From positions 73,346,001 through 73,410,000 of the forward strand of contig OX597833.1 in NCBI GenBank assembly GCA_951406725.2: a DNA stretch of 64,000 nucleotides, in the 5' to 3' direction. The stretch comes from Octopus vulgaris (taxonomy: Eukaryota). The position numbers and the translations under genes were made by a program. The notes under the pieces were generated by a model that saw only the letters and a list, made by a program, of their open reading frames with translations, had not been told where the DNA came from and did not search any database. Shown piece after piece: positions 1 through 64,000 of this stretch (positions within the stretch are counted from its first letter, which is position 1; each line of letters begins with the position of its first letter).

Positions 1-1100
1 AATGGAGTGAAACAGGGATATATTCTGGCACCGACCCTATTTTCCATATATTTCGCGATGGTGTTCTGTATTGCATTCAGAAACTGCAGATACGGTGTTT
101 ACGTCCATTATGGAACCTCTGGAAGCATATTTAATATCAGGCGCCTTGCTGCAAAAACAAAGATATTTACCTCTATCATAAGAGACCTTTTGTATGCTGA
201 TGATTGTGAGTTATTAGCACACACAGAGATTGATATGCAACACATTTTGAATGCATTCTCTGATGCTTGCACTGCCTTAGGATTGACAGTCAATCTCAAG
301 AAAACTGTTGTCATGCATCAACCTGCTCCTGGCAAGCAGTATAGTGTACCAAATATCTATGTGAATGGTAAACGACTTGATGTAGTCGATCAGTTTGTCT
401 ACTTGGGAAGCACTATTAATAGATATGGCAATGTGGATGATGAAATTCCATATAGAATTAGGAAAGCAAGTATTGCTTTCGGAAGGCTAGAAAAGCGCCT
501 CTGGAGTCGGCGAGACATATGCAGAAGGACAACGATAAAGGTGTATAAAGCATGTGTGCTCCCTTCTCTTCTCTATGCCTGCGTACGTGGGTCACATATC
601 GATACCACCTTAAACAACTGGAGCGTTTCCATCAGATGTGCCTCAGACAGATCTATGGCATTAAGTGGAAGGACCGCATCAGTGATCTTGAAATACTCGA
701 AGGCTCTCGGTGTGAAAGTATAGAAGCTCTCGTGTTAAAGCAAAGGCTCGGATGGAGTGGTCATCTGGTCAGAATGAAGGAATCAAGGATGCCAAAACAA
801 CTCTTTTATGAAGAGTTAGTTAAAGGAGAAAGACCTCCACATAAAACAAAAACGAGGTATAAGAACTTGCTGAAGGCTTCCTTAAGAGATGCTCGCATCT
901 CTCCTGACACATGGGAAGGCATAGCTATTGATCGTAGCAGGTGGAGAAGGATTGTGCATGAGGGGACAGCCACGTTTGAGAAATCTCGAGTTGCACATGA
1001 GAAAGTAAGGAGGGATGTCAAGAAGAGCATCGCTGTTACACTTCCAGAAGGGAAGGGTCTTCCTTTGATTTTGACATGCAATGTCTGTGCAAGACCCTAA
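1..1100 (+). mobile_element. RTE-clade LINE, 3' half of RT ORF (frameshifted relic)
   Basis: ORF 7-723 has GVKQGYILAPTLF, LLYADD and FVYLGS. After a frameshift near 580 it continues with LRQIYGIKWKDRI, LGWSGHLVRMKESRMPKQLFY and a terminal CNVC. These are typical RTE/BovB-like RT and C-terminal motifs. Confidence 0.9.
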
Positions 1101-4100
1101 CCACCAACACCACAAGAACCATCAACAACACTAGCACCACCAACACCACTAGCACCATCAACACCACTAGCACCACCAAAAAAACACTAGCACCACGAAC
1201 ACCACGAGCACCACCAGCATGACTAGCACCACGATTACCACTAGCACCACCAACACCACTAGCACCACACACACCACTAGCACCACAAACACCACTAGCA
1301 ACACAAACACCACTAGCACCTCCAACACCACCAGCACAACTAGCTCCACCAGCATCACTATCACCACCAGCACCACAACAATCACCACCACCACCACTAC
1401 CTGTAGCACAACCAATACCACTAGCACCACCAGTATTTACAGCAACACTATCACCACCAACACCACCATAAATACTAGCCCTGCCAGCACCACTAGAACC
1501 ACCAACACCACATCCACCACTAGCTCCACAAGCACCTCTAGCACCACCAACACCACTAGCACCACCAACAATATTAGCACCACCAACAACACTAGCACCA
1601 CAAACAACACTAGCACACAAACACCATTAACACCACCAACATCACTAGCACTACCAACACCACTAGCGCCACCAACACCACTAGCACCACCAACGCCACT
1701 AGCACCACCAACAATACTAGCACCACTAACACCACTAGCACACAAACACCACTAACACCACCAACAATACTAGCACCACCAACACTACTAGCACCACCAA
1801 CACCACTAGCACCACCAACACCACTAGCACCACCAACACCACTAGCACCACCAACACCACTAGCACCACCAACACCACTTGCACCACCAACACCACTAGC
1901 ACCACAAACACCCCTAGCACCACCAACACCACTAACACCACCAACACCACTAGCACCACAAACACCATTAACACCACCAACAATACTAGCACTACCAACA
2001 TCACTAGCACTACCAACACCACTAGCACCACAACCACCACTAGCACCACCAACACACTAGCACCACAAACACCACTAGCACCACCAACAATACTAGCACT
2101 ACCAACACCACTAGCACCACAAACACCACTAGCACCACAAACACCACTTGCACCACCAACAATACTAGCACTACCAACACCACTAGCACCACAAACACCA
2201 CTAGCACCATCAACACCACTAGCACCACAAACACCACTAGCACCACAAACACCACTAGCACCACCAACACCACTAGCACCACAAACACCACTAGCACCAC
2301 CAACACACTAGCACCACCAACAATACTAGCACTACCAACACCACTAGCACCACAAACACCACTAGCACCACCAACACCACTAGCACCACAAACACCACTA
2401 ACACCACCAACATCACTAGCACCACAAACACCACTAGCACCACCAACACCACTTGCACCACCAACAATACTAGCACCACAAACACCACCACAGCACCACA
2501 AACACCACTAGCACCACCAACACCACTAGCACCACCAACACCACTAGCACCACAAACACCACTAGCACCACCAACACCACTAGCACCACAAACACCACTA
2601 GCACCACCAACACCACTAGCACCTCCAACACCACCAGCACGACTAGCTCCACCAGCATCACTATCACCACCACCACCACTACCTGTAGCACAACCAATAA
2701 CACTAGCACCACCAGTATTTACAGCAACACTATCACCACCAACACCACCATAAATACTAGCCCTGCCAGCACCACTAGAACCACCAACACCACATCCACC
2801 ACTAGCTCCACAAGCACCTCTAGCACCACCAACACCACTAGCACCACCAACAATATTAGCACCATCAACAACACTAGCACCACAAACAACACTAGCACAC
2901 AAACACCATTAGCACCACCAACATCGCTAGCACTACCAACACCACTAGCGCCACCAACACCACTAGCACCACCAACGCCACTAGCACCACCAACAATACT
3001 AGCACCACTAACACCACTAGCACACAAACACCACTAACACCACCAACAATACTAGCACCACCAACACTACTAGCACCACCAACACCACTAGCACCACCAA
3101 CGCCACTAGCACCACCAACACCACTAGCACCACAAACACCACTAGCACCACCAACACCACTAGCACCACCAACACCACTTGCACCACCAACACCACTAGC
3201 ACCACAAACACCGCAAGCACCACACAACACCACTAACACCACCAACACCACTAGCACCACAACACCACCATTACCACCACCAACACCACTAGCACCACCA
3301 TCATCACTAGCACTACCAACACCACTAGCACCACCAACACACTAGCACCACAAACACCACTAGCACCACCAACAATACTAGCACTACCAACACCACTAGC
3401 ACCACAAACACCACTCGCACCACAAACACCACTTGCACCACCAACAATACTAGCACTACCAACACCACTAGCACCACAAACACCACTAGCACCATCAACA
3501 CCACTAGCACCACAAACACCACTAGCACCACAAACACCACTAGCACCACCAACACCACTTGCACCACCAACAATACTAGCACTACCAACACCACTAGCAC
3601 CACAAACACCACTAGCACCACCAACACCACTAGCACCACAAACACCACTAGCACCACAAACACCACTAGCACCACCAACACCACTAGCACCACCAACACC
3701 ACTAACACCACCAACATCACTAGCACTACCAACACCACTAGCACCACAAACACCACTAGCACCACCAACAATACTAGCACCACAAACACCACCAGCACCA
3801 CAAACACCACTAGCACCACCAACACTTCTTGCACCACCAACAATACTAGCACTACCAACACCACTAGCACCACAAACACCACTAGCACCACCAACACCAC
3901 TAACACCACCAACATCACTAGCACTACCAACACCACTAGCACCACAAACACCACTAGCACCACCAACACACTAGCACCACAAACACCACTAGCACCACCA
4001 ACAATACTAGCACCACAAACACCACTAGCACCACAAACACCACTAGCACCACCAACACTTCTTGCACCACCAACAATACTAGCACTACCAACACCACTAG

Positions 4101-5675
4101 CACCACAAACACCACTAGCACCACCAACACCACTAGCACCACAAACACCACTAGCACCACAAACACCACTAGCACCACAAACACCACTAGCACCACCAAC
4201 ACCACTTGCACCACCAACAATACTAGCACCACAAACACCACTAGCACCGCCAACACCACTAGCTCCACCAACACCACTAGCACCGCCAACACCACTAGCA
4301 CCACAAACACCACTAACACCACCAACATCACTAGCACCACAAACACCACTAGCACCACAAACACCACTAGCACCACCAACACCACTAGCACCACAAACAC
4401 CACTAGCACCACCAACACACTAGCACCACAAACACCACTAGCACCACCAACAATACTAGCACCACAAACACCACTAGCACCACCAACACCACTTGCACCA
4501 CCAACAATACTAGCACCACAAACACCCACAGCACCACAAACACCACTAGCACCGCCAACACCACTAACACCACCAACATCACTAGCATTACCAACACCAC
4601 TAGCACTACCAACACCACTAGCACCACAAACATCACTTGCACCACGAACACCACTAGCACCACCAACACCACTAGCACCACCAACAACACTAGCACCACC
4701 AACACCACTAGCACCACCAACACCACTTGCACCACAAACACCACTAGCACCACCAGCACGACTAGCACCACCACCAACACCAACACCACTACCTGTAGCA
4801 CAACCAATACCACTAGCACCACCAACATCTACAGCAGCACTATCACCACCAACACCACCATAAATACTAGCCCTCTCAGCACCACTAGAATCACCAACAC
4901 CACATCTACCACTAGCTCCACAAGCACCACTAGTAACATCAAAACCACAAGCACCTCTAGCACCACCAACACTATTAGCAGCACTAACACCACCAGCGCG
5001 ACTAGCTCCACCAGCACCACAAGTACCACAAGTACCACTACCACAACCTGTAACACCATTAGCACCACCGACATCTACAGCACCACTAGCACTACCAACA
5101 CCGCAAACATCACTTGCACCACCAGCACTATCACCACCACAAGCACCACTCGCACCACCTATACCACAAGCACCACTAACACCACCGACAATACAAGCAA
5201 CATTAGCAGCACCGATACCAACACCACCACCACTAGCACCACCAGAACCACTAGAACCACCAACACCACAAGCACAATTAGCACCACAAGCAACTCTAGC
5301 AGCCCCAACACCAGCACTACAACTAGGACCACAATCCGCACCACCTCCACCACAAAGAGCACCACCAACACCACAAACAGGACTAGCAACACCAACACCA
5401 CCAGCACCAGTGTAACCACAGCCCCCACAAGAAACTCCGACACCATAACCACCACTAGCATCAGCAGCACCACAAGCAACACCAACATCACTAGCAACAC
5501 CAATACCACCACCCTCACTAGCACCACCATTTGCTTCTTCAGCACCACAAGCACCACTGCCATGAGCAACACCACCATCACATCTAGCACCACAAGCACC
5601 ACCAACACCACTAGTAAGACCAACACCACAAGCACCACAAGCACCACCTGGACCACCACCACCACTAGCATAACC
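1100..5675. repeat. 4.6-kb minisatellite, 18-bp unit CCACTAGCACCACCAACA / CCACTAGCACCACAAACA
   Basis: Directly visible tandem array with a 9-nt sub-period. Homogeneous in the middle and degenerate at 4770-5675. Block 1310-1760 is duplicated at about 2610-3040. Confidence 0.95.
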
Positions 5676-5724
5676 AGTGCCATTCTCGACTGGGAATGTG
5701 GAGTTCTGCAAAGAAGCCAATGAA

Positions 5725-6200
5725 ATACAGAAATTTGTGATCTGTATCAAGCCAAATAGACTGCATGAAAGAGAAGTCACCGAGCTGGATAGTCTGCCTT
5801 ACGAACTTTCCTTTCATATAACAAACTTGCAAATATCCACTGCAATTGGCAGTAGAATAGAATTCCTAGTGGTGATGTGGTAATATATGCCATCTCAAAG
5901 ATCTATCAATAACAACCTCCAGTTTACACGAACGATCGTCGAAAGGGTAGGTAAGGAACCTGGTACTGCTGGGGCACTGATCAATGTTGAACAGACGAAA
6001 GTTTTAGAAAGGGTCGATTATCAATATTTGATAGCTATCAATAAAGTTGGTTTCGATCCCCTCTTCAGAGGCTGGATCACTGCAGTGCACAACGGCAATA
6101 GTTCAGTGATCAGAATATAAGGCTACCCGTTGAAATCGTTCAGTATCATGCATTCGGTTCGTCTATGATGTCCTTTTTCTCTCCTTCTGTATGAACTAAC
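5725..6200 (+). mobile_element. Tx1/L1-group LINE RT fragment (degenerate)
   Basis: Translations ELDSLPYELS (PGxDG-like) and GALINVEQTKVLERVDYQYL (DQxKAFDRV-like); tcggttcgtctatgatgtcctttttct is a decayed SVRQGCPLS. Confidence 0.7.
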
Positions 6201-6428
6201 TCCATTACAATCTTTACCATCACAGACGCAACTAGCATCACAAACACCTGCAAAACTCAACATTCACCAAAACTTAGAACAACTCAGAAATAAACTACAC
6301 CGTTTTAAATGCAAACGAGAAAGAATTAATGAAACATACACATCAAAGCACACGAACACATAAAAAATCATTCAAACAAAACAAAAAATATGTGCAATGC
6401 TATAAAAAATATCCGGAGATTGCCACTT

Positions 6429-6493
<65 letters not shown>

Positions 6494-6699
6494 TAGCAAA
6501 TATACTTCACTTTGTCGTGCAGCTACTGTTTATACCTCGTTCAGAGATTTATTATTGCTTGTTTACATCTGTGCAATGCTATAAAAAATATCCTTCAGAG
6601 GGGATGTTAGCAAAAGAACTGACTGTGGAAAGAATTGCTTGTGAAAATCTAATTTTCTTCACTCCACTTTCTTCCTTCTGCTGAACATAGATAGCCTCT

Positions 6700-9270
6700 C
6701 ACAATAGGCAATGTAAAGGTATGTAAACTGAGTTTGCCTTGGAAGTAGGGTTACTTTCTCAATGACCTCAGATCGTTAGGTATAGAAATAACTATCAGCA
6801 AGACGAGGGTCTCTGATCCACGACCCTTCACTTCCATTTTCTGTGGACACGTGATCTACTTATCAACAATTCGACCAGGGTTGGGAGGTGGAGCTGCTGC
6901 GTTTATTCGGAAAGATCCGGATCTCGCAATATGGACCATCTTCTTGGACCCGTGAGATAAGTTTCTGGGACTTTTTAACCCAATACAACCAAGTGGTCAG
7001 ATTTCTTCAAACATTCGAATCCTTAATGCTAGCTAGGGACCAACAGGGTACCTTGAACTGTGTGCGGCTAACCGGCAGAAGTAGACCAACGCAAAAGCCT
7101 CTCGCTTACGGGAAATATTGACTGGTTGCATGGGGTAAAGCCACTGAGGATCGATGATCAATCCTACAATCTTAACTCTTAACATGCCAGACTTATTTGG
7201 ATGTCTCATGATAGATATTGACTGAAACTGGTTCTAGAACGGGAAATTTTCCAGGTCTGTGAGTGGAAGAACTGCCACTGCCGAGAAAAGCCAAAGCAAG
7301 GGGAATCAAATACTTAATCTTCGGCCCATAACTCTGATAAACGCAGACTTCAAAATTTTCGTCTAGGGTATTTTTGCGAAGAGGTTAGCGTTCGCCTTCT
7401 ATTTACTAACTGATTTTGCACAAACATGCGTCGTCTCAAGCAGATCTATCCACCACAACCTCCACCTTATGCAAGCCATTATATAAAGAGTAGATAAAGT
7501 ACCTGGCATGGGTGGAGCTCTGATCAATCTGGGTCAATCAAAAGCCTTTGATAGGGTCAACTAACAATACTTGACGATTCTTCTTTAGGCAGTCAGTTTC
7601 GCTCCCGTCTTCCGTGGTTTGATTGCTGCAATATACCGCAAGTTCAACTCGATAGTTCGGGTAAATGATTACCTATTGGAACCATTCATTATCATACACT
7701 CGGTCCGTCAAAGATGTCTCCTCTCTGTACCCCTGTATGTACTGGTCTAGAGTCATTACTTCGGAAACTGGCGGCGTTAAGATGCAACCCCTCGTGAACA
7801 AGGAAGTAAGAGAATTGTGTTGGCGTATACAGACGACGTCACTATCGTAGTATCGGACAAACGCATAAAGGCACTGCTCTAAGGGAATACGAGGCGGTAA
7901 CAGGAACTAAATCAAGCAAGAAGTTACTGGTCCGGCGGTTCGTCACTTGGAGAAGCAGGTGTATGCCGTCCAATACATCATGGGACGCTAAATGGATGGA
8001 CCAGTTAAATTGCTCGGAGTCTATTTTGGTTCAGATCATGAAAGGTTGGGCAGAGATGGAGGATGTATACATTACCATCGTCACATATTACCGTCTGGCC
8101 GTCATATCTTGATCCAGTTCACATTTAACCAGACTGGAACGCATAAACTTCCTCTTTTTGGGAAAGGAACGCGTTCAACTGACTTAGCCTCCATTTGTTG
8201 TCAACACTCGCTGAAAGACTGGGCTTCTCGTGACTGATGATGCGTCTCTAATTCTTTGACGATAAGCAGGTGTGGTCACCGGTTATCAGACTCGCTTTCT
8301 GCACCTTGGCTTTTTAACTGATCAGCAGCAGTGGATCAAGGTAGGACGTCTGGCATTTAGAGTGTTGAGTGTCTTCAGGTATTCACAGCCTTCAGCTTGT
8401 TGGGCAATGCGGTCGGTGGCAGTTCCACTTTTGCGTTCTATATGTTGCGAGTAACAACGACGACGTTCTCGCAGAGAATCTTGATGTTGGCGAGGACCAA
8501 GTGGCTGATCAGCTCTGGAGGAATTTCGACCGAGAGCCATGGATAGTTTCTTAAAATCTTCGGGCTGCAGTGCTACTGGGGGATCATTGCTAGTTCGGGA
8601 TAAGTTCAACTTGCATAGACGTTACGTCAGGTGAGCCCGCCCGAGGTGCAAGTAGAGTGACGAAACTGTCCTACACACATTCGTCCAGTGCCCGAGCATT
8701 ACTGACAAGTGAGATTTTCCCGAACACGTGCTCTCGTATGTAGGACTACTCTGGCTATCGGTTGCGTCCATTGCGATGGTCGCCCTGTTACCTTCTTTGG
8801 CCAAGACGGACAGGCAGTGGTTATCTGCCCGGTGACCTTGGTGAAAGAGGTTGTGTGGTGGGCCAGATTGAAACGGCTGAAAACAGACTCCTTCCTCTTT
8901 AACCAAGTCGTCATCACTCATCAACATTTTAAACTTTTACTTGAAAGGATAGTAAGAGTGGAGCAAAGTACTACTTCACAGCAATTTCGTTGAAAGATGG
9001 CTGAATGTGACAAAGATGGACCTATTCTGAGAATGCGCCTTTTCATTGAAAGAAGATAAGGAGAGAGCCCTTGCCCATGTAATTAGAGCGACTGCTGTCG
9101 TTTTGAGGAATTTCCGCGGGTTAGGGTAAGGAAGTCTTACTCTTTTGGAGAATTATTCAATATTGAATTTTATATTGACTATTGTTCTTCTTTTTACATG
9201 CTCCTTTGTGTAATCCCACATCGCATTATCCTGTACCGTCCCCAATGTTTTGAGACCTCTTAATAGTGTG
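6700..9270 (+). mobile_element. Tx1/L1-group LINE relic with internal deletions
   Basis: LINLGQSKAFDRVN (~7520-7560), SVRQRCLLS (~7700), AYTDDVT (~7823), and a C-terminal zinc-knuckle remnant PRCK*SDETVLHTFVQCP (~8641-8694). Many stops and frameshifts. Confidence 0.8.
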
Positions 9271-9319
9271 AAAACCTTACTATTTCTTTTATTTGCCGCT
9301 GTGATACGGATGATGGGGC

Positions 9320-10067
9320 ATTAAAAGGAAAGATCTGACACAAACAAGAAAGCAATATAGAAAGGAGCGGAAAAAGAATGCAAAAGGAATAGAAATATAC
9401 GAATTAAGAGAGAGAGAAAAAAGAGAAACATGGAGATGTATGGAGAGAGAGTGGCAGAGAGACAGAGGAAAGCAAAACATTACGAGGAGAGTGTAAAAAA
9501 AAAACAAAAACGAAAATCACAGCAGTTAGGTAAGTAAGAGGTGAGTAAAGAAAGAAAAGAAGGAAAAGGTCTGAGAGAAAGAGGGGGAGGAGTGAAAGAC
9601 GGAAGAGAGAATGTGAGAAATATGAAATGTTGAAGACAGTGACGTAAACATGAGGCAGAAGGAGAGTAATATGTATGAGAGAGCTAGCCAAAGGAAGGAT
9701 AAGAGAGAAAGGTGGAGGAAAGAGGGTAAAAGAAAGAAAGGAAGGAAGGAATTGCTGAAGGAGAGGGCGAATTAAAAACCACACAGAAAGGAAAAGTAAG
9801 GCGGTGGCAGAGGTATTGGTGGTGGGAGTAAGAAAGAAAGGGTGAGTGTATTACGCGTAATGGTGTATGTAAAGGACAATGGTCAACAGGAAACAGAGGG
9901 AGAGAGACGAAGTAGAGAGTAAGAGTGAAATGGAAATTGTGTATGAGAGTGGGAGGAAAAAAGATAAAGAGAGATACATAGAAAAAGAATGAGAGATAGA
10001 GAGCGTCAGTAGAGAACATTAGAAATCAGAGGTGAAAAGAGCGAAAGCAAAAGTAAGAGGGTAGTAG

Positions 10068-10128
<61 letters not shown>

Positions 10129-10150
10129 GAGAAAAAGAAAAGAGAGAAAT
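9320..10150. repeat. Purine-rich (GA) low-complexity tract
   Basis: Strong A/G strand bias ending in (GA)n. Confidence 0.8.
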
Positions 10151-10409
10151 ACACGTCTTGTGTGTGTCTCAGCTATAATATATAATTGGTTATGGAAAAT
10201 TAATGAGGGAAATGCACTGTTTACACGAATTAAGTGGAACTCCGTGAAATACAAATATTTATTTCATACAGACACACACACACACGTATAGAGACGGGGG
10301 GAGAGAGGCAAATACAGAGACAGAAAGAACACTCAAATTTTAACAGAAAGAGAAAACTTCACGAAATATTGTTACTCCGACTTCCTCGCTTCTAAACTCT
10401 CTCCGTCCC

Positions 10410-10431
10410 TTTATCTATCTATCTATCTATA

Positions 10432-10469
<38 letters not shown>

Positions 10470-10490
10470 CCTACTTACCTACCTACCCAC

Positions 10491-10556
<66 letters not shown>

Positions 10557-10559
10557 CTC

Positions 10560-10599
<40 letters not shown>

Positions 10600-10620
10600 C
10601 CTACCTACCTACCTACCCAC

Positions 10621-10683
<63 letters not shown>

Positions 10684-10698
10684 CCTACCTCCGTCCCT

Positions 10699-10757
<59 letters not shown>
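10410..10757. repeat. (TCTA)n/(CCTA)n microsatellite
   Basis: Directly visible. Confidence 0.95.
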
Positions 10758-10758
<1 letters not shown>

Positions 10759-10928
10759 TCAAATACACGCGAGTGTACAAAGAGGAGGAGAGAACGTGTA
10801 GTAGGTGAGATAGAAGGGAGATAAATCTTGGATAAAAATAAATTTTATATGTAAATACATATATACATACATAAACACATACATACGTATAGATACATGC
10901 TCACGCACGAACACACGCACACATATAC

Positions 10929-10969
<41 letters not shown>

Positions 10970-10992
10970 CGTTCATATATATATATCTCATT

Positions 10993-11586
<594 letters not shown>

Positions 11587-11635
11587 GTATGTATGTATGT
11601 ATATTCTCACATACACCCATACACGGGCAACACAT

Positions 11636-11792
11636 AGGCGCAGGCGTAGCTGTGTGGTAAGAAGCTTGCTTCCCAACCACATGGTAGGAATTCAGTCCCA
11701 CTGCGTGGCACCTTGGGCAAGTGTTTTCTTTTGTAGCCTCGGTCAGGCCAAAGCCTTGTGAATGGATTTGGTAGAAGGAAATTGAAAGAAAC
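11636..11792 (+). mobile_element. SINE family A, 5' portion
   Basis: aggcgcaggcgtagctgtgtggtaagaagcttgcttcccaaccac...ccttgggcaagtg matches the family A head. Confidence 0.85.
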
Positions 11793-12040
11793 TCATCTTA
11801 TATATATATATATATATATATATATACGTGTCTGCGCGCGTGTTTGCTGTGAGAAGAGCACCAGCATTAACCAGCTGATGTGAAGAAAATCGGAAGAGAG
11901 GAAGAGAGATAAAGAGAGTGAATTAAAGAAATGGAGGGAGAGTGATAAAGCGAAAAAGTGAGAGATTAGTGAATGTGAGAAAGAAGAAAGTATATATATA
12001 TAATGTGTGTGTGTGTATGCGTATATAATTTGCATGCATA

Positions 12041-12112
<72 letters not shown>

Positions 12113-12755
12113 GTACACACACACATATACAAACACGTGTATAATGTGTGTGTGTGAACAAGCATGCGTATGCTGCAACAGTAAGCAGCAGGAGCAGGCT
12201 GACAGACAGACAAATTGACAGAAGCGGGGCAGGAGGAAGTTGTAAAAAGGCAGTAGAGAAGTAGGTGGAACAGGCGGAGGAGGAGGTAGCCAAGTAAGAC
12301 GTGCTTGTCATGTAAAAGTGAACCACTTAAACGTTACCATAATAATAATAATAATAATAGTAATAATAATAATAATATGATGATGATGATGATGATGATA
12401 ATGATACTCGTAATTCAGACAAACAAATGGGAGTAGAAAACAATCGATGAATAAAACAAGAAAAAAATAGAAATCATTAAATTAATAAACATAAGAATTT
12501 CAGAAAGAATCAGGAAGAAAAGCGGACTATTTAACGGACATAAAACAAGTAAAACAAGACCGAACGACACCAACAAATACTTATAAGAAGGCAAAACAAA
12601 TCTACGGGAGATACTGAAGTGAAGGTCGCTTTAACTGCGTGTCGTCACTATCGTGGTTTTTTATTTGGCTTCGGTTCCCATTCGAAACACACACACACAC
12701 ACACACACATTTATACATTCATAGACACGCGTTTACATATGAGTACTTGACGAAA

Positions 12756-12824
12756 ATGGGGGCTAGTTCCTCAATGGACACTTCACGTGTCATACACCTG
12801 GAGTTGGATGGCCGAAAGGAGAAG
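12756..12824 (+). CDS. PDE9A: First coding exon of a PDE9-like cGMP-specific phosphodiesterase
   Basis: ATG in an AAAATGG context encodes 23 aa MGASSSMDTSRVIHLELDGRKEK, then AAG|GTAAAG, a phase-0 donor. It resembles the vertebrate PDE9A N-terminus as I recall it ([23 protein letters not shown], same length). It has an MGxxxS myristoylation motif. No exon 2 was found in the window. Confidence 0.75.
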
Positions 12825-13476
12825 GTAAAGTGCATCTTTTATACATTTGATTTGTTGTTGCTGCTGCTGCTGTTGATATTTTGTTGTTGTTGTTATTGTT
12901 GTTGATCTTCTTCTTGAATAAAGTAATGGCTTGTTCCTGGAAAAAACCCCAGTAATAATAACGATCTTATTAATAATAACGATATTATATGCAACAACTT
13001 GCCGGGAAAAAATAACACAAGTACAAGAGAAAGTGAGTTAGCTGCGACCCAGATGAGCACTTAAGGAGCAATCTTCGGCTCCAAAAGTCGAGGCCTTATC
13101 CAGTGTGTCACAGATTCTTTTTCCTATTGTTGGTGGTGATAATGATTGCGGTGACGTTTTTGTTGCTATTTAACCCCAGGCGTCTTAGACTGCTCTTCAT
13201 TTCAATACCATAACGCACAGCCACTTGGCTCATTTGCTACTTTAAAACTTTAGTTTTTAATTAACTTCATATCATATTAAATCAACAACCAAGTAGATTA
13301 GAAATAACCTAGCGGATAATTTTGTTCATACATACGTACACGCACGCACACATATATACACATATTCGCGTGTATATATGTCTTTCTATCTATCTCACTC
13401 TGTCTATCTCTCTATCTCTGTTTCTTTCTTTCTTTCTCTCTCTCTATACACACATCCATCCATCCATCCATCCATC

Positions 13477-13540
<64 letters not shown>

Positions 13541-13589
13541 TACATATAAGCATACAGATACATAAACACACATACATATACAAACATAT

Positions 13590-14273
13590 ACATGGTACAT
13601 TCCAGAGACTTTTAGACTTTTTCAGAAGAAAAGTGGCTTTAAGGAAGATGACACTTTTGATACTCATATCTCTGAAGTTGTTGGATACTAGGATGGAATT
13701 GTAGACTGGTGCTTTGTCCTCGTGCAAGTGCCATCCACCCGAGTAGAAGAGCTCTGGCTATTTGCGATGAAATCGTTTCCTGAACTCCCTCAAAAACTCC
13801 AAGAAACATTTCTTTGTTGACCAACAGGCTAGAGGAAACCCAGTGGATGTACATGATGCCCTTGCTGTAAAATAAAATGGATCATCACGTATCTTCCGGT
13901 GGGCTTGCTTTGCCTTTTATGTCAGCTAAAAACAGCTACTTGCTTCATACAAGTGAATACATTAGCACAGTCTGGAGCACTTCATAAATTTTTGTCGCGA
14001 TTTTTCCCAGTTTAGCGCAAAACTTTATTGCCTAACGAACTTCCAAATTGTTTTCACGTCCTGATTGCATTCTGCAAACTTGTCGGCTGCGACAAGCGTG
14101 GCTAAGTAGAGTCCAACGTGCTGATGCAGCCGTTTCCTGTAATCTAAAACAAAAGTTGGCAGGTCAGCTTTCTAGATATATAGTTATAATACACTAAAAT
14201 TACAATAGTCTAGGACTGTTATAACTGCCTCATATAAAAAAAAAGTTTCAAAACTTCTGGAATGCATCCCGTA
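13590..14273 (-). mobile_element. Internally deleted mariner element with TIRs
   Basis: Left tacatggtacattccagagacttttagactttt matches the reverse complement of the right end, tacgggatgcattccagaagttttgaaactttt. The minus strand encodes ...RKRFHRK*PELFYSGGWHLHEDKAPVYNSILV, a mariner W-x-LH-x-DNAP-x-H-like motif. Confidence 0.75.
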
Positions 14274-14313
14274 TACATATATACATACTTGTATATATGT
14301 GGGTGTATGCAGG

Positions 14314-14365
<52 letters not shown>

Positions 14366-14646
14366 CGAGGGGATTGACAGACAGGCAGATAGAAAGATCA
14401 ATACATACAGTACCCCCCCACACACACACACACTCACGTACACAGACACTAAACATTCACGATCAGAATTCCTCCAACAGCGAGGATCATGATAGTCCCC
14501 CAACAATAAGTCTAAAATTCGCAGCTGCGACATATCCTCTATCATAAACAATGAGCTATGTTTAAGGCCACGCTATACACTATACAAATCATATAATACT
14601 TTATGTCAGGAAATGACTTGTCACGTTTCTGTAAGTAGTAAACATG

Positions 14647-14757
14647 ATGTATGTATGTATGTATGTATGTATGTATGTATGTATGTATGTATGTATGTAT
14701 GTATGTATGTATGTATGTATGTATGTATGTATGTATGTATGTATGTATGTATGTATG

Positions 14758-14786
<29 letters not shown>
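14647..14786. repeat. (ATGT)n microsatellite
   Basis: Directly visible. Confidence 0.95.
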
Positions 14787-14788
<2 letters not shown>

Positions 14789-14840
14789 GAATGTATGTAC
14801 GTCTGTCTGTCTGTCTGTATACATGTATCTATGTATGTAA

Positions 14841-15520
14841 ATCATTATTCAGTTTTATTTCAAGATAGCTTGCCAGTAGTGAAAGAGTCGGTTTCTAACC
14901 TAGATCCGAGGCTCCTTTATTGGAATTTCAAAATCAACATCAGAGTATGTATGTATATGGGAAGATTTGTATGTTTTGTTTTATGTATGTATTCCCATGC
15001 ATATACTTGCATATCTAGACATGCTCATATATACTTCAATGAGAAACTTCCGAGAAGTTATGCAAATTTTTACAGTTCCAATGATCTATTGGATCTGTAG
15101 TCTTCGAATCAGCTTTCTCCTTTCTGGTTTTGAGAAGCCTCATTTCTCAATATTGGTATTTAGGCAGTGTGTTACATATCCCTGTAACCCCCAAAATACA
15201 TGCATAAACCCGAACTTGTAATCTTGATAGAATAACTATAGATTTCTCAATAGTTCAGCGCAGGTATTTTCTTTTTTGCTGATCTTTAACTTTATGTTGT
15301 CATCCTTTGAGCAGCTGATTCCCTCATCTGTACACAGTTTCTTTTCTACATCCCAAATTACTATGCCAGGTCTATTGTGTTTAGTCTTTTCTAAGGTTTC
15401 CACTGGGACATTTCACCGGCACTTTTTATGAATGGCTATGGCTTCAACCATACTGTGGGTTCTTATTTCTTTGTCCTCGGAGGTATCCTTTCGACAAATC
15501 TCATTATACCGTGCCTTAGC
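14841..15520 (-). mobile_element. R4/Dong-clade (RLE) LINE 3' end
   Basis: Homologous to 42945-43560 (shared 3' UTR ggtttctaacctagatcc and the RLE-coding segment). Ends in actgaataatgat on the minus strand. Confidence 0.8.
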
Positions 15521-15544
15521 CACAGTATGTATGTGTGCTTGTGT

Positions 15545-15595
<51 letters not shown>

Positions 15596-15939
15596 CACAT
15601 CTATGTATATATCTACTTTAAGTTCGTTTATGGGAAACGTTTTTGGGTACGCTTATAAAAGCTCTTATTTTATTTTGTCAGTTATAGCCTAATGATACCA
15701 ACTAGCAATAGCGGTTTTATGGGGTTGTACCGATCGGCACCAATATAACGTAGGATAAATATAGAAATAATAATTATAATCCATATATACACACACATGT
15801 ATGTATATATATATATATATATCTGTATATCTACATATGTATATACAGCATGGCTGCAGTCTAACGACTGAAAGAAGTAAAACAAAAAGATATACATATA
15901 AGTTTATATGTATGTATATGAATATATAAAAACGTCTCT

Positions 15940-16016
<77 letters not shown>

Positions 16017-16017
<1 letters not shown>

Positions 16018-16064
16018 TAGCAGAGATACCCGGCGTTGCTCGGGATTAAAATCGCATAGTTTTT
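16017..16064 (+). mobile_element. Helentron/HINE-like terminal segment
   Basis: actagcagagatacccggcgttgctcggg has a short hairpin after (TA)n. A near-identical copy is at 57789. Confidence 0.55.
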
Positions 16065-16079
16065 TATTGTTTTACTTGT

Positions 16080-17800
16080 TAGACCCAATGCTGCAAATGC
16101 TGCAGAAATCGCATTCAGCTGCATATCTTTCTGAGAATGTGCGAACAGGTCACAATCATCTGTATACAGCTATTTGAAAAACTATCGCAAAATATATAGC
16201 AAATAGTGTAGGAGCAGGAATATTACCTTGCTTTACATCATTTTATACAGAAATTAGATCTGATAAGGTACCTCTAACATTAACTCTCACTTCTATCTTG
16301 TCATGAAATTATCTAAGCATTCTCACAAATTTTTCAGGGTATCCTAGCATTTTTAGGATCTCCCAAAGAGCAATTCTATTGATAGAATCAAACGCTTTTG
16401 TTAGGTCAATGAAAACCTGGTATAAGTCCACATCCTGTTCAATGCACTTCTCTTGCAAATGTCTAGCCAAAAATATCATATCCATAGTACTCCTTCTATC
16501 CCTCAACCCACATTGCGATTCTGGTAGAACCTCATCAGCAATGTACAGAAGCAATCTATCCAGCATTACCCTACAGAGGACCTTTCCAGCAGCAGTTAAC
16601 AGACAGATGCCGCGATAATTATCACAGACATCCTTTCCACCTTTAGATTTATATAGTATCTCTATAGTTGCATCACGCCAATCTGGAGGAACCTCTTCAC
16701 TTTGCCAAACCTTCTGAATCACAATCGTCAACATTGCACAAAGATGATCACCACCATATTTATATATCTCTGCACCTAGTCCATCCATATCAGGGGCCTT
16801 TCCATTGTTCAATTTCCTGATTGCAAGTTTGGAACTTCTGCTATAAGATGTTTTATTGGTCTCTCGAGTATATTATCAAGAAAAGAGAGATCAACTTCAG
16901 TGAGTCTATTGAGCAACTCATCAAAATGTTCTTTCCATCTCCCAATAATATCTTTAGGATTTGTTAATAATTCTGTGCCATTCTTGCTCCGAAGTGGCAC
17001 AACCTTTGATGAATCTGGTCCATAAACTTTTTTCAAGAAAGGATGACCACCTGGTAGATCCTCAAGTTTTGAAACCAGAGTGGTTTTGATAGCAAATCCC
17101 ACTCCTGATTCTCTCTTACAGGTCTCCTCTCTACTGTTCCTAAATAAATGATACCCAGCAGATTTCTATGAAATTCCCCTTTCCATGAATTCTTGTTTCG
17201 ACTAACGCTACAACATCCATATCATATCGCTGTACCTCTTTTGAAACAAGCGCGGATCTTCTCTCTGGACAAGATTTCAGACAATCATTGTCTAATAACG
17301 TGCGAACATTCCAACATCCTATATTCATAGGTTTGCATCTTAACTTGAATTTACTCACAGTTGCAGGATGGCGACCGGATCCATGCTGTGGTGCCCTGGG
17401 ACACCTGCCGGGCCAGACCACAGAACAAAATGTTCCAGAGTCTTTTTTGCCATTCACTTCTTTATCAATATCAACTTCCATTGTTTGGATTTGCCTTTTT
17501 TAAGCTTCGGCCGGCCATATACATACAAGATGTCCATTTCTTTTTCCTCTCCAGCAATACCTGTGCTTGACACTTTTTAAAGTGAGGAAAAGTTTTGCAC
17601 AGCAATCATTCCCAGTTTCTAAACTAAAAATCATGATCCAAAAAAGAAGAGCAAGTTGACATCATTGGGTGCATTTGCAGTCGTAGGTTTTATATCCGAG
17701 TGTCCTTCTCCGAGTCTTTCCCCAACTAAAGGCTAACTACAAGACAGCAGTGAAGTATTTAAATTCAGAGTTAATTTCTCTTAGACTGATTTCGCTATGC
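16080..17800 (-). mobile_element. RTE-clade LINE relic (5' UTR, APE endonuclease start, RT) with internal deletions
   Basis: IGCWNVRTL...DVVALVETR (EN), GVGFAIK, KAPDMDGL, NYRGICLL, LPESQCGLR, FIDLTKAFDSINR, KQGNIPAPTLF and LYTDDCDL on the minus strand. Confidence 0.9.
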
Positions 17801-17984
17801 CTTGGAAAAACAGAGGAACTCTATCCACCCCTCATTTATTTATTTAAAAAAAATTAAAATAAGAGAAATAGATACAAATTAAAAATTGAGATGACTGAGT
17901 GAAGTTAAAAATAAGATTGACATACAATATATACAATTTAAAAACACAATATGTACACACACATGCTGAAATACAGTATTAAAC

Positions 17985-18039
<55 letters not shown>

Positions 18040-18303
18040 AAGAGAGAGAGAGAGAGCACCTAAAATGCAATATATACAATACACACTCACAAACACTCGA
18101 CAAACACACGTAGTTGAATGGCCGTTGACTACTTTGTAGTCCCTCCGCCCTTTGATGGATCTTATTTTTTTGTCCCGCAGGGTGTTCAACAAGCACCCAC
18201 TTCACCAAGCAAGCCTGGTAGGGTTGCCAATTTAGTCACCGACGACCTGACCATGGAACAGGTTGTACTGGACTACATGGTACCAGTAGCACTCAAGAGA
18301 GAC

Positions 18304-18365
<62 letters not shown>

Positions 18366-18559
18366 CATATAAATTTGACTTGAGCGATTCTTTCTTGTCT
18401 TGGGACTTACGGTGAAACTGCTGAGTGGAATAGCACGGAAAATTATACAGATGTGTAGAATGATCCGGTGGTGTTGCTGGGCTTTGTATTATTTTCGTAG
18501 CTCCCATGGTTACTGATATAATCCACTATAATCATACTCTTGCGTTTATGAATGAGAAA

Positions 18560-18700
18560 GAAAGGGGTGATAGAGGAATAAGGAAGGAAGGGGTGATAGG
18601 GGAATAAGGAAGGAAGGGGTGATAGAAGAATAAGGAAGGAAGGGATGATAAATGAATGAGGAAGGAAGAGGTGATAGAGGAATAAGGAAGGAAGGGGTGA
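18560..18700. repeat. ~26-bp tandem repeat (aaggggtgatagaggaataaggaagg) x5
   Basis: Directly visible. Confidence 0.85.
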
Positions 18701-19090
18701 TGTCATACTTAGTAGTGGGATGATGAAAACAGTACGCTGAAAAAATAAATCAAACAGCATTTAATCTCTGTCTGAATGTATGTGTGTGTATGTAACCGGG
18801 GGTATGTGAATGTGTGTGTGCGTGTGTTTTTGCGTGCGCGCGCAATAGAAGAAGGATGGTTCAACTTTGTTGGCTCAGTATTTGGATTTATCTTTTGATT
18901 TGGTTCAATCGTAGTTCGTTTTTTTTTTTGTTGGTCATTTACTTTTAGCATTTTGACAGGAAAAAAGTCATTCTAAAATTGTGAGCTGAAACTAGATAAA
19001 ATAAATACCCAAACAAGTCAAAGACTTACACAGAGCAGGTTTTTCAGCCACATCATCCAAACCGACCGGTGAAACTGAGCTTAGCTGCTA

Positions 19091-19129
<39 letters not shown>

Positions 19130-19201
19130 ATATATTGTGAAATTTGATTTAGAATTGCTAAATTGGATTTTTCCCTATAAGTTTGGAATTATATTCCCTA
19201 C

Positions 19202-19313
<112 letters not shown>

Positions 19314-19346
19314 CATTATATATATAATATTACATTATATATGTGA

Positions 19347-19676
19347 AGGCGCATGGCTCAGCGGTTGGAGCGTCGAGCTTAGGATCGTGATGTTGTGAGT
19401 TCGAATCCTGGACCGGGTTGCGTGTTGTGTTCTTGAGCAAGATAGTTTATTTTATGTTGCTCCAGTTCACTCAGCTGTAGAAATGAGTTGCGACGTCACA
19501 GGTGCCAAGTTGTATCAGCCTTTGCCTTTCCTTTGGATAACACTGGTGACGTGGAGAGGAGAGGCCGGTATGCATGGCCGACTGGTGGTCTTCCATAAGC
19601 AACCTATGCCCAGATTTGTGCCTGGAAGGGTAACTTTCTAAGTGCAATCCCATGGTCATTCATGACGGAAGGGGGT
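19347..19676 (+). mobile_element. tRNA-derived SINE, family C (V-domain-like)
   Basis: A-box tggctcagcgg, B-box agttcgaatcc, then tgtgttcttgagcaagat...gttgctccagttcactcagctgtagaaatgagt. Confidence 0.8.
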
Positions 19677-19680
19677 CTCA

Positions 19681-19724
<44 letters not shown>

Positions 19725-19802
19725 TACATTATATATATATATATGCACGCACACACACGCGCCTATATACAAGCATACTCGCACACGTCTATATACGCAC
19801 AC

Positions 19803-20659
19803 TACTTACTTGTACTTGTGGCGACATTCACCCTGGGCGGGTTGAGTCGACTTCTAGCACCCTCGAAGCATCTCGAACCATGGCAGCCCACGCACGACAG
19901 GCCTGCGCCAGTTCACTGGAGATATCGGGCCAGTCACTGTTCCATCGACGCAGGCCGACCACCTGCGGATCCGTGAGCACGGAGAGGTCCTCCTTGATCG
20001 TCGTAGCCCAGGTCTTCAGCTGCCCGCTCGCGCGTTTCCGCCAGTTGGGAAGTGGAGTTGGGAGAAGGACATCACGACTCGGTTCACCCACCGGACGCCT
20101 ACATGCATGGCCAAACCACCGCAAGCGCCATTGCAGAAGGACAGATGAAAGGGGCCGCAGGGATAGGCGAAGTCGAAGATTGGCGGTGGGAACACGATCC
20201 ACCCGACGGCAGCGAAGAATGCACCGGAAGCAGTCATTGTCGAAGACTTCTAGCCTTCGTTGATCGACCACCCGCATAGATCACGTTTCACAGCCATGTA
20301 GAAGTACTGTACGAACGACGGCCTGATATATTCGCCCTTTGGTCACCGATGAGATCTCCCTTCGGTCCCACAGACACCGCTTTAGGCGTCCAAAGGCAGA
20401 TCGAGCAGCATTGATGCGATGATCGACCTCAGCAGCACCCTGACCGTTTGGGATCACCGTTGAGCCCAAGTAGACGAAAGACTCGACATCCTCCAGGTCC
20501 TCACCCGCGAGAGATATTGGCTGCCAGATGTCAGTCGGAACCAATGACCTCATCACCTTCGACTTGGCGGCATTGGTTCGGAGACCAACCGCGGTTGCTG
20601 ACGTTTGAACCCTTTCGAGAGCCACCTGAACATCCTCCCTGCTTGCACCCTATGAATTC
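19803..20659 (-). mobile_element. 5'-truncated GC-rich RTE-clade LINE with 15-bp TSD
   Basis: FVYLGS, IYQAVVRTVLLHGCET and LRWFGHACR motifs, ending STRPG*. Tail caagtacaagtaagta. tctatatacgcacac occurs at both 19788-19802 and 20660-20674. Confidence 0.9.
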
Positions 20660-20970
20660 TCTATATACGCACACACACACGTGCGCACAAAAAAGTTCAT
20701 ACACACGACTATATGCGCCTATACACATGAAAAAACAGGGCTAAAGGCAAAAATACAGGAAAATGTGTAAAAAAACAATGAGTAAAACACGTCTATATAC
20801 GCACATAATCGCATGCACGTACACATGAACACAGCTATATACCCACATACCCGCACAACACGCACACATCCACACGCGCGCACAAAGGATTCCATATACA
20901 CGTCTATATACGCACAGGGAAAATACAGAATGGAAGGTAGAATATAGAAATATATATATATGTATGTATA

Positions 20971-22245
20971 TTGGGTTGGTAACTAAGTTCCTGCCATTTC
21001 TTTAAATTTTGGAATTTATTGAGTTTTTAAATTTTGGAATCAATTTTTTTTTCGAGAATTCTATTTTTGAATAAATTTGGAATCTTTTTTTTTTTGTTCT
21101 AGTTAATTTTAGTTAATTTTTGTTTATGGAATGTCAAATTAAGAAAAACGAGCATTTTCGACACCTCCTTCTTTTTGCTTTTAATCAAGGTTCTAAGGGC
21201 GCAAAAGCTGCTCGCGACATTTGTACAGTGTATGGAGAGGGTGCCATAGCTGAAAGAACCACTCGTGATTGGTATGCCAAATTCAAAAATGGAAATTTTG
21301 ACATCAAAGACGCACCTCGTTCTGGCCGTCCAGTTGAGTTCGATGAAGAGCGATTAAACCAACTTTTGCACGAAAATTCTCGTCAAATGACAAGGGAACT
21401 GGCAGAGAAAATGGAGTGCTCCCACACTGCTATAGATAAGCATCTTCACTCGATGGGAAAGTTTCAGATGTATGGAGCATGGCTTCAGCTTTCTTTAAGT
21501 GACAACAACAAAAATCAACGAGCCACGATCTCCGCTGGTTTGCTTGCTCGTCACCGCTCAACTCATGGGCACAAGCAACGATTTATTTACCGAATCGCTA
21601 CTGGCGATGAAAAATGGTGCCTGTACATCAATATGAAGCAGCATAAGAAATGGCATAGCCTCGGTAAACAAGCGACACCGCGCGATAAACAACATCTTCG
21701 TTCGCGTAAAACGATGTTGTGCGTATGGTGGGACTAGGAAAGGATTATCCTTTACGAATTGCTTGAACGGAACCAAACGGCCAACTCGGAACTCTATGTT
21801 CAAGAGAGGGAACGACTCAACACGGCTATTCAAGGGAAAAGGCCTCATCGGCAGCATGGAGTTCTGATGCATGACAACGCCCGCCCTCATATCGCCAATA
21901 TGACCAAGGGAGCCATTCAAACGCATAGCTGGGAAGTGCTGCCACACCCGCCGTACTCTCCTGATTTGGCACCAACAGATTTCTATCTATTTCGATCTCT
22001 TTCAAATGCTATGCGTGGAGTTTCGTTCAATACTCATGCAGAATTGAGAGCTTGGTTGGATCAATTCTTCGAGTCGAAATCGGGTGATTTCTACCAACGA
22101 GGTATTGAAAATCTTGTTGAACGTTGGGAAGAAGTTGTAAACAACAAGGGTGAATACATTATTGATTAATTAGTTGTTACTTTTTATTAAACTTTTTAAA
22201 AGTTTAAAATTAAAAAAAACGGCGGCAACCTAGTTGCCAGCCCAA
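20971..22245 (+). mobile_element. Full-length mariner (mellifera-subfamily-like) DNA transposon
   Basis: TIRs ttgggttggtaactaagttcctgcc / ggcggcaacctagttgccagcccaa, about 1275 bp, with TA on the left flank. Confidence 0.93.
21126..22169 (+). pseudogene. Mariner DD34D transposase with one in-frame stop (21735-21737)
   Basis: HFRHLLLF N-terminus, D.PRSGRP, TGDEKW, HDNARPH and YSPDLAPTDFYLF. ORFs 21120-21737 and 21759-22169 are in the same frame. Confidence 0.92.
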
Positions 22246-22988
22246 TCATGCACCAATCCGTGTGTACGGAAGATAGCATCCATTGGTATGTGTGTATCTA
22301 CGCATCATTTATGTATGCAGATAGATGTGTTTCTGTAAGTGCAATGAATATAGCTTGATTGCATGCAGAAAGCTTCTTCAGTTGCTCAATTTTGCATTTG
22401 CTATTGTTCTGTAGCAGGCCTCATATTCATTAGTAGAAATGGTGTTGGTGTGATAGGTCGAGGGTACATAGCTCAGCTTTGTCTGTAGCCTGGACAACCG
22501 TTGCACTATTTCCTATATATAGTTATAATATATTCTATTAAGAACGTAGTAGAGTACAATATAAAACTCCCCCGCGTTCAAACATCACCCTGTGCTATCC
22601 AGTGATAGCATTATACTTACTTCCAGGATTGCATACATATCTAGTCTCTTCTCTCTATCTACTTACCCATAGCAGAAGATTCTCAAAATTTCATTTACAC
22701 CACAAGACCCCTTTGAATGAACAGCACATGGGATTTATATCTCCACATTATTCACTTGTAATAACAAAATATGAACTCCTATCGGAATCTATATATCATG
22801 GACAAGAAGCATTTCTACCTATTCTACACACGAGTTTCCTTGGATAATGGAATTGCAACTGTAACATCCTACATATATTTTTACTTTTATTTTTATTCTT
22901 ATTTCCCTTTATACTTCTTATATCCTTCCTTTTTCAAAATAGCCCATTATATTGAACTCTATTTCCGTCTAGTTAACTCTCTAATATC

Positions 22989-23036
22989 ATCTCTGATGAA
23001 GGGATATCTATAATATCCCAGAAACAGATGTAAGAC
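22989..23036 (+). ncRNA. Type I hammerhead ribozyme (Penelope-type, short near-palindromic stem III)
   Basis: tct-CTGATGA-a-gggata/tatccc-a-GAAAC-agat-GTA-aga. Predicted cleavage after 23032. Confidence 0.8.
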
Positions 23037-23162
23037 TAACAACCTCTTTATAAATATCCTATGAATTCCACATAGCCTTGGTTTTGTTGTTTCATTTTAT
23101 GTAACACACACACATATATACAGAGAGAGAGGGGGGAGAAAGAGAGAAAGAGAAAGAAAGAA

Positions 23163-23233
<71 letters not shown>

Positions 23234-23989
23234 CACGCCTACACACACAGTTGAACAAATATTTCTATTTTATAGTTTTTGTTTTAGCAAAGTAACTCTG
23301 CTTCCTCGAATTCAATAGGTTGTGTTTGAAACAGAATATTTTGAATCACTTCACGCAGTCACATTATCTCAGAAAATTTGTTTGTGGTTGTGACGTTTAG
23401 AATGTATTCTATTAATAACAGTAAGTTATAACAGAGTCAGTAAGTTGTATACGATATATAACATCAAAGAATTAATAAAAATTGTGTAATCAGACAACTT
23501 CATTTCATAACACATACATATGTAAAACTTTTTCATAAACATTATTTAGCAGTTCAGACACAGTAGTATAATAAGTATGTAAATGTGTAAATGCATAGGT
23601 AACTGAATCGGTAGATAACTGAATGAACAATATTAATAGGTTGTATTTATTTACGAGATTTTCCGGTTTATTATATATTATCATTGATTTCATTAGGCAT
23701 TAGTTAGCCGTTTATCTATAAACATATTTACATATCTATGTACTCTATCTAATGCATTGCGTTCTTTATCTGATAACGCTTGTTATAAATAAAATTCATT
23801 TCAATATCTCTTATAATTCTTACATTACTATAAGTAATTGTATAGATTTTATGTGTATATGTTTTGTATTATACTGTCTGTATTACTAAAAAATTGTTTA
23901 TCAAGCAGTATTACGTCAGCGTCTTTTACTTAACATGAAATTACGTCGTTTGATTACACAGACAGTTTGTAATTATTGGTATGATATAA

Positions 23990-24390
23990 AGGCGGCGAGA
24001 TGGCAGAAACGTTAGCACGCGGGCGAAAATGCTTACCGGTATTTCGTCTGCCGTTACGTTGTGAGTTCAAATTCCGCCGAGGTCGACTTTGCCTTTCATC
24101 CTTTAGGTGTCGATTAAATAAGTACCAGTTACGCACTGGGGGTTGATGTAATCGACTTAATCCGTTTGCCTGTCCTTGTTTGTCCTCTCTGTATTTAGCC
24201 CCTTGTGTGTAGTAAAGAAATAAGTATTTCGTCTGTCTTTACTTTCTGTGTTCAAATTCTGCCGAGGTCGACTTTGCCTTTCATCCTTTTCCGCCGATAA
24301 ATTAAGTACCAGTTGCGTACTGGGGTCGATCGAATCCACTGGCCCCTCCCCACAAAATTACGGGCATTGTGCCTGGAGTAGAAAAGAATT
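23990..24390 (+). mobile_element. tRNA-derived SINE, family B (Meta-domain-like, internally duplicated)
   Basis: Head ggcggcgagatggcagaaacgttagc, B-box gagttcaaattcc, and gcctttcatcc...gtcgat..aagtaccagt present twice. Confidence 0.85.
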
Positions 24391-24547
24391 ATTGACATGA
24401 TATATTGTGAAGAAATTTTTTGACTGCTCAGAATCAAATTCACTCTAAATGTTGAAGCAGAAATATTCCGAAATAATTCAACTTTGTGTTCACAGGCTCA
24501 CACTGTCCTGTATGGAGAAATGTGTGCGTATACCCGAAATATAAAAT

Positions 24548-24840
24548 TCCAGTTGATTCGATCAACGCAGCAGCCTGCTTGTGAAGTTAACGTGCAAGTG
24601 GCTGAGCACTCCACACAAACGTGTACCTTTAACGTAATTCTCAGGAAGATTCAGCGTGACACAAGGAGTGACAAAGTTGGCCCTTAAAATTACATGTACC
24701 ACTAATTTTTGCCAGTTCAGTGGGCTGGAGCAACGTAAAATAAAGTATCTTGCTACAGGACGCAATGCGCCGCTGGTTTTCGAACTCACAACCTTACGAT
24801 TGTGATCGGAATATTCTGACCATAACCACACACCTTCACA
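24548..24840 (-). mobile_element. tRNA-derived SINE (family C-like head, different body)
   Basis: Minus-strand head gtgaaggtgtgtggttatggtc...gagttcgaaaacc, followed by agcaagatactttattttacgttgctccag as in the 19347 copy. Confidence 0.75.
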
Positions 24841-24872
24841 TACCCTCACACACATATATTCACGTATATATG

Positions 24873-24991
<119 letters not shown>

Positions 24992-25009
24992 TTATTTATT
25001 TATTTATTT

Positions 25010-25502
25010 AAGTAGTTGAATGAATTATCTTAGTATGGATAATTCGGTTAACCGATACCTGGGTAGCAAATTCACGTCAGAAAAACACGGTTGAAGCTAC
25101 ATGCCAAGGGCAGAGATCACGTACTTTCGTGTGGAAATTTGTGTGTTTTTTTAATACAAATAAATGAAAGAATGGAGTTGAACGACGATTTAACAAAATT
25201 CCTTTATTCTCAACATATGTTTCGAAGGCTGCATATTCCTAATTTCGAAGGAATAAGGGGTGCATTATGCCGCCTTCTCCCACACGGAGCCCATAGCGAT
25301 TATCGCTATGGGCTCTGTGTGGGCAGTCATCTAAAAGTTTTTGTTCATCTTGATGCTGACATAAGTTCCTTGTTTTTCCTGATGAGAAGGCGGCATAATG
25401 CATCCCTTATTCCTTCGAAATTAGGAATATGCAGCCTTCGAAACATATGTCGAGAATAAAGGAATTTTGTTAAATCGTTGTTCAACTCCATTCTTTCATT
25501 TA
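25010..25502. mobile_element. Fold-back hammerhead element (Penelope-like pLTR derivative)
   Basis: Inverted arms 25161-25279 / 25384-25502, a nested 22-bp hairpin at 25279-25323, and a one-sided tail 25010-25160 homologous (reversed) to 35425-35570. Confidence 0.8.
25374..25456 (+). ncRNA. Type I hammerhead ribozyme with extended stem II
   Basis: ttttc-CTGATGA-gaaggcggcata...tatgcagccttc-GAAAC-atat-GTC-gagaa. Predicted cleavage after 25451. Confidence 0.85.
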
Positions 25503-25549
25503 TATATATATATGTTCAACTCCATTCTTTCATTTATATATATACACAT

Positions 25550-25842
25550 TTTTTTTTTACGTGACCGACCAGACCATCAGATGTCGCTGGTCACAATGCG
25601 TTCGCATTGTTTTAGCCTTCGAATGACGCCACCCCGCTGGCTAAGCGAGCAGGCCAACAGAAGAAAGAGTGAGAGAAACAGTGGTGAAAGAGTTCAGCAG
25701 GAATCACCACCCCCTGCCGGAGCCTCGTGGAGCTTTTAGGTGTTTTCGTTCAATAAACAGTCACAACGCCCGGTCTGGGAATCGAAACCGCGATCCTACG
25801 ACCGCGAGTCCGCTGCCCTAACCACTGAACCATTGCGCCTCC
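25550..25842 (-). mobile_element. tRNA-derived SINE, family D
   Basis: Minus-strand head ggaggcgcaatggttcagtggttagggcagcggactcgcggtcgtaggatcgcggtttcgattccc has A and B boxes; A-rich tail. Confidence 0.85.
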
Positions 25843-25851
25843 ACACACTCT

Positions 25852-25950
<99 letters not shown>

Positions 25951-25951
25951 G

Positions 25952-26050
<99 letters not shown>

Positions 26051-26051
26051 T

Positions 26052-28689
26052 AGGCAAGTTTGAAGATTGCCTCACAAGAATTAAAGAAACCCTCATGAAT
26101 CTGGAACACCACGTGACCATATTTCTTATGGGTGATTTCAACTTCCCCAACGTCAAATGGCCCGAAGGTCACATACTCTCAGGAATGAATCATTGAAAGC
26201 AAGTACAGGTGGAGTCCCTGCTCGACCTCACCAATCCCTTATTCATGGAGCAAGTTGTACTCAAGCCAACTAGGGCGAATAACATTCTGGATCTCTGCCT
26301 CACGAACAATATGGACATCATTCATGATGTGAAAGTGACACCGACATCAGTTTCGGATCACAACATAATAGAGCTGTCTATGTTTGGGCCGAAAGTAACC
26401 AGAGACATACAGCCTAAAGGAAGTACCCGAAATCTCTCCAATCTGAACTTCCACAAAGCAGATTGGAAATCGATCCAAAAAGAGATCCTCAGAGAGGACT
26501 GGCCGGAATGTCTCTCCACACCAGACATTGACATGAAACTAGAATGTTTCATGTCTTCTGTGCAAGCCATATGCCAGAAATATGTCCCCGAGCACAAGGC
26601 CAAAACAACTAGGAGCAAGATTCCAAGAGACAGGAAGATCCTCATGAGACGACGGACGAAGGTTGCAAATCGTCTCAACCAACATCCCAAAAGTAGCGAA
26701 ACGTCTCGCCTAAAAGCAACACTGATGGAGATCGAAAAAAGGCTGCAACAATCCTATGTGAAGGAGAAAGCAGACAAAGAAGCCTGGGTTATAAAAAACA
26801 TTAAATCAAACCCAAAGGCCTTCTTTCATTACGCGAACGAAACAGTCTCAGTGCACTACAAGATAGGATCCCTACTCCAAAAGGATGGCTCCCTCACAGA
26901 CAGTCCAACTATGATCAGTGAGATGCTGAATGACCAGTTCAAAAGTGTCTTTACCACCCCGTTGGAACACAGACAAGTGAACGAACCAGTGGACTTCTTT
27001 GCCGCCTCACCTATAACCAGCGAGGCGGTTACAATAGAATGTATTGACATTAGCGAAAAAGATGTCCTACTAGCCATAGATGAAGTGGACACAAACTCAG
27101 CTGCTGGTCCAGATGGTTTCTCAGCCATCCTCCTCAAAGCGTGTAAGCATGCCCTGGCAAAACCCCTCAAGATTTTATTCCAGAGCTTTCTGGCGAATGG
27201 CAAACTGCCAAGCAAGCTGAAGGAGGGAATAATATGCCCAATACATAAAGGGGTAGTAGAGCAGATGCCAAAAACTATAGGCCTATCTCTCTGACTTCAC
27301 ACATCAGCAAAGTCATGGAACGGATTGTTAGAAAGAAACTAATCGCATTCCTTGAGGAAAATAACTTGCTGAGTGATACCCAGCATGGTTTTCGAGCAGG
27401 TAGGAGCTGCCTGACCCAGCTCTTACAGCATTATGACTGGGTGTTGAGGCAGTTACTCAACAAATCAAATGTGGACGTAATCTACCTTGATTTTGCAATA
27501 GCTTTTGACAAGGTGGATCATGGTATGATATGCCACAAACGACGTGACCTCGGTATAGCTGGAAAACTTGGAGTGTGGTTGCATGACTTCCTGAAAGATA
27601 GGAGTCAGACAGTAGTGGTTAATGGAGCCACCTATATGAACACACAAATAGTGAGCGGTGTTCCACAGGGCACTGTCTTGGGACCACTGCTTTTTATAGT
27701 GGCCCTCTCAGATATGCCCTCAATGCCCGGATAGCTACTCTGGCCAGCTATGCAGACGATACGAAAGTCTCGCAGAAAATACAGAACCCCAGCGATGTTG
27801 CACACCTGCAGCAGGAGTTGGACTCAATCTACAGATGGGCTGAGGATAATAATATGCAGTTTAATGCTGAAAAATTCCAGGCCCTGCGCTACCAGCATCC
27901 AAAACTGAATATTAAACTTACAGAATACACCGGTCCACAGGGAATTTCAATCCCAGAGCCTAAGTGCACACATTGACCAGGATGGCGACAAAGTGCAGAC
28001 GACTGGCTGGGTGGATCCTAAGAACATTCAGAACCAGAGATAAAGAAACCATGATGGTCCTCTGACGGACATTCGTCCTCAGTCGCCTAGATTACTGCTC
28101 ACAGCTATGGTCACCCACCAGTATAAAATTAACAGCGGACCTTGAAGCAATCCAGAGAAGATTCACAAAGAAGATCATCTCTTTGCAACAGCTCAGCTAC
28201 TGGGAAAGGTTGAAACAGCTAAGATTCTACTCCCTGGAGAGAAGACGGGAGAGGTATGCAGTAATATATGTCTGGAAGATCCTGGACAGAATTGTGCCAA
28301 ATTTTGGCATTGTAAGCTACACCAATGCTAGAACGGGACGACACTGCATAGTGCCAAACATCCCAGCAATGCCATCACGCTTCAGGACCAGCTTCTGCAA
28401 CAGTCTGGGTTTCAAGGGCCCACAGCTTTTTAATATTCTCCCAAAGAGTCTGAGGAACTTGCACAAAGTAGATGTAGCGGTTTTTAAATCAAAGCTGGAC
28501 ATCTTCCTGTCAAGAGTCCCAGATGAACCTACCTCACGGCAAGAGGTGCAAATGAGAGTAGCTATATCAAACTCCATTCTTCACCAAGTGCCACATATTA
28601 GACGAGGTTCGTCGTAATAACAGTGTAGCACAAAACGGCGGTGTAACAGCATGGCCGCAGCTCTGAGCTGAAACTAGAAAAAAAAAAAT
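26052..28689 (+). mobile_element. CR1/L2-group LINE, 5'-truncated (EN remnant plus RT), with stops and frameshifts
   Basis: [69 protein letters not shown] and SLERRRER motifs. 3' end ggcggtgtaacagcatggccgcagctctgagctgaaac plus poly-A. Confidence 0.93.
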
Positions 28690-28878
28690 ATATATATAAA
28701 TATATACCTTCGAAACACGCATGGAGTCGAACGAGGGACAGCTGATGAAGGGGAATATTCCTTGTATTGTTTGTCTTGTACTCTGGTTTTTCGTTGTTAA
28801 AAAAAGTCCGTTTCCATGTTTGTTTTTATGTTTTCGTTTCTCGTTGAGTTCTACGTCTATTTGTGGTGTCCTGTACTA

Positions 28879-28963
<85 letters not shown>

Positions 28964-29034
28964 TATATACATGTAGATGTAGTTACGTACATATATGTAT
29001 GTACGTATGTATGTATGCATATATTTTATTTATT

Positions 29035-29088
<54 letters not shown>

Positions 29089-29089
<1 letters not shown>

Positions 29090-29247
29090 TTTATTTTAAA
29101 CAGCAGAAAATTCAACAAAATCTGTTTTGTTGAATTTTCTGCTGCTTAAAATAAAGCATATTACGCTACCACTGGTATTTGAGTACTCTTTTTTCCACCT
29201 TGTTTCACATTTATGTGTTTACTCCGATATACATATATATATATGCA
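29089..29247. mobile_element. Collapsed fold-back element, same family as 36655-36878 but lacking the ribozyme
   Basis: 32-bp arms 29089-29120 / 29125-29156 around a tctg loop. The tail matches the reverse complement of 36655-36726. Confidence 0.8.
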
Positions 29248-29837
29248 TATGTAAATATACACATGTGTATGCAGTGGAATATATAGTCAGTACAAGGTGT
29301 TGGTGTGGCTGCGTGTATATTATTACAAGAGTTCATAGAAAGATGAAAGAATAAATTGAAGATCTATTTATTTACTACATAAAACTATATTTTATTCTAC
29401 TTTCGATGATGATACAAGGAATAAAATTATAGAATTTAGTTAAATGAAGTAATCTATGCAAGAAAGTTCAGAGATAAGCAATCTACAATAACAGCCAAGT
29501 GGTGGCTTTCTTTATGTCTGCTATAAGGCACAGAGAAATAGACGGACATAGTCAATTAGACTTAGAGCCATCCACGTCGTTGCTAAGACGCGGAAAGCTG
29601 AGTTAGCAAGCTGTTTTTATTAATGGAGCGCTAGACATTCAAGAAACTTCCAAGAGAAACGCTAGGCTTCTTGAATAAATAAGAATCACGTTTCGTGACA
29701 ACGTTGCTTCGTGACAACGATGCTTCGAGAAACTTAGAAAAGGGAGGTTACTCTATGATCTTTCTTGCAAGGGAGATCATTCAGCTATCTAGCTACGTCG
29801 CTACACATACATAGGCGCCGGTTTGGGTTGTGTGGAT

Positions 29838-29994
29838 AGGAGCAGGCATAGCTTGTGATAAGCTTACTTCCCAACCACATGGTTCTAGGTTCAATACCAC
29901 TGTGTGGCACCCTGGGCAAGTGTCTTCTACTATAGCTTCGGGCTGACCAAGGCTTTGTGAGTGGATTTGGTAGAAGGAAACTAAAAGAAGCTCG

Positions 29995-30052
<58 letters not shown>

Positions 30053-30238
30053 CTCCCAACATCGCTTGAAAACCGATATTGGTGTGTTTACGTACCTGTA
30101 ACTTAGAAGTTCGGCAAAGAGACCGATAGAATAAGTACTAGGCTTACAAAAAATATGTCCTGGGGTCGATTCGTTCGACTAAAGGCGGTGCTCCAGCATG
30201 ACCGCAGTCAAATGACTGAATCAAGTAAACGAAAAGAA
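29838..30238 (+). mobile_element. SINE family A, full length
   Basis: Head, CORE-like segment, internal (TA)(TG) tract and tail ggcggtgctccagcatgaccgcagtcaaatgactgaatc. Confidence 0.9.
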
Positions 30239-30471
30239 TAGATACCCATATGCATCGTGATACTGTGGACATTGTCTTGGGTGAGGAACTCGGCGTTTAA
30301 ATTTAAATTCGTCTGAGCACTGTTTTTTATATTGAGCTTATCTAACTCCCAGCTACTGTCTACACAGACGCACGCACACGCACATACACACATATGCATG
30401 CATGTACGCACGCACGCACGTACACATGCACACACACACGTACACACACACACCACACAAACACACACATA

Positions 30472-30502
<31 letters not shown>

Positions 30503-31086
30503 GTATATGTAATTATATTTGCAGACAAACACATAGGATACGTCTTAAGCAGTTTTACAATCTCCATGGATTTGAATTCTCTTCTTTATTAGAATAAAAT
30601 TTATAGTTTCGAAGATAATTCTCCAAAGCAAGTTTTCTTTTCAATTTTAGTAAAACATTGAATTTTTTTTTTATACCCGAACTCAAACCATACGTTCGAA
30701 TTCGTTTTGTTAAAAAAAACAAACAAACAGAAAGCGGTCTGTAATTATTGTAAAAATACGTTTACTAAGCATTGGATTTCAATTTCTTAATTTTTTTTAA
30801 GTGTATTTTTTTTTTTTAATTTAGTCTCAAACACTAGAAGCCTTCGAAAAATTAAAGACATTTACTTTGTTGAAGCGTGGCATGTCATTTTACTCCAGCT
30901 CAATATTTTTGGTGCCTCGTTTCTCTCTCTAAAAACGGTCTTCGGCAATTTCATAATTCATCTATTAGAAATTAAGAATCTCAGATTTGTAAAAATATTT
31001 AGTTGTATCTCAGGAGGCTCATTATGTCAACGATAAACACATGCACTGGTTCCATTTCACTCCTTCATTATTTATTTCCCAGTTAA

Positions 31087-31400
31087 GGCGGAGAGCTGCT
31101 GGCAGAATCGTTAGCACGCTGGACGAAATGCTTAGCGGTATTTCGGCTGCCGTTACGTTGTGAGTTCAAATTCCGCCGAGGTCGACTTTGCCTTTCATCC
31201 TTTCGGGGTCGATAAATTAAGTACCAGTTACGCACTGGGGTCGATGTAATCGACTTAATACCTATGTCTGTCCTTGTTTGTCCCCTCTATGTTTAGCCCC
31301 TTGTGGGTAATAAAGAAATAGGTATTTCGCCTGTCGTTACATTCTGAGTTCAAATTCCGTCGAGGTTTACTTTGCTTTTCATCCTCTCGGGGTCGATAAA
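31087..31400 (+). mobile_element. SINE family B
   Basis: Collinear with 23990-24390. Confidence 0.88.
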
Positions 31401-32099
31401 GTTGTGGCAAACAATTCGAAATAATTATTTCTTCCTCAGTTGGTTTACTACTTCACTAACTAATCGATCATTCGATTAATAGTTCGGTCAATAATCAATT
31501 GATTTGTCAAAATGCTTTTGTTGCCAATCGCGACCTCATCAATAACATGCCCTCTCTCTTTCTGGTCTGCCTTCCTATCCCTAATTTCTAGCAGGTTCTA
31601 TATTAATATTGTATGGTTGTGAGTGAGAACGTACGTGAGAGGAGAACGGAAAGTTTTAAAAAATGATCTATTATGTTCTTTAAAAAAAAATTTGTAGCGA
31701 GTTTGAATCCAAAGGATTATAAACGTATTCATCTAATAATTACATGGATAAAGAATACGTATGTCTTGTAACAGTTAATCTGCAGAATAATGAAAATAAA
31801 GCATATTCGATAAAGAGGGTATGATTGTATTGTAGAATTTCATCTTCTCAAGATATAAATTGCTCGTTTCAATTTAATAAGGATGAAATTGCAATTACAA
31901 ATTTATACACAACTAATGCAAACGATACACGTGTATAATACAGAGATGCATACATACACACGCACATACATACACACGCATACATACATACACATACATA
32001 CATACATGCATGCGTACATACATTATATTATATTTCCTTTACATATATGTATACACACACACTCACACACACACACGCGCACACACACTCAGAGTTCAA

Positions 32100-32740
32100 A
32101 TTTACAGAAAACAAAAGACGAAGACAGGTATAATAGTTTGATGTTCGAAAGAATGGAAGTCTTTGACGTTTCGAGCTAGAGAACGAAAAACGGAGAAAAA
32201 AGGCAAATGTGAATGGATTACCAGTTTAACATGATGAAATCATTGGAATAAAGGGGCTGAATGTAGGGGGGATAATAATAGGGATCTGGCTAAACAGGGT
32301 TGATCAAGTGTGCGCGCGAGAGAGTATGCGTGTGTGCGCGCGCGAGTATGCGTGTGTGCAAACGCTTGTGTGTAGTAGTTAATGTATGCTTGTTCGAGAA
32401 GTGTGTGTGATCCTATAGTGTGCGTATGTATCGTGTATGTTTTTATGAGTGCATGATGGTGTGGAATGTGGGTACTGAGTTGAATAGTGTGTATGGATGT
32501 TTATATAATGGTGTATTCGCTGTGGTTACCGAGTTAAGCCGTGTGCAGCTGCGGGGGTGGAGAAGGAGGATCAGCTAAAGGTGGAATATGCGTGTGAATG
32601 TGTGTAGGTTTGGCTTCAGTTGAAGAGAGGTGATGAAGTAAGACCATAAGGAGCAAAAAAATGGAGAAAATCAATTCTTGTTCTCGGTGGAGGCGGGAGT
32701 CCGAGTGGCCTCTGTGCAAAGACACTTCGAACTCAGATGT
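32100..32740 (-). mobile_element. Penelope-like element 3' end relic
   Basis: Minus strand SRLHREQELIFS...(frameshift)APYGL resembles the GIY-YIG C-terminus. Downstream is a half hammerhead gctcgaaacgtcaaag (~32160-32176) and a tail caaaagacgaagacagg shared with 46500. Confidence 0.55.
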
Positions 32741-33218
32741 TGTAGAGAATGGCTGGCTGAGAGGAAATTATACATATATTTATATTATATATCGCTGTTA
32801 TATATATTTTTGATTACATACTGTTACTATCTCAATGAATATCCTTTAAGTTCACTATTTAGATTCGTCTTTTCACTTAACAACACATTTCCTTCACTTA
32901 CCTCTTCGTTCAAACTCTATATTTCATCTTTCATTGAACTTTGCTTTTCTTTCTCTTTTCAACACAAACTTTCCTCTGCATATCTACGATCACGTTTCTG
33001 ACTCTTTATTTCATATCTCATTTCAGTTCATTTCATCTTTCCTCTGCATATCTGCGATGTCGTTTCAGACTTTATTTCAATTTTGCTTGAACTTACCTAT
33101 CCGTTCTCTTTCCGGCACAAACTTTCTTTTACTATCCACAGCGTATCTACGATCGTTTGAACTGACTACCTCTCTCATTATCGTCAACACTTACGCTCGC
33201 TCTCGTTCACTCTTTCAT

Positions 33219-33286
<68 letters not shown>

Positions 33287-33300
33287 ATCTCTGCAAGGTT

Positions 33301-33610
33301 AGGAATGTAGTGTATAGCTTACGATGTACTGAGGGACGGTGCAGAAGCATGACAACTATCTATATTGGAGAGACTGCACGCAGCATAGGAGAGCGTGTAT
33401 GTGACCATTGGTGAGAGCGCAAAGAAGGAAAAAGCTCGTCAGTACTCAACCAACGTGCTCAGGCAGAACACGGATGCTCGATTAATAGCATAGAGGTTAA
33501 GGTATTAACGCCACATGGAACTGACATGACACTTAGACATATCACAGAGGCTACACACATAGCAGTAGACAGACCGAGCCTCAATAGAAATCACGAATGG
33601 AACAGTAACA
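33301..33610 (+). pseudogene. GIY-YIG endonuclease domain of a Penelope-like element (one internal stop)
   Basis: RNVVYSLRCTEGRCRSMTTIYIGETARSIGERVCDHW*...EH...TLRHITEATHIAVDRPSLNR has the VVY..C..C..YIGET.R...R..H and R...EA..I....P.LN signatures. Not in the ORF track. Confidence 0.85.
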
Positions 33611-34554
33611 TCGACCACCACACCACATGACTAAAGGCAGAAGAGATGAGAAGAGATAAGCAAAAACTATAAAAAATCGTAAATGATACACAAAAACATA
33701 CAGGACAGTACACAATAGATATATATGCACTTACCTGTGATACTTATGAGAAATAAAGGTAGACGTATATATAAAAAATAAATATGTAAATAGATAAATA
33801 AACAAATATATAAATATATTTGTCACATACCTGGGATAAATATAAGATATAGAGATAGATAAAATAAACAAATAAATCTATATAAAAGGCATGGACACCT
33901 ACAACATACAAAGCGAACCCATACACACACACAAACACACAGAAGAAATTTCACGGACAGCCACAACAATGTCAACAACATGATTAACGACAGCGGCGGT
34001 GACAACGATGGCAATAACAACAACAACAACAACTACGAGCACGATGGCAACACTGTGGGTGAACACACACGGGTCATAGGACAGCAGCAGCAGCACAAGT
34101 GAGTGAGAGGATGGGGATGCTGAGGAGAAGTCCACACTGCTGCTAAGGACTATGACACACACATATATATACACACACGCAAGCACAAACACATAAATGC
34201 ATGCGCATATAAGGATACACACCTTAGAACAGAATGGAGTAAGTAGAGCAAGAACAGACACGAAAACAGTGTCGCTGAAGAGGTCACAGATGTGTGACGA
34301 AAGATTTCCGGACAATGGACATGAGTTAGAATATTAAAATAATATTAAGCGAGTGAAGAAAAAAATATATAGTGCGTGTGTTTATTTGCCCTCCCCGCCC
34401 AAATGACCATTCTGAAATACAACAATAAGAGGTATTGGTATCCAGAAGACCCAAGATGGGACTGAAGTTAGACGAATGAGGAGTCTATTGAAGGTCTTGT
34501 GTGAGCATGTATATGGTTTTGTTGTCTCATTTCAATTAACACACACACACACTC

Positions 34555-34605
<51 letters not shown>

Positions 34606-34608
<3 letters not shown>

Positions 34609-35027
34609 TCTTTACTCTTTTACTCTTTTACTTGTTTCAGTCATTTGACTGCGGCCATGCTGGAGCACTGCCTTTAGTCGAGCAAATCGACCCCGGGACT
34701 TATTCTTTGTAAGCCCAGTACTTATTCTATCGGTCTCTTTTGCCGATCTGCTAAGTGACGGGGACGTAAACACACCAGCATCGGTTGTCAAGCAATGCTA
34801 GGGGGACAAACACACACACACAAACACACACACATACACATATATACATATATATACATATATACGACAGGCTTCTTTCAGTTTCCGTCTACCAAATCCA
34901 CTCACAAGGCATTGGTCGGCCCGGGGCTATAGCAGAAGACACTTGCCCAAGATGCCACGCAGTGGACTGAACCCGGAACCATGTGGTTGGTAAGCAAGCT
35001 ACTTACCACACAGCCACTCCTGCGCCT
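34606..35027 (-). mobile_element. SINE family A, full length, young-looking
   Basis: Collinear with the 10993 and 52822 copies. Confidence 0.92.
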
Positions 35028-35095
35028 ATATATATATATATTTAGTGTAGGAAGAAATGGAGCTGAACGAAGACTTAACAAAATTCCTTTTTATT

Positions 35096-35181
35096 ATTTT
35101 CTACATATGTTTCAAAGGCTGCAAAGTCCCTAATTCGGATTGAATAAGGAGACCATTTTGCAGCCTTCTCTTCAGGAAAAT
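35096..35181 (-). ncRNA. Type I hammerhead ribozyme (mirror copy)
   Basis: The reverse complement gives attttc-CTGAAGA-gaaggctgcaaa...tttgcagccttt-GAAAC-atat-GTA-gaaaat. Confidence 0.85.
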
Positions 35182-35277
35182 CCAGGAACTTAATTCTCCA
35201 ACAAAATGCACAGCAAGCTTTTCGACAAACGCTCACGAGGAGCCCATGTGCATTTTGTTAGAGAATTAAGTTCCTGG

Positions 35278-35363
35278 ATTTTCCTGAAGAGAAGGCTGCA
35301 AAATGGACTCCTTATTCAATCCGAATTAGGGACTTTGCAGCCTTTGAAACATATGTAGAAAAT
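35278..35363 (+). ncRNA. Type I hammerhead ribozyme, intact core, 12-bp stem II
   Basis: attttc-CTGAAGA-gaaggctgcaaa...tttgcagccttt-GAAAC-atat-GTA-gaaaat. Predicted cleavage after 35357. Confidence 0.88.
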
Positions 35364-35567
35364 AATAAAAAGGAATTTTGTTAAGTCTTCGTTCAGCTCC
35401 ATTTCTTCCTACACTAAATATATAAAACTTCAAATTTCTGCACTAAGGCACGGATTTTAGACCCCATGGTCGTAACCTCAACCGTGCTTTTTCTGTTGTG
35501 ATTTTTGCTACCCAGGTATCGGTTTTCATTTGAATAATCCGTAATAAGATAATTCATTTATCTACTT

Positions 35568-35607
<40 letters not shown>

Positions 35608-35904
35608 ATATAATATAATATAATACAATTATGGTCCTGCAAAGCACCAGCTTCGCTACAAATAGGTTCGAATGAACCTCTAAACTATATAGAGCTCACT
35701 TAAAACAAGCATGGTAAAAGGCGAGTGGCGAATGGAAATTATGGGTCTTACCGCTATGGATATCGCAAAAAGAATGGCGGATATTTTAGAATCGATTTCT
35801 TGACTTGGCCAGGGGGCGCTTGTCCTTCAGCCAAGTCTACTGCAAACGAAGCGAAAATTTAAAAAATATTCACCTCACCATACTTGTTTGTTCGTGTGGA
35901 GTGT

Positions 35905-35971
<67 letters not shown>

Positions 35972-36654
35972 CGTGTGTATCATATGCTCCGCCTGCATCT
36001 ATATCTTCTACTTTTATTGTTCCTCTTTCGACATTCCGTTATGTCACTTGCATTTTTTTACTTTTAATTTAATTTTATTTTATCTTTATTTTTATTATTC
36101 ATAATCATTTCTTTCTTGCCAATCTTAATAGCATGCAGATAATTAACGTGCCATTTTGTCTCCTTATCTGTATACGGGCTTAATTACCCCAAAATTCTTG
36201 AATCTCCTACGAACGGATGAGGTTTTTTCTTTCTTTTTTTCCTTTTTTTCTTCTCTTTCTATCCCTTGAAGATGTTTGTAAATTTATTACCACGTATATT
36301 TGTCATCAAAATAGTATTCCCTATTCACTCCCTCAGCTCATTCTTATGCGTATCCATCCTTTTGGTCCCCTTCAGCATTCCTGTCACAACCTGGGAGCTA
36401 AAATGCAAGAAAGTATACTTATCCCTTAATATTTGATATTCAATTTTTCATCTATTCAATAAGACAATCAATACTTCATTTCATTTTACTATATCTGTTT
36501 TATTTATACTATATATTCTATATTCTACATTAATATTATAAAGAATATAAATAAAACATAAAAAACAGACAGAGTTGGAATTCCTTTGAATAATATATAT
36601 CCCTCTATACACAATCATACAAACCCCTTTATATATATATATATTATATATATA

Positions 36655-36873
36655 CCGGAATAAGCATATAAATATGAAACAAGGTGGAAAAAAAGTAGTC
36701 AAATACCAGAGGTAGAGTAATATGCTTTATTTAAAAGCAGCAGAAATTTAACAAAAGCTGTTACTCAGAGTTTCACGTTCCCGTTCATCGGACAGTTTTA
36801 TTAACAAAGCTGTCCGACGAACGGGAACGTAAAACTCTGAGTAAGAGCTTTTGTTATATTTCTGCTGCTTTTA

Positions 36874-36878
<5 letters not shown>
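36655..36878. mobile_element. Fold-back element with minimal variant hammerheads
   Basis: Arms 36727-36799 / 36806-36878 and a one-sided tail 36655-36726. Confidence 0.8.
36758..36795 (-). ncRNA. Minimal hammerhead with CCGAUGA core variant
   Basis: The reverse complement gives ctgt-CCGATGA-acg-ggaa-cgt-GAAA-ctctga-GTA-acag. The plus-strand mirror (36810-36847) is damaged (GAAA>AAAA). Confidence 0.7.
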
Positions 36879-36928
<50 letters not shown>

Positions 36929-37854
36929 ATAAATCTTCAGGTTTTTTTATTATGCTAGACGTCTAGTTTAAATTGATGTTGATTGATATCAGTTTCTACA
37001 CTCATTATTTAATTTAATTATATATATATTCTTTTCTACTCTAGGAACAAAGCCCAACATTTTTGGGGAGGGGACCTTCCCAAGTTAAATTTCTGATCTT
37101 ATAAAGTTATGAAAGCTTCCCTTTTAGCTAAATATCAATTATATTTAGCCTAACATTGATTTTATTTCATTTGGCAAAGAATTTCGCCTCATCATCAATG
37201 TTATATTTTCTATGCTGTGAGGTCACAATAAGGAAATAACCTAAGATGTACATAGTTATTGATTTCTTACAGGTTATTTACCTAATTAGAAAATAAGAAC
37301 AGCGTCTTAAAGTGTTTGAAGTTTGTTATATTTTAGCTTAACTTGGAAACGTTTATAGTACTTATGGAATTTAATGTCAGCTACTACAACTAAACGATCG
37401 GATTCAAAAGAGGCTAAAACTTTCACACTGTAGGTATTTATGTGTCTTTAAGTCATAGATTTTCGTAGCAGTGGATCTTTGCTCAGCACTAAATTATAAA
37501 GTCAAAGCCTTCAATCGCAGGCCACTTGGATTACTTTAAGAATATACCTATACCACCTATTAACCTATATATTAAAGTGCTTCTTGAGAAAGCCGAAGAC
37601 TTGGTGAGATGCATGCAATAGAAACTTTTTAGAGGCATGAAACATATAGTAGCTTGCATTTAAATCATGTATGTATTAAACATGTCTCTTACTGAATGCT
37701 GAATGGACTGGAGCAATGTGAAATCAAGTGTTTTGCTCCGGAACACAATACATTGCCCGGTTTAGGAATGGAAACCATAACCATGGATCCAACACTCTAG
37801 CCACGTACCCCAATTTTGTATATATATATATATATATATAAATCTAGTAAATTC

Positions 37855-38020
37855 AAAAAAGAACACAAAATGAACACCCGAGGACGTGGTTCATGTAAAG
37901 TATTAGCAAACGCTCAGGGAAGGAAAAGAAAGATGGTTTAACATTTCGAGCAGACGCTCTTCTTTGGAAACGGAGGAAAGTCCAGTAGAAGGGAAGACGG
38001 AAAAGAAAATCGCCAATGAT
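37855..38020 (-). mobile_element. Penelope-like pLTR fragment with degenerate minimal hammerhead (37936-37971)
   Basis: The reverse complement gives gttt-CCAAAGA-a-gagc/gctc-GAAAT-GTT-aaac. Flanks are homologous to 46140-46325. Confidence 0.6.
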
Positions 38021-38029
38021 ATATGGGGG

Positions 38030-38073
<44 letters not shown>

Positions 38074-38104
38074 CTGTGTGCATGCGTGTGTGTGTGTCCG
38101 TGTG

Positions 38105-38235
38105 GCCCTGAGGGAAGAAGTTTGCTTTTCAACCATATGGTACCGGGTTCAGTCCTACTTCGTGGTACATTAGCCTCGGTTTGACCAAAGCCTTGTGAGT
38201 TGATTTCATTGATGGAAGCTGAAACAATCCTGAAG
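38105..38235 (+). mobile_element. SINE family A, degenerate 5' fragment
   Basis: aaccatatggtaccgggttcagtcc...gaccaaagccttgtgag. Confidence 0.7.
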
Positions 38236-38242
38236 TATATAT

Positions 38243-38355
<113 letters not shown>

Positions 38356-39280
38356 CATTTGTACATAGACACATACATACATACATACATATGTACATAG
38401 ATATAGATAAACAGACATATATGCCTGTGTATTGTGAATGTGTGAGTGTGTGTGCGCGCGCGTGCTTATGTCAATGGCATTAATGAAAATTTTTCTGTTC
38501 AAGCTTGTACTTCTGGTCAATTGTTTAACATTCGCGAATCTGGAAGAAACTACTTCCAAACCACACCCTCACATTCTACTTAAACCGCCGTCACTGCTAC
38601 CACCATCATCATCAACACCACCTCCACCTGCAACACCACTACGTCAAGTCTTCACTCTCCTCTTTATTTATATGCTTTACTGTTATACCTCCCTCTGTTG
38701 TAGCCAAGCAGGCAAGAATCTTCCTGTTTGTCGTTGTGCGAAGAGTTATATATCGATTTTGATGTATTGTTTGTTGTTGTTTTCTATCTTTTTCCGTCAA
38801 CAGTTATTTCTAAGGCAACAAACATGGCTGCTGTTTAAGACCTATACCCACAACACGTCTATCATCAACCCTTATACTATAAATGTACTTGGAAGAGATT
38901 GTATTTCAGCAAAGAGCTTACATGGCTGCTACTGTTGCTGCTGTAGATGTTTATATTTTTTGCTTTCTTTCATGGATACCACTAATTACCTTCATTGAAA
39001 CCGTTTACGTAACACCACCACTACCACCAACAGCAACAACAAAATGAAGAACAAAAAATAAACAACGGTAATGACTATAATGATTATGATAAAAATGATG
39101 GTTAATAATATAACAGTAAAACAATAGACAGCAATACACAAGTTGTTCTATCCAGTAATAGTCACAGTTCATAATTAAGCCAGGTCAGCGGAATAAAACA
39201 AAATCAAAAGGAATAAAACCATAACAACCTTTTGAGTTCAATAACTAAAGACAGTAACTGAAAGTGTATATTTACCACAT

Positions 39281-39312
<32 letters not shown>

Positions 39313-40099
39313 GCGTTCACACACACACACATGCACACACACATACATATTTACACATAATCAATAAGCTGTGGCATACAGTCTAGAACTTGGATGTGAG
39401 TCCAAGGAATAGCTTATACAGTATAAGACATAGGGCTTAGTAGACGACAAGTGGAAAGAGAAAGGAATATGGATATACATCCAGGATAGTTTTTGTTTTT
39501 CAGTTATGACTCTGTTTGAACTTAAGGACCTAAATATCTGAATATACATACATGCATATACATATTACACTTACATACATATATGAAGCAAATATATGTT
39601 TATGTATACATGTATTTATGTATATACATATATATTTGTGTGTGTGTGTGTGTGTGTGTGGGTGTGTGTAGGGATCCAAAGAATCAACTATATCTCACAT
39701 TAAGCTCTCACCCAATTGCATGCCTAAGAAGAATGACCGTTGTTGACGTTAAGGTAAACCTGAAAATACAAAATTGTTCTGAAAATGCAGAAGATACAAT
39801 GGCGGGGAGAATGTAGATGAAAAGAACAGATTAGAGAAGTGAATTGAGACAATAGAACTTTATTCCATTCGCTTACAGCTTTTTCATACTCTTGTTAGTT
39901 ATATGATAGATATTACATCAACATTCTCACGTGTATAAGGAATACATATAAATATATATGCGTGTGTACACCCATATATACAAGTATGCTGAGAAGTGAG
40001 CTAACAAACTAATTTCAGAAGGATTCATGGTAGACCAATATACTAACTCTACACAGTGAGTAAGCTGACCCAATACATACAGGTGATACCTGTATTTGG

Positions 40100-42400
40100 C
40101 AGGATGCCATTTATGATTTGCTTTAAAAGGAACAATGGTCATACATTAATACAAATTCTGAAGAAAGAAGCAGTAGATAAATACAATAAAGTAATAAAAA
40201 AAAAAAACATGAATGTGAGGTCTTCGATTTCTGGAAAGTGGCCTTGGCAGATTTATCAACTTTCATCTTGATGTCATCATTGAATTCTTTCACTGCACGT
40301 AATAGGCCTTCAAGTTCATTATAGCCTTTGCCATAGAATTTTAAGTCATCCATATAAAATAAATGGCTTATTTTCTTGCTGTTAGTTTTATGCCATACCA
40401 AGCTCTGTTAAGTTCACTTGTAAGAGATATTAGGGCTATGCAAAAAAATTAGAGGTGAAAGTGAGTCAAACTTGGAAAATATCACAGTTGATATTAATAT
40501 TGTTTGAAGTCATTACTCTATTAGTGTGGTGTAACTGGAGATTTGTATTCCACACTCGCATGCGCTTTAGGAAATTTAAAATCATAGAAATATTGAAGAT
40601 ATCCAGCGATTTCAAGATCCATAAATGCGGTATCCTGTGAAAGACCTTTTTATAATCAGTCCATGGGGAACTGAGATTTCTGTGTTTGTTATGATAGTTT
40701 TCAAGGATCAATGGATTGATTAGGTGTTGATCTTTGCATCCATATGAGCCTTGGTTGCACCCTTTTTGTTCAGTGGGGAAAATATCATACTGTTCCATAA
40801 AGGCGTATGTTTTCTCCGCAAGGATGGATGTTAAAATTTTATACGTGGCAGATAGACAGGTTATGGGCCAATAGTTTTGGAGAAATTTGGTTTCATTATT
40901 CTTGGAAGTAGATATGTAAGACCACTTGCTAGCCAATTAGGTATTTTCGTAGGATCTCTCATAATTTCATTGAATAGCTGAACTAACTTTTTGTGTACGC
41001 ATGGGAGCGATGCGAGCTAGAAATTATGTACTTTATCATTACCAGGGGATTTCTCTTATGAGCCTTCGTGAGTGTCATCTCTAGGTCTGCTATTATGATG
41101 TCTTCCCGTGCTTGTTCTGGTAAATTTTGGTAGGATCCTTATGTGCGTCTAATTCAGCCTGCATTTTTATTGTAAGTCTTTTCACCACTCAAAACATTTT
41201 TCCAAAAGTTTTCAACTCCTTCCATGAGAGGGAGATATTCAATGGTTATTTTCTCTTCTTTTTCTCGAGAATGTTTTCGCATTGGATGCGAACAGCTTAT
41301 TTTGCTTGTAAAATTTGATTCGCTACTCAAATCTTCGTATTCTTTGAGATTTTGCTTGGAGTTTTTGTTGCAGTGTTTTTTTTTAAAGTAGTTCTTTCTT
41401 TCGTGAGAATGTTTTCTCATCATCTTTCTTCCTTTTCTGGATCTTGCATCGTTTTCACAGTTTAGTTAATTTAATATTGATATTTCACTTCTCATTAATC
41501 TTTCAATCTTACTTCTCCAGTTTGGAAGTCTTCTCAGGTTTGTATTTCTTTGTTTCTTCGGAGGCATACAACTGGTTGTAATTGTCTCAGTAGAGGCGTA
41601 AAGGATTTCATTTAACTCAGTGTGATCAAATTTTAATTCTTGTATGATTTTTGTTGTTGTATAGATGTCAATTTTAATTTTCTTTTTATTTGGGATTGCA
41701 TTTGAGAGTTTATAAAGTGGTTCTCTATCATGCATATTTGCATAACTTACAATTTCAAGCTTATTCAGAATTTTCTGCTTCATTTCTATCATAGACTCTC
41801 TGTGGTCTTAAACAAATGTGTGGTCTTCAAATACTGTTTCTTTACCATTATCTGGTTATCTTTATCACGTACATCTACAAAGTATCTCTTCAGACATTTT
41901 CGTGTTCTTGTCAGATGGCAGTCTTTCAATTAAAACTCGTACAGGGTTGCTCTCTTCATATGATTCTTTATTTCCTTTCTGCCTTTGGTCATTTTCTGCT
42001 GCGTGCTTGATCGTAATTATTTCACTCTCTGTGAGTCTATTATTTCTAAAGATATCCGTCTTGATTTTGGATTTCCCATATGTGAAAAGAGCGCGTGGTG
42101 TTTCTCTTCAGATGGCTTACCTAATGCATATAAATAATATGTATATAACTTCTGTATATTCTCCTCAGGTCCATTTGATCCTCTTACATTTTTCTGTTTG
42201 TGGTGGCTGTGACGGTAAACTTGGCGAGCTCGAGTTGGAACAATTCCATTTTAAGTGACCATCAAAGTTCGTATTCAGAGAAGAGTTTGTGTCAGTGGAT
42301 GACTTTTCGACCCTAGGCCGGCTCTCTCTCGCGGAGCACGTGCTTCCAGATTAACCATAGGACAAACGATTTGGTGTACTGTTTTAATTTTCCTTTTTTG
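40100..42400 (-). mobile_element. R4/Dong-clade LINE relic (N-terminal region and RT)
   Basis: NYWPITCLSATYKILTS, EQKGCNQGSYGCKDQHLIN, WTDYKKVFHRIPH and ISHLFYMDDLKFY on the minus strand; many stops. Confidence 0.85.
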
Positions 42401-42944
42401 TTTATGATATTTTTATGCTACATTAACATTTCAATTTTACCATGCCGTAGCAGTGTCCATCATTAGTTACCACCAATACAGCCGTACTTTTTATTGTTGT
42501 GGCTACCCTATGTAGCCATGGCGTCAGGGTAGCCGTTATCACCGTTGTTATGAACCGCTGCAGAATCTACTTCAGCCTGCCAGCTTTGCTCCAACCACTG
42601 TGTAGTATTATTAAATGCTGTTCGTAGTTTCGACTTGTGCCTTGTGCTTGAGATGATCATAAATACGCGAGGGTTGGGGATATAGTAGGGGGAAGAGAAA
42701 GAGCTTAGTGGACACACAGTCAAATACCACCTGTCTGTAAATAGGCTCAACAGATACTGACAAAGAGATCGACAATGGAGCCTTCGCACCCGTGTACGAT
42801 AAAAAAAGGAGAGGTCACTCCTTTGCGGTCAACAGAAGTCAAATATGTGTTTACTATCATAACGATCAATAGGTGCGATGACCTTGGAAAGAACAAGCTC
42901 ACCTTATTCTGTTTTAATTACTGATAGAAAAATATATATGAATA

Positions 42945-45280
42945 TCATTATTCAGTTTATTTCAAGATTTCTTACCAATAGAGAAAGAACCGGTTTCTAA
43001 CTTAGATCCAAGATTCTTTCATTGGAATTTCAACATCAACATAAGGGTATTTTTGTATGTATGTATGTATGTATGTATATGAAGACTTGTATGTGTGGTG
43101 TATATATACTTATGCATAGAGTTACATATCTAGACATGCTCGTATATATTTAAATGATAAACTTCAGGAACGTTTTAAAGATTTTTGCAGTTCCAGTGAT
43201 GGATTGGATCAGTAGCTTTTGAATTAGCTTTCTCCTTTCTGGTTTTGAGAAGCCTAATTTCTCAAGATTGGTATTTAGGCCGTGTATTACATATCCCAGG
43301 GCCCCAATAATTACAGGTATAAACCTGAACTTGTAGTCTGGATAGAGTAACTGCGGATTCCTCAATAGTTCAGCATTGGTGTTCTCTTTTTCTCTGATCT
43401 TCAGCTTTATATTAACATCTGCTGGGAAGCTGATTTCCACAACTGTGCACATGCTCTCTTCTCTATCCCAAATCATTATATCAGGTCTGTTATACTTTCA
43501 TTTTAATGAGGTTTTCACTGGTACACTCCACCAGAACTCCTTTTTATTATGTGTTGCTATGGCTTTTCCCGCATTTCTATCCTTGTTGTGCATCAGGTAC
43601 TTGGTTGATATTTCCTGTTCCTGGACTGTAAACGCTTACTCTTCAAAGTGGAAGGTAATAATCCGGCTATTCGTCTATGATAAACTGCTTTGATGATCAA
43701 TGTTACTATCATCTCGGAGATTTCTACTAACATATCCATACATAATCTTCTGCTCATATAGGCTCATCCTTTCATCTGATGATGCATTGCAGTAGAGTTG
43801 TGCGACTTCTTTGGGCATGTATTCTAGGTTATCAGACAAAGAATGTTGCTCAACGAGCTGCCTTCCAAGTCTTATGATGTAATCAGCCTCATATATGCAA
43901 ACTTGGTCAAGAGATGCACTTCGAAGCTTGGTGGTTAAAAGATGTTGTCGAAGGGATATGATGTAACATTCAAAGGCATTTTGTATCGATGTTGAGCCTC
44001 TACCGCCTTGTTTACGTTTTAGGTCGAGGCGGTCTACATCACTGTTTCTGTGGAAATTATATGTGCTTGTTAGTATTTTTCGGGTTTTCACATCAATGGC
44101 TCGGATCTCATCAAGCAGCCCAAATGTTGGTATGAGTACTGGTACTGCAAACACATTGTGGGCCACTGTTTTATTGAATGCAGAGAGTTCTGAGATTCAA
44201 ATTTTCTTTATTCTGCTGTAATATTCTTTACTGACACGCGTTTTGTTACAAGTGCCACTGTAAAATATATTTTCGTCCCACTAGATACCTGTAACATTTC
44301 TCGTCAGTTACTGGGGAAACAGTCAGACCAATGACGGAGATACTACTAGCCTGGTTTATAGTTTCCCCCTATTTTACAACCATTTAAAAACATTTATCCT
44401 GATCAAACTCCAACCCTACATCCTTCGAGAATGTTGTAACTAGGTCAGAGCTCTTTTTCATCTCATGCATATTTTTTGCATAAAGTTTTAAGTCATCCAC
44501 AAAGAAAGTGTGTAATTTTGGTAGTTCTATTTCCTTGTGAACCAGTGAGATAACCTTCAGACTTCCTTAACAAGAATGACATGGGGTTTACAGAAAGTAT
44601 AAACAACATCACAGACAGGCTGTCCCCTTGGAATATGCCTTTGCGATATTGTAATCTATCGGTGATAATACAGTCATTCTTTGTGTTTAATTTCAAGTTG
44701 GTGGCCCACAGTGGCTTTGACTATTCTCACTGGAACTTTAGTAAGTCGAAGGGCTTCTAGCATCCATGAGTGGGAAACAGTAAAAGGCTTTCTTGTAATC
44801 TAGCCACATTGAAACTAGGTTCCTCCTACGCTCCCGCTTCTCTGACATCACAGTTTTGTTGATTAGCAATTGCTCAGCACATCCCCAGTCTCCCTTTTTC
44901 GCAGCTGCTTGTTCTGCTGTAATAATGTTATTGGTTTCACAATGGTCTTGGAGGAAGAGGTTTAAATATGCTGTATATATTTTATGCATTAAGTCTTGGC
45001 ATGCAATTGGCCGGTAGTTTTTTTTTCCATGTGGGTGGTTCTGCATTTGGGGATCAATTTTTGTCTCTGCCAGAGTTAGCCGGTGTGGTATACTACTGTT
45101 CCCAATGAAAGCTTGCTGGTACAGATTGATACAGCATGATCGGTAGAATGTTAGCTCCTTATAGCTCCAACAATCAAGTCTCTTCCAGGTGCTTTTCTAT
45201 CCTGGAGTTTCTGGATCACAGTTGCAAGAGTTTCACCATCAATGTTGTATGTCTTGGATATAACGCAGGAGCAATAACTT
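42945..45280 (-). mobile_element. R4/Dong-clade LINE relic (RT, restriction-like endonuclease, 3' UTR)
   Basis: KAPGRDLIVG, NYRPIAC, WLDYKKAF, GIFQGDSLS, VDDLK, RKQGGRG, and the RLE PDIMIWD...VEISFP...IPVIIGALG. Confidence 0.9.
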
Positions 45281-45519
45281 ATTCGGATTTCTTCATACAT
45301 ATGTATGTATGCCCGTATCTATCGATCTATCTATCTATCTATCTATCTATCTACTTTCTTTCAATTCTTCCAATATCACATCATAACCTTTATCGCTTAT
45401 TCTGTTTGTTCTTTCCAGCATTATTCTTATGCTTTCATTCCGTAATTCCCCGCCCCTCTTCTCAATCTATCAACTTGTCCTAAATGTCTGTTCAACTTCG
45501 TTTCTCACAAAGTCGATTT

Positions 45520-45913
45520 TATTCTTAAATTACTTGAGGTCTTACAACAGTTTCCCCAAGTGATAGGCGAGTATGCCTTAATATGGGGTGTTCCATCATC
45601 AGAGACATGTAGATAACATATGAAAGAGCTAAACATGGAAAATTCGCCGAAGATAATCCATGAAATAGAAATAGAAGAGATTATGAGTTATTTTTTAAAT
45701 TTTCTTATTTCCTTACTCTCTACTCTTCTATTTCATTGCTTATTATCTTCAAATTTTCCATGTCTAGATCTTTTATCTGAATATTTCTGCGTCTAGATCT
45801 ATCATATGTTCTCCACTTGTCTCTGATAACGAAATGCCCCATATTCAGGCGTACTTGCCTATCACTTGGGATATCCCAGAAACAGCTGTAAGACCTCAAC
45901 TAATTTAAGAATA
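45520..45913. mobile_element. Older fold-back hammerhead element
   Basis: Diverged inverted arms (~45520-45680 / ~45720-45913). Plus arm gtct-CTGATAA...GAAAC-agct-GTA-agac (45819-45894); minus arm gtct-CTGATGA...GAAAC-tgtt-GTA-agac (45539-45606). Related to the 22989 motif. Confidence 0.72.
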
Positions 45914-46198
45914 ATATAAAATAATGTATATGACTTGAGATGCTTATTATGCCTTGGCGTTTGTTGTCCTCTTTTGCAAATATATATCTGCTAAATCGGA
46001 AGCCTAAAATGGATCCATACCTCCCGTCTCAGTTACGAGCTTGGAACTCTGATAGTCCATTACAGCACTCACTTACCCAGCGTACCTATTCGTTTTGATC
46101 ACAAGTGAACTAACATATAGATATATATGTGGCCGCGAGTGTATCGTTGGCAATTTTCTTTCTCCGTCTTCCCTTCCTTGGACCTTTCCTCTTTCTAT

Positions 46199-46234
46199 GT
46201 TTCTGACGAAGAGCTCCGCTCGAAACGTTAAATC
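46199..46234 (+). ncRNA. Minimal Penelope-type hammerhead ribozyme
   Basis: gttt-CTGACGA-a-gagc-tcc-gctc-GAAAC-GTT-aaat. The palindromic AACGTT stem III is typical of dimer-active minimal hammerheads. Confidence 0.8.
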
Positions 46235-46325
46235 CTCCTTCTTTCTTTCCTTTCCTGAGCGTTCAATAACACTATACTTGTTCTGCGTCCTCGCGTTGTT
46301 GTGTTTTCTCTTTGTCCATGTTTGA

Positions 46326-46480
<155 letters not shown>

Positions 46481-46570
46481 AGAGTTTTCGAAAAAAAAAA
46501 CAAAAGACGAAGACAGGTGGTGTACAAAACAAAGAGATATATTAGTATAACGCTCAGGAATACAAAAAGT

Positions 46571-46606
46571 CTTTTACATTTCGAACCTACGCTCTTCTAC
46601 AGAAAG
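46571..46606 (-). ncRNA. Minimal hammerhead-like motif, CUGUAGA variant
   Basis: The reverse complement gives cttt-CTGTAGA-a-gagc-gtag-gttc-GAAAT-GTA-aaag. Confidence 0.6.
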
Positions 46607-47866
46607 AGACACAGAAAAGAACGAGGATATAAACAGTACGCATGTATGTATGAATGTATACTTACATTCATGTATATATGTGTCCGTATATATTATTGAT
46701 TTCGTCTCAAAAACTATACATATACTTGCACCTGAAAAATCGAAGACATTTTGGAAGTCAAGGATCATATTACATTTTGGTTCATTCAAATTCATCTCTA
46801 ATGGAAATTCTTTGTTAACCAGTGTAATTATGATTGTGATGACGATGATAACGGAAGAGTATGGTTGATGATTGATCTGAGGTAGAGAATGACATAAAGA
46901 GTTATGACAACAGCGACGACGACGACGACGACGATGATGATCATCATCATCATAATGAAGAGGAGGAGAAAGAAGCGGGGAGAATGTGAGAGATGCTTGA
47001 TGTTGAAACGAAAGAATCGATGGATGATGTTGATGATGATGATGGTGATTATGTTGGCGGTGATAGTTGTGGTATTAACACGATGAACAACGATAATTAA
47101 TATATCGATAACAGCAGCAATCTTTTAATCAGCAATCGACAACTACAAGAAGAAGAATAGAAGCAAACTACTAATACTAAAAACAAGTAATAAACAATAC
47201 GTTGTGAATAACCAACAACACCACTACCTCCACCTCCACCACCACAATTACCACAACAACCTCAACCCCCACAACCTGCAAGCCACTACCTCCACCACAA
47301 GCACAACCATCAACACAAACATCACCACACTTCGCATCACCCCAACCAGCAACACCACAACCACCACGACAATAGCATCAACAGCAACAACAGCGTTGGG
47401 ATCAACTACAAAGTTGAAGAGAAAGAGATTGAGAAAATAAGAGAGAGAGAGAGAGGTGGAGAGAGGGGAGAGAGAGGTGGAGAGAGGGGAGAGAGAGAAA
47501 GAAAATGAAAGGGTAAAAGCGACTGAGATTAGAGATAAACAGAAGGAAAAAGAGAGAAAAGCGAGAGAGAGAGAAAACTAAACAAATGTTGCGTTCGAAC
47601 TTGTAAAATGTACAAGACATAGCCCCCTAGACGCACACACTACTAACACCAGGGCGTGCATGCACTTGTGCACACGTGTACAAATGCATCTGTTGGTTTT
47701 ATGCTAACATTTCAGTGTCGATCTGATCGCCAGTCTGTGTTTCTATTCATTAATTTCTCTATATAAAGTCCTCTCCGCTACGCCCACCCACTCACCTTAC
47801 ATATTCACTACTACCACACACACGTATACACTTGTCATACATTCATGCGTACATATATGGGTATGG

Positions 47867-47935
<69 letters not shown>

Positions 47936-48366
47936 TATAAGTACATATTTTTATATATTTACACTCACATACTTAGACAATATCCACAGATATATACACG
48001 ATGCATACACACATATTTAATGTGCTGGAGGGGTCTCCGGTGTGCTATAACACCACTACCATTAAGATTGACCTATCCATCCTGCCATTAGCTTTTGTCA
48101 AAGCAAGTATCTAGAAGAATTACTGATATAAAAGCTGATGTAGAAGGAATGATGTTGGCCATTTTCAGAATCTCTTTCGAACGAAAGACGAAGACGCTCC
48201 CACACTCCCGAACTTAAGGCCATTAATTGACACAAGGATATCTTGCCTCAGCTTGTTTCTCCGTCATAACAAAAGGCTAGAGAAGGTTTATGACGTATTG
48301 TCCCAGGCCATATTTATCTAAGGTGTGTATGAACTATATATATATATATATGCATGTGTATATATG

Positions 48367-48477
<111 letters not shown>

Positions 48478-48484
48478 GTATGTA

Positions 48485-48542
<58 letters not shown>

Positions 48543-49179
48543 CGCAGATACATATCTGTATGTGTGTATGCATACATGTGATATGTGTGTGCGTGTGTGT
48601 GCGCGCGCGCGGTTATGTATTTGTAGACGTCAGTATAAATGTTATTAATTAGTGTTAATTAAAGCGATGACAACGATGCAAGATCAGCGGGTTTTATAGA
48701 ACCAAAATAGACTCATTATGAAATTAAGACATCTTTCAAACCAAAATAAATAAATCTAATGCAATACAAAGAAAGAAGGAAAGCAAAGAGAAGCACAAAA
48801 CAAATTTCTTTCTTCTCTTCAAAATATAAATGATTAAATAACAAAAACCAGTGCAGGAACAAAACGCCAACAAAAGCAGAAACGAAGCGAAATTGTGTCA
48901 CACGAAACGAAAATTACAAAAGAGTAACTCGCAAATGATATTTATTTATTTATTTGCCTACTGATAGAAATCTGTTTTTATTTGGAAATCATTTTTACCG
49001 TTGGACGAGATAGAGAAGAGAAATGGAAGGCGGGAGGCGGGAAGGTAATGGACTAAAGTGTCAGATTGTAGTGTGGTTTTCATGTATCTAGTTACGCATG
49101 TCTCGATCGTAGGTTCAAAACTACCGGGGGAAACAGACTGTTTAATTTATACTGCTGCAAGGGTAAAATAAATACAGAT

Positions 49180-49597
49180 TTGGAAGATCCTGGAAGGACT
49201 TGCACCAAACATTGACATTGAATGCTATACTAATACATGAACAGGGCGTCATTGCTTAGTGCCTAATATCACAACCTCGTCATTCATACTTATAATCATA
49301 TACTGCAATAGCTTCGAGCTTAAAAGCCCACGGCTTTTCAATATCCTACAGAAAGGTTTAAGAGGACTACACGATGTAGATGTAGGTGTTTCCAAACTGC
49401 AATAGGACTTTTGCTGTCTGGAAATGAAGATGAACCTCCTTTGCGACAAGGAGCACAACTGAGAACAGCAACTTCAGACTTCATCATTCACCAAATGCCA
49501 TCTAAACAGGGAGGGTCAGTAAAATTGTCGCAACATCAAAGGCAGTGCTCTAGTATGACTACATTTTACGACTGAAACAAGTAAAAAGATAAAAGAC
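49180..49597 (+). mobile_element. CR1/L2-group LINE 3' end fragment
   Basis: Homologous to 28270-28680. Ends aaaggcagtgctctagtatgact...gactgaaacaagtaaaaagataaaag. Confidence 0.8.
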
Positions 49598-50260
49598 ATT
49601 TTGTTGTTGTCCTTGTTATTTAGCCTCAAAACACAACCCTTGCGACGCAAGACTATAGTCAAAGAATATTTCTGCAGTGACCTTTTCATGTGCTCAACAA
49701 TCTCACAACTCTGCTATTGAACACAATTACAGTATTGCAAGGTCAATTTTGTCTAAAGTAGCAGAAAATTTTTGAAAGGTATTCGATTATATTAGTAATT
49801 AAAAATGAAAGTTTTGTTACATACATACGTATACACACACACATATGTGCGCGCGAACACACATGTATAGATACATATATGTATGTATATCTGTCTGTCT
49901 GTCTGTATGTCTGTCTGTCTGTCTGTCTGTCTGTATGTATGTATGTATGTATGTATTATGTATGTATGTATGTATGTATGTATGTATGCATGTACGTACG
50001 TATGTATGCATGCATATATATATATATCTGTGTGTGTGTATGTATATATGTATGTACGGTCATACCTTAACGAGATGACCGACTGCCACCATTATTCAAA
50101 CTACAGTTGAACAATTGTGAATATATTCGCATGAAACCTATTGGTATCGTATTAACAGCACTCACAATTAACGGGAATTATTCCTCCTCTGAGATGTTGT
50201 GTATTCCTTTAATTCGGTAGATGGTTATGTGTTCATGTAGGCATATATATATATATATAT

Positions 50261-51146
50261 GGATCTTTTCAATTCTGAAGCCAGGACCACAGATCTTTCT
50301 ACTTAACTAAATATTCTGAAACTTCGTATGCTGATAGAGTCTAGCAAAACAAGACACAGGTTGGAACTAGTTTATTTGAGAAAAATCTATTTTATGACTT
50401 TAATCGTAGATTAAAACTGCGAATTTTAACCAATCAGATTGTTTGTTTTCATGTGTAAAACTTGACTGCATTCTATTAGTGTGACGTAGAAAGCGCTTTT
50501 GTGACGTACTAACGTTCGGAAAACTGTAAACAAACACAGAACGTAACGGCAGACGAAATACGGCTACGCATTTCGCCCGGCGTGCTAACGTTTCTGCCAG
50601 TTCTTTGCTTTTTTAATATTAAATTTCTTGCCTTTTGCACAAATAAATACAATAAGTGAAATGAAACGCATTAGCTTAGAAACGAAATCTTGTTAGAAGC
50701 CTCGTCACTGAGATGCCACTTCTTAATAGCAAACGAAAGCAAGTACTAACAGAATGGAAACATTTTCAATTTAATACATGTGGCTTATTAACTAGTTTTA
50801 AATATTGTTATTAGAAGGTGGCTGACTATAGGATCCTGGAAACATGAGTACGTTAAATAATTAGAAGGAGATTTCACGGAGACATGCGGCTTGTTTACAT
50901 TTAAGATGTTTAATACGTCACCAAATTGGTGGTCGAGACGGAGTAAATAAAATAAAGCCGAATGACGGAATATCATTGGTTAAAATTCTAATTATTAAAC
51001 AACGTTAAACTTAGAAGTTACAATTCCGTTTTCATTCTGGTTTACAATTAAGTTTACTTTTGACACATTCTACCAGTATACGAAGTTTCAAATTGTTTGG
51101 TTCAGTAGGAAAAATTTGAAAAAACTGGCTTCAGAAATGAAAAGAT

Positions 51147-51148
<2 letters not shown>
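50261..51148. mobile_element. Non-autonomous DNA transposon (MITE) with long diverged TIRs, inserted in (TA)n
   Basis: Termini ggatcttttcaattctgaagccag / ctggcttcagaaatgaaaagatcc, with inverted similarity for about 170 bp (gaaacttcgtatgctg / ccagtatacgaagtttc; gaattttaaccaat / attggttaaaattc). Contains a SINE B fragment at 50538-50600. Confidence 0.8.
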
Positions 51149-51194
<46 letters not shown>

Positions 51195-51199
<5 letters not shown>

Positions 51200-52098
51200 A
51201 TTTCAGTAAAACAATTAAGATTCAAGTGAGTTCCAATAAATTCACATGAATGCGGTACTTAACTTAGATGCACCAGAAATCTTTATGGTATTAACCATAA
51301 AATAATGTGGGGTGATTATAAACAAGAAAAAAGCAACAAGAATGGATTAGTTGTTCAGTACAATTGTTTCATACGAAGAACAGATTTATTAAAAGCTGCA
51401 AATATTGCAGCAAATACAAGTGTCCCGTATTCATCAGCCAAAACACATATGAGTTTTCCAAACATCCTAGGGGGTGAGGCTACACTCATGAAGTATCAAA
51501 GAGAGTTCTATGAAAAGCAAAGTTAGATTGTAAGCAGACTTCAAATGTTCTCTAATGATGCACAGTTTTATAAAAGGTTTTTAAAAAAGTTTGTTAGCTT
51601 CATAGAAAAGGTAAATCCATCCATAATAATGCAGGTATAATTTCCGGAGATATGAGGAGAGATTTTATTCTCAGAGAAGATGAATGTATCCATAATAATG
51701 TAGATGTAATTTCCTGATATATGAGGAGAAGATGTTGATTACACTTCTATTCGTTTCACAAAACTACTATGTTGGAAGAAGAGATTGGCTATATCGGCTA
51801 AAAGAAGTCGCAAAAGAAGTCAGTGAAGCAGAAACAGCCCAAATAAGGACATTATGAGAGGAAGGGGTGTAAGTACACAACCTACAAAGTTTAGTTTATT
51901 TCTGTGGTGACAGAAAATCTAGGTCAGTGTTGCAGGAATCTAAGATTTATAAGAGAACGTTATTTTTGACCATCATACAGCTATTAACTGCCACTCCTAC
52001 AGAGTTAATGGCAGGATAAAGAATATAAAGAGAACAAAAGAAAGAATCAAAGTGGTCAAAGGCTATCAGTAGAGGAAAATACATTAAGAAATTTAAGG

Positions 52099-52129
<31 letters not shown>

Positions 52130-52576
52130 TGTTTCTATTTATACTAATGTTTATACATTGTAAGACAGACTTTAGGTCTATACCTAGAGGTCAATTAATT
52201 TCTATAGTAAAAGGTGTGAGAGTATTGCTTATTCAAAATATAGTGAAAATTATAGTGAAAATTTTTTATATGATTATTAAGGGAGTAGCATTACCTATTA
52301 AACTTAGAATAGAACTAGGAAGTATTAGCAATTTATTTGATTTAAGTTGGGTTAATTAAATTAAATTAAATTAAATTAACTATATAGTCAATTAAAATTT
52401 TGGCAACGTACAAATACTATTTGTTTCTTTGTGTTCAAAAACAGGTACAGTTAGAAAGAAAGAACACCAGTGGAAGAGCTGCAGTATTTGCTGCAATATT
52501 TGCAGCTTTTAATAAATCTGTTCTTCGTATGAAACAATTGTACTGAATATCTAATCCATTCTTGTTGCTTTTTTCT

Positions 52577-52579
<3 letters not shown>
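51195..52579 (-). mobile_element. Penelope-like element remnant with inverted ~97-bp terminal segment
   Basis: 51322-51417 is repeated inverted at 52483-52579. Tail 51195-51320. Both ends abut (TA)n. Confidence 0.7.
51354..51442 (-). ncRNA. Hammerhead ribozyme with ~55-nt stem II insertion
   Basis: The reverse complement gives ttgg-CTGATGA-atacg...cgtat-GAAAC-aatt-GTA-ctga. Confidence 0.72.
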
Positions 52580-52660
<81 letters not shown>

Positions 52661-52821
52661 TAGATAGATAGATAGATAGATGTGTGGGTGGGTGGGTGGG
52701 TGTGAATGCACGCACATCCATACATACATATATACCTATCGGGATGCTTTTAAGCTAGCTCCTGTGGAGGGCTCTTCATTAGGCATTGAGCCCAACGATG
52801 ACACTACGTGCATTAAGTACA

Positions 52822-53185
52822 TACTCTTTACTCTTTTTACTCTTTTATTTGTTTCAGCCATTTGACTGCGGCCATGCTGGAGCACCGCCTTTAGTCGAGC
52901 AAATCGACCCCGGGACTTATTCTTTGTAAGCCCAGTACTTATTCTATCGGTCTCCTTTTGCCAAACCGCTAAGTGACGGGGACGTAAACACACCAGCATC
53001 GGTTGTCAAGCAATGCTAAGGGGACAAACACAGACACACAAGCACACACATACATAAATATATATACATATATACGACAGGCTTCTTTCAGCTTCCGTCT
53101 ACCAAATCCACTCACAAGGCATTGGTCGGCCCGGAGCTATAGCAGAAGACACTTGCCCAAGGTGCCACGCAGTGGGACTGAACCC
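52822..53185 (-). mobile_element. SINE family A, 5'-truncated
   Basis: Near-identical to 34606-34975. Confidence 0.9.
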
Positions 53186-54020
53186 GACATATTAAATTTT
53201 ATTAAACTTCAAATATATTTTTCAAGCAATGAACAATTTTCATCAAAACGATGATATAATTTGCCGACTTGGAACTTATTGCAAAGCTGCATGATAAACA
53301 ACATTACCACCACCATCGCCACTACATCTGTTATACACCTACCATTCAGACTTCTGACACCACCACCATCAATACCTTTCCCTCCACCGCCTTCCCCTCC
53401 ATCACCATCACCACTGTTTTTCACATCGCTTACTCTCACTTCATCTCTCACCGCCTCGGCTACCACCACAACCACCATTATCACCGCCGCCTCCGCCTCT
53501 ATCACAACTACAGCTCATACTATTACTATCATCTCATTACCATCACAAAAAGGCTAAATGTGTGTGTTCGTTCAGTATGTTGCTTCAGCGTGTTAGTTCA
53601 GTAGTCAGTCCCACTCTTTCTTTCTCTTTTAATATTACTCCCTCTGCCATCAGCACTACTACTTTTAATAAAAACATCATCAACTCTCCCTAAATTTCTT
53701 TGTCTCTCTGCCTTCGCCACCGCCTTCACCGTCTCTATGCCTACTGTTACTCCCTCCCCCAATAGTAGGAGTGTCAATGAATAGTGAGAGAGGGGTTGAA
53801 GTGCGGCACACCAACACACAGAAATTATAATATAATTAGGTGAGTTAAGTTAGCAGTTATATAACGACCGTCTAAGGGATACATGTATCCAATGAATCAA
53901 CTGGTCTATTACCAATATGTAATCATAGGCATTGGTATTAATGCTCATAAATGTTAGGAAATGACTAGAATAAACAGAAGTTTAGCAATATTCAAGAAAA
54001 GAAGAAAATGGAGATAAAGG

Positions 54021-55707
<1,687 letters not shown>

Positions 55708-56732
55708 ATTTTTACACACATGCAATATCAAAAGCAGAAAAGTCTCAATTTCACATATGGTTCATAATTTCATTGTTCTTTACAATTGTTTCAACAGAGT
55801 AAAACCATCAACATTTTCTCCTGAGGAAATGGATAATACATCACATTTAAATTAATTAGTATCAATTATATATAGTATGGAATTGTATATATGATGGTGT
55901 TTTAACTCTACTGAAACAGCTGCTCTGTAACAACTTATTAAATTACTAGCTTAAAAGTCACACTCCGTGCGAATTTTTAGGCTAGCTCCTATGGAGAGCC
56001 AATTGGTCTTACGGCCCCAAACCAGGAGAGCTAAATAGCATGACTATAATACATCTATAATTACTATATGCCTCGATGATTTTTGATCAGAGGTTAAGGA
56101 TGGGTGAGCATTAATTCTGTAATGCAATCATTCTATTATTCCAGTGCCAATTTGAATTCCAATTGTTGGCCAATCTGCTCCAAAATTTTGGACGTAAAAT
56201 TAACGAAGCAAAAGAAATTTATCTACCCTTGATCTCTAACGTCATCTGACAAACGCCAACCAAGATAGCATGAATCAACCAAACTTTTCCTGCTAGAAAT
56301 AGCAGCCCAAATGCTTTTAAATCAGATTCCAATGCTGGGTACTTAAGAACTAAATGAAGGGTAGATTTTCAATCCTGAGATCCTGATTCCAAAAAGGTAT
56401 AATATGTCTATGTAGAGCAAATGTAGACTGAGATACAGGGGTCCCGGACGAACAGACACAATTTCGCTTTTATTTATATAGATAAGTAAAACTTGGGCTT
56501 TTCTGCTTTTTTGTTATTATTCTGAATATGTTGCTCACAAGTTTCGTTTTAGCCGATCTTGTATATAAATGCAAGTTTATTCTGTCAACAGTTATTGTAT
56601 GGTAATAATGTATTGGAGTTTCGTAATGTGTTATTGATCGAGCTCACAATTATGCGGGGTATATTTTATGATCATATATCAATTCAACGTGTGTATGTGT
56701 GAGTGCGTGCATGTGTGTAAGCGTGCGTGTGT

Positions 56733-56800
<68 letters not shown>

Positions 56801-56848
56801 GTGTTTCTTAACAACAATGTAACCTTCATATAGCTATAGTATCTTCAG

Positions 56849-56893
56849 TCTTAGAAGTAATAATTACTCGTTGAGTAATTATTACTTCTAAGA
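56849..56893. repeat. Perfect 21-bp hairpin within a rearranged hammerhead element
   Basis: tcttagaagtaataattactc-gtt-gagtaattattacttctaaga. Flanks are homologous to 58885-59017. Confidence 0.85.
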
Positions 56894-57179
56894 AGCTGCT
56901 AGGTAAGAAGCATATGTAGCCAGAATTTTACCTGCTCTATTCTCTCAATTTAGACTTTTATTCACATTCATAGCAATCCTAGTTGCTAACTGTGAGCTGT
57001 AAATCGAGCTTCGATATGAGAAAACCTTCTGCGTTAATAAATAATGATTGTTCCTGAAAGGTGTCCTTTTACAGCTACTACGGATCCTTGGATCCTTGAA
57101 ATTTACAATTACACACACACATGCACCATGTGGAAAATATTCCACCAATTTTATCCAAATGATATCGGTATTATGTTTA

Positions 57180-57435
57180 TAATTCAGCCATGACTAGAAC
57201 CCCGTGCAATGCATCTCCTACAAAGATCGCGATCACATCACATAAGAACATTGCGACACAATTTCTGCACTGCAAATGGACCTGCTCTTTTCAATGTTAT
57301 CACGAAGGAAATTAAAGTAGAAAAAGAACCCACAACTTTTAAACGGTACCTGGACAAATTCCTCCAGGAAATACTGGATAAACCACCTACACCTGGATAC
57401 GTCTCAACCAACAACTCTCTGCTTGAGTTAGTTAT
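57180..57435 (+). mobile_element. CR1/L2-group LINE 3' fragment
   Basis: FCTANGPALFNVI...FKRYLDKFLQEILDKPPTPGY parallels GPQLFNIL...FKSKLDIFLSRVPDEP of the 26-28 kb LINE. Confidence 0.7.
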
Positions 57436-57646
57436 GGCCTGGACCGATAATAGTCGAAACCAATCTAAGTTATCTAAATTATATATATACAGATACATAT
57501 GTATTATATATATATAAACACAGATACACATGTACTATATATATATAAACACAGGTACATATATATGACATATAGAATCACAGATACAAATATATATATA
57601 TATAAACACAGATACATACATACATATATGTATATATATGTATATA

Positions 57647-57682
<36 letters not shown>

Positions 57683-57688
57683 TGTATG

Positions 57689-57835
<147 letters not shown>

Positions 57836-58916
57836 TATATAATATATTATAATTATATTGAAACAGGTGATTTGGGAAAGTGCAGCACTGACAACAAAAC
57901 ATTTGTGGAATAAATGCTTGGCTAATTCAACTAAGCAACATGCTATGCGTTTGTTTGGAGTATTTCAGGCCTTAACCTGTCATGGAAAATTTGCTGATCT
58001 TGAGAAAATCACATCTCTCTTCAGACTCTTGCCTTCGGTTTTCTACCATCCTCCTTGCTTTATACTTGTTTCTGGAGAGATTACGTCTTTTCTGTGTTTC
58101 TGCCGCCCATTCCGTAAAACTTTATTTGAAGAGATCAGAAATTGAATGAAGAGAAAGCGAAAAGAACAGAGAAAGAAAGGGAAAGATGTATGTACGCATA
58201 TATGAAATGGGCGTGTGTGTGCATGTGTGTGTGTCAGCGTGCGTGCGCGTATGTGTGTGAGAGAGAAAGTGAGCGAAAAAGAAAGAGAGAGTGAGTGAGT
58301 GAAGGTGTGTGTCGTGATGGTCGATGTCTTTTAAGGCACACACATAGAAAATGTGACGTCATCGCATAACATATTTACGATAGTTGATTTATGGAAAAGA
58401 TTACAAAGTTAAATTTTTGAAATGCAAATATGTGAATGGAAATTTTGTTTAATTTGTAGCCGAAATAGTACTGAATCTTTTGATACCACATACGTGAAAA
58501 TCGGTAACTCGGTTTTGGAATGCATAAGGAAAATATATATATAGGACAGACTTCTTTCAACCTGAAAGTATTATCTCACATTCCAATATAGACGTAATTC
58601 TGAAATAGTGTTAGATATAATAGATTGCACTGGGCTCGCATTAGGCAAGAAGTTGGAAATTTTTTTGGCCCATGACACTGCATGGACCTTGGCTTTTATA
58701 TTTGGCGACTGTTACTTTTTATGTATATGTGTATGTATGAGCCAATGAGAGAGACCTCTACATAGTAGCTAGACCTGGTAGAAATAGCAGCCAAATCTCC
58801 CTCAAAACACCCTAATGTATATACTCGGGATCATCGGTGGATACCGTATATTTATATACGATATTATTTGTGAGGCATATTAATGATAACGTAACTTGCA
58901 TATAACTAAGCTATAT

Positions 58917-58989
58917 TCGGCCTGATGAGTTGCTTGTGGGGTAACTATTACTTCTGAGAATCTGCTAACTAAGAAACATATGTAACCGG
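58917..58989 (+). ncRNA. Hammerhead ribozyme, partially decayed stems
   Basis: tcggc-CTGATGA-gttgc...gctaactaa-GAAAC-atat-GTA-accgg. Confidence 0.62.
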
Positions 58990-59021
58990 GATTTTAACTA
59001 CTCTATTCCCTCAATTTGGAT

Positions 59022-59063
<42 letters not shown>

Positions 59064-59662
59064 GGTCAGCAGATGAGACCCAAAGATCCTCCTTATTAAA
59101 TACACTTAGTATCACTCAAATGATTTGAACTTAGACTCCAATGTTTTTACGAGGGACCAATTCTGCCGGGTAAAGAGTGGCTATAAGAGGAAGGAAGTTG
59201 AGTAGATATGGAGACAATTTTGCGGATAATTGTTTTGTTTTTGTTTTAGGTTAGTCGTGCATTTTTACGAGTAGAATAAAAAAAATTTCTTCACAGATAT
59301 CACAGACAAACGTAGCCGCGGTTTCCTCCATTGTTGGAAGTGAGAATAATTGGATCACTGGAGGTTGCTTTTCCTTCCCTTTGTAAAAATACGCTACTAA
59401 CCTAAAAAAAAAATTCCCTTCAGGTAAATTCATTTTGTCAACTGAAATAGCAGCATAATGTTCGAAATGTTGACTCTGGGATCTAAAAAATTTCTAAACT
59501 GTTACATTATTTGGAATATCCTTCATTTTAAAGTATCCATCTGAAGAAAACGATTTCTTTTGAATTGATATAATGTACTCACTAATCAATTAAAGGAGTC
59601 GTTAGAAACGGCCGTCATGGATTGATACCTGTCCTTCGTTTATATATATGCCCTTCAAATAT

Positions 59663-59725
<63 letters not shown>

Positions 59726-59737
59726 CACACATACACA

Positions 59738-59825
<88 letters not shown>

Positions 59826-60279
59826 ACACGCATATATACATGCATGCACACATACACATGTATTGGTATGTTTGTGTCTGTCGAGCCAAGGGAGGACGGA
59901 AAGCCTTTCTATGCTGGCTCGATAGTTAAAAGTAGCGCCCAGATCTACCAGAAACCATTCCGGAAAAAAACAAAACAAAGGATAGGATGATCACGGCTGA
60001 AATACTTTTAACCATAGTTTTACTTAATCAAGACTTGCCCGGGACTAATTCAACAGCAAAAACTACAAGTATCACTCCATCCAACGAGGGAGCCTCCATG
60101 TCATTAATCAGCCTGCTACAAATAATAGTCAAATTTCACTTGAATCCCACCCAGCAATTTTAAAACAACTGACACCTGCAACTATGTTATATAACATAGT
60201 ATTAGAGTGATGATGTCTGAATACAGGCTAGTATGGTCGTCTCAACGAAACCAGTAATGGCCTAGGGCTAAGAAATCGT

Positions 60280-60700
60280 TTCTAGCATAGGTACAAGGCC
60301 TGAAACTTGGGTGAGTCGATACCAATGATCACAGTACTTGACTAGTACTTTGTTTCGTTGGCCTTGAAACGACGGAAGGCAAACTGACCTTGGAAGCATT
60401 TGAACCCAGAATATAAGGAGCAGGAATAAATGTATTCAAGGTATTTTCCTGTCGATTTAATTTCCTGCCACCTCATCACCTCAACATTTCTAATCTTGGC
60501 ACAAAGCCTGCAGTTTTGAGGGAATGTTTTCAATCGGTTCCATCAACCGCAATATATGACTAGAACTTTATTTTATCGATTCCCGATTGAGAAAAGGCAA
60601 GGTCAGCCGCTGTGGAAATTGAACTCAGAATGTATAGAGGTGGAAGAATTAACGCAAGGCAGGTTGACTGATGTTCTTATGGTTTTTCTAGCTTGATGCC
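60280..60700 (-). mobile_element. Degenerate SINE family B
   Basis: Two decayed copies of aaggcaaagtcgacc...gaatttgaactcagaa. Confidence 0.6.
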
Positions 60701-61984
60701 TCCTTGCTTTAAGTAACATCAACAATAAATGTCAATAGAACAAAAAAAAATGTTTGGCTTAAAAAAGCTGTCGAATTTCCCTCAAATCACACATCCTCCA
60801 GACGTAAATAAGGTAAGATATATTAGCTAAAAAAAAAACCGACTGCAGTCCTGAACACCCAAGAGCCTGTCCGTAAATTTACGTCCAACTCCGATGTGCC
60901 ACAAGTGTCAGAGTCAAATCTCAGGATGACGTCATTCTACGTAATTTGTTGCCACAGAAACCCTGGTTGTATCTATCTAAAACTCATTCGCTTCTGCCAT
61001 TACATTCTCTCAGTGAATGTAAATTTACCACACGCACACACGCACTTACACGCACACATACACACACTCACACACACACATACATACGCACACGCCTGTG
61101 TGTATGTGTGTGTGTGTATGTGTCTCTATTTGAAAATATATATATTTTTATGCGTATACGTGTGTCTGTGTTTGTGTACATGTATCCAACGGGGCTTAAT
61201 CTGGAGACGTAAAGTTGAGATATTTTGCTGCAATAATTGGATATATTTACAGGACGTAGGCGTGTCCACAGACACACGCACATGCTCACACATATATAAA
61301 CATATACGTACATAACCACGTGCACATACACACATACACACATATTCACATGCATGCACACACACACTCATACACATTTTATTTAAAACATATATAACGT
61401 AAACCTATTTTTGTGCTAGTGTGCGTCTAGCTTGTTTAAATTATTCTAGGAGATGAAACTTTATATATAAATTAGCGCTAAGATGCTATCTTAAAGATAG
61501 TGTTTTGGAAGTTACTAGAGGGGTTTGGTGACATACAAACTCACTGATTCATTAGGCTTATAATTTTGCATGAGAGTAAAAGTATAAATGACGAAATACA
61601 CCAAGTAGCCGACAGAGGTAAGAAGAGAATAACTGGAGCAGAAGTATTGTTTGTCTGTAGATCAGCTCTGATTGGAGAAGACCGTGATGGATGCCGTCGC
61701 ATTGTGACAATACTTCGTTCATATATCCGTTACTGAATTCTCTGATGTATCCTTCTTTCTTGAAGGCTGTAGAGTGAGATTTCATTGGTTTTGGCTGCTG
61801 TCACTAATAGTTGAGCGACTGCTAGCCGTAGAGGGTCTTTTAACCATTCAAGTTTTTTTTTTTATTAGACCTCAGAAAGGTAATCCTGGCTGATCTGATG
61901 TCTGATGGAGATCTTCAGGAATAAGCTAATTATGAATCATTAACTCTTTAATTTATTCTAAGCTAAAAACGTTTAAGGAGATAA

Positions 61985-62340
61985 ATCTTTTACCTGTTTT
62001 AGTCATTAGACTGCGGTCATGTTAGAAGAACTTTTAGTCGAATGCATCGACCAAGTACTTATTTTTTAAGCCTGGTACTTATTCTATCGGCATCTTTTGC
62101 TGAACCGCTAGATTATATGGGGACATAAACACGCCAACACTGGTTGTCAAGTGGTAGTGGAGTACATCCTCAGACACACACACATACTTTCCGTTTTCGT
62201 CTACCAAATCCACTGACAAGGCTTTGGTCGGTCAGAGGCTATAGCAGAAGACACTCGCCCAGTGTGCAATGCAGTTGGAGTGAAGTCGCAATCATGTGGT
62301 TGGGAAGCAACTTTCTAACCACACAGTCACGCTTGCGCCG
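61985..62340 (-). mobile_element. Degenerate SINE family A
   Basis: tacttattctatcgg, ctaccaaatccact and ctatagcagaagacact segments are collinear with the other copies. Confidence 0.8.
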
Positions 62341-63562
62341 AAACCATTGAGAAATGCTGGTGAGGAGTTATTCAAAATTCCAATTTTTGCTTCCTAAAAA
62401 TATTTATACTTGTTTCACTCTGAAAAATATAACTCACACATACAGACATACAGATATAAACATATACAAATACACAAACTTATATAGAGACACTAGACAG
62501 ACGCAGCTAAATGTTTTCGTATTTTTAATGAAAACATTCCAGCATTCCTCAAAAACAACGTGACGTAATAATGTAGTCATTCTCATTCTTGTACATTGAC
62601 ATAAAAGGAGTAATAGGTAAATACACACGCGCACCCACACATATACATACCATGTGATATACACTGTGTGATTGTCAGCGTGTGTATGTTTACTACACAG
62701 AAAGAAAGAGGTACTCAACATGTGTACTGGAGTATATAAGAATATATGTATGTATATGCATATATAAACATATATGTGTGTTTGTGTTCTTGTGTGTATG
62801 TGAATAGATAGACATGTATTTATATATTTGTGTGTATATATATTGTGTGAGATCTTTGGTACAATTGGGTATATTTGAAAAAGAAAAACAATTACTTCAC
62901 TGGTGGTTCTAATCAGTTTAATTTATCCTTTTTTAAATTTTAGTTCATAGATCTAATAAGTACTTTGTTAACTTGGGTGTGGAGATTTTTCTAAAAATTC
63001 CTTGTTAACTTTTTTGGAGAACTTCCTCGCATTCGTTGTCAAACAGATCTGAGGACTTGGGGTTCGGGGACTCTATTGATGGGGTTTGGGTGTGTGTGTG
63101 GGAGTGAAAGACTGCTGATGAATGATAGCTGAAAGTAATGAGTGGTCAACACAAGATACTTGGTTGGGTGTGGAGTTGGGAGGTGGCGGGGTGTTGTTTT
63201 GTGAAGCCATTTGAACAGTTTGACCTTTGATCAGAAATCTAATCACCAGATGTTTTTCCAAATTCTTTCTTTTGGTTATTTTCTATCTTTTTGTTGTGTG
63301 TCTGAGGTGGTATAATGGTAATGAGATCCAGATATTTTTCTGTATAGTGCTCAAAAGATTCAAACTTAGACTCCGATGTCTTTACAGGGACTCATCCCAC
63401 AAGGTAAAGAAAGGCTATAAGTGGGATCAGGTTGAGTGAGTATAGAAGCAATTATGGGGATACACAAATTAGACAGATCATATATATTAAAGACATCTAA
63501 TGCAAAATACGTTTATATGCATAAATGCAAAACGTGGAAACTTTCAGATGACGAATTTTTAT

Positions 63563-63651
<89 letters not shown>

Positions 63652-64000
63652 ACAATAAATCTCTGAGCGAGGTATACTATACTTCACAATTATAAATATG
63701 TAGATATCTATATTAATAGGTCCAGCTTACACAGATTACAAGCGTCAGAGAAAATTAAAGAGGTTTGTACACTGTGTAAGTTAAAAACCCTCACGCACAT
63801 GGCACACTTTGGTTCTTCTCTGATGAGAAACATTCCGACCAAGACCAACTGTTTAACAGGAGAAATGAGAGATGGTTATGTGCAGATACTTCTGATGTCT
63901 CAGAGTGATGCACACTAAGTTGCCAACAGCTATAATGGTTTTACTAGTTGTGAGTAACGAGGTTGTATCATTCCACCTCACATTTTCCTCCAGGATCTTG

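Follow-up and report, generated by a model that had tools for sequence, protein, structure and literature searches.

A lopsided inverted repeat with two hammerhead motifs, most likely a truncated Penelope-like insertion

In Penelope-like elements (PLEs), an inverted 5'-truncated copy combined with a one-sided tail of 30-40 bp is described as standard by Craig et al. 2021 (PMC8557442), while head-to-head junction palindromes were described by Arkhipova et al. 2013 (PMC3846280), whose discussion prefers self-priming on an antisense template and leaves the question open. For the Anolis Poseidon element PAc, two internal reverse transcription start sites are given as defining the tail (Frangieh et al. 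2024, PMC11167929), and in the same account the Anolis hammerhead required protein, and insertion in vitro did not depend on this ribozyme. Cervera and de la Pena 2014 (PMC4209133) described hammerheads paired across the two strands at distances of 100-700 bp, with no or low cutting by single motifs. In the experiments of Cervera and de la Pena 2020 (PMC7229834), axolotl motifs in which helix III is weak showed better cleavage as dimers. Retrozymes, as presented in the latter article and in bioRxiv 10.64898/2026.07.22.740005, are arranged as head-to-tail tandems and give rise to circular RNA. Finally, siRNAs from inverted Penelope copies are on record for transgenic flies (PMC3681739).

The locus compared here with these systems is a palindrome at positions 35035-35570 of a 64,000-nt stretch of DNA (the window), which consists of animal DNA rich in repeats, with remnants of LINE and mariner-like type. 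It is labelled A, and the other inverted elements of the window are labelled B to F (Table 1). We conclude with considerable confidence that A is a head-to-head inverted high-copy repeat without an open reading frame, with a hammerhead motif in each arm and lying in (TA)n, which most likely represents a truncated PLE pseudo-LTR (pLTR) insertion with a mirror arm likely made during integration. This reading is built on what is described below: two arms with their motifs, a lopsided layout, (TA)n at the ends, a sister copy, a high family depth and variable joints.

Table 1. Coordinates of the features of locus A and of the other inverted elements, in window positions.
Feature	Positions	Strand	Remarks
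Left (TA)n of A	35027..35041	.	Closes the 3' end of a SINE-like repeat; overlaps the short-arm end
Short arm of A (tail-less inverted copy)	35035..35212	-	
Type I hammerhead motif	35096..35181	-	Core start 35175; predicted cut after 35102
Spacer of A	35213..35248	-	Upstream continuation of the minus arm; no separate loop
Long arm of A	35247..35424	+	5' end 34 nt shorter than the minus arm
Type I hammerhead motif	35278..35363	+	Predicted cut after 35357
One-sided 3' extension (tail) of A	35425..35570	+	~146 nt; plus arm only
Right (TA)n of A	35570..35601	.	Followed by low-copy flank
Copy B, second member of the A family	25007..25509	-	Head-to-head like A, orientation reversed; hairpin centre 25301
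Element C	51195-52584		101-nt inverted arms, 97% alike, ~1 kb apart
Element D	54021-55707		Large, head-to-head
Element E	45516-45917		Older head-to-head pair; degenerate hammerheads, GAAAC-AGCU-GUA type
Element F	36628-36885		83-nt arms; degenerate hammerhead cores; tail ~73 nt

The arms of A measure 178 nt each, are separated by a gap of 34 nt and pair at 176 of 178 positions (mismatches at 35199/35260 and 35152/35307), which agrees with the initial annotation of ~178-bp arms with two mismatches. The fold has a z-score of -34.9, and none of 100 shuffles was equally stable. The same annotation spoke of a perfect palindrome; the layout is lopsided, with the spacer being part of one arm and the tail part of the other. 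The short arm stops 60-67 nt past the predicted minus-strand cut, in an internal AT-rich stretch and the left (TA)n, and at the opposite end the spacer and the start of the plus arm overlap by 2 nt (TG at 35247-35248). Since the spacer can be aligned with the upstream sequence of copy B (23/34 identical, or 51/71 over the whole upstream part), and since four of the 32 listed contig pieces from public runs continue from the left arm into the spacer and lose their fit at 35248, we regard the spacer as native minus-arm sequence. The tail of A matches that of B at 105 of 141 aligned bases, including a 21-nt block (35504-35524) that is identical in both.

The left (TA)n is likely the insertion target of A. 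The SINE-like repeat beside it (34602-35029), which may resemble octopus repeats, has further copies within the window. Runs of (TA)5 or longer make up 3.1% of the window, and no target-site duplication of A is readable, both ends being (TA)n. A TATATAAA lies at the arm end of A (35417-35424), and a donor-like site, CAG/GTATCG, lies inside the 21-nt block of the tail; judged from their letters, the two might correspond to the pLTR promoter and 5' intron as known for Penelope.

Read outward from the centre, each arm contains a 6-bp stem I (AUUUUC/GAAAAU), CUGAAGA, a stem II of 12 bp with a G-U first pair, and GAAAC-AUAU-GUA. The claim of one complete type I hammerhead per arm was thereby borne out as far as the motif is concerned (core CUGANGA, GAAA and UH; three helices, helix III having only 2 bp). 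On the plus strand, stem I is formed by 35278-35283/35358-35363, the core by 35284-35290, stem II by 35291-35302/35334-35345, and helix III by 35349-35356, the last consisting of 2 bp and a palindromic AUAU loop; an AATAAA is found 3' of this motif. A descriptor for hammerheads with a palindromic helix III gave five relaxed and four strict matches in the window, and on 20 block shuffles two relaxed matches in total and no strict one (20/20 without). Rfam yielded no match at gathering score in the window and no hammerhead family among 20 matches at E<=10, a failure that may be due to the long stem II insert. The miRNA-precursor models that had the top Rfam E-values on A were rejected, as they stay below their gathering scores and detect the long hairpin only. 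Across A and B, 95.9% of the helix cells are paired, versus 37-44% when the alignment is slid, with one compensatory change; covariation in the 4-row hammerhead alignment was not above that of shuffles (88/500).

Other hammerhead-like sequences were met as well. A minimal motif on the plus strand (46195-46235, core 46203) and, on the minus strand, a degenerate counterpart (~46560-46610) converge on a microsatellite. A metagenome scan with a 21-nt hammerhead pattern gave two matches, which we attribute to chance: only ~21-25 bases match, and the one in L001 lies in a 377-aa ORF.

Copies A and B are ~75-82% alike. The centre of B is a perfect hairpin within ~7 nt of that of A and its short arm ends at the homologous site, while its tail-bearing arm is missing ~61 nt, including the 5' strand of stem I and the core. 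The four further head-to-head elements of the window (C, D, E and F) carry hammerhead motifs that are intact or decayed. Counted from the cut, the short and long ends lie at +60/+212 nt in A, +49/+201 in B, +36/+164 in C and +34/+107 in F. In these four of the six inverted elements, both ends fall on TA-rich runs and one arm exceeds the other by 70-150 nt; as for D and E, a (TA)5 run is absent from the 260 nt around the cut. Element C has a full hammerhead motif on its minus arm (core 51437), a truncated one on its plus arm, a tail of ~128 nt and (TA)n at either end, and the right arm of D carries a ~600-nt (TAT/CAT)n tract within an apparent hammerhead loop II. A tiny palindrome at 29084-29255 is related to F and has no ribozyme.

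Four of the 24 listed public sequencing runs were compared with positions 34950-35800. The summed contig depth on A was 6,216-528,269 in run X1 and 48,740-516,895 in run X2, which makes the A family very abundant and is no measure of copy number; the right flank had a depth of 16.3 and 19.4, respectively. Among the 15 listed joints (17 were found), 12 lead from the antisense arm or spacer into the sense arm or tail at breakpoints other than those of A. The shorter side of these 12 has 20-29 letters, and such joints can arise from repeats; there is moderate support for other family copies carrying inversions of their own. The junction of A itself is bridged by no contig among the 32 listed of ~300,850, and no empty site of A was seen in the compared runs, where contigs break at (TA)n and 35560-35635 is skipped. 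A joint 35037 -> 35700, present in three runs with 21 right-flank letters, was rejected as the empty allele, as it misses the element end; joining the SINE-like end to the right flank, it is probably another locus.

The arms of A differ by 1.1% (95% range 0.14-4.1%). The alleles at 35385/35074 and 35294/35165 are common to both arms and in the minority in the runs, so both arms derive from one template lineage. Together with a change in the tail at 35439 that is nearly absent from the runs, these shared minority alleles make A recent within its family. If the rate of PMC13282606, where a distance of 0.09 is equated with 25 million years, is applicable to the host, A would be ~1.6 million years old (0.2-5.6). 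Arm identity is no clean clock, since the arms of D show an identity of 99%, 84% and 98% in successive stretches (matches/mismatches 198/1 in the central 200 columns, 107/21 in the middle 150, 87/2 in the first 100 outer columns) and arm identity can therefore be reset or mosaic; this patchiness, read from the alignment, suggests conversion tracts or mixed templates. The description of A as very young is plausible in view of its divergence, but arm identity does not date it cleanly.

Several features of truncated PLE pLTRs are found in A: a type I hammerhead with a short palindromic helix III, a head-to-head 5'-truncated copy, a one-sided tail and an AT-rich or microsatellite target. There is no open reading frame in A, which is not an autonomous PLE. 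Pfam searches detected no family in the six frames of 33300-37500 and nothing below E 0.09 in 21 frames around A, B, C and D; no reverse transcriptase or endonuclease ORF could be linked to the A family, whose descent from a coding PLE parent is putative. A decayed remnant of a GIY-YIG-like endonuclease with one stop lies 1.4 kb from A (33301-34320, plus strand). Its identity to P0001 is 38% (E 4e-9); among the look-alike clusters of P0001 there is one in which 48% of the members have GIY-YIG. The Pfam GIY-YIG model itself matches the remnant only at E 0.058. The remnant is followed by a hammerhead-like motif (~34270-34315) with a sequence different from that of the A family, to which the remnant is unrelated. 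The remnant, with its own hammerhead-like motif, indicates that nuclease-bearing elements of such kind are present in the genome.

For the insertion of A as a truncated PLE copy, we propose that proteins encoded by an element and acting in trans, a GIY-YIG nuclease and a reverse transcriptase, would have cut the (TA)n target. cDNA would have been primed at two sites of the element RNA, ~60 and ~212 nt past the ribozyme cut, one for each target end, and the two products would have been joined 5'-to-5' via the 2-nt overlap. Given that each arm of A holds sequence absent from the other, two templated events are favoured over a single fold-back. One-strand fold-back synthesis, disfavoured by a spacer in the tail-less arm and a tail in the other, needs a later 34-nt deletion between TG repeats. 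The ribozyme is likely inherited cargo that normally works, if ever, as a dimer or with the aid of protein in tandem transcripts, and in A it is probably inert. Read-through RNA of A would simply form one long hairpin, which could, without selection for this, serve as a source of siRNA or as a substrate for editing.

A tentative proposal, which we consider doubtful, is that such stubs record the mechanism of PLE inversion: on a short non-autonomous RNA whose 5' end is fixed near ATGGGCTC, reverse transcription would have begun at two priming sites with ~150 nt between them, one for either end of the cut target (twin priming), and each arm would have been copied on its own. If true, thousands of such stubs would permit a genome-wide test of the two-site model and of the unusually long tail, and would be a rich natural supply of perfect RNA hairpins. 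A alone matters little, as a common retroelement remnant. Should the family pattern hold (3' ends fixed at two points, one 5' pivot preferred, tails of 70-150 nt), it would offer a large natural data set on the inverted ends of PLEs, and the point worth following is that of tails several times the published length together with end points common to two divergent copies.

It is unlikely that A belongs to a retrozyme- or MITE-like non-autonomous element of ~360 nt that has its 5' end fixed near ATGGGCTC and either folds back there at each insertion or moves as a whole palindrome. Such a short element would account for A and B pivoting within ~7 nt of one ATGGGCTC site, for their short arms ending at one homologous site and for the spacer sequence being itself high-copy, but this pattern is based on two copies, whose centres differ: A has a 2-nt overlap with 34 nt missing, B a hairpin with ~61 nt missing. 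Moreover, one contig (record 28) runs 286 letters past 35248 with a different sequence. A MITE or foldback transposon is at odds with family sequence that extends 146 nt beyond the right arm, so that because of the tail the ends of A are not terminal inverted repeats, and with centres and breakpoints that vary. As for a retrozyme, the unit is not repeated directly within 33000-38000 or in the 15 joints that were listed, and neither these joints nor the window contain a head-to-tail tandem.

The initial annotation also suggested a built-in kinetic switch or self-silencing. Its geometry is correct by sequence, in that the antisense arm is transcribed first from either strand, and the predicted 178-bp pairing in read-through RNA would conceal the hammerhead. 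In the folding predictions, stem II is kept in RNA that starts at 35170 or later and lost when the start is at 35160 or earlier. A selected cis switch, in which the palindrome would keep the ribozyme inactive in read-through transcripts and active in those that begin at the centre, or else a palindrome kept to silence the family through hairpin RNA, could appeal to this geometry and this survival of stem II, to the siRNAs against inverted Penelope regions in transgenic flies (PMC3681739) and to the two-way TATA proposed for the rotifer pLTR (PMC3846280). We nevertheless consider such selection very improbable. In the whole palindrome, the active ribozyme fold lies 109 kcal/mol above the ensemble, so the read-through RNA of A would be off, without a reachable on-state. 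The complete monomer hammerhead accounts for 7e-3 of the ensemble when a 106-nt piece is folded and for 3e-4 when a lone arm is, in a model that omits the tertiary core energy, and helix III, modelled alone, is at +2.4 kcal/mol as a monomer hairpin and at -7.0 as an 8-bp intermolecular duplex. With its 2-bp, dimer-type helix III, a lone arm should cleave poorly, so that a cleavage test on it would be uninformative on the switch. Further points against it are that inversion breakpoints differ among family copies, that B is without the core in one arm, that the cores of F are degenerate and that neither constraint nor a central promoter was detected. With no on-state, varying breakpoints, the core loss in B and a layout that is a known PLE by-product, the kinetic switch is unsupported. 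The self-silencing part has a published counterpart in the siRNAs from inverted Penelope copies (PMC3681739), so that silencing is already known as a side effect. A selected on/off switch of this kind would be new, and nothing in the analysis favours one; a literature search through main texts, with few subscription papers, found no selected palindromic hammerhead switch, and a described family of the same sequence may exist.

Least credible of all is an assembly or read fold-back artefact, which would fit the unbridged junction at 35247 among the listed contigs and the trouble that inverted PLE structures are said to cause in assemblies (PMC8557442), but which is opposed by a spacer and a tail each unique to one arm, two arm mismatches, flanks that differ between the sides, an older copy B built alike and a right flank at single-copy-like depth in X1 and X2.

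The reading of A as a truncated PLE insertion can be set against each of the systems introduced above. Non-LTR retrozymes, as they are described, resemble A in being non-coding, ~300-400 nt long, low in GC and high in copy number, with a type I hammerhead of weak helix III, whereas A is head-to-head and without a tandem unit. With the metazoan PLE hammerheads of PMC4209133, A shares the type I core, the long helix II and the short palindromic helix III, and its two cores, 109 nt apart on opposite strands, fall within the 100-700 bp given there. Helix II of A, known by predicted fold, has 12 bp and an inner hairpin, in contrast to 7-8 bp in the S. mansoni motifs of that article. The Anolis element PAc (PMC11167929) shares with A a pair of 3' end points past the hammerhead and a preference for AT-rich targets, but its tail, of the 30-40 bp class, lies between reverse transcription starts inside the ORF start, and A is without a matching open ORF start. 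Compared with the EN+ PLE insertion units of PMC8557442 and PMC3846280, A differs in having no ORF, a tail of ~146 nt rather than 30-40 bp and no readable target-site duplication, and is alike in its head-to-head inversion, the 5'-shorter arm, the one-sided extension, the short overlap or palindrome at the junction and the AT-rich or microsatellite target.
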